This document shows positions 1 through 64,000 of a stretch of 64,000 nucleotides of DNA, piece by piece (position 1 is the stretch's first letter; the number at the start of each line of letters is the position of its first letter). A model generated the notes under the pieces. The model was given only the letters and a program-made list of their open reading frames with translations, had not been told where the DNA came from and did not search any database. Source of the DNA: a virus; IMG/VR virus record IMGVR_UViG_3300035670_000154, positions 1 through 64,000 of that record. One strand, 5' to 3'. The position numbers and the translations under genes are program-made.

Positions 1-207
1 GTGTGTATGTATCAAAAAGAGCTAAAGTTTAATAATCATCGTTTTAATGCGTTTTAGCCAATAGACGGCGTTTTGTGGTGTTTTTGTGTAAAATATTTGA
101 CTTTTTGTTTGGCTTGTGGTATTCGCGTGTTTTTGTGTCGGTTGGTAAAGTTTGGAAAATGTTGCTAATTAAGGTTAAAATAAGAAAATTCTTTTTAAAT
201 TTGGCGG

Positions 208-657
208 TTAAAAAGATTGAACGGTAGCTTCATGAAGCCAAAGCTCATCAGTAAACCACCCATACCAAGTATTATAATATCCATGATAACATGGCTGCTT
301 TCTCTGTTTATAAATTTCATATTCCGCTTTATCAAATATTTTCAAAAACTCAATAAAAAAATCAATACCTTTTATTTTATTTTTGTCAATATATCTATGA
401 TTGTTATTGTTTTCTTCATTTTTATTTTTGTAATAACATTTAATTTTCGGGTACGATGTGTTTTTGTGTATAAACTCAACAAATAAATTATTTACATTTA
501 TAGTTATGTTATATATATTTATTTTAAAATAACCAATGCCGTCAACATTTTCCATTAGACTTACAATTAAACTATTTGTATTAATTCTTTTTTCATTGGC
601 TCTTTTATTAATCTCAGACAACAAATCATCAATGCCAAATCCTGATAAATCAGTCAT
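208..657 (-). CDS. hypothetical phage protein
   Basis: 149-aa ORF, GAGGT RBS upstream, co-oriented with neighbours; no motif recognised. Confidence 0.6.
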   Translation of the reverse strand: MTDLSGFGIDDLLSEINKRANEKRINTNSLIVSLMENVDGIGYFKINIYNITINVNNLFVEFIHKNTSYPKIKCYYKNKNEENNNNHRYIDKNKIKGIDFFIEFLKIFDKAEYEIYKQRKQPCYHGYYNTWYGWFTDELWLHEATVQSF

Positions 658-670
658 AAAACACCTCTTT

Positions 671-901
671 TCATTTATAATCTCTAATACCTATCAAAGA
701 CATGTCTTCTGAAGCAATCATAAAAACCTTTTTAGACTCATCACAACGCATTTGTGGGCGTACCGATAGTGTTACATAAATTATTTTACCATCTTCAGAT
801 GAATAAATCTCCTCAAGAAGTCTGGTTTCATAAAAAATTTCTGCATATCTTTTTGCCTTAGCAATTGCATCAATATATATTTTAGGTATTAAATCACTCA
901 T
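671..901 (-). CDS. hypothetical protein
   Basis: 76-aa ORF, AGGAG RBS upstream on minus strand. Confidence 0.6.
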   Translation of the reverse strand: MSDLIPKIYIDAIAKAKRYAEIFYETRLLEEIYSSEDGKIIYVTLSVRPQMRCDESKKVFMIASEDMSLIGIRDYK

Positions 902-1067
902 TTTTTTACTCCTTTTCTAATGTATACAAATACCAATACCAATTTCAAAATTAACCTCAAATGAATCTGCATTTAATATATCTATAAACCAAACATCTTC
1001 ATCTTCACTTATTTTTTTAGCTTAAGTTGTTCGTCTACATTTTTCTTAAAATTAGCCCAAGAAATAC

Positions 1068-1460
1068 TCATTTTGTTCTCCAGATAAAGTTAAATATTCT
1101 TTTAAATACACTAATCTTACCATAATTGCGAAAAAAACTCTCTTCTTCTTTTCTTGCTTTTTTTGTCTCTTTTTCAATTTCTTCATCAAGAGTATTTTTT
1201 ATAAGCATTGACATATTTTCTTTATCCAAACAATAAAAATAAATATATGAATGCGTCATAGATTCTTTGTAAATTTTCTTTTTTGAAAATAAACCGCAAA
1301 TAAATATTGAATAATACACACTCCTTTCTTCAAAGCACTTAAACTTTTCAAATTTAAATCGTCCTGCCTTAAAGCTCCAATCAGCAAGTTCATCAAACTC
1401 GCATCCTGTTATTCTTTTTAGTGAAATCAACTCTTCTATTTTATCTGATATTGCGCTCAT
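1068..1460 (-). CDS. hypothetical protein
   Basis: 130-aa ORF with GGAG RBS. Confidence 0.6.
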   Translation of the reverse strand: MSAISDKIEELISLKRITGCEFDELADWSFKAGRFKFEKFKCFEERSVYYSIFICGLFSKKKIYKESMTHSYIYFYCLDKENMSMLIKNTLDEEIEKETKKARKEEESFFRNYGKISVFKRIFNFIWRTK

Positions 1461-1518
1461 TTTTTATCTCCAAAAAAAATCATTATATCACAAAAATATG
1501 TTATAGTGTTATTTTTTT

Positions 1519-2004
1519 ATGGAGGATAATATGTATGATTGTATAGAGGTTGCTTGGCAAACATTAAAAGACGCTAGAAAACTTGGTGTTCATCTATCAA
1601 ACCAAAGGCTTCAAAAGATTGTTTATATATCTCACGGATATTTTTTAGCGCTATATAACAAGCCTTTGGTTTATGATAATGTAGAGGCGTTTTTAGGCGG
1701 TCCATGTTTTCCAAAAATTTATCAGTTATTTTCAGAATATAAAGAAAATGAAATTCCAGTTTCAGATTCAATTGAAACTGATTTGCGTTTTGACACTAGT
1801 GCCAGTTACGTTATAAATTATGTTTTAAAGCTATACGGAAATTTAGATTGTAATAAATTGGTTGCATTAACAACAGGCGAATTATCTCCGTCAAAAAAAT
1901 ATTTTAAAGAGCAGAGTGAACATTTAATTACAATTGAAAACGACGTAATAAAAAATCACTATAGAAAAGTAATTTCAGATATATATTACGCAGGTTCTTT
2001 GTAA
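1519..2004 (+). CDS. Panacea (DUF4065/SocA/GepA-like) domain antitoxin-like protein
   Basis: Motif SNQRLQKIVYISHGYFLALYNKPLVYDNVEAFLGGPCFPKIY matches the Panacea LQKLLY...L....fEAW..GPV...lY pattern. Confidence 0.8.
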   Translation: MEDNMYDCIEVAWQTLKDARKLGVHLSNQRLQKIVYISHGYFLALYNKPLVYDNVEAFLGGPCFPKIYQLFSEYKENEIPVSDSIETDLRFDTSASYVINYVLKLYGNLDCNKLVALTTGELSPSKKYFKEQSEHLITIENDVIKNHYRKVISDIYYAGSL

Positions 2005-2041
2005 TACAAAAAACAATTTAATACACATTTTGGAGTAAGTA

Positions 2042-2275
2042 ATGTTTAAAAAAGATACATTTTACAGATCAGACGCAGACGTTGATCAATCAATAAAATC
2101 AAACAAAAAACCAAACGCTCAGATATATGTTATTGATGTTGTTGATAACCAAATAATTGTTAATTTTTCAGTTAATGGCAAAGATTTATACTTAAACAGA
2201 AAATTGGAAATAAAAAATGGATGTTATGTTGAAATCATGGGAATAAGGTTTAGCGAAAAAGGTGAAAAACAATAA
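2042..2275 (+). CDS. hypothetical protein
   Basis: 77-aa ORF, GGAG RBS, directly downstream of Panacea gene. Confidence 0.6.
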   Translation: MFKKDTFYRSDADVDQSIKSNKKPNAQIYVIDVVDNQIIVNFSVNGKDLYLNRKLEIKNGCYVEIMGIRFSEKGEKQ

Positions 2276-2304
2276 AAAAATCACTTATTTTTACAAATAC
2301 ATAC

Positions 2305-2346
2305 AAACACACCAAAAAACCTTTTTAATTGAAATTTGGTGTGTTT
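2305..2346. terminator. probable bidirectional terminator hairpin
   Basis: AAACACACCAAA/TTTGGTGTGTTT inverted repeat between convergent genes. Confidence 0.6.
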
Positions 2347-2354
2347 TAATACGT

Positions 2355-2807
2355 CTATCTAACAACCCTGGTGTTTCCATAACCACCTATTACCTTAACA
2401 CGATCACCAACAGATAGTTTTTGATTATCGCTTTCTTGAACAACAACAAATAATTTTCCATCATCACCTTTTAAAACAATTTCAACGGCATTTTTAATTG
2501 ATGATGCCTCTGATATTTTTTGACCAGCAATTCCACCAGCAACAGCACCAATTACACCACCTATCATACCATACTTTGTGTTTGATAACCCATTTGATCC
2601 AATAATACCACCAACAGCAGCTCCAGCACCAGTGCCTAGCCCTGTTTTCTGATCTTGGATAAAAACCTCTCTTATTGAATCAATTGTAGCATATCTTACC
2701 TGCATTTCTGTTTGAGCTAATCCAGATTGGTAAATAGAGGGCTTTTGGTTTGTATAGCTAACACATCCAGATAAAGCGATACATAAAAACAGAATTGATT
2801 TTTTCAT
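2355..2807 (-). CDS. SlyB/Pcp-like glycine-zipper outer-membrane lipoprotein
   Basis: Lipobox LSGC, glycine zipper GTGAGAAVGGIIG...GAVAGGIAG, C-terminal VVQE...GDRVKV typical of SlyB family. Confidence 0.85.
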   Translation of the reverse strand: MKKSILFLCIALSGCVSYTNQKPSIYQSGLAQTEMQVRYATIDSIREVFIQDQKTGLGTGAGAAVGGIIGSNGLSNTKYGMIGGVIGAVAGGIAGQKISEASSIKNAVEIVLKGDDGKLFVVVQESDNQKLSVGDRVKVIGGYGNTRVVR

Positions 2808-3145
2808 ACTAATTCAACCTTTCCTTTTATAACTTTGCATTTAAAGTTTGCAAAATCAGGGTCTTTTTTAATAACAAGATCAAGCATTTTTTCATAAGTT
2901 TCTTTTTTCATAAATTTTATTCTTCTTGTTTTACTTAAAACCCCATTAAAATATCCATACTTATCTGTTCCAAGATAAAGATACCTTCCAGCCTTTGCTA
3001 AAAACAACACACTTCCGTTTTTTTCATCAATATCTGATTTTTCATACGGCTTTTTATATGTCTTTTGTGGCTTTTTCTTAACGGTAGGCTCTTTTTTTAC
3101 TACTTTTGGTAAATTTAATATAGGGCTTAACCAACTTGCTAACAT
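2804..3145 (-). CDS. hypothetical basic protein
   Basis: 113-aa ORF overlapping next start. Confidence 0.55.
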   Translation of the reverse strand: MLASWLSPILNLPKVVKKEPTVKKKPQKTYKKPYEKSDIDEKNGSVLFLAKAGRYLYLGTDKYGYFNGVLSKTRRIKFMKKETYEKMLDLVIKKDPDFANFKCKVIKGKVELV

Positions 3146-3146
3146 A

Positions 3147-3380
3147 TCAATTCCTTTCCAATATTTTTTTTAATTCAGTTAGCGATAATATCGCATGATC
3201 AATATCAATTGAGCTTATTTCACAATCAAAAATAATTCCCTTACCGTCTTTTGCAACTGAACAAAAGTCTCTTGGCTTTCCCATTCTAGTGTAAGTAATT
3301 TTAGCCAATCCGTCATCATCATAAAACACATCAAATCTACTCATAACTCTATCCCAAAACACGTTCAATTTCTTTTTCAT
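3147..3380 (-). CDS. hypothetical protein
   Basis: 77-aa ORF in tightly packed operon. Confidence 0.55.
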   Translation of the reverse strand: MKKKLNVFWDRVMSRFDVFYDDDGLAKITYTRMGKPRDFCSVAKDGKGIIFDCEISSIDIDHAILSLTELKKILERN

Positions 3381-3786
3381 ATAACTCTATGCTTGCGTCA
3401 ATTACTGAGGTGTCTGGCATTCCATTATCTCCATAACTAACTCGAACATTACCATCGTACCATTCAACAAAAGCAACCTCTTTACCAATATTGTGTTTCT
3501 CACAAACATTAACAGCAGATTTTATCACAAAATAATTGGTTGTTAAAAACACTAATGGAATACAAACATTGTTGTTTTTAGCATGATGCAAAGTTATTAA
3601 AATATCAGTTTCAACCTCATTGTAAACCTTTAATGGGTGTGTTGTATATCGATAATATCTATAATTAAGCCTAGGAATATCAGAGAATAAAGCATGCTCA
3701 AACGGGTCTTCTATTAGAAAAATAAAACTAGTTCCATCATCAGCTATTTCTTTAATTTCTTCTTTAATTTGTTGTTCTGGTGTCAT
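3349..3786 (-). CDS. protein resembling the degenerate C-terminal part of an ABC/AAA_21-type ATPase
   Basis: FIFLIEDPFEHAL (Walker B/D-loop-like), VFLTTNYFVIK (H-loop-like), GMPDTSVIDASIELYEKEI tail; no Walker A. Confidence 0.45.
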   Translation of the reverse strand: MTPEQQIKEEIKEIADDGTSFIFLIEDPFEHALFSDIPRLNYRYYRYTTHPLKVYNEVETDILITLHHAKNNNVCIPLVFLTTNYFVIKSAVNVCEKHNIGKEVAFVEWYDGNVRVSYGDNGMPDTSVIDASIELYEKEIERVLG

Positions 3787-4289
3787 TGTTTTTTCCAATT
3801 AAATAAAAAATTCCAAAATGATGGTTTATCTTTTCTTTTACCTTTTCTTTTAAACCTATTTATAAAGTCATCAACGACAGCAATCTCCATTTCTTTTTCT
3901 TTTTGTCTTTTTTCTATAAAATTTTTTGTGTTTATTTCTTTTTCTGTAATAACTGAATCTAAAATATTATCTATTACTTTTAAACAAATTCCCTTAACCT
4001 CTCCATCGAAACACCAATCTTCTGTACAATAAGATTCAGACTTATACCATGAATAAACAGTAGCGTCTCCTTTTATGCTTTTGATTTTAATATAAACACG
4101 TAAAAAGTTTTTGCCAAAAATACTTAAAAGAACAATGTCGTTAAGCACAAGCTCTTTAAACGTGTCGCCTTCATCTGTAATTCTGAAATCAAGAATATGT
4201 AATATGACTTCAGATATATTACGGCAATTTTTCCATCTTTCGTGTTTATTCAACTTATCAATAATACTCTGTTCAGTTATTTCTTGCAT
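3783..4289 (-). CDS. hypothetical protein (paralogue of 4291-4821)
   Basis: Starts MQEITEQSIIDK; shares EDW...GEVKGICLKVIDNILD with neighbour. Confidence 0.65.
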   Translation of the reverse strand: MQEITEQSIIDKLNKHERWKNCRNISEVILHILDFRITDEGDTFKELVLNDIVLLSIFGKNFLRVYIKIKSIKGDATVYSWYKSESYCTEDWCFDGEVKGICLKVIDNILDSVITEKEINTKNFIEKRQKEKEMEIAVVDDFINRFKRKGKRKDKPSFWNFLFNWKKQ

Positions 4290-4290
4290 A

Positions 4291-4821
4291 TTACTTCCTT
4301 TTGTCTATTTTAAATTGTTTAATAAAGCTTTCAATGGTGTTTTTTTCTATTTTTTTTTGCAGCGCCTCTTCATTCTCATTGTTTTTTTCAAATTGCTCAT
4401 ATTTTTGAATTTCTTCTTTTCTTGCAATTAAACACACATCTAAAAGTTTATCTAATATTTCTAAAACACACTGTTTTATTTCTCCAGTTTTCTCCCACGT
4501 TTCTTCCATAAAGCGTTTATTATGGAATATTAAAATATTTTCTTTTTCACCATGAATTTCAATTGTTACTATATATCCAACACCTGGTCCAGGTGAATGA
4601 TCATATACCTTTTTGATAATTAAACCATAAGCAAATATGACATCATCATTAAAAGTTTTTCGTATTTTAATATTTTCATTTTTTCCTTTCAAATCCAACC
4701 TAAACATAAACTTAATTACATCTGAAATACCATCCAATGTCGGCAAATTATTTTTTGGATATAAAGCAAATAATTCTTCTATACATTTATCAATAATACT
4801 CTGTTCAGTTATATTTTCCAT
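4291..4821 (-). CDS. hypothetical protein (paralogue of 3783-4289)
   Basis: Likely start MENITEQSIIDK after AAAGGA RBS; ETW...GEIKQCVLEILDKLLD. Confidence 0.65.
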   Translation of the reverse strand: MENITEQSIIDKCIEELFALYPKNNLPTLDGISDVIKFMFRLDLKGKNENIKIRKTFNDDVIFAYGLIIKKVYDHSPGPGVGYIVTIEIHGEKENILIFHNKRFMEETWEKTGEIKQCVLEILDKLLDVCLIARKEEIQKYEQFEKNNENEEALQKKIEKNTIESFIKQFKIDKRK

Positions 4822-4875
4822 ATTTATTCCTTTCAACAAAAACAAAATCATACCATAAAAAAATTAAAAAAACAC

Positions 4876-4904
4876 TTGACACGTGATAATTTTTGTGATT
4901 TAAT
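4876..4904 (+). promoter_or_regulatory. sigma70-like promoter
   Basis: TTGACA-N17-TTTAAT with TG extension and A-rich upstream tract. Confidence 0.65.
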
Positions 4905-4911
4905 ATGTTTT

Positions 4912-5207
4912 TTCGCTTATATGTCGGTGCGTCGTTCGGTAAGCGGTTTTTATAAAACAAGCATATAAACTCTTCGTTTATATGCGCCTGGTGAGAAGAG
5001 CAGGACATAGCCAGGGCGGTTGGGTGAATCAAAAAAGCCGTGTTGCATAGCTGTTAAATTGTTGTGAATGTGCTATTAGAGAAATCTATCGGAAGCAGCA
5101 ATTTATGGTTTAAGTTTTTTGAGTGTAAAAGCGAGAAATGGCTCCATGTAGTTATTACATAACCGAGTGCGTATTTTTACGCATATAGGTTGTGTTTTGC
5201 TCAAAAT
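4912..5207 (+). ncRNA. putative structured non-coding RNA of unknown class
   Basis: GC-richer intergenic region downstream of promoter; perfect 10-bp stem 4961-4985, CCTG/CAGG stem, GAAA tetraloop hairpin 5077-5088, terminal TCGCTT/AAGCGA pairing. Confidence 0.6.
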
Positions 5208-5383
5208 TCACCATGTAGTTATATTAAATAGGATACTTATGATTTCTGAATTAATAATTATTTTAAACGAATTGCTTGCTTATAAATTTGAACAACAGCT
5301 TATAAAACATTATAGAATTACTATTGCCACAGACCTATTAGAACCATGTAAACAAATGAAAAAAATTGAGCGAGGTGAAAAAA

Positions 5384-5566
5384 ATGATTGAATCAGAATA
5401 TATTAATGCAACAGACCTTTGTAAGATTCGTTTAGCAAAAACCATATTGCTAGACGTTATTCCAATTTTAGATGAAAATAATAAAGATTTGGGCGTTGCG
5501 CTGGTAAGTCTGTCGAAAATAGAAGATAGGTTGTCTTCTATTGTTGTTTGTGTTGAAGAGGTTTGA
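5384..5566 (+). CDS. hypothetical protein
   Basis: GAGGTG RBS then ATG; 60 aa; stop overlaps MTase start. Confidence 0.55.
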   Translation: MIESEYINATDLCKIRLAKTILLDVIPILDENNKDLGVALVSLSKIEDRLSSIVVCVEEV

Positions 5567-6738
5567 AAGGTTTTTTCATTGTGATTAACCAATGTCTATT
5601 TGATACATTTAAAAAACCAAAAAAAACACATGATTTTTGCATTCCTTACATGGGGTCAAAACGCTGCATTGCAGAACGTTTGTTAGATGAAATGCTTAAA
5701 ATCAAACCAAACGCGAAGTATTTTTATGATCTGTTTGGTGGTGGCGGTGCAATGTCTTTTATGGCTGCTCAGTATGGGTTAAGTGTTGTTTATAATGAGA
5801 AAAATAGTGCGGCATCTAGCTTTTTAGAGTTTATTTTTGATCGTATAAAAACAGGTAAAAAAAGCAAGTTTGGCATATTCCCTGAAGAATGGTATGAATT
5901 TGTCGGTCGTGAGCAATTTTTTAGCGCAATTGCCAAAAATGATGCTTTTTCACAGTTTTGTCGTGCATGTTATTCTTTTGGAAACAAAGGAACCTCATAC
6001 TCTTTTGGCAAGCACATAGAGGAATACAGCAAGCAAAAACACAATTTTGTGCTACATAAAGATCAAAATGCTAAAAAAATAATCAAAGAGCGTTTTGATG
6101 GTGATTATTCAAGGTTTTTACATCATGTGGAAACTGGTAAAGACTGGGTAGAGCGACGCGGTTTTTTTTCAAAAACATTCTTGAAGATCGAGGCGTTGCG
6201 GGTTGCGAATCTGTATCAAAAAGACTTTTCGGACTTTTTCAGCGACTTCACACCAAAACAGTTTTATGACTACAGACAAGTCGATTTGATTGGATTGATA
6301 AACGAAAAAATACCGCATATTGACAAAAAAAAATATAAAAGTGATCGAGATTCTTTAGAATCATTAAAAGAGTTGCAGCAGTTGGAGCAGTTGCAGCAGT
6401 TGCAGCAGTTGCAGCAGTTGCAGCAGTTGGAGCGGTTTGGTACTACCAATAGTTTTTTTTCTATACAAAACAAGGATTTTTTAGATGTTGAGATAGATAC
6501 CCCAATTGATCAAACAATTGTGTATCTTGACCCGCCTTATCGTGGAACTGCTCAATACGATTTTGGTGTTGATTATGACAATCTTGACTATTATTTTAGA
6601 AACAGCCCGTTCACTTGCTTCATGAGCGAATATAACTCACCTCATAAAGAGGTGTTTTGTTTGGAAAAAAGATCACTTTTAAATCAATCAAAAGGTGATA
6701 ACGTGATTGAGCGGCTATATTGGAATGGAGTTTTATGA
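5563..6738 (+). CDS. DNA adenine methyltransferase (D12/Dam-like)
   Basis: IPYMGSK, YDLFGGGGAMS (SAM-binding motif I), VYLDPPY (motif IV), FMSEY; start position uncertain. Confidence 0.88.
   Translation: MKGFFIVINQCLFDTFKKPKKTHDFCIPYMGSKRCIAERLLDEMLKIKPNAKYFYDLFGGGGAMSFMAAQYGLSVVYNEKNSAASSFLEFIFDRIKTGKKSKFGIFPEEWYEFVGREQFFSAIAKNDAFSQFCRACYSFGNKGTSYSFGKHIEEYSKQKHNFVLHKDQNAKKIIKERFDGDYSRFLHHVETGKDWVERRGFFSKTFLKIEALRVANLYQKDFSDFFSDFTPKQFYDYRQVDLIGLINEKIPHIDKKKYKSDRDSLESLKELQQLEQLQQLQQLQQLQQLERFGTTNSFFSIQNKDFLDVEIDTPIDQTIVYLDPPYRGTAQYDFGVDYDNLDYYFRNSPFTCFMSEYNSPHKEVFCLEKRSLLNQSKGDNVIERLYWNGVL
6371..6433 (+). repeat. 9-bp tandem repeat x7 (AGTTG[C/G]AGC) encoding LQQ/LEQ
   Basis: Directly visible; in-frame within MTase. 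Confidence 0.95.
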
Positions 6739-6827
6739 AAAAAATAATATCTTGGATAGTTAGTAAAATATTTTGGTTTTTCGTGATATGCTATATAATA
6801 GCAAAGCTTTTTGGAGGTGAATATTGA
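6735..6827 (+). CDS. 30-aa hydrophobic micropeptide
   Basis: MKKIISWIVSKIFWFFVICYIIAKLFGGEY; ATGA overlap with MTase stop; GGAG upstream. Confidence 0.45.
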   Translation: MKKIISWIVSKIFWFFVICYIIAKLFGGEY

Positions 6828-6936
6828 TTTGTTTTTTATGCTTGCGATATTGGTAATAAAGTGATACAATAATAGTTAGTAAGATATTTTGGTTTTTCGT
6901 TATATGCTACCTTATAGCAAAACTTTTTGGAGATGA
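6756..6936 (+). repeat. ~65-bp imperfect direct repeat (6756-6820, 6872-6936)
   Basis: ATAGTTAGTAA.ATATTTTGGTTTTTCGT.ATATGCTA....ATAGCAAA.CTTTTTGGAG.TGA in both copies. Confidence 0.9.
6842..6870 (+). promoter_or_regulatory. sigma70-like promoter
   Basis: TTGCGA-N17-TACAAT with TG extension. Confidence 0.5.
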
Positions 6937-6939
6937 TTT

Positions 6940-7389
6940 ATGAATGGCTTTAGTAAAGCAACGATTTCGATGGAAAGAGTTGGATTGAGCATTGGTGATG
7001 GATTTAAAACACTTTCATTTGATACACACATTAATTTTGGTAAAAATGTTAGTCGTTATGCAAGAATTAATTCATTAAAAGAGCTGGTTTATACAACAGA
7101 TGTTTTCAATAAGGTTTTAAATTTTTTTAAAAATTCAGAGTGTTTTTTTTATGTTGAAGTTGATGTAAATGATGATATATATAAATTTTTTGTAGCTAGC
7201 GAAGCTGCTTTTATAAAAATAAAGCTTTCTGAAAATAAAGATGAAAATTTATATAGACAAATAGAATTTACCGATAAAGTAATAGCAAATAGATTAAAAA
7301 AAGAAGAACTTAGAGGTATTGAATATTACATTAATTTAAAAGAAAAGGCAGAATACGAATTTGAAAGAGGTTTGTGTGATTGGAAATAA
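6940..7389 (+). CDS. hypothetical protein
   Basis: 149-aa ORF with GGAG RBS. Confidence 0.6.
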   Translation: MNGFSKATISMERVGLSIGDGFKTLSFDTHINFGKNVSRYARINSLKELVYTTDVFNKVLNFFKNSECFFYVEVDVNDDIYKFFVASEAAFIKIKLSENKDENLYRQIEFTDKVIANRLKKEELRGIEYYINLKEKAEYEFERGLCDWK

Positions 7390-7424
7390 TGTGATACAAT
7401 ATGTTTTTTAACTGGAGATAAAAA

Positions 7425-7895
7425 ATGAAACAAATTGAAATTAAAATTTTAAACAGAAATCTTATTTCTGAAGAATATGGTGTAAAATATGCAACTGATG
7501 GTTCTGCTGGTGTTGATTTAAGAAATTGTGGATTAGATGAAGCAGAAGGTATTGATCTAATCACAATTAAGCCTGGTCAGACAGTTTTGTTAAAATCTGG
7601 ACTTGCTATTAACATTAAAGACCCTGGATTGGCTGCATTTATTTTTCCACGTAGCGGAATTGGTCATAAAAATGGTATTGTTCTTGGAAACTTAACTGGG
7701 GTTATTGATTCTGATTACCAAGGTGAAATCAAAATTAGTTTGTGGAATCGCTCTGATAAACCATATACAATAATGCCATACGATAGAATTGCACAAATGG
7801 TGTTTATGCCAGTTTCTCAGGTTGGATTTAATGTTGTTGATGAATTTGAAAAATCAGACCGTGGCGAAGGCGGCTTTGGTAGCACTGGTAATTAA
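7425..7895 (+). CDS. dut: dUTP diphosphatase (trimeric dUTPase)
   Basis: [35 protein letters not shown]: all five dUTPase motifs. Confidence 0.97.
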
Positions 7896-7915
7896 TTTTT
7901 AAAAAAGGATTTAAA

Positions 7916-8089
7916 ATGACAAATGATCAAAAATTAGATGTTTTAGCAAAAAATCAAATGGCTTTAAAAGACGCAATAAATAGAATCGTTGATGAGCTTG
8001 GATTAATTTTGCCTGATGATGTGAATAATATGCTAAATGGAGAAGGTGGGGTAGAAGATAGTTTACGTCAAGCATTTTTAATCAAATAA
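7916..8089 (+). CDS. hypothetical 57-aa protein (not in ORF track)
   Basis: AAGGA RBS, MTNDQKLDVLAKNQMALKDAIN... Confidence 0.55.
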   Translation: MTNDQKLDVLAKNQMALKDAINRIVDELGLILPDDVNNMLNGEGGVEDSLRQAFLIK

Positions 8090-8168
8090 TATATTTATCT
8101 TGGAGTAAATGATGATGGCATGTATTGTTGCATTATATGAAATTTTAAAAGTTTAGTGGAGGTGTTTT

Positions 8169-8984
8169 ATGGTAGAGTTTTTAAAAGAAGGTGATAAATT
8201 TTTATGTACAAATGGGCATGGTTCTGTTTTTGGTGAAATTTTTATGCTAGAAGACGGTTTGTATTATTATTCTGATAATCACAATATAGGTGGATGTTAT
8301 ACATGGCATACACTAAAATGTATTCAAGAAAAACTATTAGAGTTAAATTCTTTTAAAAAACAAAAATATGGTTTTAATGACCATATGGAACCAAAACAGC
8401 ATGTAAAACCAATCAAAATTAAAGAGACACAAGATTTGGTGGTAAATTTTTTAGATGCAGAAAATGGTGATATAGTATGCAAAAATGATAATGGTAGTAT
8501 CATTGGCGTTATTTTAAAATCTCCACTTTCTGGATATTATGTTTATCTCATTTTAAATGAAAATATAAATATTGAAACACAAAAAATTATTGAAGATAAA
8601 ACAAATAAATTAAATGAAGAAAATAAGGATGAGATATCAAAAAACATTTCAAATGAATTAGAAAAAATGCAAAATGAAATAGAAAAAAATGAAGGAAGAA
8701 AAGATGACAAAGGGAAGGCTATGTTTTCTCTAATACCAGCACTTGCTGAGGCAGAGGTTGCAAAAGTATTAACTTTTGGAGCGGCTAAGTACGGTAGAGA
8801 CAACTGGCGTTTTTTAGAAGATTTAGAAATACGAACAATGGACGCAGCTTTAAGGCATATAAGTGAAACAAGACTAGGAAGAAAAACAGATAATGAAAGC
8901 GGATTACATCCAATAGCTCATGCTATTTGTGAGTTATTGTTTTTTTTAGAACATGAGCTTGACAAAAACAAAAAACAAGATTAA
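8169..8984 (+). CDS. dATP/dGTP diphosphohydrolase (DUF5664) domain protein with N-terminal extension
   Basis: C-terminal GRKDDKGKAMFSLIP...VAKVLTFGAAKYGRDNW...AALRH...DNESGLHPIAHA. Confidence 0.85.
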   Translation: MVEFLKEGDKFLCTNGHGSVFGEIFMLEDGLYYYSDNHNIGGCYTWHTLKCIQEKLLELNSFKKQKYGFNDHMEPKQHVKPIKIKETQDLVVNFLDAENGDIVCKNDNGSIIGVILKSPLSGYYVYLILNENINIETQKIIEDKTNKLNEENKDEISKNISNELEKMQNEIEKNEGRKDDKGKAMFSLIPALAEAEVAKVLTFGAAKYGRDNWRFLEDLEIRTMDAALRHISETRLGRKTDNESGLHPIAHAICELLFFLEHELDKNKKQD

Positions 8985-8987
8985 TAT
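8959..8987 (+). promoter_or_regulatory. sigma70-like promoter
   Basis: TTGACA-N17-TAATAT. Confidence 0.55.
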
Positions 8988-9068
8988 TTCTTGACTAATT
9001 AGTATTGTAAATAAAAACCGAAATGATATTTTCTTTTTCCCTTTCAAAAGTATTAAAGTAGGTTTTTT

Positions 9069-9097
9069 TACCCACCAAAAACGGTGGGTATTTTTTT
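9069..9097 (+). terminator. Rho-independent terminator
   Basis: TACCCACC-aaaaac-GGTGGGTA followed by T7. Confidence 0.85.
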
Positions 9098-9131
9098 ATG
9101 CACAAAAAATGTTTCTTTTTTACTACGAATT

Positions 9132-9488
9132 ATGAAAATAAATCCAAAAAAATGTGTTGAAGATTTAATGCAAGATGCTCTAATTTTTGAGTCATGCAAT
9201 AAGCTAATTTTTATTGCTGAAAATAATGGCATTGATATTGTTTATGAAAAATACATTCCTGACCACGCTATTTATCTGTATGAGGATAGAACAATAACAA
9301 TAAAAACATCTTTAAATAAAAATGAACGTGATTTTGCAATTGCTTATTGCTTGGGAAGAATTTTGTTTTGTGATGATGTTTATGAATTTTGTTTTGACGG
9401 AAATAAAAATTATGATAAAATAGACTCTGGTAAAAACGCTCATGGTTTTGGCGTTGAGTTTGCTAACGAGTTTCTAAAGGTGGGGTGA
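9132..9488 (+). CDS. ImmA/IrrE-like metallopeptidase-fold protein, HEXXH lost
   Basis: IAENNGIDIVY...RTITIKTSLNKNERDFAIAYCLGRILF...ANEF pattern; canonical AHELGH replaced by AYCLGR. Confidence 0.55.
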   Translation: MKINPKKCVEDLMQDALIFESCNKLIFIAENNGIDIVYEKYIPDHAIYLYEDRTITIKTSLNKNERDFAIAYCLGRILFCDDVYEFCFDGNKNYDKIDSGKNAHGFGVEFANEFLKVG

Positions 9489-9492
9489 TTAA

Positions 9493-10167
9493 ATGAATTG
9501 TGGTTTTAGAGAAGGACTTTATTTAGATACATTTATGTGTATCAATTCATTTGATATTTTAACAGAGCCTGTGTTAGATAGAAGAATGCTAAACCAATTT
9601 TTTAAAAAATATGAAATTGAAGAACATTGTATAATGGATTTCTTTTGTTATGAAATTTTACCTAAAAGTAAAGATTATTCAAAAGAAAAAATAATTATTT
9701 CTCAAGAGCTTGCTAATAAGTTTTGTGATTATTATATGGGGATTAAAATGAAAAACTGTTGTAATTGCTGTAAATGTTGCTGCCAAAATAAGTGCTGTAA
9801 TAAAAAAGATGATAATGCTATAAAAATAGATGTAGAAAAAGAGATTGAAAGTTTTGTTGCTGGTATGCGTGGTGTGTATGGAGCTGGGTTTCTGGTTGAT
9901 GGAGTTAATGGAGAAGAAAAAAGGGTGGTAATTAATTATTGTAAAAACAAAATAAAAAACATACCAACCATTGAGATATATGAAAATAGATTTAATGAAG
10001 AATTATACTTAGACATGGTTCTTGTTGATTATATTGAAGACTGCTTAACATCAAAGCATAGAGACTTTTCTCTTGATGAAAAGATTGAAGCTATAGAGCA
10101 TTTAAATAAGTTTATTAACATTAGAGCCACAGAGTGGTTAAGTGATATAAAAAATGCAATTAGATAA
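9493..10167 (+). CDS. hypothetical protein with internal Cys cluster
   Basis: 224-aa ORF; CCNCCKCCCQNKCC. Confidence 0.6.
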   Translation: MNCGFREGLYLDTFMCINSFDILTEPVLDRRMLNQFFKKYEIEEHCIMDFFCYEILPKSKDYSKEKIIISQELANKFCDYYMGIKMKNCCNCCKCCCQNKCCNKKDDNAIKIDVEKEIESFVAGMRGVYGAGFLVDGVNGEEKRVVINYCKNKIKNIPTIEIYENRFNEELYLDMVLVDYIEDCLTSKHRDFSLDEKIEAIEHLNKFINIRATEWLSDIKNAIR

Positions 10168-10324
10168 AGATGATCTATATTTTCTTATAGGAATCATCAA
10201 TAAACTTACTGATAGGATAGAGCGAAAAAATGCGATTTTAGCTCTATCTGGTCATGGTAAAATAAAAATTGATGATATATCTAAAGAGTTGAAATGTTTT
10301 TTTGAAAACAAAATGGAGAAATAA
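10154..10324 (+). CDS. hypothetical 56-aa protein (not in ORF track)
   Basis: Open frame fills gap before thyA. Confidence 0.45.
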
Positions 10325-10326
10325 AC

Positions 10327-11130
10327 ATGAGTTTGTTTGAAAATGATTATTTACAATGTTTGAGAGACATTCTTGATTATGGAACTAAAAAAGATGATAG
10401 AACTGGAACAGGGACATTATCTTTATTTTCACAACAGATTTATGTTAATTTAAAAAATGGTTTTCCATTAATCACAACAAAGAAAATTCATATACCATCT
10501 GTTGTGCATGAGCTTATTTGGTTTTTAAGTGGAAATACAAACATAAAATATCTACATGAAAATAACGTTAAAATCTGGAATGAATGGGCAGATGAAAATG
10601 GTGATCTAGGTAGAGTTTATGGTGCTCAATGGAGAAGCTGGAAAGGCGCGAATGGAGAAACTTATGATCAGATAAGAGATGTTATTCAACAGATAAAAAT
10701 AAATCCAAATTCAAGGCGTTTAATCGTTTCTGCATGGAATGTTGCTGAGTTAAATCAAATGGCTTTACCTCCTTGCCACGCTTTTTTTCAATTTTATGTT
10801 GCAGATGGTAAATTATCTTGTCAATTGTATCAAAGAAGCGCTGATATGTTTTTGGGTGTTCCGTTTAATATCGCATCTTATTCTTTGCTAACGCACATGG
10901 TTGCAAAAGAGTGTGATCTTGATGTGGGGCAATTTGTATGGACTGGTGGAGATTGTCATATTTATAACAATCATATTGATCAGGTTAAAGAGCAGCTATC
11001 AAGAAAGCCAAAAAAACTTCCTGTGCTTTTTTTAAACGATGTAAATAGCATTTTTAATTACACATTTAATGATATTTGTTTTGCTGGATATGATCATCAT
11101 CCAGCAATAAAAGCACCAGTTGCTATTTAA
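10327..11130 (+). CDS. thyA: thymidylate synthase
   Basis: [41 protein letters not shown]. Confidence 0.98.
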
Positions 11131-11138
11131 GGATTAAG

Positions 11139-11288
11139 ATGAATAAAGAAGAACAAGAAATACTTAAAAAATTATATGAAGATATGAATAAACATCTTGA
11201 TGATATGGTAAAATTTAATAAAGAGCTTAGAGCTATTGTTGATCAAATAAACAGCAAAAAAAGTTTAACAAAAGATTTTAAAAAATGA
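11139..11288 (+). CDS. hypothetical 49-aa protein (not in ORF track)
   Basis: AAGGA RBS; ATGA overlap with next gene. Confidence 0.5.
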   Translation: MNKEEQEILKKLYEDMNKHLDDMVKFNKELRAIVDQINSKKSLTKDFKK

Positions 11289-12250
11289 ATAAAAGAAATT
11301 TAGGGCAATATTTTACAAAAGAAAATGTTTTTGATAATCCTGCATTCAAAGAATGGTCAGAAGAGTGTGATTTATACAATCAAACTGTATTAGAGCCTTT
11401 TGCAGGCAGTAATAATTTGATTGATATGTTGGGATTAGCCAAGTTCAGATCGTTCGATATTGAGCCTAAAAATGAGCGTGTAGAAAAAAGAGATACGATT
11501 GCAGATTTTCCAAAAGGATATAGTGTTTGTATTACGAATCCGCCATATCTTGCCAAAAACTCTGCAAATCGACGCGGTCTTGCATATCCAAAAACATATT
11601 ATGATGATTTGTATAAACATGCGTTAAGCTTATGCTTAACTAATTGTGAGTATGTAGCAGCTATTATTCCTATGTCTTTTTTGCATTGCGATGAAATGAA
11701 GGAAAGGCTTTATTCCTACGTAATGCTAAACAAAAAAGTTTTTGATGATACTGATCATCCAGTGTGTTTAGCCTTGTTTACACCTAAAATAAAATTTAGT
11801 GTATCTGATATAAAACTTTTTGACAACAATGAATTTATTGGAACTTTAAAAAATGTTAAAAAAACAGGAGCCAATATTATACGTTCTGAAAGACTAACAG
11901 TCAATACGATTAAATTTAATGCTAAAAATGGAAAACTTGGTTTAATTGCTATTGATAACACAAAAGAAGAATCAATTAGATTTTTTTTTGCCAATGAATT
12001 TGATAAAACATTGATAAAAAGCTCTTCCAGAAATATAACAAAAATAGATATTGGAATTGATGTCACCAAAGAGCTAATAGATTTGCTTAATGATAATTTA
12101 AAAAGATACAGAGAAATTACACACGATGTTTTTTTAAGCCCATTTAAAGGACTTCGTAAAGATGGAAAAACAAGAAGGAGAATAAGGTTTAGTGATGTAA
12201 AGGAGTTGTTTTTTGAAGTTGATAATAAATACGATTTATCATATAAATGA
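11285..12250 (+). CDS. N6-adenine DNA methyltransferase (gamma-class-like)
   Basis: LGQYFT (motif X), LEPFAGS (motif I), FDIEP, CITNPPY (motif IV). Confidence 0.8.
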   Translation: MNKRNLGQYFTKENVFDNPAFKEWSEECDLYNQTVLEPFAGSNNLIDMLGLAKFRSFDIEPKNERVEKRDTIADFPKGYSVCITNPPYLAKNSANRRGLAYPKTYYDDLYKHALSLCLTNCEYVAAIIPMSFLHCDEMKERLYSYVMLNKKVFDDTDHPVCLALFTPKIKFSVSDIKLFDNNEFIGTLKNVKKTGANIIRSERLTVNTIKFNAKNGKLGLIAIDNTKEESIRFFFANEFDKTLIKSSSRNITKIDIGIDVTKELIDLLNDNLKRYREITHDVFLSPFKGLRKDGKTRRRIRFSDVKELFFEVDNKYDLSYK

Positions 12251-12655
12251 TATAATACATCCAAGACCTTTTGTGTTTTTAGCAAAATCCCAGCGATCTC
12301 CTGGTTTTTGTGTTTTTTTTACTAGCTCCCAAGGGTCTTTTTTTGCTGATTCATCAACTATGTTTTTAATTATTTCTATTTGTTTGTCATTTAGCGCATC
12401 AGTTGAAATTTGATATACATTATCTGTCGGAATTGGATGATCTTTGTAAAGGCTAAATAGCTTGTACAAGCCAATTTCAACTGGACCATAATTCCACGCG
12501 TGCATTGGTGTATCAAACAAAAGCTCACCATATTTTTTAAAATACGCATCTTGAACAAAATACAATAGCTTTTGCAGTTTTAGATGATTTACCTCTATCT
12601 GTTTGTTATTGCAAAGTTCAATTATCTTATTTGCTACTACAAGTGCTGAAATCAT
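12239..12655 (-). CDS. Panacea (DUF4065) domain antitoxin-like protein
   Basis: NHLKLQKLLYFVQ...LFDTPMHAWNYGPV...LY...WELVKKTQKPGDRW. Confidence 0.88.
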   Translation of the reverse strand: MISALVVANKIIELCNNKQIEVNHLKLQKLLYFVQDAYFKKYGELLFDTPMHAWNYGPVEIGLYKLFSLYKDHPIPTDNVYQISTDALNDKQIEIIKNIVDESAKKDPWELVKKTQKPGDRWDFAKNTKGLGCIISFI

Positions 12656-12669
12656 AAAAAATACCAATT

Positions 12670-12826
12670 AAAAACACAGCTCTAAAATACCAAAACTCGC
12701 TGTGAATAGTTTTTTGTGCAAAGGAGAATGCTAATTTGTGCCGATTACGCCAAGTTCGCGCTTTTATATTGCTGCTATTGGAATAACTAAAACAATAGCA
12801 ACAATAAAACAAACACCACATCGGCA
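12670..12826 (-). ncRNA. putative structured RNA / attenuator leader upstream of Panacea gene
   Basis: Long rod hairpin 12739-12826 (G.U pairs favour minus strand), then CACAGC/GCTGTG hairpin plus U5; TGCTATAAT extended -10 just upstream. Confidence 0.45.
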
Positions 12827-12865
12827 TAGTGTTTATATTGTTAAAAATAATATTATAGCATATTT

Positions 12866-13882
12866 TTATTCCCAAGACAGCCCTGTGCCCGTTTGATACT
12901 CAATCACCCTAGTTTCAAAGAAATTGCGTTCTTTTTTTAGATCGATCATTTCACTCATCCACGGAAACGGATTTTCTTCTTTAGCGAAAATCGCATCCAA
13001 ACCAATTTGTTGTGCTCGTCGATTGGCGATGTAGCGAAGATATTGTTTAAACATCGGTGCGTTAAGCCCTAACACCCCACGAGGCATGGTGTCTTCAGCA
13101 TAACGATATTCCAATTCGACGGCTTTTAAAAATAACTGAGTGATTTCTTGGCGGAAAGGTTCTGTCCACAAATGTGGGTTTTCGATTTTGAGTTGGTTGA
13201 TCAAATCAATGCCAAAATTACAGTGCATACTTTCATCCCTTAGGATATACATATATTGTTCTGCTGCACCAACCATCTTGTTTTGGCGACCCATTGCAAG
13301 TATTTGTGTAAACCCAACGTAGAAAAACAAACCTTCCATCAAACAGGCAAAAACAATCATGCTTTTTAATAGCTGTTGATCTGATTCTAATGTTCCTGTT
13401 TTAAAGTTAGGGTCTGTTAGCACATCAATAAAAGGCATCAAAAAATCATCTTTATCTTTAATTGATTTTATTTCTTTGTAAGCATTAAAAATCTCACCCT
13501 CATCAAGACCAAGTGATTCTGCTATGTATTGATAAGCGTGCGTATGAATCCCTTCCTCGAACGCCTGTCGCAACAAAAATTGGCGGCATTCTGGCGCTGT
13601 GATGTGTCGATAAGTTCCCAACACAATATTATTGGCAGCCAATGAGTCTGCTGTTACAAAAAAACCGAGATTTCTTTTGATAATACGGCGCTCATCTTCT
13701 GTTAAACCATCCTTACTTTTCCATAACTCAATATCTCGCTGCATATTAATTTCTTGTGGCATCCAATGGTTAGCACACGAAGCTAAATATTTATCCCATG
13801 CCCATTTATATTTAAAAGGCACAAGTTGATTTACGTCTGTTTTTCCGTTAATAATTCTTTTGTGTTCTGCTTTTACTCTCAT
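12866..13882 (-). CDS. nrdB: ribonucleotide reductase class Ia beta subunit
   Basis: [16 protein letters not shown] (radical Tyr), [23 protein letters not shown]. Confidence 0.97.
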
Positions 13883-14067
13883 TTATTACCTCCAACAATA
13901 CCGCTAAAAATATCAAGAGTTTTTTCAATTTCTTGAGTATAACCATCTTCAAAAACAAGCCCTAAAAACTGCCTTGTATAACCTGTTTTCTTCTCAATTT
14001 TTTTAATCATTATCTCTCTATCGACAGGATTCATTTTTCTTAATTCTTCTTTTGATGGGTATTTCAT
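13879..14067 (-). CDS. hypothetical protein
   Basis: 62-aa ORF between nrdA and nrdB with RBS. Confidence 0.55.
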
Positions 14068-14081
14068 TTTTCTTCCTTACT

Positions 14082-14110
14082 AAAACAATGGGGGCAATTA
14101 TACCCCCATT
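14082..14110 (-). terminator. hairpin/terminator after nrdA
   Basis: AATGGGGG-N8-CCCCCATT followed by GTTTT on minus strand. Confidence 0.65.
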
Positions 14111-14115
14111 AAATA

Positions 14116-16734
14116 CTATTGGCAAGCCTCACAGTCATCTTTGTTTTCTAAACTACAAACTTTCACTTGATTTAAAACGCCTGTGCTTATAGTAGACTTT
14201 TCTGCCGATGTTGCACCAAGACTTCTAAAATAGTATGTTGTTTTTAACCCTCTCATCCATGCTAGTTCATACATTGCAGACATCTTTTTTCCTGAATCGC
14301 CAGTCATGTAAATATTTAACGATTGCGCCTGATCAATCCATTTTTGTCTTCTTGCTGCACATTCTATTAGCCAAACAGGATCAATCTCAAAAGCTGTTTT
14401 ATAAAGTCTTTTTAAGTCATCTGGTATTCTATCTATATTTTGGATAGAGCCATCATTTTCCTTTATCTCCATAATCATTAAATCATCCAATATCCCTAAT
14501 TTCTCAAGGTCTTTAATTAGATATTCATTAATAATCGTAAACTCGCCTGACAGGTTTGATTTTACATATAGATTTTGATATGTTGGCTCTATACTAGCTG
14601 AAACACCAGTAATGTTAGATATTGTAGCTGTTGGTGCAATAGCAACACAGTTTGAGTTTCTCATGCCATGTTCTTTAATACTATCTATAACGTTAAACCA
14701 TCCAATAGTTTCTGATTTATCGCAATCAACCCAACCGCCACGCTGATCAGAAAGCATGTTTATTGTATCTTGTGGTAATATTCCTTTATTCCATAAGCTA
14801 CCGTCATACGTCTTATACGTGCCACGCTCTTTTGCCAAATTGCTTGATGCAAGATATGCAAAATAACAAACAGCTTCTGTTGATGTATCAGCAAACTCAA
14901 CTGCTTCCTGGCTATCATAAGGAATGCGCATTTCATACAAGCAGTCTTGAAACCCCATCATGCCCAAGCCAACTGGTCTGTGTCTCATGTTTGATTTTTT
15001 TGCCTTATCTACTGGATAGTAGTTAATGTCAATAACATTGTCTAACATTCTCATTGCTGTTGATATTGTTTTTTCTAACTTTGTCATATCCAAAACAACA
15101 TTGCCATACGAGTTTTTAGTTAGATGGTTTTTTAGATTAACAGACCCTAAATTACATACGGCAATCTCATCTTCACTGGTGTTTAGTGTAATCTCTGTGC
15201 ATAAGTTAGATGAATGAACAGTGCCAACATGTTGCTGTGGGCTACGAACATTACAAGCGTCTTTGAATGTAATCCAAGGGTGACCTGTCTCAAATAACAT
15301 TGTCATCATTTTTTGCCAAAGTTTTTTAGCACTTACAACCTTAAAGTTTTTTATCTCACCGTTTTTTGCTTTTTCTTCATATTTTTCATAAGCTGATTCA
15401 AATTTTTTACCATACAAATCATGCAAATCTGGACATTCATCTGGAGAAAAAAGAGTCCATTCTTTATCTTCCATCTGTCTCTTCATAAACAAATCAGGAA
15501 TCCAATTTGCTGTATTCATGTCATGGGTACGACGGCGATCATCTCCAGTGTTTTTACGCAAATCGAGAAATTCTTCAATATCTAAATGCCAAGTTTCCAA
15601 ATAAACACAAGCAGAACCTTTGCGAAGCCCCCCTTGATTTACCGCTATAACCATGTCATTAACAATTTTTAAAAAAGGAATTATGCCTTGGCTTTTTCCA
15701 TTTGTTCCTTTAATGCTTGATCCAATTGCTCTTACTTGGGTGTAATCAATACCTAATCCACCAGCATGTTTTGACAACATAGCATTATCACCAAGCGATT
15801 CAAAAATGCCTTTTAAACTATCATCAACTGTTGATAAATAACAAGATGATAATTGAGGATGTGTTGTTCCTGAGTTAAATAACGTAGGAGTAGAACTCAT
15901 AAAATCAAAGCTAGATAAAACTTTGTAAAACTCAATTGCTTTTTGGTTTTTGTCTTTTTCATTTAATGCCAAACCCATTGCTACACGCATAAACATATAT
16001 TCAGGCGTTTCAAACACATTTCCATTTCTATCTTTTAATAGATATCTATCGTAAATTGTTTGAATGCCAATATAATCAAAATTAATTTTTCCAAACGAAT
16101 GCCCGTGAGAAAAAATATCAAAAGTTAATAGTCTTGCATCCAACAAACCCTGAGAAACGCCATAGTTTAGATAATCATTAAAAGAACATATTTTTGTTTT
16201 TTCAACTATATCTCCATTTATTTTTAGCAACAACAATGCCGCACAAAAACGATTAAATGAAACATCTTTTTCAATAAAACACCTTGCTGACATTAATATC
16301 GCTTTTTTTATTTCATCATGCGATGCGCCAGTATATGTATTTTTATATACCTCTTTTAGCAAAATTGTTTTATTTATTTCTACATTGTATTTACGGCAAA
16401 CATCATCAATGTAGCTACTAACTGGAAAACCAAGTTCTTTTTCCTTTCTCTCAATATCTCTTTTTTCTCTATACAAAACATAAGCCTTTGCAGCAGCAAA
16501 TTCCTTTGCATTCATCAATTCGTTTTCAACGATATTGTGTATCTCATCAACAGATATCTTTTCTACTAATACTTTAGCATAGACGGTTTTGCTAATTTCT
16601 TTTGCTCTATCTATAGCATCTATAACATATACACCATGATCAGAATTTATTAATGCCTTGAATATTGCGTTTTGTATTTTATTAATATCAAAATCAACAA
16701 CATCACCATTTCTTTTAATAACCTTTGCAACCAT
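14116..16734 (-). CDS. nrdA: ribonucleotide reductase class I alpha subunit with N-terminal ATP-cone
   Basis: VIKRNG ATP-cone, STPTLFNSG, SSCY, SNLCTEI, APTATIS, TTYY, C-terminal CEACQ. Confidence 0.98.
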   Translation of the reverse strand: MVAKVIKRNGDVVDFDINKIQNAIFKALINSDHGVYVIDAIDRAKEISKTVYAKVLVEKISVDEIHNIVENELMNAKEFAAAKAYVLYREKRDIERKEKELGFPVSSYIDDVCRKYNVEINKTILLKEVYKNTYTGASHDEIKKAILMSARCFIEKDVSFNRFCAALLLLKINGDIVEKTKICSFNDYLNYGVSQGLLDARLLTFDIFSHGHSFGKINFDYIGIQTIYDRYLLKDRNGNVFETPEYMFMRVAMGLALNEKDKNQKAIEFYKVLSSFDFMSSTPTLFNSGTTHPQLSSCYLSTVDDSLKGIFESLGDNAMLSKHAGGLGIDYTQVRAIGSSIKGTNGKSQGIIPFLKIVNDMVIAVNQGGLRKGSACVYLETWHLDIEEFLDLRKNTGDDRRRTHDMNTANWIPDLFMKRQMEDKEWTLFSPDECPDLHDLYGKKFESAYEKYEEKAKNGEIKNFKVVSAKKLWQKMMTMLFETGHPWITFKDACNVRSPQQHVGTVHSSNLCTEITLNTSEDEIAVCNLGSVNLKNHLTKNSYGNVVLDMTKLEKTISTAMRMLDNVIDINYYPVDKAKKSNMRHRPVGLGMMGFQDCLYEMRIPYDSQEAVEFADTSTEAVCYFAYLASSNLAKERGTYKTYDGSLWNKGILPQDTINMLSDQRGGWVDCDKSETIGWFNVIDSIKEHGMRNSNCVAIAPTATISNITGVSASIEPTYQNLYVKSNLSGEFTIINEYLIKDLEKLGILDDLMIMEIKENDGSIQNIDRIPDDLKRLYKTAFEIDPVWLIECAARRQKWIDQAQSLNIYMTGDSGKKMSAMYELAWMRGLKTTYYFRSLGATSAEKSTISTGVLNQVKVCSLENKDDCEACQ

Positions 16735-16813
16735 AAAAACTCCTAAATATAAAGAAAAAACATTTTAACACAACATAAAAAACCATACAATGTATTATTT
16801 ATACAACAAAATA

Positions 16814-16842
16814 TTGACAAATAAAAAAACACATGCTATATA
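16814..16842 (+). promoter_or_regulatory. promoter of morphogenesis operon
   Basis: TTGACA-N17-TATATA with TG extension. Confidence 0.6.
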
Positions 16843-16852
16843 TACGCGCATT

Positions 16853-17464
16853 ATGACACAAAAAGAAATAAATCCAAAAATACTTCAATCAGACCCAAAA
16901 ATGTGTCTGGGTGTTATGGTGCCTGTTTTAAATGATCTTGTTGTTGAGGTTTTAAATAAAAAGCCAAAAAATATTTCCACAGACATTTTTTTTACAGAGT
17001 TTAGAACAAGATTTTTAAAAAAAATAAAAGATAAGATTGGCATTATACCACAAGTCTCTAAAATTGAGTTTGATGTTTTTGTTGGTTCTTGTTCTGATTT
17101 GCATTATTTTGATAGGCATAATGAGTATCAAGCGGTTGATATGACTCTTTATGACTACATACAATACATGTATGCACACATACAAAAAAACAATTTTGAT
17201 TATATAGAAGAAAAAGAAACTGAAAGTGAGTTTGGCTGTAAAAACGTATCTCACTACCAAAAACAAGCTATGTTGGCATCAAGTCAGTTTATAGGAACAA
17301 GCGATAAATATGCAATTGCAAACGCATTTTCATCAAAACAAAGTGTTGAAATAGCAGACAAAAAAGATGAAAAAAATGTTTTTGAGAAGCTGCATGATCA
17401 GATAAAAGAAAAAGGGCTTTCAACTGAAGATTTAAGAAAAATAGCAGAAGATGATGATGAATGA
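16853..17464 (+). CDS. putative terminase small subunit
   Basis: Immediately upstream of and overlapping terL; C-terminal LSTEDLRKIA helix; start uncertain. Confidence 0.5.
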   Translation: MTQKEINPKILQSDPKMCLGVMVPVLNDLVVEVLNKKPKNISTDIFFTEFRTRFLKKIKDKIGIIPQVSKIEFDVFVGSCSDLHYFDRHNEYQAVDMTLYDYIQYMYAHIQKNNFDYIEEKETESEFGCKNVSHYQKQAMLASSQFIGTSDKYAIANAFSSKQSVEIADKKDEKNVFEKLHDQIKEKGLSTEDLRKIAEDDDE

Positions 17465-18855
17465 AAACAAAAAGAAATATAATAAGAGAGTCTCTTTTTA
17501 GAGGAGATTATAATAAGTTTCTTGAGTTTGTCAAGTGTCGTGATAAAAATGACACAAAAAGCGAGTTTTTAGATCAGTTTTGGTGTTTGATTGATCCAAA
17601 TCACAAGGATTATAACAAAAAGTTTTTTTTCTTTAAAGGTGGTCGTGGGGCTGGTAGAACAACAGCGGTAAGCAATTGGCTTATAGATTATGTCAGAATG
17701 GTTAAGACAACTGTTGTTGTTGCTAGGGGTTCTGCCGTAAGCATACAAGATTCTTGTTATAAAGAACTTATTGGAAGAATAGAAGAGCTTGAAATTATAG
17801 ATCAATTTGATGTTTTTGCTGATTCTATTGTATGTAAAAAAACAGGAACAAACATAATTTTTAAAGGTGTTGAAAGAAACACTCCTGCGATAAAGTCAAT
17901 TCCAGATATAGGTGTGTTTTGGGTTGAGGAGGCTCAAGGTTTGTCTTATGATCAGTTCATGACAATATCTCCAACTATATCAAGGAACAAGGGATTTAGG
18001 TTTATTGTAACCTATAACCCACAAGAAGAAGATGATGATATTGAGCAAATAAGAAAAGTAATCCCAGTTGATGATTTGTATGTATGTCATATGAATTACC
18101 ATGATAACCCTTGGATTAGTGAAGATTTTGTAAAATTTGCTGAAGGCATAAAGATAAACGATTACGACACATATCGTAATGTATATTTAGGTGAGTTTAA
18201 ATCAATTAGCCAGTTTTCAATTATTGGAGACAAATTACAGCTAAAAGAATTTACCATTGATCCTAAAGACAGAGGTTGGCAAGGTCCTTATTACGGAATG
18301 GATTTTGGTAATGTTGATCCAAATGCTATTGTAGAAGTTTATATTAAAAAAGATGAAACATCAGATTTTAATGATCTTTATATAAACAAGGCATACGCAA
18401 AACCAGGCTTGAGTTTAGATAATGTCAAAAAAGATGATTCTGAATTAATAACATGGGTTAGAAATAGATTTGGAAATTTCTATAGAACATGTTATGCGGA
18501 CTCTGCTAGAGGTGAAATAATAGACCTTTTAAAAAGCAGGGGTTTTAATGTTGAGAGATGTTCTAAAGGTGCTGGATCAATAGAACTTGGTATAAAGTTC
18601 ATAAGATCGTTTAGAACAATCTACGTTCAAAGTGAACACAAAGATTGTTATGATGAATTAAGGCTTTGGCGATACAAAGAGAGAAAAAAAGTTTCTTACG
18701 GCGAATCTAGGATTATTGACGAACAAGAAGATAAAAACAATCATTATGCAGACGCTATTCGCTATGCTTTTAGCAAAATCATTACAGACCCGTCAAAGAT
18801 AAAGCCTGCAAGAGGTATGTTATTAAGGTTTCCAAAAGGTTTTTTTGATAAATGA
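17461..18855 (+). CDS. terL: terminase large subunit (PBSX-like)
   Basis: GGRGAGRT Walker A, FWVEEA Walker B, TYNP, GMDFG and NHYADAIRY nuclease motifs. Confidence 0.95.
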   Translation: MKTKRNIIRESLFRGDYNKFLEFVKCRDKNDTKSEFLDQFWCLIDPNHKDYNKKFFFFKGGRGAGRTTAVSNWLIDYVRMVKTTVVVARGSAVSIQDSCYKELIGRIEELEIIDQFDVFADSIVCKKTGTNIIFKGVERNTPAIKSIPDIGVFWVEEAQGLSYDQFMTISPTISRNKGFRFIVTYNPQEEDDDIEQIRKVIPVDDLYVCHMNYHDNPWISEDFVKFAEGIKINDYDTYRNVYLGEFKSISQFSIIGDKLQLKEFTIDPKDRGWQGPYYGMDFGNVDPNAIVEVYIKKDETSDFNDLYINKAYAKPGLSLDNVKKDDSELITWVRNRFGNFYRTCYADSARGEIIDLLKSRGFNVERCSKGAGSIELGIKFIRSFRTIYVQSEHKDCYDELRLWRYKERKKVSYGESRIIDEQEDKNNHYADAIRYAFSKIITDPSKIKPARGMLLRFPKGFFDK

Positions 18856-20492
18856 TTAAAATAATAAAAAGTCTTTTTAATAAAAAAAAAGAAAAAACAA
18901 TAACAGTTGAAGAAAGAAAAAGACTACATAATGCTACTGATATTATAATCAGTAACGCAAGGCTATCAAGAGAAAACAAAGAATATGTAAGAAAAAAAAG
19001 AGAAGCGTTAAATTCAATAATGTATAAAGGAGTTGGTGGAAAGGTCGATTTTTCAGACTCTTTTTCTTCTAGTGAATTATACAATGAATTTGATTTGTCT
19101 CCAACAGAAGATATCGCTGTAGTTGATAAAATCATTAGAGACGGGGCACGTGTAAGTCAGGTTTTTTTGTCTTCAGTTGCTAACGCGGGTCTTATACAAA
19201 AAATACTTGCAGTGCTATCTCAAGAACCTACAAGGAATTGGCTCACTTGTGAGCAAAAAGAAACATTAGAAAAAATAAGCGATTTGTATCCAGATGTTAA
19301 AGAAAAGTGCGAAAAAGCTCTATATTATGCCGATCTTTATGGTTATTGCTTTATTTGGTTTAAGTCGTATCCAAAATCTGGAGTAACTGGTAATGAAACA
19401 ACAGAAGAGCTTCAGAAAAAAATAGAAGAAGTAAAGGATTTTTATAAAAATAGACTGACTGACCCAATAAATTATATTGGTTTTGAGGTTTTGTCTCCAA
19501 ACAGAGATGACGGAGTTGATGTTAAAGTTGTTGCAAAACAAGACCGTTTTGGTGGGAACAAAAAGTCTATTGATTACTATTCAATAGGTGAGTTTTCTCA
19601 TATACACAAAAGTCATATTTATTTATTTACCCTTGAGCCAAGAATAAATGATGATTTTTTATTTGAAAACAGTGGGTTATCACATAGTTTAGTACAGAGA
19701 ATTTTACCTAGCTTTATTCAGTATAAAACCGTTCTGGCTGAGGCGGTTAATTCTGCAATAACCAGAAACAATAAAATCTTAACACAAGATGAAACTGCCT
19801 GCGCCGCAAAAGATGAATTTATAGAGGAAGCAGTTAGAAAATGGATGGTGGAAAACCAATCGGCAACACCAGAGCAGATATTAAACATAAGGGCTGATTT
19901 TACCTCATCTTATGACGAAGCTCTTGCAAACGGGCTACTTGAAACTCAAAGAAAAACCAGTGTTTTTGTTGCTCCAGACGGAACAAGTTTGACAAACATA
20001 AATGGAAGAATAGATGATTATGTTGGGTTGCTAATTCATTTTAGACAGGAAATATCGTCAGACTCAAATGTACCAGGATCAAAATTAAATGGAACTCAGG
20101 CGGCAGGACTTGGAGCAAAGGATGAAGGCTCTCAAAAGTTTTGGCTACAAACCCTTGGAGCAAGACAAAACGCATTAACTCCGATTTTGTTGTTGCATTA
20201 TAAACTTGCTGCGATTCAAATTGGCGGGCTACAAGAAATAAAATTAATATCATGGCTTCCAATGGATGAAAGCACAGGTGTTGATCTTTCAATAATAATT
20301 GAAAACAAAATGAAAGCAATTCAGATTGCAAGTGAACATTTAACAGAAAAAGAAATCAGAGAAACAATTAGGCAGGATTTTGATTTAAATTTTATTGCCG
20401 CTGAAAAAGAAAATGATAAAAAGGTAGAAGAACATGCAAGAAAACTACAGGAATTACAAAAGATGCCAAGTGGGAAAACAGGAAGTTCTTAA
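18852..20492 (+). CDS. portal protein (DUF1073-like)
   Basis: Position after terL; HIHKSH, VPGSKLNGTQAAGLGA..E motifs. Confidence 0.82.
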   Translation: MIKIIKSLFNKKKEKTITVEERKRLHNATDIIISNARLSRENKEYVRKKREALNSIMYKGVGGKVDFSDSFSSSELYNEFDLSPTEDIAVVDKIIRDGARVSQVFLSSVANAGLIQKILAVLSQEPTRNWLTCEQKETLEKISDLYPDVKEKCEKALYYADLYGYCFIWFKSYPKSGVTGNETTEELQKKIEEVKDFYKNRLTDPINYIGFEVLSPNRDDGVDVKVVAKQDRFGGNKKSIDYYSIGEFSHIHKSHIYLFTLEPRINDDFLFENSGLSHSLVQRILPSFIQYKTVLAEAVNSAITRNNKILTQDETACAAKDEFIEEAVRKWMVENQSATPEQILNIRADFTSSYDEALANGLLETQRKTSVFVAPDGTSLTNINGRIDDYVGLLIHFRQEISSDSNVPGSKLNGTQAAGLGAKDEGSQKFWLQTLGARQNALTPILLLHYKLAAIQIGGLQEIKLISWLPMDESTGVDLSIIIENKMKAIQIASEHLTEKEIRETIRQDFDLNFIAAEKENDKKVEEHARKLQELQKMPSGKTGSS

Positions 20493-21432
20493 ATATCCGT
20501 ATGGAAATGTATTTCGATCTGAAGATAATCTAAGGCAAACCGCTGATATTATAAACAAAAAGAGAGCTATCCCAATAAACACAAAACATGATTATACAGA
20601 CACAAGCAAAGATTTTGAAGCAATAGGAACTGTATTAAACCCAGAAGTTAATGAAAAAAAACTTTTTTGTGAACTCTCAATGTGGAAAAAACCTAAAGAT
20701 AGATTTATATCCTTAGGATCAAGAGGGAATCTAAAAAGACAACCAGGTGAATACAATGGAGAAAAATACGATTTTGTTATACAAAACGTTTTTGACGTTG
20801 ATCATATTGCTATAACACCAACACCAAGATCGCCTGACGCAAGATTAATTGATTCAAAAGAAGAGATTTGTGAAGTTCATTTTTTAGATTCTATTGAAAT
20901 TGAAGGTTTTGCCGATTATTTTAACGGCGAAAATGTTGTTGAAAAACAACAGCTATTGACAGATGAAAAAAATAAAATTAATATTAAGGAAGAAAAAAAA
21001 ATGGAAATTGAAAAACAAATTAAAGACTTATTAGATTCTATTACAGAAATTAAAAAAAGTCAAGAAAAGATTATTTCAAATCAAGAAAATCAATCAAAAG
21101 TCGTTACTAACCTTCAAGACTCTTTAGAACAAATCCAAAAAAACGCAGAAGAAAATAAAATTGAGCAAGAAAAAAAACAGTCTTTGCTTTCTGCTGCAAA
21201 AGAAAAAGGGATTACACTTTCTGATAGCAAAACATCTCAAGAAATGGCTAAGGCTATTATTGAATCAATAGTTCAAGAGACTGGGGTTTCTTTAAGTTTA
21301 TCAGATTCTATATCTATGGACGCTGCATTAATTGCGTTATCAATGTATACACCAAAACAAAAAACAAACCTTGAAGACTCAAAAGAAAAAGAAAAGGTCG
21401 AAGAAAAAAAAGTAACTTTGCCAAGATTATAA
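20434..21432 (+). CDS. prohead protease/scaffold (DUF2213-like)
   Basis: PINTKH, ISLG, GEYNGEKYDFVIQ, DHIAI..PR..DARLID; coiled-coil C-terminus. Confidence 0.8.
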   Translation: MQENYRNYKRCQVGKQEVLKYPYGNVFRSEDNLRQTADIINKKRAIPINTKHDYTDTSKDFEAIGTVLNPEVNEKKLFCELSMWKKPKDRFISLGSRGNLKRQPGEYNGEKYDFVIQNVFDVDHIAITPTPRSPDARLIDSKEEICEVHFLDSIEIEGFADYFNGENVVEKQQLLTDEKNKINIKEEKKMEIEKQIKDLLDSITEIKKSQEKIISNQENQSKVVTNLQDSLEQIQKNAEENKIEQEKKQSLLSAAKEKGITLSDSKTSQEMAKAIIESIVQETGVSLSLSDSISMDAALIALSMYTPKQKTNLEDSKEKEKVEEKKVTLPRL

Positions 21433-21454
21433 AAATAAAAAAAGGAAGCAAATA

Positions 21455-21997
21455 ATGCCTGGATTTAGACAGACGGTGATAAGCCCAAAACAAACCTATG
21501 GTTTTATAGGTAACATTCAACAAGATACAGCGTATCAAGACATGACTTACGAAAATGGTAAGTTTGCTGATAACGCTGACTTAACAAAAATCAAGCCTGG
21601 AGTTTTTTTGACTTTTCAAACGCCAGGTTTTCTTGAGGTTGGTGGAACTGGAAAATATGCTGGTTTTTTAGATTACACATCAAATTATAAAGACAAGTAT
21701 GAAAACCCAACGACATTTAAAAACATGGAGATTCGAGTAGCTAGGTCTGCTGGAACTTTCACGGCACTAGCGGATGCTGCGATTACAGAAGGACAGAGAA
21801 TTGTCGTTTCAACATCAACTGGTGCTGTCCTTGGATTAAATGATGGTGATGCTATACCTCCTGGCTATATTGAGTTTAAAGATGAATTTGGTCAGAGGAT
21901 TATGGTTGCAGAAGAGGACTCTGAAATGTTTGATAATCTAAATTTTAAACCTCAAACTCTTGGAGTAAAGGTTTATGTAAGATTTCTTAGAAAATAA
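21455..21997 (+). CDS. head decoration/cement protein
   Basis: Position between protease and capsid; size. Confidence 0.6.
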   Translation: MPGFRQTVISPKQTYGFIGNIQQDTAYQDMTYENGKFADNADLTKIKPGVFLTFQTPGFLEVGGTGKYAGFLDYTSNYKDKYENPTTFKNMEIRVARSAGTFTALADAAITEGQRIVVSTSTGAVLGLNDGDAIPPGYIEFKDEFGQRIMVAEEDSEMFDNLNFKPQTLGVKVYVRFLRK

Positions 21998-22018
21998 TAA
22001 TAAAAAAGGATAAAAAAT

Positions 22019-23242
22019 ATGCAACATATACCAGGACTTAGCAGCTCTTTTATGGCTAGTGTTTCACCAGGTTGGGGAGCTGCTCTTGTTGGTGAAAAAA
22101 CAAAAAAAATTTTTGATCAAAAAGACGCAGTAAATAAAGCAGCAGAATCTTTTGAGAGAGCTAATCTATCTGACTCTATTTCATCTATTTGGGGTGACTT
22201 AGGATACTCCATCGATATTGAAGATGAAAAAAAAGGAGTAACAACAAATTTTTTGGACTCTGAGGTTTTTCACGGCAATTCCAACCCAAGAGAATTGGCT
22301 TACAACATGATTGCTCAAACAATTATGTTGTTAAGAAAAGAAAATGATTGGTCTGAGCTACCATCTACCGTTCTTGGCGGCGATTTATGGATGGCAGACT
22401 TGCTGCGAGTAAACTATGCAGATATGCAGGGAACTGGCTTACAGCGTTATGTGCCAGATGCTGTAAACAACCCAGCAAATGCCAATATTGAATTTACCCA
22501 TGAGGACTTTCAAGTTGTTAGAATGGCATTGGTTTTTGCTGGTCATGGATTTGAGTTTAAAAGAGACAATCGAGGTAGATTTGATTTTGGGTATGAGGAA
22601 AATATAAGATCAACTGTAATGAGAACTGTATCTGATGAACTAGATACGATAAGAAAATACGGTGTTGTTATACAAAACCAAAAACACAAAGTTGTTGATC
22701 CAAATATTTGTGGGTATTTTAATAATCCAGCTTATCCAGCATCTTTGGCGCTATACACAGTTGGTACGTTCGATGGGGCTACAAAGGAAGAAATTGTAAA
22801 ACACATTAAGCAAATGTTAATGGATTTAGACCAACAGGTTTATGATAATTCTGCTGCACAAAAAGCAGGTTTTTCTGTTCCAGCTACTCTAGTGATGCCT
22901 AGAGTAACATACGCAAGAATGACAAAAAAAGAAGAATTTGCTCAAGGCATTTATCACAGCATAGAAAGCGAAATTGCAACAGATTTTCCTTTGTTAAAAA
23001 TTATGTATCGTTCAGAGCACGATGATAGTGGCTTTGGCGGGCTTGGTAAGTTTCATTTAATGTTGGATAGAAGTCGCGCAGTTGCAGGAATGCCGTCATC
23101 TTGGTGGTTTGACACTTGCCCACTAAAGGTTTCTTTTACAAGAAAGATTTTTGAAGTCCTATATGAAAAACAAATAATGGCAATGGCTGGACATTTTATT
23201 GATCCTATTTGTCATATAATTCGTCATGGAGATGTAAGCTAA
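22019..23242 (+). CDS. major capsid protein (DUF2184-like)
   Basis: 407 aa, position, ICGYFNNP and PATLVMP motifs. Confidence 0.8.
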   Translation: MQHIPGLSSSFMASVSPGWGAALVGEKTKKIFDQKDAVNKAAESFERANLSDSISSIWGDLGYSIDIEDEKKGVTTNFLDSEVFHGNSNPRELAYNMIAQTIMLLRKENDWSELPSTVLGGDLWMADLLRVNYADMQGTGLQRYVPDAVNNPANANIEFTHEDFQVVRMALVFAGHGFEFKRDNRGRFDFGYEENIRSTVMRTVSDELDTIRKYGVVIQNQKHKVVDPNICGYFNNPAYPASLALYTVGTFDGATKEEIVKHIKQMLMDLDQQVYDNSAAQKAGFSVPATLVMPRVTYARMTKKEEFAQGIYHSIESEIATDFPLLKIMYRSEHDDSGFGGLGKFHLMLDRSRAVAGMPSSWWFDTCPLKVSFTRKIFEVLYEKQIMAMAGHFIDPICHIIRHGDVS

Positions 23243-23556
23243 TGTCTAAAAGAGAGAATCAAAAAATAATAGAAGCTAATATTGAAGACAAAAAAGATTT
23301 TGATGAATATTTTAGCTCTCCTGGAAAAGCTTCTTTTGTGGTAAAAAGAGAAGAAAATGAAATTACCGTTATAACTTTGGAGTTTAAAAGAGTTTACGGT
23401 CATGGAGTTGGATGTGCAACAATTTCTTCAGAAAAATACAAAGCTTTGTATGGAAACTCAGAAGACTTTAAAAATCTTGTTGATAAAGGTCGGATTTCCA
23501 AAAAAAGAGAAGATGTGGAGAAATGGTTTATTAAAAACCCACTTATTTTAAAATAA
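23242..23556 (+). CDS. hypothetical virion-module protein
   Basis: Overlaps capsid stop. Confidence 0.55.
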   Translation: MSKRENQKIIEANIEDKKDFDEYFSSPGKASFVVKREENEITVITLEFKRVYGHGVGCATISSEKYKALYGNSEDFKNLVDKGRISKKREDVEKWFIKNPLILK

Positions 23557-23560
23557 AACG

Positions 23561-23968
23561 ATGACACCACTTGAGTTTTTTGATATTGAGGCTTCTGAAT
23601 TTTCTTCATTAAGCGTTGATATTAAGCAATATTTCATAACATTAGCCGACGGTAAAAAGTCTTATGAATGGTATTGCTTAACTGACGATGAGAAAAACAG
23701 AGCAAACGCTTTGTATGCCGCTTACTTAGTAAGTAAAAACCCAAAGTATAGCACATCATCAAACTCAAGTAGTGATTTGTATTTAAAAAAGAAGGTTATT
23801 GATAAATCAACTTTTGAGTATGCTGAAAAAAGCGGATCAAAAAGCTCAAGCGCAACATATTCTTTTGATGATAATTATTATTTGACAGAGTACAAAGAGC
23901 TTGTTTCTAAATGTGGTTTTGGTAGTACGTCGTACAATAGATTGGCAATTTACGCTATTAAAAGATGA
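23561..23968 (+). CDS. head-tail connector (DUF4054-like)
   Basis: ANALYAAYL and YLTEYKEL motifs; synteny. Confidence 0.6.
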   Translation: MTPLEFFDIEASEFSSLSVDIKQYFITLADGKKSYEWYCLTDDEKNRANALYAAYLVSKNPKYSTSSNSSSDLYLKKKVIDKSTFEYAEKSGSKSSSATYSFDDNYYLTEYKELVSKCGFGSTSYNRLAIYAIKR

Positions 23969-24447
23969 TAAAAAGCAAAACAGAGTTTAAAAGCAATCTG
24001 TTAGAGATATTCAAGGCAATAACCCAGCTACAAACAAAAAAAATAAAAGCTGGGGTCTTGGATAGATCAGAAAAAAATAGTGAGACTGGAGAATCTGTTG
24101 TTGATTATGCTGTTTATAATCAATTTGGGTATGGAGTTCCTGCTAGGGCTTTTATGACTATTGGTGGTTTATTTTCAAAAAATAATACAGAACCGCTAGT
24201 TATAAATATGTTAAATGATTTGTTTAGGTTAAAGCCGATAAATAAACATTTGTCAATAATAGCAAAACAAATGTCTTCTGATATTAAATATGCAATAGAC
24301 CCAACACAAATAAGCCCAGCTTTAAGCAAAACAACAATAGAGATAAAAAGAAAAAAAGGCAGATCAAATCCGAGCAAAACACTTGTTGATACAAAGAGCC
24401 TTCACGGATCAATTAAGTTTTCTGTTGAGATAAAAAATGTCGTTTGA
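23965..24447 (+). CDS. neck/tail completion (virion morphogenesis) protein
   Basis: YAVYNQFG..VPARAF, LSKTTIEIK, KTLVDT..LHGSI. Confidence 0.75.
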   Translation: MIKSKTEFKSNLLEIFKAITQLQTKKIKAGVLDRSEKNSETGESVVDYAVYNQFGYGVPARAFMTIGGLFSKNNTEPLVINMLNDLFRLKPINKHLSIIAKQMSSDIKYAIDPTQISPALSKTTIEIKRKKGRSNPSKTLVDTKSLHGSIKFSVEIKNVV

Positions 24448-24874
24448 GAGCGTTTTTGCAGACATGCTGCAAGATTTTACTATACTTCGTAGAGGAAGAC
24501 AAAGTAAATCAAATGGAAGACCTATTGAAGGCGCTAGGTCTATCCTAACGGTAAAAGGTAGGTATAACTCTGTAGGTGGTTCTTACACTGGAAAACTTCA
24601 TTTTGATGATGGAGTTTCATTGATGGAAAACAGTATTTTCTTTTATACACAACAAGATTTGTTTATAACTGGTCAGTATGATGACATGCAGCCAGATTTT
24701 GTTTTGATAGATGAAGGAAATGGCGCTATTTTTATGTATAAAGTTGAGGCTTTATATAAAAACATGGATAACGATACAAGTGATAATAACATAAAACACA
24801 ATAGATATCTTATCACAAAAACAATAAAATTTACAAACAACAACGATTGGTTGAATGGTGTTTTAAATGCCTAA
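24437..24874 (+). CDS. putative head closure protein
   Basis: Synteny and size. Confidence 0.5.
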   Translation: MSFESVFADMLQDFTILRRGRQSKSNGRPIEGARSILTVKGRYNSVGGSYTGKLHFDDGVSLMENSIFFYTQQDLFITGQYDDMQPDFVLIDEGNGAIFMYKVEALYKNMDNDTSDNNIKHNRYLITKTIKFTNNNDWLNGVLNA

Positions 24875-25571
24875 TAGTATACAGCAAATTATAGCTCAAG
24901 TTGATTCTACAACACCAATTAGAGGAAACGCCACAACTGAAAGTGTTAGATTTAATTTTGACAAAATTAAACAGGCGTTAATAGAGCTTAATGCTTATGG
25001 AGATGATTTAAGTAATCTTTTTCCAAATAAGCTTAATTTATCTGTTTTTGAGCAATACAAAACAAATTCTAGGTTTTATTTAGATGTTCAGTCTGGTGGA
25101 GCTATTGATTCTTTGTTTTCTATCCCATTAGCTGCTCAGACAAATGTACCATTGCTAATACCATCACCAGTTGTTTTTGGCGCTGGAATAACTTATGACA
25201 CTAATGATAGGGCAGTAGTTATACCAGAAGAAGGAAATTATTGTTTTTTTATTAAATTAAATATATTGCCAACTGGTAATGGTGTTTTAGAAACTAGGTT
25301 ATCAAAAAAAAATGGGGCTAATTGGAGCGTTATTCCAGAAAGTTCTGAGCATACAAAAAGATACTCAAATGGAGCTGAGGAGGTTGTTACTTATGTTCTT
25401 ACAAGTAGTTTTTTAGCTAACGATAGGGTTTATATTCATTCAAACTCGAATCCAGCGAATGTTTCTTTTGTTAGTAGGGCTGGAACTTCTTTACAAAACC
25501 CAAGTAATCCAACAGACATTCAAGCGACAAAAACACTTGGTGCTAGGATTCAAGTTTTTAGAATGGCGTAA
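24867..25571 (+). CDS. putative collar/neck fibre with C1q/TNF-like head
   Basis: N-terminal VRFNFDKIKQALIEL, C-terminal GITYD...IPEEGNY.F beta-sandwich pattern. Confidence 0.4.
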   Translation: MPNSIQQIIAQVDSTTPIRGNATTESVRFNFDKIKQALIELNAYGDDLSNLFPNKLNLSVFEQYKTNSRFYLDVQSGGAIDSLFSIPLAAQTNVPLLIPSPVVFGAGITYDTNDRAVVIPEEGNYCFFIKLNILPTGNGVLETRLSKKNGANWSVIPESSEHTKRYSNGAEEVVTYVLTSSFLANDRVYIHSNSNPANVSFVSRAGTSLQNPSNPTDIQATKTLGARIQVFRMA

Positions 25572-25574
25572 AAA

Positions 25575-26081
25575 ATGCAAGCAACACTTTTAGAACGTAT
25601 TAGAGAGCCGTTTTATCATTTTGCAAAGAAGCTAACAGGCAATCCAGATGTGATGTTTTACATTGAGCCTGATGATGGTGGCAGCCCAAAGCCAAAAGAA
25701 ATTTATTTTGTTTTATGCCCACTATTAGAAGATGATTTTGGAGCAACGCAGGGAATATATGTACAAGAAGACGAAACGCAAAAAGTAGGCGGTCTAAGAC
25801 AGATGAATATAAGAGTTTCTTGTATTGGAAAAGGCTCTTATTCTTTGTTAAGCAGGATAAACACTCTTCTTCATTCTAATACAGGAAGAATAATAAAAGA
25901 TGAGGAAAAGATAGCAATAGAAACACAAAAAGTTTTTTTATCTCCAAAAACCAATTTAGAACCGATGTATATAGAAACAGCCCACGTAAATGGAGTAGCT
26001 AGGTACTATAGTTTTGAGACAGATAATGAAAACAATGATTACATTGAAACAATAAACGTTCCACAAATAATAATTACATAA
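25575..26081 (+). CDS. putative tail terminator
   Basis: Directly precedes sheath; size. Confidence 0.55.
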   Translation: MQATLLERIREPFYHFAKKLTGNPDVMFYIEPDDGGSPKPKEIYFVLCPLLEDDFGATQGIYVQEDETQKVGGLRQMNIRVSCIGKGSYSLLSRINTLLHSNTGRIIKDEEKIAIETQKVFLSPKTNLEPMYIETAHVNGVARYYSFETDNENNDYIETINVPQIIIT

Positions 26082-26089
26082 GGATAAAA

Positions 26090-27430
26090 ATGGCTGTACA
26101 AATAAGCTCAGAAAATTTTATACAGGTTTTTTCAGAAATAGGCGACAAAGGCGTAAATAGATTATATTTTGATAAGGTTTTGTTTGTCGCACATCACATG
26201 GCGTTTTCTGAAAGGGTTAGAAGTTATTTTAACATTGATTCAGCAAAAGACGACGGATTGCCAGAAATTGTTCAACAAGCTATCTCTTCAGCGTTATCAA
26301 ATAACGCTCCTGTTGTTAAAGTAGGAAGAAGAAGCTTAAATAAGGCTGTAATTAAATTAACAGGCGTATTTGCTCCAAAATTATACCAATTAAAAATTGG
26401 CGACACACTGTATGGATACACTAGCTTAGTCGGCGATACCGAGACCGATATTATTGATGGAATTGATGCAGCATTAACTGGTGTGCCAAAAATAACAGTA
26501 ACAAAAACTGCAACATCGATTGAGGTTAAATATATTGATGATGACGATGCTGTTCCAATTAAACTAACAAAAAACCTTACTTGGGCATCTTTTGAGCCAA
26601 ATACTTCAGCCAGCACAATTGTTGATGATTATGACAAAATAAAAGATGAAGACGCTGACTTTTTTCATGTTTGTATACAAGACAGGGATTTAGGAGAGGT
26701 TGAAAAAATTTCTTCTCACATGCAAACACAAGACAGAATTTTTTATGCTTGCGTGAATGACCCATTAAATTACGATAGCGACGCCTCTATTGGTTTTGGA
26801 GCAGAGCTTTATGATAAAGGAAGAAATTGTACCTGTTTGTTTCAGTCTCAATTAGCTGATTCTGAATTTTTGGATATGGCTTCCGCTGGACTTGTCGCAT
26901 CAAAAGAACCAGGAACGTATACTTTAAACTTAAAAAGACCATCAAATGTTTCTCCAGATTCTATAACAGATACTCAATATCAAAACCTATTAAAGAAAAA
27001 AATAAACAGTTATTCAAAAATAGAAATTTTTAACAAAGGTATAACTGATGGTTTTGTTTCTTCAGGCAGACACCTTGATATACAAATTTCTGATTTTTAT
27101 TTTAAAGCAATTTTAAAGGAAGAATTGGCTTTGTACCTATCAAATGAAGACAAACCTACTTACACAGATGATGGTGGTATAGCAGACATAAAAGCAAGAA
27201 CAGAGCTTGTTTTTAAAAGACTTCAGGATAAAGGTATTGTTGTTGCACAGAAATTTTTGGCGGAAGACGGGAAAACTCTTTTAGAGCCTTTTACTGTAAA
27301 TGTTGTGTCAAGATCAAACTCTCCTCTTGGCGACAGAATAGATAGGGTCTATAACGGACTGACTTATCAGGCTTATTTAACTGGTGGTATTCATAAAATA
27401 ATAGCTGTTAGAGGCGAATTGAACGTATAA
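26090..27430 (+). CDS. tail sheath protein (DUF3383-like)
   Basis: KPTYTDDGG, YLTGGIHKI..RGEL C-terminus. Confidence 0.88.
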   Translation: MAVQISSENFIQVFSEIGDKGVNRLYFDKVLFVAHHMAFSERVRSYFNIDSAKDDGLPEIVQQAISSALSNNAPVVKVGRRSLNKAVIKLTGVFAPKLYQLKIGDTLYGYTSLVGDTETDIIDGIDAALTGVPKITVTKTATSIEVKYIDDDDAVPIKLTKNLTWASFEPNTSASTIVDDYDKIKDEDADFFHVCIQDRDLGEVEKISSHMQTQDRIFYACVNDPLNYDSDASIGFGAELYDKGRNCTCLFQSQLADSEFLDMASAGLVASKEPGTYTLNLKRPSNVSPDSITDTQYQNLLKKKINSYSKIEIFNKGITDGFVSSGRHLDIQISDFYFKAILKEELALYLSNEDKPTYTDDGGIADIKARTELVFKRLQDKGIVVAQKFLAEDGKTLLEPFTVNVVSRSNSPLGDRIDRVYNGLTYQAYLTGGIHKIIAVRGELNV

Positions 27431-27446
27431 TAAAAAAGGAATATAA

Positions 27447-27884
27447 ATGGCTGTAAATGGTGTTATTGGATTTGATAATATAGTATTAATTGTTGGTGGA
27501 TTTGCAGTAAGAAACGGTCTTGTAAGGCTTGATATTGCTCCAGCAGAAAAAGCAAGCTTTACAAATTACGGAAGCGGTCCCTCATCTTCTACCACTTTTA
27601 ATACAAGCAAGCATAAATTAGTTACGATTGAATTATTGCCAACGGCAGATTCACATGGTGATATTTATAATTTGCTTGATATTTCTTTAGCGACAGGGAA
27701 GGCATTTCCTTTTATTTATCGAGACCCAGCAAAAACAAATCAATATGTAATTAGCCAAATGGCTGTGGTTGAGGATGAGCCTACAATATCACACCAAAGG
27801 CTTGCGATTGACAATTCTGTTTGGGTTATTAGGGCAAATGGCACAACAACCGCTCAAAGCGGCTCTCTTGCTAGTTTAATATAA
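27447..27884 (+). CDS. tail tube protein
   Basis: 145 aa after sheath; VTIELL, FPFIYRD, W.I motifs. Confidence 0.75.
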   Translation: MAVNGVIGFDNIVLIVGGFAVRNGLVRLDIAPAEKASFTNYGSGPSSSTTFNTSKHKLVTIELLPTADSHGDIYNLLDISLATGKAFPFIYRDPAKTNQYVISQMAVVEDEPTISHQRLAIDNSVWVIRANGTTTAQSGSLASLI

Positions 27885-27894
27885 AGGATTTTTA

Positions 27895-28266
27895 ATGAAT
27901 AAAATAGAATTGGGAAACCTTGTTTTTTCCTACAATCTTGAGCAAGCAAACTTTAGTGATCTTTGTGAATATAATGATCAAATGTGTTTTTTTGCTGTTG
28001 TTTGGGAGCTTTCTAAAGCAAATTTTATTGACAAAAAAAATCTTAACTTAATTAATGATTTTTTCACATCAATAAAACTTGAAGTAGCTGGTGAAAATGG
28101 AATAACAATAAAAATAAAAAGCATTCAAGATATTAATTCTTTTTTTCCAATAAAAAAAATTAGAACACTTTGTGAGCTTGTTTATTTAATTACAAAAGAC
28201 GTTTATGAGGATGATTTTCTTCATAGGCTTGATGAGGCAAAAAAAAAGATGGACACGACAAGTTAG
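27895..28266 (+). CDS. tail assembly chaperone (gpG-like)
   Basis: Between tube and tape measure; slippery A_AAA_AAG near end. Confidence 0.75.
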   Translation: MNKIELGNLVFSYNLEQANFSDLCEYNDQMCFFAVVWELSKANFIDKKNLNLINDFFTSIKLEVAGENGITIKIKSIQDINSFFPIKKIRTLCELVYLITKDVYEDDFLHRLDEAKKKMDTTS

Positions 28267-28616
28267 ATTTTAAAAACAATAATTTTCGTTATACTCCTGT
28301 TTTTAAACAAGAGGTTGATAATAGAATAGAGATAAAAGAGATACCAATAAAAATACAAAAATTTTTTGATATTTTTAGATGTATTGAAGCTGGTTTTTTA
28401 ACAATAGATACTCTTTTAAGCAAAAATATAAATAAAAAAGAGCTGCTGAAATATATAAAAATGGCTTGCTTTTATCTCGACTTTAATAAAGATATTCAAA
28501 ATCAAGTTGATGTTTTGGCTGCGGCAGATTCTTTGGATATAAACACTGAATCGTATATTAAATTTGATATAAACTCTGTCTATAAACAAGTAAAAAGAAA
28601 GCAAAAACAAAAATAA
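28248..28616 (+). CDS. -1 frameshift extension of tail assembly chaperone (gpGT-like)
   Basis: -1 frame open for 122 codons from slippery site to TAA 28614-28616, abutting tape measure ATG. Confidence 0.8.
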   Translation, partial: DGHDKLDFKNNNFRYTPVFKQEVDNRIEIKEIPIKIQKFFDIFRCIEAGFLTIDTLLSKNINKKELLKYIKMACFYLDFNKDIQNQVDVLAAADSLDINTESYIKFDINSVYKQVKRKQKQK

Positions 28617-30986
28617 ATGACAGATATTGTAGCATCTAGTCTAGTTAATAATCTAACCTTTAATGTAAAAGGCGAAGAGCAATTAAAGACTATTGAAGAA
28701 AGATTATTAGCAATAAAAAAAGCCGCTGATGGGATTGGTTCTATCAGCGGTATTGCTGCTGCTGCAAAATCTGGAAAATCATCTGTATATTCTGATGCCG
28801 CAAAAGGTCAGTTGCTTTATAATAAGGCGATGACTGAGGTGTCTAAGCAACATGTAAATGCTGCAAAAGCTATTGATATAAAATCAAAGGCAGAGTTAAA
28901 TTATGCCAAATCTTTGTCTGCTCAAACAAAATTGGTTGATAAGTACATGGGGATGTTTTATACCCAACGTGCTGGCGTTGTTCCTACATCTGGCATAGCA
29001 AAAAAGTATTTTGAAAAACTTGGTGTAGAGGCACCAAGTTACGCATATACAAAATCTTATTTTGCAACACAAAACGAGATCGCTAGGACAAGGTCTGCAA
29101 AACAAGATGAAATATCAGCAATAAAAGAAAGCGCTAGAGCGGCAAAAGAAAATGCCAAAGAGCGAGATAGGCATACAAAAATGCTATTGCGCCAACAAAA
29201 AGAATTAAGATCACAAGCATCTCAGCAATTAAGAGGTGCAGTTCCTTTTGGTATGGGCACTCAAGGTGTTTTAGGTGGTATACCAACTCCTCTTGTAGGT
29301 ATGCTTGGTGTTGGTGCTATTGCTCAAAAATATGACACAATCATTGGCGCTCAAGCCAGGATTCAAGCTGTTAGCACATTTAATGATCTTGGAAAAGAAG
29401 GTGCTTTAAATAATGTTTTTACACAAGCTGAGGAGCTAAGGATTGATGCTTCTGATTATGCGACACTATTATCAAGAATAGGATTGGTCACGGAAGATGT
29501 TGCAAAAGAAACTGGATATGGATCAAAAGGTCTTTTAGATTTTACAACAACTATATTCAAAGGTATGCGGTACAGTGGAGCAGGAACACAGCAAGCTGCT
29601 TCAATAATGACGCAATTACCCCAAGCGTTAGTTGGCGATGCTGGCGGTGAAGAGCTTAGGGCGCTTGTTGAAGGTATGGGTGCATTTGCTAACGACCTAG
29701 CTAAGGCAGTTAAAAACCCAGATACAGGAAAGTTTTTTAAAAATGCACAAGAGATGAAGAAGTGGACTGGTGTTCAAGGGAATGATTTAACGCCAAAAAT
29801 GCTTATGGACGCAGCACTTTCTTTAAAGCCGCTTTATGATGAAAGGTTTTTAAAGCTACCAAAGCTTTTCTCTGACATTTGGAACAATGCTGGAACTCAA
29901 GTTTCAAAAATAATTATTGGATTAGAGCGAGATACTGGTTTTTTCTCAAAAACGATTGAGGGTCTTTTATCTGGATTGAAATTTGTTGATAAAATAATAC
30001 GTGTTATTACAGACGCTACTGGCGGATGGGGAAATGCTATGCAGATATTTTTCTCATTGTACGGTGCGAAAAAGATTTATGACATGGCTGGTGCAGCAAA
30101 AAAATACTGGGATGCGATGCGGCTTGGCGTGATGGCTTACAATACGGCATCTGGTGCAACTGGTTTGGTTGGAGCTGCTGGCTCTATTGGTGCTGCTGGT
30201 AGGGCTGGTAGAGCTGGTTCGGCTGGAAAATATGCTGTGCAAAGCGGCTATCAAATGGGCAGTGTTGCAGCAACAGCTGCAACAACGGCTGGAGCTTTTC
30301 GCAGTGCAGCGGCTGGGACTATAGCATCAATAGGTAAGTTTACTGGCACAATGGCTTTATTAACTTTTGCTGTTGATGAGGGAATAAATATATTAAGCGG
30401 GCAAAGGTCTTTTTTGATGGAGATGTGGGCTAAAATTACTGGAGATAAATCATACGGCTCTTTTCATGATACAGAAGATGCAATAAAAAGAAGACAAGCC
30501 AATGCGGCTTTACTTGATCGTATAAGTGCGGCAAACACTGAGGCTGGGTATGAAAAGTTTACAGCAAAAAAACAGGAAGATTATAGTTTTTGGAAAGACA
30601 CATCTCTTGCTGAAAAATTTACATTGGCTACAAGTCTACTTACTAACCCTGAATCTTTTTTTAGCACTCGTAAAGAAATTCAAGATCGATACTCGGCTGC
30701 ACCTCGCCTTGAGCAAACAGAGGCAAACAGAATGTTTAAGCACTATAGAGACCCTGTTTCTGGTGTTGCTCTACAAACAGATGAGAGAATACCAGAGGCA
30801 GTAAATAGCGCAAATAAAAACTCTGTTGTCTATAACAACCCAGCAATTATTGGGAATGCTATTGGTAGCGCAGTAAAACTGCCACAACTTAACGTTCAAA
30901 TTATGCTGCCAAACGGTCTTACTTTACAACCATTAAGTGTTTCTATAAACAAGGGAAGCGCATCAATACCAACTAGCGCATTTTAA
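28617..30986 (+). CDS. tape measure protein
   Basis: SGAGTQQAASIMTQLPQAL..GEELRALVE tape-measure motif; Ala/Gly-rich. Confidence 0.92.
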   Translation: MTDIVASSLVNNLTFNVKGEEQLKTIEERLLAIKKAADGIGSISGIAAAAKSGKSSVYSDAAKGQLLYNKAMTEVSKQHVNAAKAIDIKSKAELNYAKSLSAQTKLVDKYMGMFYTQRAGVVPTSGIAKKYFEKLGVEAPSYAYTKSYFATQNEIARTRSAKQDEISAIKESARAAKENAKERDRHTKMLLRQQKELRSQASQQLRGAVPFGMGTQGVLGGIPTPLVGMLGVGAIAQKYDTIIGAQARIQAVSTFNDLGKEGALNNVFTQAEELRIDASDYATLLSRIGLVTEDVAKETGYGSKGLLDFTTTIFKGMRYSGAGTQQAASIMTQLPQALVGDAGGEELRALVEGMGAFANDLAKAVKNPDTGKFFKNAQEMKKWTGVQGNDLTPKMLMDAALSLKPLYDERFLKLPKLFSDIWNNAGTQVSKIIIGLERDTGFFSKTIEGLLSGLKFVDKIIRVITDATGGWGNAMQIFFSLYGAKKIYDMAGAAKKYWDAMRLGVMAYNTASGATGLVGAAGSIGAAGRAGRAGSAGKYAVQSGYQMGSVAATAATTAGAFRSAAAGTIASIGKFTGTMALLTFAVDEGINILSGQRSFLMEMWAKITGDKSYGSFHDTEDAIKRRQANAALLDRISAANTEAGYEKFTAKKQEDYSFWKDTSLAEKFTLATSLLTNPESFFSTRKEIQDRYSAAPRLEQTEANRMFKHYRDPVSGVALQTDERIPEAVNSANKNSVVYNNPAIIGNAIGSAVKLPQLNVQIMLPNGLTLQPLSVSINKGSASIPTSAF

Positions 30987-30988
30987 TC

Positions 30989-31633
30989 ATGGAAACTTTT
31001 GTAATTAAGTTTGAAGCAACAGACGGTGAGTTTGGCGTGTTTGAGCTAGAGGCTCAAATGCAAGAAACAATGTCTTTGGAAAATGAAGTGGCTACACATC
31101 GAATAGAAAATGGGCGTAGCTCTTCTGATCATATACATAATGTTTCAAAAACACTGACAATAGTTGCTGACATAACAGATACCCCTCTTAATGATGATCT
31201 TTATAGAATAAAAAGAGAGGCTGGCAGAAGAGAGGCTTATACAAATTTAGCCGTTAGCTTTTATGAAAAAAGAGCGCTTATGATTGTCTATACAAAAAAT
31301 TATGTATGGGTAAACATGGCTATTGTAAGTATGGAAAAAAACACGACACCTGATAGAGGTGAGCGTGATATTTATACAATCACATTTAAACAGCTAGATA
31401 TAACAGACACAAAAACGGTTTCTCTTCCAAAACCAGTAGCTAGAAAAAAAACAAACAGATCAAAAAACGTAACAAACAAATGTGGAACTCAAACAGACTC
31501 TGGTCAAAAACAAACAAATTCAACACAAAGCACTCAAAGCGCTATTGATGCTTTAGTATTGCCACCAGGACTGAGACGTGGGTTTGGGTTGCCAGTTTTG
31601 CCAACTAACTCTGCATCAATTGTAACGCCATAA
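30989..31633 (+). CDS. baseplate organiser / tube initiator
   Basis: HRIENG..SDH, NMAIVS, ITFKQL motifs; synteny. Confidence 0.7.
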   Translation: METFVIKFEATDGEFGVFELEAQMQETMSLENEVATHRIENGRSSSDHIHNVSKTLTIVADITDTPLNDDLYRIKREAGRREAYTNLAVSFYEKRALMIVYTKNYVWVNMAIVSMEKNTTPDRGERDIYTITFKQLDITDTKTVSLPKPVARKKTNRSKNVTNKCGTQTDSGQKQTNSTQSTQSAIDALVLPPGLRRGFGLPVLPTNSASIVTP

Positions 31634-31638
31634 TAAAA

Positions 31639-32061
31639 ATGGAAAAAATACCACTGCTATCAGGTGAAACAAAACAAAGAGTATCTGTTGATATTGATGA
31701 AGTACCTTATGTTTTTGAGGTACAGTGGAACGATCATGCGCAAAAATTTTACATGTCTATTTTAACAACCGATCTTGTTGAAATTATTTCTGGTGTGTGT
31801 TTGGTTCCAAATACGCCATTAATAGGTAGACATAAAAAAGAAGAATTGCCAAAAGGTGAATTGTTTTTATTCCGCGTAAATTCAAAAAATGAATATCCGA
31901 CGTTTGATGAGCTTGATGTTGGTTTTTGGTTAGTATACATACCTAAAACAACCACTTTAAAAGCACCAGTTTTGCCAATTGTAACATCTAGGTATACCGA
32001 AACAGTCTGGGATGAAGGTATAACAACCTGGGATAATGGTGATACAAAATGGGATTTATAG
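31639..32061 (+). CDS. baseplate plug-family protein
   Basis: QWND...FYMSI...GVCLVPN pattern; synteny. Confidence 0.65.
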   Translation: MEKIPLLSGETKQRVSVDIDEVPYVFEVQWNDHAQKFYMSILTTDLVEIISGVCLVPNTPLIGRHKKEELPKGELFLFRVNSKNEYPTFDELDVGFWLVYIPKTTTLKAPVLPIVTSRYTETVWDEGITTWDNGDTKWDL

Positions 32062-33021
32062 ATGAGTGAAAATTTTGGCAGGATCGTAAAGCTAACTATT
32101 TTTGACAAAGACCCAATAGAAAAGGGTGCTGATTTAAAAGGCGTTGAAATTGAGTTTTTAAAAATAGATTTTGAGGTTAAAAAAACATCATCAAAAGACC
32201 CAAATTATTGTAGAATTGATATAACAAATTGCAGTCAAAATACAATAGCATATCTTGAAAAAATAGGAAACATAGCTATATTAGAGGTTGGATACGCAGG
32301 ATTAGATGGAACGGGGAAACCAACTGTTTTGTTTACAGGCAATATTGTTAGGTTTGATCCACCAGGAGACGTTGCTGTTGATGAAGTTGTTTCGATAGAG
32401 GTTAGGGATGGATATTTAGAATATAGGGATACAAGAATATCCGTTTATAAGGATGTTGGCGCAAGCGCATTATCTGTATTAAAAGAAATTGTATCTTATT
32501 TTAAACTTCCTATTGAAAAACTACCTGCAATTGAAGATAAGGTTTATATAAACGGATATTCTTATACTGGAAAACTTAGAGAGGCTATGGATAGGGTTTG
32601 CAGATACCTTGGATTAAGCTGGTCTATTCAAAACAGACGTATTCGTATTTTTAAAAAGGGTGAAACATATACTAAGCAATTTTATCATTTAACTTATGAT
32701 AGTGGTCTTGAATTTTGTGGCAGAAAGTCAGTCACTGAAGATGATAGAAAAAAAGCAACAAAAAGAAAAACAAAATCAACAAAGCTAACAAAAAAAGATA
32801 AAACTGACTTTGTTTTACCTAGCGACAATGAAAAACTGAAAGTACAAGGAGTTGTTGTAAAAACGAGACTCAACCCTTTACTTTTACCAGGAGATACTGT
32901 TAAAATTACAAGCAAAATAATTGATGGTGATTTTTACTCTATTGATGATATAGAATATAGAGGATCAAACGTTGATAATGAGTTTTATTGCAGATTTACT
33001 GCGAAAATAATAAAAAAATGA
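32062..33021 (+). CDS. baseplate hub protein
   Basis: LKIDFEVKK, LEVGY, LFTG, WSIQN, LNPLLLPG. Confidence 0.75.
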   Translation: MSENFGRIVKLTIFDKDPIEKGADLKGVEIEFLKIDFEVKKTSSKDPNYCRIDITNCSQNTIAYLEKIGNIAILEVGYAGLDGTGKPTVLFTGNIVRFDPPGDVAVDEVVSIEVRDGYLEYRDTRISVYKDVGASALSVLKEIVSYFKLPIEKLPAIEDKVYINGYSYTGKLREAMDRVCRYLGLSWSIQNRRIRIFKKGETYTKQFYHLTYDSGLEFCGRKSVTEDDRKKATKRKTKSTKLTKKDKTDFVLPSDNEKLKVQGVVVKTRLNPLLLPGDTVKITSKIIDGDFYSIDDIEYRGSNVDNEFYCRFTAKIIKK

Positions 33022-33755
33022 ATGATTTTAAATTTTTGGAACAACAGATAGGCAGTAGGACAAGTGAAAATGATATACATAAAATTCTCAAAGAGCATCT
33101 CAATACCAGTTTCCCTGCTACTGTTGTTAGTTATAGCGATGGTCGTGTAAAGGTTAAGCCTGATATATCAAAAAATTATCAAGATGATGAAAATCTTGAA
33201 TATGCTATATTAAATGCAAAGGTAATATACCCTAGATTTGACAATGGTAGCGCTGGGGTAAAAGGCAGGATAACAAAAGGAACGAAAGGCTATGTGCATA
33301 TAGCACAAGCAGCCACTGATAACAGTGGTGATCAACGAAGCTATGATTTGTCAGATGCCTTTTTTTATCCTTGCGATCCAACATTATCTGATCCAGTTGG
33401 GGTTGGAAATGATGAAATGGCTATGTTTTGGGGTGCAGCAAAGATAAGTATAAGTGAGGATGGGTTTATTACAATAGTAGCACCAACAGGTTTTAAGGTT
33501 ATTACACCAAAAGGCGAATTTACAGCAAAACTAGAGACTGGCGATAATCTTAACGTTAAGTCTGGTGGGATTGATAATGTAGACGGAATTAGAAATACTG
33601 GAGGTATTGATAACCTGGGTGGTCTTAGAAACGCAGGAGGATTTTCAAGTACAGGGTCATCAAAATCAAACGGAGAAAGAATTACAACTGAGTCGCATAC
33701 ACACAACTACACAGATGATGGTGCGCAAAAAGTTACTGAAAAGGCTAATGTGTAA
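32988..33755 (+). CDS. baseplate spike (Gp138/gpV-like)
   Basis: PATVVSY..RVKVKP, RSYDLSDA, 6-residue beta-helix repeats, C-terminal HTH metal-binding motif (SHTH). Confidence 0.82.
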   Translation: MQIYCENNKKMNDFKFLEQQIGSRTSENDIHKILKEHLNTSFPATVVSYSDGRVKVKPDISKNYQDDENLEYAILNAKVIYPRFDNGSAGVKGRITKGTKGYVHIAQAATDNSGDQRSYDLSDAFFYPCDPTLSDPVGVGNDEMAMFWGAAKISISEDGFITIVAPTGFKVITPKGEFTAKLETGDNLNVKSGGIDNVDGIRNTGGIDNLGGLRNAGGFSSTGSSKSNGERITTESHTHNYTDDGAQKVTEKANV

Positions 33756-34117
33756 TGACTGCTGATTTTAAATTGACAGAAAATGGTGATTTAGATTTAA
33801 CAAATGGCAGAATGTCTTTATCAAAAGACACCGATGCGGTTGCACAAAGGGTAATAAATAAGATTTATTTGGCTACTGGCGATTGGGATTTTGATTTGGT
33901 TTTTGGCACAAACTGGGACTTGGTGTTTGGCGCAAAAGGCAATACAAACATAAAAAACGCAGATAACATTATTAAGTTGGCAATAAGAGAGACAGAAGGT
34001 GTTGCTGAAATTTTAACATACAAATCCACTTTAAACAACAAAACAGGTGAGTTCTTAATAGAGTGTTCTATTAAAGATGTTTATGGAAAAACAATAAATC
34101 TAATAACAAAAAAATGA
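33755..34117 (+). CDS. baseplate wedge / sheath initiator (gp25-like)
   Basis: DAVAQR...GDWDFD..FG..W...ETEGV. Confidence 0.75.
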   Translation: MTADFKLTENGDLDLTNGRMSLSKDTDAVAQRVINKIYLATGDWDFDLVFGTNWDLVFGAKGNTNIKNADNIIKLAIRETEGVAEILTYKSTLNNKTGEFLIECSIKDVYGKTINLITKK

Positions 34118-35547
34118 CGCTTATAAAAGCAGATAAAAATGGTGTTTCAGTACAGATTTTATCAGAGCACTTAACAGAGCTTTTTGATACATTTTCTGAA
34201 AAATCTGGCATACCTATTGATAGAAAAGCAGATGACTTAACTGGTCAGGCTTTTACCATTTTATCAGAAATGGCGACAGATATTGCAAGTAAGGTTCAAT
34301 ATGTATCAAGTCAGTTTTCAATTGATAGCTCTGAAGATGTTTTTCTTGACTATGCAGTTAGGTATGGTTTAATTGAAAGGCAGGAGGCAACACCAACAAC
34401 GGTTTATGGTATATGTTACGATAACGAAGGTGTTGTTGTAGGCTCAGGCTTTGAGGCTAGAGATTTGTCTGGAAATAGTTTTTTGTCTATACAGGATACT
34501 ACAATAACAAAAAACTATTGTGCTGATATAACGTTTTCATTTTCTGTTCAAGATAATACAACATATTCTATTGTATTGTCTGGCTCTGCAATATCAACAA
34601 CAACAGGTGTATCAGCTACTGTTGATCAAATAATTGATGCTTTAATTCCGCAAATAGATTCTGAAAAATACATAGTAGAAAAAAAAGAAGCAACATTAAG
34701 AGTTTTTTCAAAAAATGGATATTCCCCATTTTCGGTAAGCACAAGCACCAATATTTCAATAGATGAAATTGGCACGCCAGTATATTTTGTTTGTTCTGTT
34801 GATGGTTCTATAGCCTGCCCAGCTAATACTCTCACCATAATGGACTCGGAAGGTGTTAATAGAATAAACAACCTTGCAGATGGATTTGTTGGTAACGACA
34901 TTGAAAAAGATGAAGAGCTTAGGGATCGTTTTTACAGGTCTGGTGGAGAGCAAGGCTACGCAACACTAACGGCAATAAAATCAAGACTTGAAAACAACGT
35001 TGATGGCGTTTCAAATGTAACTGTATATCACAACCCATATTCAATAATCGACGCATTTGGTATGCCAAGGCATTCTGTTGAAGCTATTGTTGATGGCGGT
35101 GAAGATCAAGCTATTGCAAATGAGATTTTATTAAACTCGGTTGCGGCTGGCATCGAGACCTATGGAAATGTTGTTGTTGGCGTTAATGATGGCAATGGAA
35201 GCATTCAAGAATGTCGTTTTTCTAGGATCACATTCAAATATATCTGGGTTAAGGTTGATATTCTAGCACTAAATGGCGAAGAATCTTTGGTTTTAGATGC
35301 AATACCAGCAATAAAGAACGCAATCTTGTCTTATGGTAATAAAATGGGCGTTGGTGAAAATGTTATTCCACAAAGATTTTATGGCTCTATTTATGGAGCA
35401 ACAGCGGGGATAAGAGAGCTTGATGTTTCTGTTGCTGAAACAAATCTTCCTACAGACACCCCATCTTATGCTGATTATGATATACCAATATCAAGAAATC
35501 AAAAAGCATCTTTTGATTTAGTAAGAATTATTGTAAACGGAATATAG
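34114..35547 (+). CDS. baseplate J/gp47-family wedge protein
   Basis: IEKDEELRDR, GVSNV.VY.N, PRHSVEAIVDGG, AAGIETYG. Confidence 0.88.
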   Translation: MTLIKADKNGVSVQILSEHLTELFDTFSEKSGIPIDRKADDLTGQAFTILSEMATDIASKVQYVSSQFSIDSSEDVFLDYAVRYGLIERQEATPTTVYGICYDNEGVVVGSGFEARDLSGNSFLSIQDTTITKNYCADITFSFSVQDNTTYSIVLSGSAISTTTGVSATVDQIIDALIPQIDSEKYIVEKKEATLRVFSKNGYSPFSVSTSTNISIDEIGTPVYFVCSVDGSIACPANTLTIMDSEGVNRINNLADGFVGNDIEKDEELRDRFYRSGGEQGYATLTAIKSRLENNVDGVSNVTVYHNPYSIIDAFGMPRHSVEAIVDGGEDQAIANEILLNSVAAGIETYGNVVVGVNDGNGSIQECRFSRITFKYIWVKVDILALNGEESLVLDAIPAIKNAILSYGNKMGVGENVIPQRFYGSIYGATAGIRELDVSVAETNLPTDTPSYADYDIPISRNQKASFDLVRIIVNGI

Positions 35548-36288
35548 ATGGCAGACCTATACGAAAAATACTTATCAAGGCTTGCTGGAAGGTTTGTTGG
35601 AAAACCAAACATAGAGGCTTTTTTAAGAACAGCAATTAAGCCTTATCAAGAACTTAGTGATGCCTGTGATTTTATTTTAACAATGGCTAACTTAGATGAT
35701 GCTGTTGGATATTGGCTTGATATACATGGAAGCAGGGTTGCTGAAAAAAGAGATGGTAGAGATGATGACGAATATAGAGATGCTATAAAATTTAAGATAG
35801 CATTAAAATCGCCAAAGGCAACAATATCCGCAATTTTTAAGGCATTAAATTTTTTTGCACCAAAAATAAGATACGGTGTTTATATACCTCATTACCCAGC
35901 AGGATTTTCGCTACTAACAGACTCACCTTTAATAAGACGAGTTGCTTTAGAAGGAATAAAAAAAATAACAGCGGCTGGCGTTGGTTTAGATGTTTATTAC
36001 ACAAAAGGAATGCCTATTAGTTTTTTAGGCGGTCTTTCTGATCAAACTTTTCTTGGTCAGCAAAACAATAGACTTGTTTATGCAAAACATAACAATAATC
36101 TTGTAAAAATAAAACTACAAACACTTTATTACTCAAAAGGCGGGGCACATCTTGGTGGATTAATTGGTTCTTATTTAGGAACACAATCTGGTAATTTTAT
36201 TAAAACACAAAGTGGAAAAAGAATTATGTTGCGATCAAATATGAAATCTGTTGGTGGTTTTAGATTATCTGGAGTTTATACGGTATGA
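35548..36288 (+). CDS. baseplate wedge protein (DUF2612-like)
   Basis: LDDAVGYWLDIHG.RV...R..DDDEYR, AAGV. Confidence 0.75.
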   Translation: MADLYEKYLSRLAGRFVGKPNIEAFLRTAIKPYQELSDACDFILTMANLDDAVGYWLDIHGSRVAEKRDGRDDDEYRDAIKFKIALKSPKATISAIFKALNFFAPKIRYGVYIPHYPAGFSLLTDSPLIRRVALEGIKKITAAGVGLDVYYTKGMPISFLGGLSDQTFLGQQNNRLVYAKHNNNLVKIKLQTLYYSKGGAHLGGLIGSYLGTQSGNFIKTQSGKRIMLRSNMKSVGGFRLSGVYTV

Positions 36289-36794
36289 CGGTAAAAAAAA
36301 CAAGGCTTGGTGTTTACGCAAAAGAACCTGTAACAAAAAATGTTTTGGATGGAGTTCCTATGCAAAACAGGATGCCATTTTCACAAACATCGGCTTTTTT
36401 TGCTGGTAAAAAACCACCAATAAATACCACTACAGAAAAAACATTAGCCGACACTGTTGCAGCACAAGAATGGAATGAGCTTGCGTATTTAACAACAAAA
36501 CAGATTGACTTGTCTGGTATAAGCGATGGTGAAGGTGATAATTTAATCACATATAAAAATTGCTTTATTAAGATAAGTGCTATTGATCTTGGTGATCAAA
36601 CAAAATTTTTTGAAGCAAGAGGATGGGTTGGTGAATTAAATATTGTACCACAACTAACTGTAATTGCGTCAAATGGGTTGTCGTTAGGAACGATAACAGC
36701 AAATGGAGCAATTCCTATAGTTGGAGGTAGTAGTGTTGCTAATGTAAGAGTGTTATGCGAATTAACACCAATAGATTTTAGAAGTGGGGAATAA
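36285..36794 (+). CDS. putative tail fibre-proximal protein
   Basis: AQEWNEL motif; synteny. Confidence 0.45.
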   Translation: MTVKKTRLGVYAKEPVTKNVLDGVPMQNRMPFSQTSAFFAGKKPPINTTTEKTLADTVAAQEWNELAYLTTKQIDLSGISDGEGDNLITYKNCFIKISAIDLGDQTKFFEARGWVGELNIVPQLTVIASNGLSLGTITANGAIPIVGGSSVANVRVLCELTPIDFRSGE

Positions 36795-36796
36795 GA

Positions 36797-37981
36797 ATGG
36801 CAGATTTTACACCAGTTGAAATAGAGCAGCTACGTTTACTGCTTCAAAAACAAAACGAATTGTTATCTATTGCCGATGATGCTGCAGCTCTTGATGTTGT
36901 TGCTGGTGCTGGACAAGAAACTATAAATAAGCTAACTCCAGAAACCGCAGCAGGATTAAATCAAGAAGACGTAACAGTCATTGATAAGTTTGATTCTTCA
37001 GCAACAAAATCACTTACAATATCAAATCTAGTTTCTTTTGTTAGCGGTCAGATTGGTGGAGGCGGGACTGAGTTTAATAAACAAGGTCATTTTAAATGGG
37101 TAGCTGGTGGTGGAGATGGTGGCACAGGGTATAAACTAAAAGATATAGTTTATCATAACGGCAATACTTATATATCAACTGCTGATAACAACACTACAGA
37201 GCCTGGGGCTGCTCTAGCAAGTTGGGAAGTTTATTATGGCAGTGATACGCACAACCCAACAAGAAGCGATTACAAACAAGGCGCTCGCGTTCAAGATGGT
37301 TTTGGTGGTGGTTGGCACGAAGCTGTTCAGGATGTGCCTGTCAATACTTTAATAACAAACCCGCTTTTCTGGCTGCCATCTAGTAATTTTAAAATTTTCA
37401 ATTCGGACGATGTGCTAACAACTTCTCGCGCTTTAACGGTAAACGATATTAATAAGCATCTTGTTCTTAGTGGAACATCAAATCAAACTTTTTCTTTGCC
37501 CCTGGCAGACTCAGTGCCATCTGGATCAATGATTTTTGTTAAAGGAAGAAAAGGTGTTATAGCAACATTTAATAGGCAAGGTTCTGATACTATCAACATA
37601 GATTCAGGAGCTGGCTTCACTTCATGCTCTTGCCTTGCACCCGAATCAATCATATTAGTATCAAATGGCAATCAAGATTGGCGCTTGACAAAAATAAATC
37701 CATTTTATAACGCAACAGCATTTACAGCACCTGACCGAGCTGCAAATACAAACTACACAAATAGTTCACCATTTCCTATTAGAGTAATAATTAATGTTAG
37801 TATGGGTGGGGCTGGGTCTTCCATAGTTTTAAGTGGGGCTTCGTCACACGCAAAACCATTCATTATATTAAATAGTAACTTTTCAATTGAATCGTGGTTT
37901 TATCCTGGGGAGGTTTATCAACTCAGTACCACTGGAACGGTTACAATAGTTAGCTGGTTTGAATATGCTGTTATTATTTAA
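36797..37981 (+). CDS. tail fibre / receptor-binding protein
   Basis: CBM-like YKLKDIVYHNGNTYIS...EPG...W repeats; TFSLPLA; RAANTNYTNSSPFPI.V fibre-tip motif. Confidence 0.75.
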   Translation: MADFTPVEIEQLRLLLQKQNELLSIADDAAALDVVAGAGQETINKLTPETAAGLNQEDVTVIDKFDSSATKSLTISNLVSFVSGQIGGGGTEFNKQGHFKWVAGGGDGGTGYKLKDIVYHNGNTYISTADNNTTEPGAALASWEVYYGSDTHNPTRSDYKQGARVQDGFGGGWHEAVQDVPVNTLITNPLFWLPSSNFKIFNSDDVLTTSRALTVNDINKHLVLSGTSNQTFSLPLADSVPSGSMIFVKGRKGVIATFNRQGSDTINIDSGAGFTSCSCLAPESIILVSNGNQDWRLTKINPFYNATAFTAPDRAANTNYTNSSPFPIRVIINVSMGGAGSSIVLSGASSHAKPFIILNSNFSIESWFYPGEVYQLSTTGTVTIVSWFEYAVII

Positions 37982-37993
37982 TAAAGGACAAAA

Positions 37994-38833
37994 ATGTTTT
38001 ATTGTATAAATAAAAACACAAAACAAATTTACGCATTCGACACAGAGCTCGAGCGAGATAATAAAGTTAAGTCTGATCCTGATTTTGTTGTTTGCGATGC
38101 GAGACCAAGCTTATTCCACGAATGGTCAGGTAGTGCATGGGTTTATGATGCGAATTTAGAGATGTTAAGCACAAAGAGTGCTTCCGTTGATGTTCTAAAA
38201 CAGCTTGATGCGATTTATCGCAAAAAAAAGGATGGCGCTTTTCCTGTTGATATGACGGCGATTATAAACAGTCTAAATATACCGAATAATACCAATATTT
38301 TATTCCCAACAAGCCAGCCTTCTTTTAACATAACCAACACTCCAAAACCAGCCACTTGTCAAAATCAAAAAATCGTTGGTTATTCAACAAGTAAAATAAA
38401 ATACCCAACCCATGACCGTTGTGTGTTGTGGGTTCAAGATAGTCGAGATATCCAAAGCCTAGTTTCACTTGGGCATGTTTTAGCCGCCGATTGGGTTTCA
38501 AAAAATAGCAACTTGTCCATTTCTGATTATGTTCATTATCAGCAAATCGGCATTGCTGGTGTTCAGTACCGAGAAAATGAGATTAGAACGTTACAGCCCG
38601 ATGGATATCCGATTGTTTTGGATAAACACTCGTTAAAAATGTGGATTCTTATTTTTGAAAAAATAAATGAAAAAAAAGAACAATTGCATGGGCGATATTT
38701 GTTATTAAAGACTCAAATTCAAAACTGCACAACGATGTCTTCGCTTGAGTCTGTTGTTAAAAATATGAGCACTGGCTGGGTGGATGTTTTTAGTGACACA
38801 GAAACCCCCGCTGGCATGACGGTTATTAGATAA
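37994..38833 (+). CDS. putative tail fibre assembly chaperone
   Basis: RPSLFHEWSGSAWVYD motif typical of Tfa-like proteins; follows fibre. Confidence 0.55.
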   Translation: MFYCINKNTKQIYAFDTELERDNKVKSDPDFVVCDARPSLFHEWSGSAWVYDANLEMLSTKSASVDVLKQLDAIYRKKKDGAFPVDMTAIINSLNIPNNTNILFPTSQPSFNITNTPKPATCQNQKIVGYSTSKIKYPTHDRCVLWVQDSRDIQSLVSLGHVLAADWVSKNSNLSISDYVHYQQIGIAGVQYRENEIRTLQPDGYPIVLDKHSLKMWILIFEKINEKKEQLHGRYLLLKTQIQNCTTMSSLESVVKNMSTGWVDVFSDTETPAGMTVIR

Positions 38834-38848
38834 AAAAGAGGTACGACA

Positions 38849-39553
38849 ATGTCAAAAATTACTTTGCCAAGAGCCACGTGGCTTTGCGTAAATCCTGGGG
38901 CTGCTTATGCGTCAGGTGTTGAAATAACGATCAATGTAGGAAAAACAACTGCAAACTTACGCTACGAATTTAAAGATAGCGATACGACTGCCCCCACATC
39001 TATTAATGACATTTCAGAGCCAGTTCAATCACTTTCAGTTAAAGCCGTTGATGGAAAAGGCTTTTTATGGCTAATTTCTCAAAGCGTTGATGTTGATGTT
39101 CAGATTGAGACAATAACCCCTGCAACGTCTGTTGTGTCAGTTCCGTCTAATTTGGCAAAAGAAACGAAACAAGATGATCAAATTACAGAGCTGCAATTAT
39201 CTAACGAACTAGCTTATCGAGAGGCTACTAAAACGTATACGACACTTAAAACTTGGGCGCAGTACAAGGTAGTTGATATTACAGGCTGGTCTGTTGGTGT
39301 TGTTGTTGGTGATTTTGTTTATAAAGAAATCGACAAAATAACAAACTCGCTTCAATGGATAAAATCAGACGGAGTAACGACGATATCCGCACCTCCAAAC
39401 GAGGATGTGAATGTTGATCAGCTAACTGGTGATCGCGAGATTAGCGTAGTTTATTCATCGGTGTTTGGAGCCGTTTCAAAAACCCGAACTCCGACTATTA
39501 AAAATGGAATTTACAATTTTGGAACTGTTGAAACAGAAGGTGAATGGGTATGA
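38849..39553 (+). CDS. hypothetical tail-associated protein
   Basis: LAKETKQDDQITEL coiled segment; position. Confidence 0.5.
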   Translation: MSKITLPRATWLCVNPGAAYASGVEITINVGKTTANLRYEFKDSDTTAPTSINDISEPVQSLSVKAVDGKGFLWLISQSVDVDVQIETITPATSVVSVPSNLAKETKQDDQITELQLSNELAYREATKTYTTLKTWAQYKVVDITGWSVGVVVGDFVYKEIDKITNSLQWIKSDGVTTISAPPNEDVNVDQLTGDREISVVYSSVFGAVSKTRTPTIKNGIYNFGTVETEGEWV

Positions 39554-42500
39554 CAATAGATAAAGAAGCTAGGTCTAAAGCCGATGATGCATTAGTTGTT
39601 GCAAACAAAGCAAAAAAAGGTATTAAAGATAGGCAAGTAAAAAACATTTCAGTGGCATCTCAATCTGCTATGCTTGCTTTAACAGATGTTTCGCCAGGGC
39701 AGATCGTTATAAGAGAAGATGACGGCTATTACAATTATCTATTAAAATCACTTCCGGCGTCAAATTTATCAAATTGGCAGCCGATGGGGAAAGACGCTCC
39801 ACCAATTGGCGAAACCGTTGAAGATATTATCACAACAAATGAAGTTATAACATCTAAGGCAGACGGATTGTATGCTTTTACAGGAACACCAAACGGTGGG
39901 TTTCCTGCGGGCGTTACGCAAGGCGATATTGCACAAAAAACAGGAAGCGTATGGACTGTTGTTTATACATTTATTAATGCTCCTGCAAGCATTTATGCAA
40001 AAAGTGATGGGCAAACATACGACAAAAAAGTTAATAGTAGCAATGTAAATAATTGGGTTGCAAAACCAAAGCCAGCATATTATGAAATTGGTTCTAATAA
40101 AGAATTTCCTATAATTAACAATTCCTTTGCACAGTTTATAACGGACGTAGTATCTGTTGGCGTAGGTCAGCTGTATGATTCTGAATTTAATCAGCGTGTT
40201 ATATTTCCTGCAAACGCACAAAACTTTTTACTAAAAGGGGAGGGGTACGTAACTCGTAATAACAATATAGTTAATAATATTGAAATATTAGGGCATAGAT
40301 TTACACTTCAAAAATGCCAACCAACTTGTGATGTTTCGTTGGCAAATGTTTCAAAAACTGTTACGACAACATTAAATTCCAAAACGATTGTAATAACTGG
40401 GGCTGGGCAAACAACATCAGGGCTTGTGAAATATCAAAAAATCACAGGTACAGGAATACCAGCAATGTCTTATATTGACACAATTATTGACTCCACTACT
40501 TTTACAATTAGCCAAAATGCTACTGCTAACGGCACAAACATAACAACAACTATTCAACCAAAAGCACCCGTTGTTATTGATTCAAGTGGTACAATTACCG
40601 AAGCTGGACAACCAAATATAAAAAGAGGTAAGCATTGTTTTGACGATATTAGTTTTTCAACGCCAGGTGCTTCTGCTCTTGACATTTTTGATATTGGGCA
40701 TTTTGCAGATTTTAGAAATTGTAATTTTGCTAACAAAGAAATCAATTTATATACAACATCAACAACACCGGTGTATATAACTTTTACAAATTGTCAAGCA
40801 GGTGTTATTAATATATATTCTCCGTTTATTGTTGTTACAAAAGCATATTCGCCGTCTGTTGTTTTTCAAACTATAATTAGCCAAACTGGAATTGTTGATT
40901 TTGATAAAGCAACGCCAGTGGCATATAGCCTACTAAGACAATATTCTTTGGGACAAACAGTAAGAGTTCCGCTTGGTGCAATGATAATCAACGATGATGT
41001 TGGTGGCACTTTACAAACACTAAAATGCACAACTGCTTATACAATTCCTGTGACAATAAATACTGGAACGCCAATTGATTTAACAAAATATCAAACAGGT
41101 GGTGGTGGTGGCTCATTAACAATTACATATCAAGCAAATAGTACCACATTTCCTGCTAACCCACGAACAGGCGATAAAGTGTATGTTACAAGCGACGGAA
41201 CAAGTGCTGGCATTATTGAAGAGCAGTGGGAATACAATGGCACGGATTGGATTTTAATTGAAGGTGTTTATCCCGTGTCAGGTGCAGTCGTTGACAATAC
41301 AATTGGAGACAGTGCGTTGATAACAACGCCCGGAAGATACATTGTGCCTGCAACTGGTTTATTAAATGAATTTGTTGGTCAAGCTAATAAATATGCTGAT
41401 TATGACGGTTCAATTTTTAGCTTTATTGCACCAACAAATAATGATACAGTTCAAATCAACTCTGGGCAAAATGTTGGTACAGTTTGGAAATTTACAACCG
41501 CTGGTGGGTGGGCAAAAGTAACATCAACGGCAACAACTGTGTTGGGTGCTTTAAAAACACCTCTTTTTGGAAATTTGATTGCAAATTATGCGGAGGATAA
41601 CAAAGGTCTTACCCATGCACTTGATGTTGCAATACAAAATAAAGTTATTCAGCAATTAAAAAACGGAACTATTTTTGATTTAACGCCTGGTGGTGTGCAA
41701 GGTCAGGCAATGGGAATTAGTGTAAATTGGTTTGGTCGCACAATATACAAGTTTGCAGATAATACCAATGCTTTTCCAAATGCAAATTACAACGCTTTAA
41801 TTGTTAATGTACCAGCTGGGGTAAGGTCTGTTTTTTTACAAGTTAACAACGATGTTAATGGTGGTCATCTTTGTGTGCGTGCTGATTATCTTGACGCAAA
41901 TAACGCACAAGAAGAACACTTAGGTTATTTTGTTCAACAAAAAGACAAACAGCAATTTGTAAGACCGTTTGCCAATAATTTTAGAAATAATGCAGGATTT
42001 CATACTTGGTTAATGATACCTGTGCATAAAGCAGGGAAGTTGGCGATTAGTTTGGCAACCGTGCTTTCACAAGCTGATTTATGGGTAGGAGCAATTGCAT
42101 TTTCAGACAATGCTCATAATTTTATGTACGAGCCTGCATTAAGCTACCACTGGGTCGTTAATAAGCAAAATGATTTAACTACAAGTGCACAATTTGGGGG
42201 AAATAACAATATTATTTGGTATAATGCTAACCCTTGGACAGACGGGGCTAATATTGTCAGAGCTACATTGCAATTCCCAATAGCACAAAGAGCTTGGGCA
42301 AGAGTTCGCGTTGTAAAACCTTCTGACGGTCAAGACATTATTTTACATTACACTTCTTGGGATAAGTCTTCTGCTTTACCCGAAGTTTGGCGTATAAGAA
42401 AAAGAGACGGAACTTATGTAACTGTTGCGAGCGGTAGTCAAGCATCTCCTAACTTTGATGTGCAATCAAGTTTATGGACTCATCAACTTGCGAGTGTGTC

Positions 42501-42945
42501 TGCATCAATTTCAACATACATTCAAAGTTATCATTTAAAAATACCTTTTGCAATTTGGAAAGATTGCATTCAGGTACCAACAATTGACTCACCAAAGCTT
42601 GACTTTCTCAATCAAGGAGCAAATTTGACAATTACAAATGCACAAGCAAATGCAAACCAATGTTTTCACATTTCATTTACAGCCACAGGAAGAGCGGTAA
42701 CTATTCAAGCCCCAACAAATGCAACAAGGTTTTATACAGTATATAACAGAGGTGCGAATGCTTTTACTTTTGCTGGAATAAATATACCCGCAAACAGTTT
42801 TGTGAATTTGTTATATAACTCAACCACTGCAACATGGAGTGTGCCAACCCAGCAAGAATGTTTCCTTGATTTTGAGTTTTGGTCTTATGCGGTTGGGGAT
42901 AGGTATTTTTTACACATAGCAACATCATCATCATCAATTTTTTAA
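39544..42945 (+). CDS. large mosaic tail fibre / adhesin
   Basis: 1133 aa, Thr/Asn-rich; VASQSAMLAL...GQIVIRED, DUF2793-like GRYIVPATG..FVGQANKYA.YDG, GTGIP..T.I module. Confidence 0.7.
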   Translation: MGMTIDKEARSKADDALVVANKAKKGIKDRQVKNISVASQSAMLALTDVSPGQIVIREDDGYYNYLLKSLPASNLSNWQPMGKDAPPIGETVEDIITTNEVITSKADGLYAFTGTPNGGFPAGVTQGDIAQKTGSVWTVVYTFINAPASIYAKSDGQTYDKKVNSSNVNNWVAKPKPAYYEIGSNKEFPIINNSFAQFITDVVSVGVGQLYDSEFNQRVIFPANAQNFLLKGEGYVTRNNNIVNNIEILGHRFTLQKCQPTCDVSLANVSKTVTTTLNSKTIVITGAGQTTSGLVKYQKITGTGIPAMSYIDTIIDSTTFTISQNATANGTNITTTIQPKAPVVIDSSGTITEAGQPNIKRGKHCFDDISFSTPGASALDIFDIGHFADFRNCNFANKEINLYTTSTTPVYITFTNCQAGVINIYSPFIVVTKAYSPSVVFQTIISQTGIVDFDKATPVAYSLLRQYSLGQTVRVPLGAMIINDDVGGTLQTLKCTTAYTIPVTINTGTPIDLTKYQTGGGGGSLTITYQANSTTFPANPRTGDKVYVTSDGTSAGIIEEQWEYNGTDWILIEGVYPVSGAVVDNTIGDSALITTPGRYIVPATGLLNEFVGQANKYADYDGSIFSFIAPTNNDTVQINSGQNVGTVWKFTTAGGWAKVTSTATTVLGALKTPLFGNLIANYAEDNKGLTHALDVAIQNKVIQQLKNGTIFDLTPGGVQGQAMGISVNWFGRTIYKFADNTNAFPNANYNALIVNVPAGVRSVFLQVNNDVNGGHLCVRADYLDANNAQEEHLGYFVQQKDKQQFVRPFANNFRNNAGFHTWLMIPVHKAGKLAISLATVLSQADLWVGAIAFSDNAHNFMYEPALSYHWVVNKQNDLTTSAQFGGNNNIIWYNANPWTDGANIVRATLQFPIAQRAWARVRVVKPSDGQDIILHYTSWDKSSALPEVWRIRKRDGTYVTVASGSQASPNFDVQSSLWTHQLASVSASISTYIQSYHLKIPFAIWKDCIQVPTIDSPKLDFLNQGANLTITNAQANANQCFHISFTATGRAVTIQAPTNATRFYTVYNRGANAFTFAGINIPANSFVNLLYNSTTATWSVPTQQECFLDFEFWSYAVGDRYFLHIATSSSSIF

Positions 42946-42951
42946 TGCTTT

Positions 42952-43935
42952 ATGAAAATATATTTTAAAAACAATTGGGAACTTATTTTTGCGTTTTCAA
43001 AGCCAAAGGAGTGCATTGAGGTTGATTATAATTATTCCCGCTACGGCTCACATACTGATGATTTTATGCCAGATAGTGGCAAAACAACAAATTTAATTTT
43101 GATAAATGGCAAATTGTGTGTTGTATTTGCAAATGAAGTTTTGGATAACACTACCAAAGAAATACTTTCGCAAGCGCTTCAAGAAAATGAATGTCAAGCA
43201 GTGCAATCAACAGAAATTCACTTGACTGAAAATTATTTGCCTGATTATGCAGAAGACATTACACAATTGCCAGAATATACTGACGGCAGAACTGCTGGAA
43301 TTTATAACAGAGATGGAAGGGTTTTTGAAATTATTGCAAATGCAGAAGTTTATGTAAACCTTGAATTTAATTATGATATTGCAAACGAAATTCAACAAAA
43401 GCGTGAGCAATTAAAAAAGGATTTTGAAAATAATAAAGTGTATGTTATTGAAAATGGTGTGACAATGACAATTGACAATAATTCCAAAGCTCCAAATGGA
43501 GAAACCAGCAAACAAATTTTTGATAAATTATTAGAAGAAGCGTTAAATGTTAAACCTGCTACAAATGATTTATCTGTAAAAATATATCAACAAAAACAAG
43601 GAGTAAGTATTTACAGACTTTCGGCAATTAACACGATTTTAAGACAAATAAACGAAGATTTGTTTCATATTGTTCAAAATGATGTTAAGTTTTCAATTCG
43701 TCAAGTCAATAAGTGTCGTTATGATGAGATTGACAATAAATTAAGTAAAGCGAAAACACTTGCAGAATTGGAAAGTATTACTTGGTCTTTTATTCCATTT
43801 CCAAAAATTAAAGTTGATGAAATGGCAGTTGCATTACTTGCAAACCCAGAAATTAGTGAAATTGTAAAAGACAAAATAAGAGAAAGGGAATTTCCTGTTG
43901 GAAGTGGGCATTTTAAATTAATTGAAAAATTGTGA
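42952..43935 (+). CDS. putative tail fibre assembly-related protein
   Basis: Follows fibre; C-terminal KAKTLAELESITW resembles DUF4376-like chaperone ends. Confidence 0.45.
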   Translation: MKIYFKNNWELIFAFSKPKECIEVDYNYSRYGSHTDDFMPDSGKTTNLILINGKLCVVFANEVLDNTTKEILSQALQENECQAVQSTEIHLTENYLPDYAEDITQLPEYTDGRTAGIYNRDGRVFEIIANAEVYVNLEFNYDIANEIQQKREQLKKDFENNKVYVIENGVTMTIDNNSKAPNGETSKQIFDKLLEEALNVKPATNDLSVKIYQQKQGVSIYRLSAINTILRQINEDLFHIVQNDVKFSIRQVNKCRYDEIDNKLSKAKTLAELESITWSFIPFPKIKVDEMAVALLANPEISEIVKDKIREREFPVGSGHFKLIEKL

Positions 43936-44044
43936 AAAACATTATTTTACAAGCAATTTTACTTGTTGCACCACCGTTAATAGAAGAACGTAGAGGGCAA
44001 GATGGTTTTATTCGTTTGTTTTATAGTTATTAAATAAGGAAAAT

Positions 44045-44527
44045 ATGAAAAAAATACTAGCAATTTTAGCGATTTTAGCTTTTTCACAAGCAAAGGCTGA
44101 TCAATCAAATCCGGTTATTTATGGTATTGGTGTTGAAACCACATATATCGAAGGTGTACAATTTAATAAGTGTGAACGTTTGCGTGTTGGTGCCATGACG
44201 AATGGTTGGACATTATCAACAACATACGTACCTTTTAATAACGAATGTGAAGGTATTAAGAATGGTTATAAATTTAAATCTGATCAGAAGTCTATTACTT
44301 TAGGTAGGATGCTTTATCAATCTTGCGGCGGTAGGTTTTGCAAACAAGCGGGTTTTAGCGTTAGTGATGTTAGAGATAAGCCACTTAACGATCACTTCAC
44401 TCAATGGCATGTAGTAGGAAGTGCATTGGATACAAGAACAGGTTTAGCTGTGTTTGTTTCTCTTGGGGAAAAGCAAGGTGCTTTTACTAGCACATTAGGC
44501 GTTTATTACACATTTGGAGATAAATAA
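44045..44527 (+). CDS. secreted / putative outer-membrane beta-barrel protein
   Basis: Signal peptide MKKILAILAILAFSQAKA; terminal GVYYTF strand. Confidence 0.5.
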   Translation: MKKILAILAILAFSQAKADQSNPVIYGIGVETTYIEGVQFNKCERLRVGAMTNGWTLSTTYVPFNNECEGIKNGYKFKSDQKSITLGRMLYQSCGGRFCKQAGFSVSDVRDKPLNDHFTQWHVVGSALDTRTGLAVFVSLGEKQGAFTSTLGVYYTFGDK

Positions 44528-44531
44528 TATT

Positions 44532-44855
44532 ATGAAAAAAATAATGATTAGCCAACCGATGCGTGGTTTAACAGAATTTCAAATTCTTGAAGCAAAAAAT
44601 AAGTTTTTAGAATTTGCGAAAAAAGAAGGATTAGAAGCGGTAAACAGCTATTTTAATGATGAATGGAATTCAAAAGAATCCATGTCTAAAAGAGGGGTTG
44701 TTAATATTCCTATGTGTTTTCTAGCAAAATCAATTGAAATGATGAGCCTTTGTGATAAGGTTTATTTTGCAAAAGGGTGGGAAAATGCCAGAGGGTGTAA
44801 GATTGAACATGAGGTAGCGATAGCCTATGGAATGGAAATTATTTACGATGCATAA
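44532..44855 (+). CDS. DUF4406 / nucleoside deoxyribosyltransferase-like protein
   Basis: ISQPMRG...CDKVYFAKGWENARGCKIEHEVA. Confidence 0.8.
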   Translation: MKKIMISQPMRGLTEFQILEAKNKFLEFAKKEGLEAVNSYFNDEWNSKESMSKRGVVNIPMCFLAKSIEMMSLCDKVYFAKGWENARGCKIEHEVAIAYGMEIIYDA

Positions 44856-45375
44856 CGTGCTAAAACCAGGCGATTTTGTATTTTTTTGGCATAAGCCTTG
44901 GTACATGCTTTTTGGGCGCGCAATTCAGTGGATAACCGACGGTGCGGCACACGTTGCTGTTGTGCATCGCGTCGAAGGTGATACGATTTATTTGGCGGAA
45001 TCTAAGGTGGTTGGTGGGGTTCAAATAAACCACTACACGCGATCTTATTTTTCAAATAAGAAAAAGATTGATTTTCTGGTTATGCGCCCGCCTGCCAAAT
45101 TCAAATATGACGAAGCAAAAACAAACAAGCTAATTGCCTTCAAATCAGCAAAAGAACGCGATTACGGTTTTATGAATATGCTGCGTGAAGTTGAGTTTGT
45201 TGACCGACTGTTTAGGCTTTTCGGAATTAAGAGAAGCCGTGAGCAGTATTGCTCTACTTTTGCAGACGAGATTGGTGAGGTGCAGGGATTTTACGATCCA
45301 GACAATATCTATCGTTCGCCAAAAGAGCTTTATGACAAATTAATCGCGCTGGGGTGGGAATGCGTAAGTATTTAA
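44848..45375 (+). CDS. permuted papain-like (YiiX/YebB-type NlpC/P60) enzyme
   Basis: LKPGDFVFF, AHVAV (His), YCSTF (Cys), SPKEL. Confidence 0.75.
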   Translation: MHNVLKPGDFVFFWHKPWYMLFGRAIQWITDGAAHVAVVHRVEGDTIYLAESKVVGGVQINHYTRSYFSNKKKIDFLVMRPPAKFKYDEAKTNKLIAFKSAKERDYGFMNMLREVEFVDRLFRLFGIKRSREQYCSTFADEIGEVQGFYDPDNIYRSPKELYDKLIALGWECVSI

Positions 45376-45719
45376 AAGGATTGTGCAATAAGCATATTTT
45401 TGCATCTAATTTTATTTTAGGCTTGGTTGGTTTGATCGTAATTCCGTTCGCAATGCCATTGCATGATGTTGTCGAGGCAGCGGTTTACTTTATAACTCGA
45501 ATCGTTGTTATGGGCGCATACATGAAATTTGTGATGGGGTTAAAACAAAAAGCCGCCTTGTGTGAGTCTTTTTGGTTTTCGATAGTTGTTTTTGGGGTTG
45601 GTTTCATAACCGTAGCTTTCGTGAACACTATTACTAATAACTTTGTCGTTGCGACTTGCATTTACACGTTTTTGAGAATAGCCTCTTACCCGTTGTGGGC
45701 TGGTAGAGAGTTTAGATAA
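45360..45719 (+). CDS. multi-pass membrane protein
   Basis: About four hydrophobic segments. Confidence 0.55.
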   Translation: MRKYLKGLCNKHIFASNFILGLVGLIVIPFAMPLHDVVEAAVYFITRIVVMGAYMKFVMGLKQKAALCESFWFSIVVFGVGFITVAFVNTITNNFVVATCIYTFLRIASYPLWAGREFR

Positions 45720-45722
45720 CTT

Positions 45723-46130
45723 ATGTTTTTGGGGTGGATAGTGGCAGGCTTAACAACAACCGTAATAGCAAGCTCGTCTGCGGGGATTTTTGGGATTGCT
45801 TTTTTAGCACCAAATAGCCCGTGGTTTTTTGTGCCTGTGTGTATTGTTTGTGCAATCATTGGAACACTTTTGCATGAGTCAAAAGAAAAGCTAACTATTG
45901 GAGAAACGCTTAAGAAGGCGACTATTAGAGCTATTTTTGGGGCACTTATTGGTGCTTGTGCTACCCAATACGATTGGGTTGGATCACACTTTTCTAACGG
46001 AGAATTTATTGTTGGAGCTTTTTTTTCATTTACAATTTCTTTATACGGGAAAAAGATGTGGGAAGCCGTTGAGCAAAAGATTTTACCTAGTATTTTTGTG
46101 TTTATAAAAAATTGGTTGGAGAGAAAATAA
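45723..46130 (+). CDS. holin-like membrane protein
   Basis: Several TM segments, charged C-terminus. Confidence 0.45.
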   Translation: MFLGWIVAGLTTTVIASSSAGIFGIAFLAPNSPWFFVPVCIVCAIIGTLLHESKEKLTIGETLKKATIRAIFGALIGACATQYDWVGSHFSNGEFIVGAFFSFTISLYGKKMWEAVEQKILPSIFVFIKNWLERK

Positions 46131-46483
46131 TGCTTAGCTTGCTTGTCATGATACCTTTTATTCACTCAGTGATCGCCTTGGTGACGCACTCTCACATGAC
46201 AAAGCGACAAGTTCGATTCAACCCGCGTTTGACATACGAGCTTGTGTCCATTTCATGGTTATTCATCGTGCTCACAGGCGCTTATTTTAGAGCTGATCAT
46301 GCGCTAATAAACACAATATTGCTTGTGTTCGTATTTTGGTTTATTAGAACCAAACAGCATAAAATAATGTGGGGGGGAATCAAAGAGTTTGTAACGTGGG
46401 CGGGAAAGTTTAAAGCAGTTTTTGGCTGCTTCATTCTATGCTCAATCCCACGTATTGCCGATGCTATCAGGGTTTTGGTTTAA
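46130..46483 (+). CDS. membrane protein
   Basis: Hydrophobic segments; GGAG RBS. Confidence 0.5.
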   Translation: MLSLLVMIPFIHSVIALVTHSHMTKRQVRFNPRLTYELVSISWLFIVLTGAYFRADHALINTILLVFVFWFIRTKQHKIMWGGIKEFVTWAGKFKAVFGCFILCSIPRIADAIRVLV

Positions 46484-46794
46484 CTTTCAACTGGAACCCA
46501 TTTTTCTACAATTTCAGTGAATTGTTTTTTCTCAACGCGAGTCAATACTTCTACCAAATCAATACCAGTATCCTCATCGCTCATAACAAATTGTTCTGTT
46601 TCCCAAAACCCGTGAAGATGTGGCTTTTCTGGTAAGTTTTCATCGTCTGCAACAACAACAGTTTTAACGAAAAAGCTGCCTCCTCTCCTATGATCTTTTT
46701 GAGACAAACAACATTCTTGTTCACGAAGCATATCAAATTCTTCATCCGTTAAGTTTCCATCACCTTTTCTAATTACATTGACTTGATTACTCAT
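46480..46794 (-). CDS. hypothetical acidic protein
   Basis: 104-aa ORF with GAGG RBS. Confidence 0.6.
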   Translation of the reverse strand: MSNQVNVIRKGDGNLTDEEFDMLREQECCLSQKDHRRGGSFFVKTVVVADDENLPEKPHLHGFWETEQFVMSDEDTGIDLVEVLTRVEKKQFTEIVEKWVPVES

Positions 46795-46858
46795 TTTTTA
46801 CCTCATTAAAAAAATACCTATGAATGGCATAGATTACCAATTATGGTTTTTGTTTAAT

Positions 46859-47014
46859 TTATAACTTTACAACTTTTGTAAAAGACCTGATTTTATCAGT
46901 GTTTTTATCAATCCACAAATTTGCATCAACTACTGATTCAAAGCCAGTTTTTAAAATAGAAACATTAAACGGCTCTCCACTTTTAAATTTATCAAATGTC
47001 AATACTATATACAT
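46859..47014 (-). CDS. hypothetical 51-aa protein (not in ORF track)
   Basis: AAGGA RBS; MYIVLTFDKFKSGEPF... Confidence 0.45.
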   Translation of the reverse strand: MYIVLTFDKFKSGEPFNVSILKTGFESVVDANLWIDKNTDKIRSFTKVVKL

Positions 47015-47082
47015 ATTTAAATCCTTTTTGACTCAAAATTAGGGTTTTTGTTTAACTCCTAATAAAAACACCAACTAGCCTT

Positions 47083-47532
47083 CTATTTAGCTTTCTGCTT
47101 TAACTCTTTTATCGCGTCTATTGTCGCATTAAGAATATCAGTATTTTTAGCCAAATCATTTTCTAATTTTTTCAGGTTGTCTTTAGCTTCTATTACAATA
47201 TTTGAAAGGTAAGAAACATTTTTCTTATGAATATCAAGAAGAGCGTAAATTTTGGAGGTATGAAAAAAATATTCTTTATCCCAAAGGTTTTTATGCAAAG
47301 CCTCTTGAGGATTGTCTTCGTCATCGTTTATTTGTCTAATAAACTTAAAGCTATCTTCATTTGTTTTTGTAATCAAAAGACGACACTTCCATCCGTGATT
47401 GCAAGATTGATCTTCAACAATATACTGTTTTCCGTATTGCGTTTCATGAACCTCAACAACTAAAAACTCATGAATCCCGCCCAGTGGAACATATCTAAAT
47501 AATTTGTCTTTTATTTTTAACGTCATAATCAT
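47083..47532 (-). CDS. hypothetical protein (paralogue of 54028-54483)
   Basis: GKQYIVEDQSCNHGWKCRLLI shared with paralogue. Confidence 0.65.
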   Translation of the reverse strand: MIMTLKIKDKLFRYVPLGGIHEFLVVEVHETQYGKQYIVEDQSCNHGWKCRLLITKTNEDSFKFIRQINDDEDNPQEALHKNLWDKEYFFHTSKIYALLDIHKKNVSYLSNIVIEAKDNLKKLENDLAKNTDILNATIDAIKELKQKAK

Positions 47533-47927
47533 ATCCTTAAAAAAACACCAACTAACTTACGTCCAATTCGTTTTCCGCTTTCCCCATTTACCATATCAAA
47601 ACTGTGTAAAAAGTCGCTAACAAACTCTTTTTTAACAAATGATCCACTAGCGATTTCAATGTGTCCATGCATTCCGCCAGAGTACACTAAAATCGAATCG
47701 GCTGGCGCATCATACTGTCTTGGATATTTATCAATCATGTTTACCCAGCCCAATTTTGGTAGGCATAACATCGCGTCAATTGCAGAGCCACCAGTTATTT
47801 TCGCGCGTTCAATACCATAACAAGCAACCATTGCATCTTTGACGTAAGCGTAGCATCGTCCAATGCTTTTTGAATGATCGCGCTTCTCTGATAAAACACG
47901 GATTTTCGCCGTTTCAAATAAACTCAT
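47529..47927 (-). CDS. putative endolysin (CHAP/NlpC-P60 cysteine amidase)
   Basis: GRCYAYVKDA (catalytic Cys), ILVY..GMHGHIEI (His), FVSDF. Confidence 0.7.
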   Translation of the reverse strand: MSLFETAKIRVLSEKRDHSKSIGRCYAYVKDAMVACYGIERAKITGGSAIDAMLCLPKLGWVNMIDKYPRQYDAPADSILVYSGGMHGHIEIASGSFVKKEFVSDFLHSFDMVNGESGKRIGRKLVGVFLRI

Positions 47928-48268
47928 TCTGCACTCCTTATTTTTTTCCATTCTGCAATAGGATCGGCAAAGCTATTCCAACCTTCATGCTCTAGGGCGG
48001 CAATTGCGCTCATTGAGTCCATGATGGTTGATCCATCAAGAAACTCAAACGAAATCACTTCGCATCCGTCTATCGGCATTGCGCCATGCTGATCGCTCAA
48101 ATACCAATCTCCATAAACATTAATACGAATCATTTTGTTTAATGGCAGCTCTTTGTTTGATTTTAGAGTAATCATCTTTTCAGAAATGTATTCTTTAAAC
48201 AATATCTCACAATCCGTTTTTGATGCCACAACTCCATCAATAAACCCTTCGCTTTCACAAAGTTTCAT
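47924..48268 (-). CDS. hypothetical protein
   Basis: 114-aa ORF whose 3' end is duplicated upstream. Confidence 0.6.
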   Translation of the reverse strand: MKLCESEGFIDGVVASKTDCEILFKEYISEKMITLKSNKELPLNKMIRINVYGDWYLSDQHGAMPIDGCEVISFEFLDGSTIMDSMSAIAALEHEGWNSFADPIAEWKKIRSAE

Positions 48269-48357
48269 TCATCACTCCTTATTTTTTTCCATTCTGCAAT
48301 AGGATCGGCAAAACTATTCCATCCTTCATGTTCTAGGGCTGCAATTGCGTTCATTGA
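47932..48357. repeat. 85-bp direct repeat (47932-48016, 48273-48357)
   Basis: 80/85 identical by manual alignment. Confidence 0.92.
48265..48354 (-). CDS. 29-aa mini-ORF duplicating C-terminus of downstream gene
   Basis: MNAIAALEHEGWNSFADPIAEWKKIRSDE with AAGGA RBS and ATGA coupling. Confidence 0.45.
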   Translation of the reverse strand: MNAIAALEHEGWNSFADPIAEWKKIRSDE

Positions 48358-48364
48358 TCAATCC

Positions 48365-48571
48365 TTATCTTTGTGGGCACGAAGAGAGTGGTTTCGATGC
48401 TCGTTCGCAAGCATCAATAACCATGTGTGTCCCGCCAACGTTATCAAAAGCTGCTGGCGGGGTGGATTTCATGCACTCTTGATAAAGTTTTGGATCAATC
48501 GCTGTTTCTGGTTCATCTATCGCACCAGAGCAACCAGCCAAAAACACAAGCAAAACAATTATTCTAATCAT
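48365..48571 (-). CDS. small lipoprotein
   Basis: Lipobox LAGC; two further Cys. Confidence 0.7.
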   Translation of the reverse strand: MIRIIVLLVFLAGCSGAIDEPETAIDPKLYQECMKSTPPAAFDNVGGTHMVIDACERASKPLSSCPQR

Positions 48572-48767
48572 TTTTACCTCTCAAATATTTTTTATCAACG
48601 CTCATGTAGCTCGATTCTCCACCATTCGCAACTTTTGCGTATTCCATGATCATCGTATGAATCGCGTCTTCTTCGTTTAATAAAGTACCGTCATCACGTT
48701 TAACTAGTCTTTCAAAAAAACCATTTGGGAAATGGGATAAAATCATTCCAACGAAATCAATCTTCAC
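48564..48767 (-). CDS. hypothetical protein
   Basis: GTG start with AGGAG RBS. Confidence 0.55.
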   Translation of the reverse strand: MKIDFVGMILSHFPNGFFERLVKRDDGTLLNEEDAIHTMIMEYAKVANGGESSYMSVDKKYLRGKND

Positions 48768-48870
48768 TTTTCACTCCTAAAATATCATCACAAAAATCTT
48801 TAACCTCTATTATCAAGATCAACTAGTCTTTTTTGGTTTTTTATCAGCTTTTTAATTTTTAAAACAAGGT

Positions 48871-49077
48871 TCATTTTTCTCTCCTTAGTTTAAATCGCCA
48901 TGTTTTAAATCGCCATGTGCCATCAGGATATATTTCAATTTTACGTTTCCTACCTTTTTTTGACTTTTTAAGGTCTAAAAACATATGTTTAGTGCTATCT
49001 GGTATTTTTAGGTCAGATAAACGAGATGATGTGATTTCTATTCCCTGTTTTATGGTATCTACGTTTTTATCAATCAT
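48871..49077 (-). CDS. hypothetical basic protein
   Basis: AGGAG RBS. Confidence 0.55.
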   Translation of the reverse strand: MIDKNVDTIKQGIEITSSRLSDLKIPDSTKHMFLDLKKSKKGRKRKIEIYPDGTWRFKTWRFKLRREK

Positions 49078-49527
49078 TTTTCACTCCTAACGCATTTTAA
49101 ATTTTTTTTACCACGCAAAACATGGGTCGTCTAGACTTGTAAACCCAGCATTATTAATATTTTTAAGATCAATTTCGCATTTATCTTTGATCTGTATGTT
49201 TATCGTATCATTTGGTCTGATCCACTGTGCGCAACTCCATGTTGAATTTCTAAGTTCTTCGCGGCTCAGCTCTATTTTTTGTCTCCAAATAACTTTACCA
49301 CTCTCTTCGTGCCCACAAAGCATGAAATTATCAACTTCTGTTGTAGCAAGGCATTGAAGTGACATGCGAAATAAAAATTCATCTATAATTTTAAAATACA
49401 AATCACGTGTATTGTTTATCATATATTCTCCATTGCGCATCAGTAATAACGCTCTTGAGTAACCACCTGGCAGCAAACGATATGGATATTGATTATGATT
49501 CATTTTTCACTCCTAACGCATTTTAAA
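49074..49527. repeat. 28-bp perfect direct repeat (49074-49101, 49500-49527)
   Basis: TCATTTTTCACTCCTAACGCATTTTAAA flanking ORF 49108-49503. Confidence 0.92.
49108..49503 (-). CDS. hypothetical protein
   Basis: 131-aa ORF bracketed by direct repeats. Confidence 0.6.
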   Translation of the reverse strand: MNHNQYPYRLLPGGYSRALLLMRNGEYMINNTRDLYFKIIDEFLFRMSLQCLATTEVDNFMLCGHEESGKVIWRQKIELSREELRNSTWSCAQWIRPNDTINIQIKDKCEIDLKNINNAGFTSLDDPCFAW

Positions 49528-49733
49528 AGCTGGTTATATCTAACCAACACATCCTCAGCGTGCTCACGAACGCGAACGCACTGAGTATCAATCGATTCGC
49601 TTTGATCGATGTTAAGCGGCTCAATATCCTGCGCTATCGTTGCGCATCGAATCGATGTTTGATCGATACTTGATTGCTTTGTTGTTGTGCAAGATGCTAA
49701 CAAAATAAACGGCGCAATAAAAAACACTCTCAT
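49500..49733 (-). CDS. putative o-spanin (Rz1-like lipoprotein)
   Basis: MRVFFIAPFILLASC lipobox; Cys-containing; C-terminal helix RYNQLLKCV. Confidence 0.5.
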   Translation of the reverse strand: MRVFFIAPFILLASCTTTKQSSIDQTSIRCATIAQDIEPLNIDQSESIDTQCVRVREHAEDVLVRYNQLLKCVRSEK

Positions 49734-49734
49734 C

Positions 49735-50205
49735 TTAAAAATTCCCCCAAGCACATTGCAAGCAAACCAAACCTTGCTCTCTCCACATATCAACGACGCG
49801 CTGCCTATCATCTATGCAAAACAACACATCATAAAATGGCTCAATATGCTGTTCGTAAATTTCCTTTTTTACAATCGCATCATTTCTAAAATCACCGTCT
49901 TTTCTCATAAATAACCCAGAGTAAAGAACATCATGTTTTAAAAGCCATTCTTCTGTTGCCTCTCTATATCTTTCAGGGCGACCGCTAACAAGAATAACAT
50001 CCATACATTGAACAGCTTTCCCGGAATTGAATCGCCATAAAATATCGTAGCACCAGGTATTTATTGGATCATTCGGTATTCCAGCATAAAAAGACCTCCA
50101 ATCCTTTGGCTTTTGCTCCATAAAATGTTTTCTATGGTCTGTGTTGCATAACGTTCCGTCAAGATCACAGATTATAATTTTTTCTTTATTCAATTTTTTG
50201 CCCAT
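49735..50205 (-). CDS. HAD-family phosphatase (T4 PseT 3'-phosphatase-like domain)
   Basis: ICDLDGTL, VSGRPE, LFMRKDGDFRND, IDDR..VVDMWR. Confidence 0.9.
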   Translation of the reverse strand: MGKKLNKEKIIICDLDGTLCNTDHRKHFMEQKPKDWRSFYAGIPNDPINTWCYDILWRFNSGKAVQCMDVILVSGRPERYREATEEWLLKHDVLYSGLFMRKDGDFRNDAIVKKEIYEQHIEPFYDVLFCIDDRQRVVDMWREQGLVCLQCAWGNF

Positions 50206-50539
50206 AATAAAAACCTTCGCAACTAACCTGTATATTGGACTTATTATAGCATTTATTATCAATCACCTCAACCGTAGTTTCTTTTGTTTGGCATAAAGCT
50301 CGACGCATTGTTCTTTCGCACTGCAAAACCAAGTCTTCACCCTCTTCATCGCTTAATGGATTCGCTGCTTTTGCGCATTCAACAACATATTTTGCGAAAA
50401 CCTCTTCTTTGCCTGAACAATCATTTTCAATCTTAAATAAGATTGTTGGCGAAGAATCTTGTTCACACCCAACTAAAAGAAATAAAAAAATAAGACTAAA
50501 TATATTTATCATTGTTTTATGTTTCTTAATTTGTTTCAT
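50186..50539 (-). CDS. lipoprotein
   Basis: Lipobox LVGC; ECAKAANPLSDEEGEDLV.QC. Confidence 0.65.
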   Translation of the reverse strand: MKQIKKHKTMINIFSLIFLFLLVGCEQDSSPTILFKIENDCSGKEEVFAKYVVECAKAANPLSDEEGEDLVLQCERTMRRALCQTKETTVEVIDNKCYNKSNIQVSCEGFYYGQKIE

Positions 50540-50732
50540 TTGCTTCCACCTCTCTAACTAAACGTGCACGAATGCTAATAAATTCAACGTTATCATCAAA
50601 GTCATGGAAATTTAAAAAACCGATGTAACGCGCTTTTCTTGCCGTCTTCGCTTTGATTCTTGACGGCACACTAGAATGATGTACCCCATCATCAAAAACC
50701 AAGTCTTTAATCCAAACATCATATTCATTCAT
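50526..50732 (-). CDS. hypothetical protein
   Basis: 68-aa coupled ORF. Confidence 0.55.
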   Translation of the reverse strand: MNEYDVWIKDLVFDDGVHHSSVPSRIKAKTARKARYIGFLNFHDFDDNVEFISIRARLVREVEANETN

Positions 50733-50941
50733 TTACATTCCCCACCAGTCGCTTCCTCATAATCGACATCAACATAAATTTCTACGTAAGTAAAAAATAT
50801 TAACTTGCGTACGAAGACTGTAATATCATTATATTCATAATAGTTATTTTTAATAAAGCTTTCTACCTTTTTTTTAATAAAATAACCTTTTTTTCTGTCT
50901 TTCCCAAAAATAAAAACTGAATGTTTGAAACTTAAAACCAT
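50729..50941 (-). CDS. hypothetical protein ending in copy of upstream gene's C-terminus
   Basis: Ends DYEEATGGECK versus DYAEATGGGCK. Confidence 0.55.
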   Translation of the reverse strand: MVLSFKHSVFIFGKDRKKGYFIKKKVESFIKNNYYEYNDITVFVRKLIFFTYVEIYVDVDYEEATGGECK

Positions 50942-50958
50942 TTTTACTCCTTAAAAAA

Positions 50959-51315
50959 TTATTTACACCCACCGCCAGTCGCTTCCGCATAATCACAAAT
51001 CCCCTGCATAATCACCTGCTCTGCATCGGTTGGGCGATCACACTTATATGTGCCTTTTAAAGCATCGTAATGCTTATTTAAAACCGCGTTTTTAGCGTTT
51101 AAAACAGCCAGCTTTTGGCTTAGATCATACTGATTCAATATCGCTTCTTTTTGGGATTCTATTAGCTCTGCTTTTGAGTTGTTTGCGTTGTTTAACTCCA
51201 CTCTCAGCTCAAGATACTTTTGCTCAAAATCGTTTGCGCGCTTTATCGTTGTGACTAAAAATGAGATTGAAAATAACGCACAAAAAATAATCAGATGTTT
51301 TTTAAACTTGCTCAT
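50959..51315 (-). CDS. putative i-spanin (Rz-like)
   Basis: N-terminal TM, long coiled coil, C-terminal Cys. Confidence 0.5.
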   Translation of the reverse strand: MSKFKKHLIIFCALFSISFLVTTIKRANDFEQKYLELRVELNNANNSKAELIESQKEAILNQYDLSQKLAVLNAKNAVLNKHYDALKGTYKCDRPTDAEQVIMQGICDYAEATGGGCK

Positions 51316-51317
51316 TT

Positions 51318-51482
51318 TTAATCCTTTAATTGAACACAAACTTCACCATCGCAAACAACTGGATAATTGATTGGATTTGCTGGTACCAGCGCATTTGATG
51401 CTGGCTGGTTAATCACCTGATCTTGATAACTAGGGTCTCCGCAGGCTGTTAAAACAAGCGCTAAAAATAAAAACTTAATCAT
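51318..51482 (-). CDS. small lipoprotein
   Basis: MIKFLFLALVLTAC lipobox. Confidence 0.65.
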   Translation of the reverse strand: MIKFLFLALVLTACGDPSYQDQVINQPASNALVPANPINYPVVCDGEVCVQLKD

Positions 51483-51493
51483 TTTGACTCTCC

Positions 51494-51880
51494 TTAATCT
51501 AACCAAGACTCTCTAACCCAAGCGTATGGATTTTCTTCAGCTAAAAGCTCCAATGTATATCTAGCTACATCATTCCATTCGTTCTCTGAATATGATAAAT
51601 CTAGTTTTGATGTTTTGTATCTAACATCATATTCAAGACCAGTTTCTTCTGCATTTGTATCACCATAAGGATAAGATTCACATGTTTTTTTAACACCAAG
51701 TAAAAATGGGTACTGTTGAAAAAATATAAAATTAACGTTAGAAAAATATATTCTTGTTGGATATTCAGAGCTATCTATATCAGCATCAAAATTTAAAGAA
51801 TCAACGCAAAACGGTATTCCTGGATATTTTGTAGCCAGCACCATAGCTTTTGATAAGAAAACCTGCCTCATTCCTTCCAT
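51494..51880 (-). CDS. hypothetical protein
   Basis: AAAGGA RBS. Confidence 0.55.
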   Translation of the reverse strand: MEGMRQVFLSKAMVLATKYPGIPFCVDSLNFDADIDSSEYPTRIYFSNVNFIFFQQYPFLLGVKKTCESYPYGDTNAEETGLEYDVRYKTSKLDLSYSENEWNDVARYTLELLAEENPYAWVRESWLD

Positions 51881-51891
51881 TTTTATTCCTT

Positions 51892-52071
51892 TCATTCAAT
51901 CTCAATTATTTGCCAACCTTTTGTTGCTGACTCAACATCTTCTTTGTTAATCCAGCCGCAAGCAGTATGGTTTCCTATGCTACCATCTTCATTAAGTGAA
52001 ACAATATCACCAACTAAAAACTCTTTTTTCTTACTTGATTTTACAACTTTGTATTTTTTGTTAGTTTCCAT
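51892..52071 (-). CDS. hypothetical 59-aa protein (not in ORF track)
   Basis: METNKKYKVVKSS...; fills gap. Confidence 0.5.
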   Translation of the reverse strand: METNKKYKVVKSSKKKEFLVGDIVSLNEDGSIGNHTACGWINKEDVESATKGWQIIEIE

Positions 52072-52108
52072 TTTAATCTATTTCAAAATAATTAAAGTAA
52101 AACATTAT

Positions 52109-52136
52109 ACCATATTCCCGACATCAGGAATATGGT
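52109..52136 (-). terminator. hairpin after ssb
   Basis: ACCATATTCC-N8-GGAATATGGT. Confidence 0.5.
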
Positions 52137-52146
52137 TATCATTGTT

Positions 52147-52587
52147 TTAAAATGGAATATCATCGTCTAAACCACTCGTATCAACTCCTTTTTTATTCAC
52201 GGAAACTGACCTCTGGGCAGGTTGTGAGGCAGCATTGTTTTCAGCGCTGTTATTTTCTTTGCTATCTAACATTTGCATTTGATCAGCAACAATCTCTGTA
52301 GTATAGCGATCTTGACCAGACTTATCTTGCCACTTTCTAGTCTTTAGCTTACCCTCAAGATAAACTTTCGAGCCTTTTTTGAGATATTTTCCAGCTATCT
52401 CTGCTAGTTGTTTATAGATAACAATTCTATGCCATTCTGTTGCGTCTTTATTTTCACCAGTTGCTTTATCTTTCCATCGTTCTGTTGTAGCCAATGAAAA
52501 ATTAGCCACAGCATCGCCGTTTGGCATATATTTAACCTCAGGCGCATCACCCAAATTACCAATTAAAATTACTTTATTTACTGCCAT
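52147..52587 (-). CDS. ssb: single-stranded DNA-binding protein
   Basis: [28 protein letters not shown], acidic DDDIPF tail. Confidence 0.97.
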
Positions 52588-52603
52588 TTTTTCCACTCCT
52601 TAA

Positions 52604-53089
52604 TTAAAACCAACCACACAAATATCTTTTTGCAATTAAATGAACCTCATCGCCAGTTTCTTTAGCATCAAAAATAGCGCATTTATCGCCTTCTGAAGCC
52701 TCTGAAACATAAACAATTTTACTTCCATCCATAGGAAAAAGACTTCCTTTATATCCATAAAGTTGTTTTCCAATTACATATTGGCATTGCTCTAAAAGAT
52801 TGCCTACAGTTACATGCTTTTCAGTTTTTGATATGTCTATTGATAAGTTTTCATACCCACCTCTAAATGATACAAAACACGAAAAACATTCATCAACATG
52901 TCCGCTTTGATAAACAAAACTTCGATCTAATACATTTGGATAAGCAACAGAACCATCACTATAAACTATTTTAACTTTCTTGTCTTTATCTAATGACGCA
53001 AGTTTGCCAATTAACTCATATAAACGCAATGGCTCTACGTCATATTGATCTATCCTATCAAGCGCTCTCCATTGTTCTTCATTCATCAT
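52604..53089 (-). CDS. hypothetical protein
   Basis: SFRGGY..L and GYKG..F.M motifs seen in phage hypotheticals. Confidence 0.6.
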   Translation of the reverse strand: MMNEEQWRALDRIDQYDVEPLRLYELIGKLASLDKDKKVKIVYSDGSVAYPNVLDRSFVYQSGHVDECFSCFVSFRGGYENLSIDISKTEKHVTVGNLLEQCQYVIGKQLYGYKGSLFPMDGSKIVYVSEASEGDKCAIFDAKETGDEVHLIAKRYLCGWF

Positions 53090-54023
53090 TTTCTCCTATT
53101 GGCATCAAGCTAGATTCCTGCTCTTTTGTTAAGAAAAAACCATCTTCTGCTAAATCTTTTTTAAATTTATCGACATCACACGTCCCATTTGAAAAATAAA
53201 ACTCGCTTTTTAAATTAAATAGATCATCGCTTAGTGGTATCAATTCTTTTTTTACCAAAATACTGTTTATTTCATCGATTTGTTCTTTACTTAAATCCGC
53301 ATCAGACAAATCAGCCCTAGAAAAATCCGCATCTGACAAATCAGCACCAGACAAATCAGCACCAGACAAATCAGCATCAGACAAATCAGCACCAGACAGA
53401 CCTGCTTTAGATAAATTCGCTTTAGACAGATTCGCTTTAGACAGCTTTGCTTTATACAGATACGCACCAGACAAATCCGCCTTACTTAAATCCGCACAAC
53501 ACAAATCCGCCTTACTTAAATCCGCACAACACAAATCCGCCTTACTTAAATTCGCACCAGACAAATCCGCACCATACAAATTCGCACCAGATAAATTCGC
53601 ACCAGACAAATTAGCATATGACAAATCAGCACCACACAGACTTGCTTTAGATAAATTCGCTTTAGACAGATTCGCTTTAGACAGCTTTGCTTTATACAGA
53701 TACGCACCAGACAAATCAGCACCACGTAAATCAGCATATGACAAATCAGCACCACACAGACTTGCTTTAGATAAATTCGCTTTAGACAGATTCGCTTTAG
53801 ACAGCTTTGCTTTATACAGATACGCACCAGACAAATCAGCACCACGTAAATCAGCATCTGACAAATATGCACCACACAGATTTGCTTTAGATAAAGATAT
53901 TTTTTGCTTAACCGCCTCTTCTACTGTTAGTTTTATAGTATTGTTTTTACACTCAAATGAATATATGCTACTTCCTGTATACAAATTTTTGATTTCTAAC
54001 GAAATCACATTATTAACAGCCAT
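53079..54023 (-). CDS. pentapeptide repeat protein
   Basis: About 40 A(D/N)LxX repeats. Confidence 0.95.
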   Translation of the reverse strand: MAVNNVISLEIKNLYTGSSIYSFECKNNTIKLTVEEAVKQKISLSKANLCGAYLSDADLRGADLSGAYLYKAKLSKANLSKANLSKASLCGADLSYADLRGADLSGAYLYKAKLSKANLSKANLSKASLCGADLSYANLSGANLSGANLYGADLSGANLSKADLCCADLSKADLCCADLSKADLSGAYLYKAKLSKANLSKANLSKAGLSGADLSDADLSGADLSGADLSDADFSRADLSDADLSKEQIDEINSILVKKELIPLSDDLFNLKSEFYFSNGTCDVDKFKKDLAEDGFFLTKEQESSLMPIGENDE

Positions 54024-54027
54024 TTTT

Positions 54028-54483
54028 TTATCCTTTCATTTCAAATTCTTCTATCGCAGCTTGTGCCGCTGCGAGAGTGTCTTTATGTCTAGCCAAGTCT
54101 TGCTCTAGGCGCTCAACCTCTTTTTTTGCTTTGTATAACTTTTCAGAAAAATAAGAAACGTTAATTTCTGCAACATCCAAAAGACAATAACGCCTGGATG
54201 TGTGAAAAAAAAATTCACGATCACTGTTCTGATGCCAGCGTTCCTGGCTATTTTCCTCGTCATCGTTAATTTGTCTTATGAACTTAAATTTGTTTCCATT
54301 GGTTGGTGCAATCAAAAGCTGACAATTCCAGTCGTGTTTGCAGGTTTGATCCTCAACAACGTACTGTTTGCCGTTCTTGGTGTCATGGACTTCAATAACT
54401 ACAACTTCATGAATGCCTGACCTGCCGATGACGGCGCTATCGACATATCTCCACAGCTTATCGCCAATTTTTAAATCAATCAT
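54028..54483 (-). CDS. hypothetical protein (paralogue of 47083-47532)
   Basis: GKQYVVEDQTCKHDWNCQLLI. Confidence 0.65.
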   Translation of the reverse strand: MIDLKIGDKLWRYVDSAVIGRSGIHEVVVIEVHDTKNGKQYVVEDQTCKHDWNCQLLIAPTNGNKFKFIRQINDDEENSQERWHQNSDREFFFHTSRRYCLLDVAEINVSYFSEKLYKAKKEVERLEQDLARHKDTLAAAQAAIEEFEMKG

Positions 54484-54559
54484 TTTTTTCCTCCCTAAAA
54501 TCACCTGTAAAAAACCATTCCTCTTCTTGATCTTGCCACTGTCTTTGATCTTCTTCCAT
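54476..54559 (-). CDS. 27-aa acidic micropeptide
   Basis: TAGGAG RBS; MEEDQRQWQDQEEEWFFTGDFREEKND. Confidence 0.5.
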   Translation of the reverse strand: MEEDQRQWQDQEEEWFFTGDFREEKND

Positions 54560-54568
54560 TTTTATCTC

Positions 54569-55087
54569 CTATTTAATTAAAATCTTCTGTGTCTCTTTTA
54601 AATAAACACCATCTATAGCCATACCTGATTCCAAAGCTGCTTTTAATTTTGTTTTTGATGGCTCAGGTGGTTTTGGGTCATTTAAATATTCAGTTGGTAT
54701 TACAGCGTCATCCTCAATAATAACACTTTTTGATATACCAGACAAAGACGCGTAAAAAGAACCATCAGTAGCTTCTATTTTTTTTGTCTGGTTTTGAATC
54801 ATAATTGATTTTAGATAATCTTTTAAAGAATCAATTTTGTTGATTTTAACCTCTTTTTTTGCCTGTAAGTCTTTTATTGTATTGCTTAAATTATCAACAA
54901 TAATTTGTTGATTTTTAATATAAGCAACTACAGCACGCATTTTTTCATGAAGCTCCGCTTTAGCCGCATTGAACCCTTCAATATCAATCTCACCTGTTTC
55001 TTGGTCAATAAAACGCTCTAAATTAACTAGTTCTAATGCTTTGTATAAATTCATAATATTTTCATCCTTAATGGTTGCTAAAATCAA
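54569..55087 (-). CDS. Gp157-family protein
   Basis: Coiled coil, LKDYL, IPTEY...P.K..LK.AL..G..IDGV.L. Confidence 0.85.
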   Translation of the reverse strand: MILATIKDENIMNLYKALELVNLERFIDQETGEIDIEGFNAAKAELHEKMRAVVAYIKNQQIIVDNLSNTIKDLQAKKEVKINKIDSLKDYLKSIMIQNQTKKIEATDGSFYASLSGISKSVIIEDDAVIPTEYLNDPKPPEPSKTKLKAALESGMAIDGVYLKETQKILIK

Positions 55088-55835
55088 GCAAATTCATCTC
55101 CCATCTTGTTATTACAGATGGCAATAGATTTGCATATAATCTTCTTTTTTTAACCTCATCATCTTTTTCTTTTTTTTCCATATTGAACTTAAATGTTGGC
55201 AATATATCTCTTTCTATTTTTCTAATAAAATCCGTATATTCTCTCAATAATGAAACAACATCATTGTCTAAATTATTGTACCATGAAAGCTCAAGTTTTT
55301 CGTATTTATTAACAACGACATGATGTGCATCAACAATTCTTATTGAAAATAAATTATAAACAAATCGTTTTAGACCAGTAATCCACAAATAAGCTCTCCA
55401 TTGATATGAGTTAAGATATCTTTCAATATCAACCTTGCTTGTAAATTTTAGGTCGTGTACGGTTGTTGCGGATATAGCATCAACCTTACCTACCAAAAAC
55501 ATATCATCTAAACTCCTTTTAAATGAGACCTCCCTTTTTTCTGGCAGGCTAATTGTTTCATCAATATACCAAAAAACAGTAACATCATTAACACCATCGT
55601 CATTCACAGTAGAGTCTTCTGGTAATTCTGAAAATCCAGCCTCTTCTATCATTTTGTGTAATATTGATCCAATTCTCATTGCATCAGTTTGTTTTTTTTC
55701 CCCATAAAGTTTGTTGATGTACATATCTAAAGTATATTCACAAACACCATCTTCTTCAGGTATATAAATCTCTCCTTTTTTGAAGGCTATAAACTCATCA
55801 AGCAAAGATGCTGAAAATGGATTTCTTAATTTCAT
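55068..55835 (-). CDS. PD-(D/E)XK / Cas4-like exonuclease
   Basis: GSILH, GKVDAI...HDLKF, SYQWRAY. Confidence 0.8.
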   Translation of the reverse strand: MKLRNPFSASLLDEFIAFKKGEIYIPEEDGVCEYTLDMYINKLYGEKKQTDAMRIGSILHKMIEEAGFSELPEDSTVNDDGVNDVTVFWYIDETISLPEKREVSFKRSLDDMFLVGKVDAISATTVHDLKFTSKVDIERYLNSYQWRAYLWITGLKRFVYNLFSIRIVDAHHVVVNKYEKLELSWYNNLDNDVVSLLREYTDFIRKIERDILPTFKFNMEKKEKDDEVKKRRLYANLLPSVITRWEMNLLDFSNH

Positions 55836-56746
55836 TTTTGCTCCACATGTAATTCGCTTTGCTTCTCCTCAAAAGCATTTTTATCTTTATTGTAAGAGAA
55901 GCCAAGCTCTTTTGTTCTATCTAAAAAAGCTCTTTTAATAACAATTCCTTTTGATGAAAAATACGACAACTTGTTATTAGCATCATCAATTGTTAATATT
56001 TTTGATATTTCAGCAATATCATTATTAAATTCTTTTTCTGCCGCGATTTGAGCTTCTGTCATTTCATTCATTTTTAATTTTGCTTCAGATATTATTGATG
56101 CAAACCATGATTGATCTGTCTTCCAATCTGGTATTTGTAGCATAGGGAAATTAACACAATTTTTTCCTGTATATCTATCAGTTGGGTTAAAATCAATCGT
56201 TCTTTTTCCGTTTTTTATACAAACATATCCAATAAAATCAGACAATCTGATTATTTCTGACTTTGTTGCGCCTGGCACATCAATTCTCATTGTCGTGTCG
56301 TCACCGTCTTTCTCCTCCTTCGCATGGGCAATAAGAATAATGTCTTTTCCAAAAGACCTTATTTTTGATAGCCACTGAGAAAAAGCAGTTTTAAGTGCGC
56401 CATATCCTTGTAGTGTTAGCTCACCAGTGCTTCTCATTAATTTTGGGTTTGAGCTTGATAGTGATATTGCACACATTTCAAGTGCTCTTGCTACAGTATC
56501 TATAACTATAGTGTCGTACCCATCAAAATCTGACTGAGATAGTCCTGAAACATCACTCCATGAATCTGGTATTACCGTATCCTTTCTTCCTATAGACCTT
56601 TGAGCACCTCTATCAAAATCAAACATTAATGGGCGACTTGCAGAAAATGCTATAGATGACTTCCCAGAACCAGGGTCTCCAAAAATCTGAAAAATCAGGT
56701 TTTTTACTTCTATTTTATCTGCCGCTCTTACAATTTTTAAAGCCAT
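55832..56746 (-). CDS. Sak4-like recombination ATPase (AAA_24)
   Basis: GDPGSGKS, DFDRG, TIVIDT, IAHAKE, DFIGY, GKN. Confidence 0.88.
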   Translation of the reverse strand: MALKIVRAADKIEVKNLIFQIFGDPGSGKSSIAFSASRPLMFDFDRGAQRSIGRKDTVIPDSWSDVSGLSQSDFDGYDTIVIDTVARALEMCAISLSSSNPKLMRSTGELTLQGYGALKTAFSQWLSKIRSFGKDIILIAHAKEEKDGDDTTMRIDVPGATKSEIIRLSDFIGYVCIKNGKRTIDFNPTDRYTGKNCVNFPMLQIPDWKTDQSWFASIISEAKLKMNEMTEAQIAAEKEFNNDIAEISKILTIDDANNKLSYFSSKGIVIKRAFLDRTKELGFSYNKDKNAFEEKQSELHVEQK

Positions 56747-56777
56747 TTTTATCTCCTAAGTATTAAAAAATCACATA

Positions 56778-57017
56778 TTAGCATAATTTACATATTTTTT
56801 GTAATTGCCGCAAGTATTCTTTTGTTTGATTCATCGGCACTGTTTTTAACCCCAATTTTACGACTTTTTGTTTTCCATCAATCTCTTGACGAGCTGTCTC
56901 TGTTTTTGCTCTACACGCCACAATAACGTGCATTTTTGAAGAAACAATAGCTTCTAAAAACGCATTGTGTCTTGGTGTTATTTCTTTCCAAGCCCTCCAT
57001 GTATCACCCTTATTAAT
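56778..57017 (-). pseudogene. fragment of a second AAA_24/Sak4-type ATPase
   Basis: Frame reads GDTWRAWKEITPRHNAFLEAIVSSKMHVIVACRAKTE...KVVKLGLK, preceded by in-frame TAA; no Walker A. Confidence 0.6.
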
Positions 57018-57064
57018 TTATTTTGTCGTATAATGCAAGCCTTGTTTGTTTTAGGAGAAAAAAC

Positions 57065-57814
57065 ATGAGATGTTATGACGAAAATGATGCTATCAAATAC
57101 TCTTCAATCAATGCCGCTGTTTTACTTTGGCACATAAGGTTCTGGGTAGCAAAAAATAAAGCGAATGAAAAACATTTTTATGATGGTAGATATTGGACAT
57201 ATAACAGCGTAAAAGCATTCTCTGAGCTTTTTCCTGAGTTTACAAAAAGCCAAATATCTATTGCTTTAAAAAAACTTGAGGATTGCGGTGCGATAGTAAC
57301 TGGAAACTATAACTCATCCCCTTATGATAGAACAAAGTGGTATGCTTTAGCCGATGAAAACGATTTAACGAAAAACGAAAATGGAAATAAAAGTGATGAA
57401 AAATCTACTAATAAAGTAACAGATATAAAACCAAATATAAAAACAGATATAGACATACACCAAGGTGATGTTGATGATGAAACATGGGGTAAATTTAAAA
57501 CTCAAATGAAATCAAGAAAAAAGAAAATTACACAAGATTGGGTTGATGATGTAAAAAGAGAAGCGGATATTGCAGAAAAAGATGGTACACTTAACGCCTT
57601 TTTAATTGAAAAGGGAATTGAAATTGGATCGAAAACTCCTTTTTATAAGGCTATTATTGTTTGTGTAAGAAAGCAATGGCTTAGTTTTCAAGCTGATTAT
57701 CTTAATAATCAGTCATACAAAAAGCCAGTTGAAACAGAATCAAATAGGCATCACAATAAGGATCGTTTTGGCGATCTAAGTAGGTTTTATTATCAACAAA
57801 GAGGTGGTGAATAA
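57065..57814 (+). CDS. replication initiator (wHTH)
   Basis: DGRYWTYNS...FSELFP...KKLE..GNYN...DRTKWY; TAGGAG RBS; followed by DnaC-like gene. Confidence 0.8.
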   Translation: MRCYDENDAIKYSSINAAVLLWHIRFWVAKNKANEKHFYDGRYWTYNSVKAFSELFPEFTKSQISIALKKLEDCGAIVTGNYNSSPYDRTKWYALADENDLTKNENGNKSDEKSTNKVTDIKPNIKTDIDIHQGDVDDETWGKFKTQMKSRKKKITQDWVDDVKREADIAEKDGTLNAFLIEKGIEIGSKTPFYKAIIVCVRKQWLSFQADYLNNQSYKKPVETESNRHHNKDRFGDLSRFYYQQRGGE

Positions 57815-58570
57815 ATGTTTAGGACTGAAAAAAAAGATGCAGTATGTGAAAAACATGGCACTTTTGTGCAAGACGTTTTATTTATTTTAAACAAGCCAAG
57901 ATATAGGATGTGCCCAAAATGTGTCGAAGAGGAAAAAATAGCTGAGGAGGAAAAAAGAATAAAAAAAGAAAAGCAAGAAAAACAAAGAGAAATCGAGAGA
58001 CTTTTATCTGTTTCTGGCATACCTGAGATTTTTAAAGACGCTAGTTTTAAAAAATATGAAACAAATGAAAAAAACATAGAAATAGTAGAGTTTGCAAAAA
58101 AATACGTTGTTGATTTTAAAAGCAACAATGGTGAGTCAATTGTTTTTCATGGTGAAACTGGTGTTGGTAAAAGTATGTTATCATGTGTTATTGCAAACAA
58201 TTTAATTGCAAGGTGCAATACTGTTCTTTTTATAACTCTATCTGATATTTTTAAGCAGATAAAAGAAACATGGAAAAAAAATAGCGAATTAAGCGAGTCT
58301 GACGTAATAAATTCATTTTTATCTGTTGATTTGTTGATTATTGATGAGGTTGGGTTAAAGCAGTTAAGAGAAAACGATGATGCTTTGCTTTTTGATGTGA
58401 TTGATGGTAGAATATTAAAAAGAAAGCCGTTTATAATAACAACAAATAAATCACCAGACTTGCTTTTTAAATTTGTTGGTGATAGAATAGCGTCAAGAAT
58501 AATAGGCGTATGTAAAGGGCGTATTATTGGTTTTGATGGTGTATCTGATTATAGGATTAATGGAGAATAA
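57815..58570 (+). CDS. DnaC/IstB-like helicase loader
   Basis: CEKHG...CPKC Zn motif, GETGVGKS, LLIIDEVG, TTN, DRIASR. Confidence 0.92.
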   Translation: MFRTEKKDAVCEKHGTFVQDVLFILNKPRYRMCPKCVEEEKIAEEEKRIKKEKQEKQREIERLLSVSGIPEIFKDASFKKYETNEKNIEIVEFAKKYVVDFKSNNGESIVFHGETGVGKSMLSCVIANNLIARCNTVLFITLSDIFKQIKETWKKNSELSESDVINSFLSVDLLIIDEVGLKQLRENDDALLFDVIDGRILKRKPFIITTNKSPDLLFKFVGDRIASRIIGVCKGRIIGFDGVSDYRINGE

Positions 58571-58571
58571 T

Positions 58572-58742
58572 ATGCCAAATATGACTTACTGCATGTTTCA
58601 AAATGTTTTAGAAGATTATGAACAGGCTTATGAACATTTAAAAGATGTTGGTATTGATGGTTTATCGAAAATAGAGAGAGAAAAAGTATTGGAGCTTATT
58701 AGATTGTCTAAAGATTTTGTTGATGAATTTGATGTTGTTTGA
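58572..58742 (+). CDS. hypothetical protein
   Basis: MPNMTYCMFQN motif; GGAG RBS. Confidence 0.55.
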   Translation: MPNMTYCMFQNVLEDYEQAYEHLKDVGIDGLSKIEREKVLELIRLSKDFVDEFDVV

Positions 58743-58764
58743 TTTTTTAACTTAGGAGATAAAT

Positions 58765-59076
58765 ATGAAAAAGAAAGATATTTTAAAGGCTGTTAAAGAT
58801 GAGCTTTTTGAATCTAGAAGCACCGATCTTTCACTAAAAGATATCAAGAGTGTTCTTGAGATATATTTTGAATTTTTACTTGAGGACTCTGTCCATTGTG
58901 GTGAGCAATTTAAAACACCAATTGGTACGTTCTTTAAAAAAGAATTAAAGCCAAGAAAAGGAAAAACACCAGAAGGAAAAGATTTTAGTGTTGGGGAGCG
59001 CACTAAGCTATCTTTTAGGCAAAATAAACAATCGAAGGCTTGGATTGAATTGAAAAAACTTAATGTAACTTTCTAG
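58765..59076 (+). CDS. HU/IHF-like DNA-binding protein
   Basis: MKKKDI, IGTF....KPRKGKTP.G....RTKLSFR. Confidence 0.8.
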   Translation: MKKKDILKAVKDELFESRSTDLSLKDIKSVLEIYFEFLLEDSVHCGEQFKTPIGTFFKKELKPRKGKTPEGKDFSVGERTKLSFRQNKQSKAWIELKKLNVTF

Positions 59077-59084
59077 TTAATTTT

Positions 59085-59156
59085 ATCTCCATCGTATAAT
59101 GGATAATACAGCACTCTTCTAAAGTGCGGATGAAGGTTCGACTCATTCTGGAGATG
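59085..59156 (+). tRNA. tRNA-Arg(TCT)
   Basis: ATCTCCA/TGGAGAT acceptor, GCACT-CTTCTAA-AGTGC anticodon arm, GGTTCGACT; one T-stem mismatch; no encoded CCA. Confidence 0.85.
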
Positions 59157-59187
59157 TTTTTTTTATAAAAAATAATTTTGGAGTTAT

Positions 59188-59940
59188 ATGTTAAAGTTAA
59201 ATGGGGTTGAGATATGCCCCACAATTTTTAGTGATAACACATCACAGATATGGAAAATTCATGAGAGTTTGTTTGAAACAGCTTCTGAAATAGAATGGAT
59301 TTTTGGTGGAGACCAAGAGGTTTTTCATCTGTTTCAGTTGGCTATTCTTTGTAGGTCAAAAGGTGTTAAAAGTTTAAATCTTTTGACTAAATATTTGCCT
59401 TATGCTAGGCAGGATAAGCCTATTTCAAATGAAAGTACATTTGCATTACATGTTTTTTCAAAAATAATCAATCAAATAAATTTTGATTCGATTTTTTGTT
59501 ATGATCCACATTCTGACATTGCAAAAAAGCTAATTAATAATTTATTTTGTATTGATGTGGGAAGTCATGTTTATAGATTTTTTACAGAAAACAATTATGA
59601 TGTTGTTTTGTACCCAGACTTAGGAGCAAAAACAAGATATTCTGAGCTTTATGGGCTTCCATATATTTACGCAGACAAAAAGCGAGATCAGCTTACTGGC
59701 AATATTGAAGGTCTTGATGTTATTGGTGATTGCGATGGTAAGACTGTTCTTATTGTTGATGATATATGTGATGGAGGAGGCACGTTTATAATTGCTGCAA
59801 AGGAGCTTTATGATAAAGGAGCTATTGATGTTGGTCTTTTTGTTTCTCATGGCATTTTTTCAAAAGGAAAAGAGGTTTTATATAACGCAGGAATAAACAA
59901 AGTTTTTAGTTTAAATAATTTAGGAGATAAAAATGCTTAA
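59188..59940 (+). CDS. PRPP synthetase-like protein (Adps-like, NARP1)
   Basis: YLPYARQD, DPHS, PDLGA, LIVDDICDGGGTF, SHGIFS. Confidence 0.88.
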   Translation: MLKLNGVEICPTIFSDNTSQIWKIHESLFETASEIEWIFGGDQEVFHLFQLAILCRSKGVKSLNLLTKYLPYARQDKPISNESTFALHVFSKIINQINFDSIFCYDPHSDIAKKLINNLFCIDVGSHVYRFFTENNYDVVLYPDLGAKTRYSELYGLPYIYADKKRDQLTGNIEGLDVIGDCDGKTVLIVDDICDGGGTFIIAAKELYDKGAIDVGLFVSHGIFSKGKEVLYNAGINKVFSLNNLGDKNA

Positions 59941-61369
59941 GCTTTTGCCGCTTATTTGTTGTGATGGATATAAACTTGAACATAGAAAGCAGTATCCAGA
60001 ATCAACAGAAATTATTTATTCAACATGGACTCCAAGATTTTCTAAAAAAGAAGGGTTTGATGATGTTGTTGTATTTGGGATTCAATACGCAATAAAAAAG
60101 GTTCATGATTATTTTGACGAGTATTTTTTTAAAAAAAATATAGATGATATTTTAAAAGAATACGCTTCAATAATGGAGTGTTATGGGGTTTATGAAATAG
60201 AAACTGATCATATCAGGAATCTTCATAAGATTGGTTTTTTACCAATAAAAATATCATCCGTTTATGAGGGTGCTGTTGTAAAGTTTAAAACACCAGTTGT
60301 TACAATAGAAAATACATTAGATGAGTTTTTTTGGATAACAAATTTTTTAGAAACTTTTTTAAGCTGTGAACTCTGGCCAGCATCAACAGCCGCAACAATA
60401 GCGCTTAAGTACAAAAAAATATTAAAGAAATACGCAAAAAAAACATCCTCATGCGAAGGTTTTGTCGATATTCAAGCCCATGATTTTTCAATGAGAGGGC
60501 TTGAAGGAATTGAGGCTACTATTGGAATTGGGCTTGGTCATTTATCTTCATTTAAAGGAACTGATACAATAACAGCAATTCAAGGCGCTATGTATTATTA
60601 CAATCAAAAAGGTTTTATTGCTGGAACTGTCCCTGCAACAGAACATTCTATTCAGTCTTCATACGGAGACGATTTAAAATATTTCAAAAAAATGTTGGAT
60701 ATATACAAAAAAGGAATAGTGTCTATCGTATCTGACGGGTATGATTATTTTAATGTTTTGACTAATGTGTTGCCAAAAATAAGGAAAGAGATTCTTTCAA
60801 GGGATGGTAAGGTGGTTATACGACCAGACAGTGGAGACCCAGTTAAAATAATATGCGGAGACAAAGACGGAAAAACAATAGAAGAGCAAAAAGGTTCTAT
60901 TGAAATTTTGTATGAAATTTTTGGAGGATTTATCAATGAAAAGGGATATAAAGAGCTTGATCCTCATATAGGTTTAATATATGGCGACTCAATTACTTTG
61001 AACAGGTGTGAAGAAATTTGCCAAAAACTTGCTGAAAAAGGTTTTGCATCAACAAATGTTGTTTTTGGTGTTGGTAGTTATAGCTATCAGTATAATACTA
61101 GGGACAGTTTCGGTTTCGCATTAAAATCAACTGCCAACTCTGTTAGCGGAAAAGAGTTTGCTTTATTTAAAGACCCAAAAACAGACGATGGCATGAAAAA
61201 ATCTCAAAAAGGTAGGGTTTTTGTTGATGCTGATTTTTCTTGGTCTGACGGCTATACAAGTAAAAATATGCCAGAAAATAATATGTTAAAGCCAATTTAT
61301 ATTGACGGTAAATTTTTGATTGAAACAAGCCTAGAGGATGTTAGAAAAAGACTAGATAAGATAGCTTAA
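59933..61369 (+). CDS. nicotinamide phosphoribosyltransferase-like protein (Namat-like, NARP1)
   Basis: DGYKLEH..QYP, HDFSMRG, GTDT, PATEHS, IRPDSG, IYGDSIT, RDSFGFA.K, KDPKTDDG.KKS.KG. Confidence 0.93.
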   Translation: MLKLLPLICCDGYKLEHRKQYPESTEIIYSTWTPRFSKKEGFDDVVVFGIQYAIKKVHDYFDEYFFKKNIDDILKEYASIMECYGVYEIETDHIRNLHKIGFLPIKISSVYEGAVVKFKTPVVTIENTLDEFFWITNFLETFLSCELWPASTAATIALKYKKILKKYAKKTSSCEGFVDIQAHDFSMRGLEGIEATIGIGLGHLSSFKGTDTITAIQGAMYYYNQKGFIAGTVPATEHSIQSSYGDDLKYFKKMLDIYKKGIVSIVSDGYDYFNVLTNVLPKIRKEILSRDGKVVIRPDSGDPVKIICGDKDGKTIEEQKGSIEILYEIFGGFINEKGYKELDPHIGLIYGDSITLNRCEEICQKLAEKGFASTNVVFGVGSYSYQYNTRDSFGFALKSTANSVSGKEFALFKDPKTDDGMKKSQKGRVFVDADFSWSDGYTSKNMPENNMLKPIYIDGKFLIETSLEDVRKRLDKIA

Positions 61370-61375
61370 AAAATA

Positions 61376-61449
61376 GCGCCGTTAGCTCAGTTGGTTAGAG
61401 CAGAGGACTCATAATCCTTTGGTCACAGGTTCGAGTCCTGTACGGCGCA
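61376..61449 (+). tRNA. tRNA with CAT anticodon, probably Ile2 (lysidine) rather than Met
   Basis: GCGCCGT/ACGGCGC acceptor with C4:G69 and C5:G68; GAGGA-CTCATAA-TCCTT; lacks initiator features. Confidence 0.85.
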
Positions 61450-61483
61450 TAATCTTTATTTTTAAATAAACGAAGGAAATAAA

Positions 61484-61768
61484 ATGAATGTCTTGATTAA
61501 AGCGAGTGATCTACCAAAATCTGATATTGAAATTGATAAATTAAAAAATGTGCTATCTTACTTGAATAAAAGTATTCTTGAAGAGAATAACAAAGGATTT
61601 AAATCTTTAAAAACTCACGGTAAAAATGGTGAATTTGGAGGTGATGAGCTTTATTGCCACATAACACCTTTTGTAAAATCTGTTATTGATGAGCTTAAAG
61701 AAGCTGGATATAAGGCTGAAATTAGTTCTAATAACGCTTCTGGCATCCATCTTTTAATTAAATGGTAA
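61484..61768 (+). CDS. hypothetical protein
   Basis: 94 aa; ELKEAGYK...IKW ending common in phage hypotheticals. Confidence 0.6.
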   Translation: MNVLIKASDLPKSDIEIDKLKNVLSYLNKSILEENNKGFKSLKTHGKNGEFGGDELYCHITPFVKSVIDELKEAGYKAEISSNNASGIHLLIKW

Positions 61769-61800
61769 TATGTTTTACGCCTGTATCATAAAAACAACAC

Positions 61801-61829
61801 TTGACACAATAAGGTTTTTTTGTTATTAT
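61801..61829 (+). promoter_or_regulatory. promoter of RNA cluster
   Basis: TTGACA-N17-TATTAT with TG extension. Confidence 0.65.
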
Positions 61830-61840
61830 TTATTTTAAAT

Positions 61841-61941
61841 AATCATTAGCGATACAAAAAATAGATTTTTGTAAAGTTGCCGATAAAAGCATATATATTG
61901 TATATATGCCAAAAGCCATGACTGATTGTTATGTAATGATT
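61841..61941 (+). ncRNA. putative structured RNA
   Basis: AATCATTA/TAATGATT closing stem; TACAAAAA/TTTTTGTA and GCATATATA/TATATATGC hairpins. Confidence 0.45.
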
Positions 61942-61951
61942 GCTCTTTTTT

Positions 61952-62029
61952 CTTAGCGTAGGCTAGTTTGGTTAAGTCACTCCGTTTGGGGCGGAGATAT
62001 CGTAGGTTCAAATCCTACCGCTAAGACCA
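61952..62029 (+). tRNA. tRNA-Pro(TGG)
   Basis: CTTAGCG/CGCTAAG acceptor, CTCCG-TTTGGGG-CGGAG, GGTTCAAATCC, encoded CCA. Confidence 0.93.
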
Positions 62030-62034
62030 TTTTT

Positions 62035-62164
62035 TTAAGCGTATATCAGTGGTAGATAATATGGCAGAGCCTAAATAATGGAATTTTATAACTGAAATAA
62101 ATATCCTTTCAGCTCTTTTTAGGATTTCGCGATAAGGTCGATGGTTCAAATCCATTCGCTTAAA
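62035..62164 (+). ncRNA. tRNA-like RNA with 65-nt insert replacing the anticodon loop
   Basis: Intact acceptor stem, D arm, variable loop and T arm; no 7-nt anticodon loop. Confidence 0.7.
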
Positions 62165-62168
62165 AATC

Positions 62169-62201
62169 AATACCCAGTTTTTATGGCTGGGTATTTTTTT
62201 T
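62169..62201 (+). terminator. Rho-independent terminator
   Basis: AATACCCAG...CTGGGTATT followed by T run. Confidence 0.85.
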
Positions 62202-62287
62202 CTTTATTTTTTGGAGCTTTTATGTTTTTAGCTAATTTAGTTTTCTTTTTAATTTGTTTGTATTTTGGTAAAAAAATAAGTGATAGG

Positions 62288-62728
62288 TTAGATAGATGAT
62301 ATTCTATGGGCGTTTATTGATAAAACAGCCATTGCAGAATCTCTCTCGTGTGGATTAGACTGTTTAGACCATCCTGTTATTTGATTAAAGGCTTTAGAAT
62401 CGATTTTAGAGCCTTTTTTCTTTGCTGATACACCAAAATGCTCAATCTTGTTTTTAATGGCGTATTCCTCTATTAAGTGGCTCCAAGCATCAATTGTTCC
62501 AACTTTTCTTGCTATACTCATAGCTGCTGCTTTTGATTGTGTTCCTACAGCATTGTACATAAAGCCAATTTTTCTACTATCCTCAAAAACAATTATATCT
62601 GGCTTTTCTTTAGGTAAAAGAATAACCACCAAATCCAATGGATTAGTGGTTTGAAGATCAACTAGCTTTCCGTTTATGAAAATTGAAACACCAGTTTTTA
62701 AACCAGGGTCTATTCCTATTGTTCTGAT
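62288..62728 (-). CDS. RuvC-like Holliday junction resolvase
   Basis: In-frame IGIDPGFKTG upstream of the ORF-track start, IVFED, HERDSA; apparent ATC start. Confidence 0.75.
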   Translation of the reverse strand: MRTIGIDPGLKTGVSIFINGKLVDLQTTNPLDLVVILLPKEKPDIIVFEDSRKIGFMYNAVGTQSKAAAMSIARKVGTIDAWSHLIEEYAIKNKIEHFGVSAKKKGSKIDSKAFNQITGWSKQSNPHERDSAMAVLSINAHRISSI

Positions 62729-63042
62729 TTTTTTTCTCCAATAATTTTTATTGTATCTATTTGATCATGGCTTTCGTTATGAACATCAATCAAACCTTTT
62801 GAGAAAATATAATCAACTACAATCACATCGCCTTTTTTACCATAATAGCAATCTTCTTTTAAGGTCAATTTCTCTTGGAAACAAAATGTACCAAGAGCAA
62901 TAATTGTCCATTCAGTAATCTCAGCCTCTATTCCCAAGTATGTTTTAGCAGTTTCTGATATAGCAATTTCTTCACACATTTTCATTTCCTTCCTTTGGTA
63001 CAATAAACGTAACTTTTGTTGTTCTAATATTAACAGCAACAT
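62716..63042 (-). CDS. hypothetical protein
   Basis: ORF; real start probably an internal Met. Confidence 0.5.
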   Translation of the reverse strand: MLLLILEQQKLRLLYQRKEMKMCEEIAISETAKTYLGIEAEITEWTIIALGTFCFQEKLTLKEDCYYGKKGDVIVVDYIFSKGLIDVHNESHDQIDTIKIIGEKKSEQ

Positions 63043-63196
63043 ATAAGTATGTCAAGCCAATTCCAATGTGAGCAACGATATAACCAATAGGCGATTGCAT
63101 AAATACACCGCCAATAGCATATCCTAAAGACGTTCCAAAGAAAAAACAATCGTTAAAATTTATTTTTTCACTAATTTTTTTAAAAATATTCTTCAT
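62972..63196 (-). CDS. small membrane protein
   Basis: Two hydrophobic segments. Confidence 0.55.
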   Translation of the reverse strand: MKNIFKKISEKINFNDCFFFGTSLGYAIGGVFMQSPIGYIVAHIGIGLTYLYVAVNIRTTKVTFIVPKEGNENV

Positions 63197-63542
63197 TTAA
63201 ATCCTCATCAATAAAACAAGTAGTATCAATAGATTCTGCAACTCTTGATTTTTCAACCATAAGATACATTAATTTTTTAAACTCTTTAAAATTTTTTGGC
63301 ATAATGCTTGTCCTAGCGCCTGTAGATACAGAAAATCTATCAAATTTTTTTTTAGAATATCCACATAAAATCAAACTTTCAGGTATCCACAAGCAACACC
63401 TAAATCGCCTATTTTTAAAATAAAATTCACTGTGAAACTTTTTCTTTCCCATATCAGATTGATATAGGTCTTTAATATGAAGTCTTTCGCACCAATTGTT
63501 CCACTGTTTTGGCTTTTTTGTTACGTCTTTGTATTTAACCAT
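63180..63542 (-). CDS. hypothetical protein
   Basis: GAGGT RBS. Confidence 0.55.
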   Translation of the reverse strand: MVKYKDVTKKPKQWNNWCERLHIKDLYQSDMGKKKFHSEFYFKNRRFRCCLWIPESLILCGYSKKKFDRFSVSTGARTSIMPKNFKEFKKLMYLMVEKSRVAESIDTTCFIDEDLNEEYF

Positions 63543-63597
63543 TTAAACCTCACTAAAATTAATTATTGGAATGGCTGCATATTCACCACTAAGATAG

Positions 63598-63765
63598 TCA
63601 TCCTGAATAATCAATTGTTGGAACCGCGCCTACTTCAAAATCTGCCTTTAAATGTGTGTCGATTGCCTCTTGATGTTGCGTAACCCAATTTTTATTTACT
63701 CTCAAATCAAAACGCGTTTCTTCACTAAAAGATAAAAAGTTAGCCACTGAAAATTCAAGTAACAT
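63598..63765 (-). CDS. 55-aa protein starting with an AAA_21/RloA-type ATPase N-terminus
   Basis: MLLEFSVANFLSFSEETRFDL with GGAG RBS; ends before any Walker A. Confidence 0.55.
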   Translation of the reverse strand: MLLEFSVANFLSFSEETRFDLRVNKNWVTQHQEAIDTHLKADFEVGAVPTIDYSG

Positions 63766-64000
63766 ATTAAACTCCATTAAAATCAACGTGCTTTATTTTT
63801 GTAAATGTGTTTTATACATTTCAGAAAAAAGACTTAATAAATCACTTTCTAAGTATTCCATATCAGTAAATTTTTCAATATAGAACTCCTCTTTTTCTTT
63901 TATAAAAGCCACAATCTCTTTTTCTTCAAACAAATCCAAAATCATTGTTTGAATGTTTGTTTGTTGTGCTTTAACACCCAGATTAAAAAATATATAAATA

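Follow-up and report, generated by a model that had tools for sequence, protein, structure and literature searches.

Does the G+C-richer stretch that follows a promoter-like site in this viral DNA specify a functional RNA and, if so, does that RNA act on its own or as the leader of the genes behind it? The window analysed here is the whole stretch of 64,000 nt (positions 1 to 64,000 of IMG/VR record IMGVR_UViG_3300035670_000154), in which a first-pass annotation had placed a candidate new class of phage non-coding RNA at 4912-5207. The proposal is supported by the lack of a match to any Rfam family and by covariation among homologues, and the element is very probably a genuine conserved structured RNA without an Rfam entry. 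Its extent, as defined by conservation and the nhmmer envelope, lies close to the one proposed, and each genome carries a single copy.

4876-4904, + strand: promoter-like site, with -35 TTGACA at 4876-4881, a 17-nt spacer, TG at 4896-4897 (extended -10) and -10 TTTAAT at 4899-4904.
4907-5213, + strand: structured RNA of ~307 nt, from GUUUUUUCGC to CACCA, G+C-richer and without an ORF, 3′ of the promoter-like site.

The promoter had been annotated as TTGACA-N17-TTTAAT directly 5′ of the RNA and is read at these positions; it is missing from the consensus scan because the -10 rule of that scan demands A as the second base of the hexamer. The site ends 3-8 nt 5′ of the conserved RNA, its position predicts a transcription start at ~4907-4912, and its sequence is the same in a near relative, L003. 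In an otherwise unrelated lambda-like phage record, G001, TGT-TAAACT without a -35 element ends 7 nt 5′ of the homologous G. As judged from the sequence, the RNA is probably transcribed from a strong sigma-70-type promoter at 4876-4904, with its start and end predicted likewise.

Across the element, the G+C content is 0.41/0.39 (4900-5199), compared with 0.23-0.30 in the flanks, and the GC skew is positive (+0.27 to +0.36). The annotation had described this stretch as devoid of a credible ORF, and each of the six frames does contain at least three stops across 4907-5213. A protein-coding reading is rejected by these stops and by alignment gaps that are not multiples of three; the sole 'protein' match between the phages here is 20 aa on the - strand and corresponds to invariant block 1. 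A short upstream ORF from AUG 4921 was also set aside, as it has no SD and, in our own reading, spans 15 codons in the window versus 44 in G001.

With Rfam 15 (4227 models) at gathering thresholds, the RNA had no match, and three tRNAs were found elsewhere in the window. At E<=10, the matches of the window copy were at chance level (best 20.9 bits versus a gathering score of 100, all E>=0.29), those of the G001 copy reached 18.2 bits at best, and no family was common to the two lists. ARAGORN found no tRNA or tmRNA genes over 4700-5400; the predicted fold has CACCA at the 3′ end in or beside a paired region, and no acceptor stem with the 5′ end precedes it. Resemblances to RNase P, SRP, 6S, phi29 pRNA and a tRNA-like end were dismissed, no model having matched.

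Homologues of the RNA were found in two records, L003 and G001. L003 differs from the window at 3 positions in the 307 nt of RNA, and the similarity forms part of a larger block.

4786-5247, strand not assigned: cassette near-identical in the window and L003, running from the upstream gene (- strand; its RBS and first ~12 codons) through the promoter region and the RNA to the RBS and start of the downstream gene.

Homology between the window and L003 drops sharply on either side of this cassette, with ~80% identity in the 81 nt after 5247. Contigs of three sequencing runs also start aligning at 4786/4787; one run (X18), labelled as possible RNA and probably DNA, gave a 466-nt contig covering 4786-5230 that is uninformative on expression, and the coverage of another (X19) is confined to 4291-4479. 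The G001 copy is 76.2% identical to that of the window over aligned columns and is the top nucleotide match between the two genomes (210 bits; the next, 60.8), and conservation between the lineages ends exactly at CACCA (5213). Only three proteins are shared by the two phages, at 36-47% identity: a replication initiator (47%), a Holliday-junction resolvase and a dUTPase. Because the RNA is 76% identical and the three shared proteins are below 50% identity, the RNA appears either to be under strong selection or to move as a unit. The class currently consists of two independent lineages with close variants.

Further relatives were sought by several routes. Neither the window RNA nor the G001 RNA matched GenBank phages by blastn; the neighbouring proteins, searched one at a time against viral contigs, gave no relatives; and an exact 18-mer gave 0 matches in viral contigs. 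A terminase search returned one distant record (L002/G002) without an RNA match. Methyltransferase relatives (P0001-P0004, 82-89% identity) occur in Logan and ENA contigs, and alignment of the methyltransferase against metagenome contigs gave 201 pattern matches, of which 0 were confirmed. Among pattern scans of genome contigs, one gave 0 matches and another gave 6 that were confined to the pattern itself and are ascribed to chance, as is a match in L006 that falls in a G+C-rich coding region. DNA searches of 3 genomes and of 401 genomes sampled from one phylum gave 0 matches, which is no evidence of absence. A 17-nt string of invariant block 1 had no match in the main texts of papers. No host can be inferred from the phage proteins that match best, which reach 31-36% identity, or 36-56% over 40-68% of the query.

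The + strand is the folded strand. Its minimum free energy is -91.9 kcal/mol, whereas shuffles average -74.3 +/- 4.15 (z -4.25; none of 100 does as well), and the - strand gives z -2.20. In the pair table of the helix model described below, 30 of 225 cells are G.U by our own tally, which would be A.C on the opposite strand.

The alignment contains three sequences (window, L003 and G001) that represent two independent lineages, L003 being near-identical to the window, and the helix model was picked after inspection of these same three sequences. With 12 helices and 75 pairs, it is 99.6% paired over the three sequences; 11 pairs are changed on both sides, compared with 0-1 in slid controls, and 0 of 500 shuffles match it. 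RNAalifold independently found both-sided changes in 15 of 102 pairs. Compensatory changes preserve the fold between two phages that are otherwise unrelated, and the RNA is predicted to comprise about ten helices, with two long-range pairings of the pseudoknot type (P4 and P6).

4914-4945, + strand: P1, hairpin CGCUUAU/GUAAGCG, whose 18-nt loop AUGUCGGUGCGUCGUUCG is invariant in all three sequences.
4946-4958, + strand: P1b, small hairpin GUUUU/AAAAC of 5 pairs, none of which varies, giving evidence neither way.
4961-4985, + strand: P2, hairpin with a perfect 10-bp stem GCATATAAAC/GTTTATATGC and an invariant loop UCUUC at 4971-4975.
4987-5015, + strand: P3′, hairpin CCUGGU/GCCAGG, whose 17-nt loop contains GAAGA (4995-4999) and the 5′ strand of P4.
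4998-5202, + strand: P4, long-range helix of GAGCAGG (4998-5004) with UUUGCUC (5196-5202), forming a pseudoknot with P3′.
5016-5041, + strand: P5′, hairpin GCGGU/GCCGU, whose invariant loop GGGUGAAUCAA provides the 5′ strand of P6.
5029-5122, + strand: P6, long-range helix of UCAAAAAA (5029-5036) with UUUUUUGA (5115-5122), forming a pseudoknot with P5′.
5054-5113, + strand: P7, long hairpin of UUAA/UUAA (5054-57/5110-13), AUUGUUG/CAGCAAU (5058-64/5096-5102) and an apical UAGA-GAAA-UCUA (5077-5088).
5157-5195, + strand: P9, ACAUAACC/GGUUGUGU, around the P10 hairpin GUGCGU/ACGCAU (5167-5184).

The 10-bp stem of P2 with its TCTTC loop was correctly recognized in the first-pass annotation, and its 10 pairs are 100% paired, with both-sided changes in 3 and one-sided changes in 2; in L003, A4968G gives a G-U pair, and one run contig has, among the differences listed, paired insertions that fit the model, one behind 4965 and the other behind 4981, in opposite arms. 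P6 is 100% paired, with 3 of 8 pairs changed on both sides and UCAAGAUU/AAUCUUGA as its G001 version. In P7 (helices 8-10), 5 pairs are commonly aligned, of which 2 have both-sided changes and 1 a one-sided change, and alignment by eye of UGUUUUA/UAAAACA in G001 gives 4 pairs changed on both sides. The annotated pairing of AAATTGTTG/CAGCAATTT around TAGA-GAAA-TCTA is likewise present in the sequence, and its stem carries compensatory changes; the apical stem is invariant, but the loop reads GAAA in the window and UAAA in G001, and the proposed GNRA tetraloop is therefore not conserved.

Helices with at most one compensatory change (P1, P1b, P3′, P4, P5′, P9 and P10) are provisional. P1 is 100% paired, and of its 7 pairs one has both bases exchanged (U-A to C-G) and one a single base; the P1b loop has 3 additional bases in G001. 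Among the 6 pairs of P3′, 1 is changed on both sides (C-G to U-A), and G4993U of L003 sits in the loop. P4 (100% paired, with one-sided changes in 2 of its 7 pairs) is weakly supported because its varying purines pair with U. P5′ has 5 pairs, one of which differs by a single base (G-U to G-C), and P10 has 6, 2 of them changed on one side. P9 has 8 pairs, the terminal one being A-U in the window, G-C in G001 and A.C in L003; this mismatch at its end results from U5195C, which is present in L003 and, among the differences listed, in contigs of three runs. Two further run variants among those listed fit the model, A5100G giving U-G in P7 and A5146G being unpaired.

Part of the secondary structure in the first-pass annotation is wrong. 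Its eight helices hold 51 pairs, with 94.1% of cells paired, and all 5 compensatory pairs belong to the 10-bp and AAATTGTTG stems; three more helices are compatible with the alignment, and three lose pairs in G001. The latter are the CCTG/CAGG hairpin (1 of 4 pairs lost), for which P3′ is better supported, the TTTTGAG/CTCAAAA stem (2 of 7), which gives way to P6, and the end-to-end pairing TCGCTT/AAGCGA (2 of 6). TGCGTA/TACGCA, also proposed, is present in the sequence. The TCTTC of the P2 loop and the GAAGA of the P3′ loop are invariant in all three sequences, which is compatible with a possible kissing loop.

Many short alternative pairings are also listed for the alignment. Among these, CCUGGU may pair with GCCAGG in P3′ or, as UGGUG, with the 3′ CACCA, and these two pairings are mutually exclusive. 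Three other candidates were rejected: the long-range helices of the window minimum-free-energy structure (4989-4995/5207-5213 and 4998-5012/5188-5202), whose pairs are broken by G4993U and U5195C of L003; the G001 minimum-free-energy helix GGUGGUUUUGAU/AUCAAGAUUGCC, which has 4 mismatches in the window as read by eye; and the L003-type helices AAAGC/GCUUU and UUUUGAGU/GCUCAAAA, which are lost in G001.

A DNA-level regulatory or recombination linker, with divergent promoters and operators, might fold well by chance; the cassette shared with L003 exceeds the RNA, as is typical of mosaic module boundaries, and L003 alone, over a slightly different span, folds only at z -2.14. Against such a linker stand the 11 pairs that stay paired although both bases have changed, and the many G.U pairs specific to the + strand; moreover, G001 retains the 307 nt at 76% identity in a wholly different neighbourhood. 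This explanation is considered very improbable.

The genes around the RNA differ between the lineages, and the RNA lies directly upstream of same-strand genes in all three genomes (two independent contexts). In the window, the nearest of these is a small ORF.

5230-5391, + strand: downstream 50-aa ORF, with AGGA at 5230-5233 and ATG at 5239.

This ORF matched neither Pfam nor PHROG; its counterpart in L003 is diverged and 53 aa long. The RBS and start codon follow the conserved end of the RNA at 17-26 nt and are 100% conserved in L003, the distance from RNA end to start being 25 nt to ATG in the window and L003 and ~60 nt to GTG in G001. The small ORF is followed by a methyltransferase and a dUTPase in the window, and by a dUTPase in L003, which lacks the methyltransferase. 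The gene upstream of the RNA in the window is divergent and matched neither Pfam nor PHROG. In G001, the RNA lies between NinB with a ~40-aa ORF and the tail-completion, TerS and TerL genes. There the core is followed, just 5′ of the tail-completion and terminase genes, by a weak hairpin and U4CU9; this hairpin (-6.3 kcal/mol, z -1.06, with 31 of 200 shuffles doing as well) is below the criteria of the terminator scan, and no promoter-like site was found by scanning between the RNA and the next gene. In the window, the scan found no terminator-like site between the RNA and the 50-aa ORF, and the 8 terminator-like sites downstream in the operon are not enriched over shuffles (5.3 +/- 2.6). The core is kept and the 3′ platform differs between lineages, that of the window having no significant structure (z +0.87).

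A duplicated unit is found at the 3′ side of the RNA.

5144-5155, + strand: direct repeat copy 1, CCAUGUAGUUAU, after GGCUCC; exact 12-mer, 67 nt apart from copy 2.
5211-5222, + strand: direct repeat copy 2, overlapping the RNA 3′ end (CACCA), 17 nt 5′ of the start codon.

G001 has its own, different duplicated unit at both homologous places, its second copy being the 5′ arm of the weak hairpin before U4CU9. The units are thus lineage-specific, 12-14 nt long and present in two copies 67-71 nt apart, and an RNAduplex scan found no pairing partner for them shared by both phages.

By analogy with ColE1 RNA II or the R-loop origins of T4, these repeats might be initiator sites and the RNA an origin transcript, a G-rich RNA that would hybridize to A+T-rich DNA downstream and prime synthesis. 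The positive GC skew, the A+T-rich DNA 3′ of the RNA in both lineages, the repeats at homologous places and the presence of a replication initiator among the three shared proteins are in line with this idea. However, two repeat copies are few, the initiator gene lies 52 kb from the RNA in the window and 6 kb in G001, O-like and DnaD-like initiators usually act on origins within or beside their own gene, and the DNA 3′ of the RNA is coding in the window. Moreover, compensatory changes reflect selection on folding, which an R-loop origin alone need not have, and an origin transcript is very improbable. The least probable reading, drawn purely by analogy, is a new ribozyme that would cleave itself out of, or off, the operon transcript. 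The complex pseudoknotted fold, the invariant unpaired stretches and a position at an mRNA 5′ end without a terminator in the window would suit self-processing; against it, no Rfam 15 ribozyme family was matched at E<=10, and the sequence gives no hint of a cleavage site.

Two readings with more substance remain to be weighed. The RNA may be the 5′ leader of the downstream genes instead of a free-standing non-coding RNA, and we tentatively favour, short of an even chance for the whole statement, an uncatalogued structured RNA that would act in cis and set transcription or translation into the downstream operon. In one version, it would be an RNA antiterminator that modifies its own transcribing polymerase, like HK022 put and the plasmid conAn2 regions; in another, it would be a sensor resembling a riboswitch or attenuator, its core conserved and its 3′ platform specific to the lineage. 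In G001, the core would lead to the weak hairpin and U4CU9 before the late genes, with no room for another promoter, and in the window and L003 it would lead straight to the RBS and small ORF. The constant position directly upstream of co-oriented genes, without a terminator-like site in the window, suggests a leader, and in G001 this position corresponds to that of the late regulatory leader on the lambda map. Against a leader stand the size of 307 nt, put, EAR and known small-molecule aptamers all being smaller, the weakness of the G001 'terminator', the unstructured platform of the window and the lack of enrichment of downstream terminators.

The G001 promoter with its hairpin and U-run fits a free-standing RNA gene equally well, and a trans-acting RNA is nearly as likely as a cis leader, a possibility to be taken seriously. 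Produced early from a promoter of its own, it might for example serve as an RNP scaffold or sequester a host or phage factor as a decoy or sponge; in G001 it would stop at the hairpin and U-run, and in the window and L003 it would be processed out or simply co-transcribed with the genes that follow. Its size, its many helices and pseudoknots and its invariant loops of 5-18 nt resemble large orphan RNAs more than leaders. The promoter-like site in both lineages, the hairpin and U4CU9 directly after the RNA in G001, the gene-boundary-like stop of conservation at CACCA, the movement between unrelated phages into different gene neighbourhoods and the loss from L003 of the methyltransferase that follows the RNA in the window also point this way. 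On the other hand, a terminator-like site is absent in the window and L003, where the RBS and start so close to the RNA are fully conserved, all three genomes, which amount to only two independent contexts, have the RNA and the next gene in the same orientation, and no partner protein is evident among the three shared ones.

For the cis leader, the nearest architectural parallel is found in the conAn2 regions, which are described as RNA antiterminators of 260-600 bp on Gram-positive conjugative plasmids, acting in cis on downstream terminators (PMC8191782). Like the phage RNA, these are large non-coding regions that head an operon of a mobile element and combine stem-loops with a GC-rich stretch in A+T-rich surroundings, and the phage RNA, at 307 nt and GC 0.39-0.41, falls within that description. 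The conAn2 RNA needs the upstream ConAn1 protein for action at distance (PMC8191782), whereas none was identified beside the phage RNA. Identity among conAn2 regions is 30-40% (PMC8191782), against 76% for the phage RNA in unrelated phages; the hosts also differ. The likeness is one of architecture, and antitermination by the phage RNA is putative. The HK022 put RNA acts alone on RNAP to suppress pausing and termination; like the phage RNA, it is phage-encoded and lies directly 3′ of a promoter, and it replaces a protein antiterminator (PMC9378689). The phage RNA likewise stands 3′ of a promoter-like site, and in G001 the hairpin with its U-run and the late genes come after it. Put RNA consists of ~70 nt in two stem-loops, and the phage RNA differs from it in size and architecture (~307 nt, 12 helices and pseudoknots).

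Riboswitches and T-boxes resemble the phage RNA in having a conserved complex core at an mRNA 5′ end, a lineage-specific 3′ part and possible alternative pairings. In an aptamer-and-platform comparison over the two lineages, the core is conserved, the 3′ part is variable and P3′ and UGGUG/CACCA are alternatives; the platforms are not significantly structured. Unlike those families, the phage RNA matched no Rfam 15 model and has weakly structured 3′ platforms, and the downstream genes differ by lineage, suggesting no common ligand. In lambda, the late leader pR′-6S-tR′ places a promoter, a short leader and a terminator between nin/Q and the late genes, and Q acts there. The RNA of G001 fits this position, which on the lambda map is that of the lambdoid late antitermination module; no Q-like gene was seen in L005, and the window copy does not precede late genes. 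As to the trans-acting reading, GOLLD, ROOL, OLE and raiA are large ornate RNAs with covariation, some of them phage-borne, that were found before their function (e.g. bioRxiv 10.1101/2024.12.08.627333); the phage RNA differs in lacking a match to their Rfam models and in its fixed place after a promoter and before a gene.

GOLLD, ROOL and OLE are larger than the ~307 nt found here, and large, intricately folded RNAs are rare and have repeatedly proved to be ribozymes, riboswitches or RNP cores. The most far-reaching interpretation, which is unlikely as a whole, is a new class of large pseudoknotted RNA-only regulator, in which a nascent leader would reprogramme its own polymerase or sense a cellular signal and thereby govern read-through into phage operons; it would take the place of a Q-type protein antiterminator before lambda-like late genes and be traded as a module between unrelated freshwater phages. 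RNA-based antitermination systems counted so far are put, EAR and conAn2 (PMC8191782). The phage RNA is compact enough for probing, cryo-EM and transcription assays, and P2, P6 and P7 offer handles for compensatory mutagenesis. If it is trans-acting, it would be a new phage RNA; should it control read-through as RNA alone, it would add a fourth system to these three and the first before phage late genes.

The candidate structured RNA (window 4907-5213, + strand, about 307 nt) is located in a 416-nt gap between two divergent gene sets of an A+T-rich (33% GC), myovirus-like phage. The whole record of that phage (G000) comprises 72,164 bp, is estimated to be 61% complete, has the window as its first 64 kb, and encodes ribonucleotide reductase, terminase, portal, sheath, baseplate and NAMPT. 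Among the runs listed, near-identical DNA occurs in 20 runs of 16 studies, for the most part freshwater, lake and subsurface metagenomes, with two rows possibly representing the window's own source.

Genes flanking the RNA in the window
4291-4851, - strand: ORF, likely start ATG 4822 preceded by AAAGGAA (read by eye); no match in Pfam or PHROG
From ATG 5239, + strand: 50-aa ORF, first gene downstream
After the 50-aa ORF, + strand: 60-aa ORF
5563-6738, + strand: D12-class adenine methyltransferase
After the methyltransferase, + strand: 149-aa ORF
7425-7895, + strand: dUTPase, following the 149-aa ORF
8169-8984, + strand: MazZ-like dATP/dGTP diphosphohydrolase, N-terminal domain PF18909, adjoining the dUTPase

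The PF18909 protein next to the dUTPase might reflect a genome with a modified base (2-aminoadenine). The methyltransferase contains a QQLEQL-type coiled repeat (6371-6437), which varies in length among relatives in the methyltransferase alignment. In metagenome runs this repeat draws unrelated contigs at very high depth, reaching 14,807 in one bin. Farther along, at 57023-58570 and 59085-62026, are a replication initiator (O-like/DnaD-like) and a DnaC/IstB-like loader, after which three tRNA genes are interleaved with a PRPP-synthetase-like gene and NAMPT, an NAD salvage set.

Upstream of the RNA, TTGACA (4876-4881), a 17-nt spacer and TTTAAT (4899-4904), with TG two bases upstream of the -10, would by consensus form a strong extended -10 promoter, which the promoter scan omits solely through its rule on position 2 of the -10 hexamer. 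The GC content is 0.39-0.41 across the RNA stretch versus 0.23-0.30 in the flanks, with positive GC skew. The + strand fold has an energy of -91.9 kcal/mol (z -4.25; none of 100 shuffles equally good) and the - strand fold a z of -2.20. The promoter hexamers, the 10-bp hairpin at 4961-4985 and the other inverted repeats quoted in the first-pass annotation are all present in the sequence, and its statement that the stretch holds no credible ORF agrees with the finding of no conserved reading frame.

Protein-guided and exact-word searches of public collections yielded few relatives, most attempts being empty. Contigs from four runs, aligned onto window 4291-6738, reveal relatives whose alignment begins at 4786/4787; among the differences listed, those in the RNA are sparse (5100, 5146, 5195, 5223) but become dense just after it, seven falling in 5248-5279. 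Search patterns of 14 plain bases plus R/Y positions recovered two real homologues, in the records L003 and G001. The remaining matches (L006-L012) are due to chance, and the viral-contig scan did not list G001 although its sequence fits the pattern; such scans may miss true matches.

L003, a 12-kb metagenome contig, belongs to a mosaic relative of the window's phage and matches it in blocks of 71-99% identity. It retains window 4786-5247 nearly unaltered and carries a different gene body upstream of this block. Its RNA differs at three of 307 nt (A4968G, G4993U, U5195C), and the next 81 nt are about 80% identical. Its small ORF directly adjoins the counterpart of window 6733, so that the 60-aa ORF and the adenine methyltransferase are lacking, a presence/absence polymorphism of window 5392-6738. 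Near-identical first dozen codons (MENITEQSIIDK...) are found in the - strand genes 3783-4289 and 4291-4822 and in the different upstream gene of L003, as conserved heads (window 4255-4301 and 4786-4822; L003 11526-11572) on diverged bodies.

G001, a 23.6-kb IMG/VR record of 38% GC, has a lambda-like gene order: replication initiator, Holliday-junction resolvase, dUTPase, NinB, small ORF, the RNA, and then late genes (tail-completion protein, small terminase, GpA-type large terminase). Only three proteins are common to G001 and G000, at 36-47% identity. The RNA is by far their top nucleotide match (210 versus 60.8 bits), with 76% identity to the window (234 of 307 aligned positions, E 4.8e-57), and is single-copy in each genome (profile envelope 4907-5213).

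Because the minimum-free-energy folds of the three single copies conflict in their long-range parts, the structure was taken from sequence comparison. RNAalifold predicted 102 pairs on the alignment of the three copies, with 15 two-sided changes that retain pairing. All stacks of 4 or more pairs that each of the three sequences can form were then enumerated; the helices richest in two-sided changes at homologous positions are given below.

Helices of the comparative model with two-sided changes (+ strand)
4961-4985: P2, the 10-bp stem; three two-sided and two one-sided changes; loop UCUUC invariant
5029-36/5115-22: P6, UCAAAAAA/UUUUUUGA; three two-sided changes in eight pairs
P7, the AAATTGTTG stem of the first-pass annotation; two two-sided changes as aligned
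P1, CGCUUAU/GUAAGCG; one two-sided change
P3', CCUGGU/GCCAGG; one two-sided change
P9, the end pair; one two-sided change

By eye, P7 has four two-sided changes in all if UGUUUUA/UAAAACA of G001 is its counterpart. The resulting model comprises 12 helices and 75 pairs, P4 and P6 being entered as long-range pseudoknots. It has 99.6% of cells paired and 11 two-sided changes; none of 500 shuffles scored as high, and sliding the 3' partners by 1-3 columns left 0-1 two-sided pairs, the model having been picked after viewing the same sequences, which represent two independent lineages only. G.U pairs occupy 30 of 225 cells (tally of the pair table), and the fold is therefore assigned to the + strand. 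Variants from other runs, which played no part in building the model, fit it: A5100G gives U-G in P7, A5146G is unpaired, and one run contig has one extra base in each P2 arm. U5195C produces A.C at the last P9 pair. Any helix with fewer than two compensatory changes is to be regarded as provisional.

The helices of the first-pass annotation are 94.1% paired on the alignment. All five of their two-sided changes are confined to two helices, and three others contain broken pairs: TCGCTT/AAGCGA (two of six), CCTG/CAGG (one of four) and TTTTGAG/CTCAAAA (two of seven). The proposed GNRA tetraloop is GAAA in the window and UAAA in G001. The UCUUC and GAAGA loops, which belong to P2 and P3' in the new model, are both invariant and so give no covariation signal; their candidate kissing contact, which overlaps P4 by two bases, is plausible. 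On the - strand, the P2 hairpin followed by TTGTTTTATA was listed as terminator-like; no - strand gene reads into it, and two G.U pairs of G001 would be A.C there.

In each lineage a 12-14-nt unit is present twice, at two sites that correspond between the lineages: one follows GGCUCC within the RNA, the other follows CACC at the RNA's 3' end. The unit sequence itself differs between lineages.

Copies of the duplicated unit
Window, 5144-5155 and 5211-5222: CCAUGUAGUUAU
G001 lineage (locus L005), 1746-1759 and 1817-1830: CC[G/A]AAGGUAUA[A/U]UU

This arrangement has the look of alternative pairing, or of binding sites that come in pairs; no pairing partner common to both phages was found. The second G001 copy is the 5' arm of a hairpin before a U-run (AAGGUAUAU-UUGAU-AUAUACUUU and U4CU9), beyond which lie the late genes; the stretch between contains no promoter-like site. 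The RNA keeps its core and varies in its 3' part between lineages, a pattern shared with riboswitch classes that have alternative expression platforms.

A cis-acting leader would control read-through or translation of the downstream genes. In favour of this reading, the RNA is directly upstream of same-strand genes in every genome. In G001 it occupies the position of the lambdoid late control region, ahead of the hairpin, the U-run and the late genes. Neither the window nor L003 has a terminator-like site after it, and there an RBS and ATG 17-26 nt beyond its end are conserved with it. Known RNA-only or RNA-centred antiterminators, HK022 put (PMC9378689) and the conAn2 regions of 260-600 bp (PMC8191782), have a comparable placement. 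Against a leader, the G001 hairpin is weak and falls short of significance, the 3' platform of the window is unstructured, terminator-like sites are not enriched downstream in the window, and nothing obvious is common to the two operons. A promoter with a hairpin and U-run equally describes an ordinary RNA gene, whose product would act in trans. Because the points for a leader were weighed against these contrary ones, cis control of read-through or translation is favoured only tentatively, a trans-acting RNA is a somewhat less probable possibility, and smaller weights fall to an origin transcript, a ribozyme or a DNA-level element.

No Rfam 15 family matched the RNA at gathering thresholds, with noise only at E<=10; nor did one match the G001 copy. 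ARAGORN reported nothing at the locus, and GenBank phages contained nothing similar. In searches of article texts, a 17-nt string from the invariant loop was absent from open-access papers, and keyword queries returned general motif-discovery papers only. The RNA is classed as a new family within a general type that is already known, that of structured phage leaders or ncRNAs.
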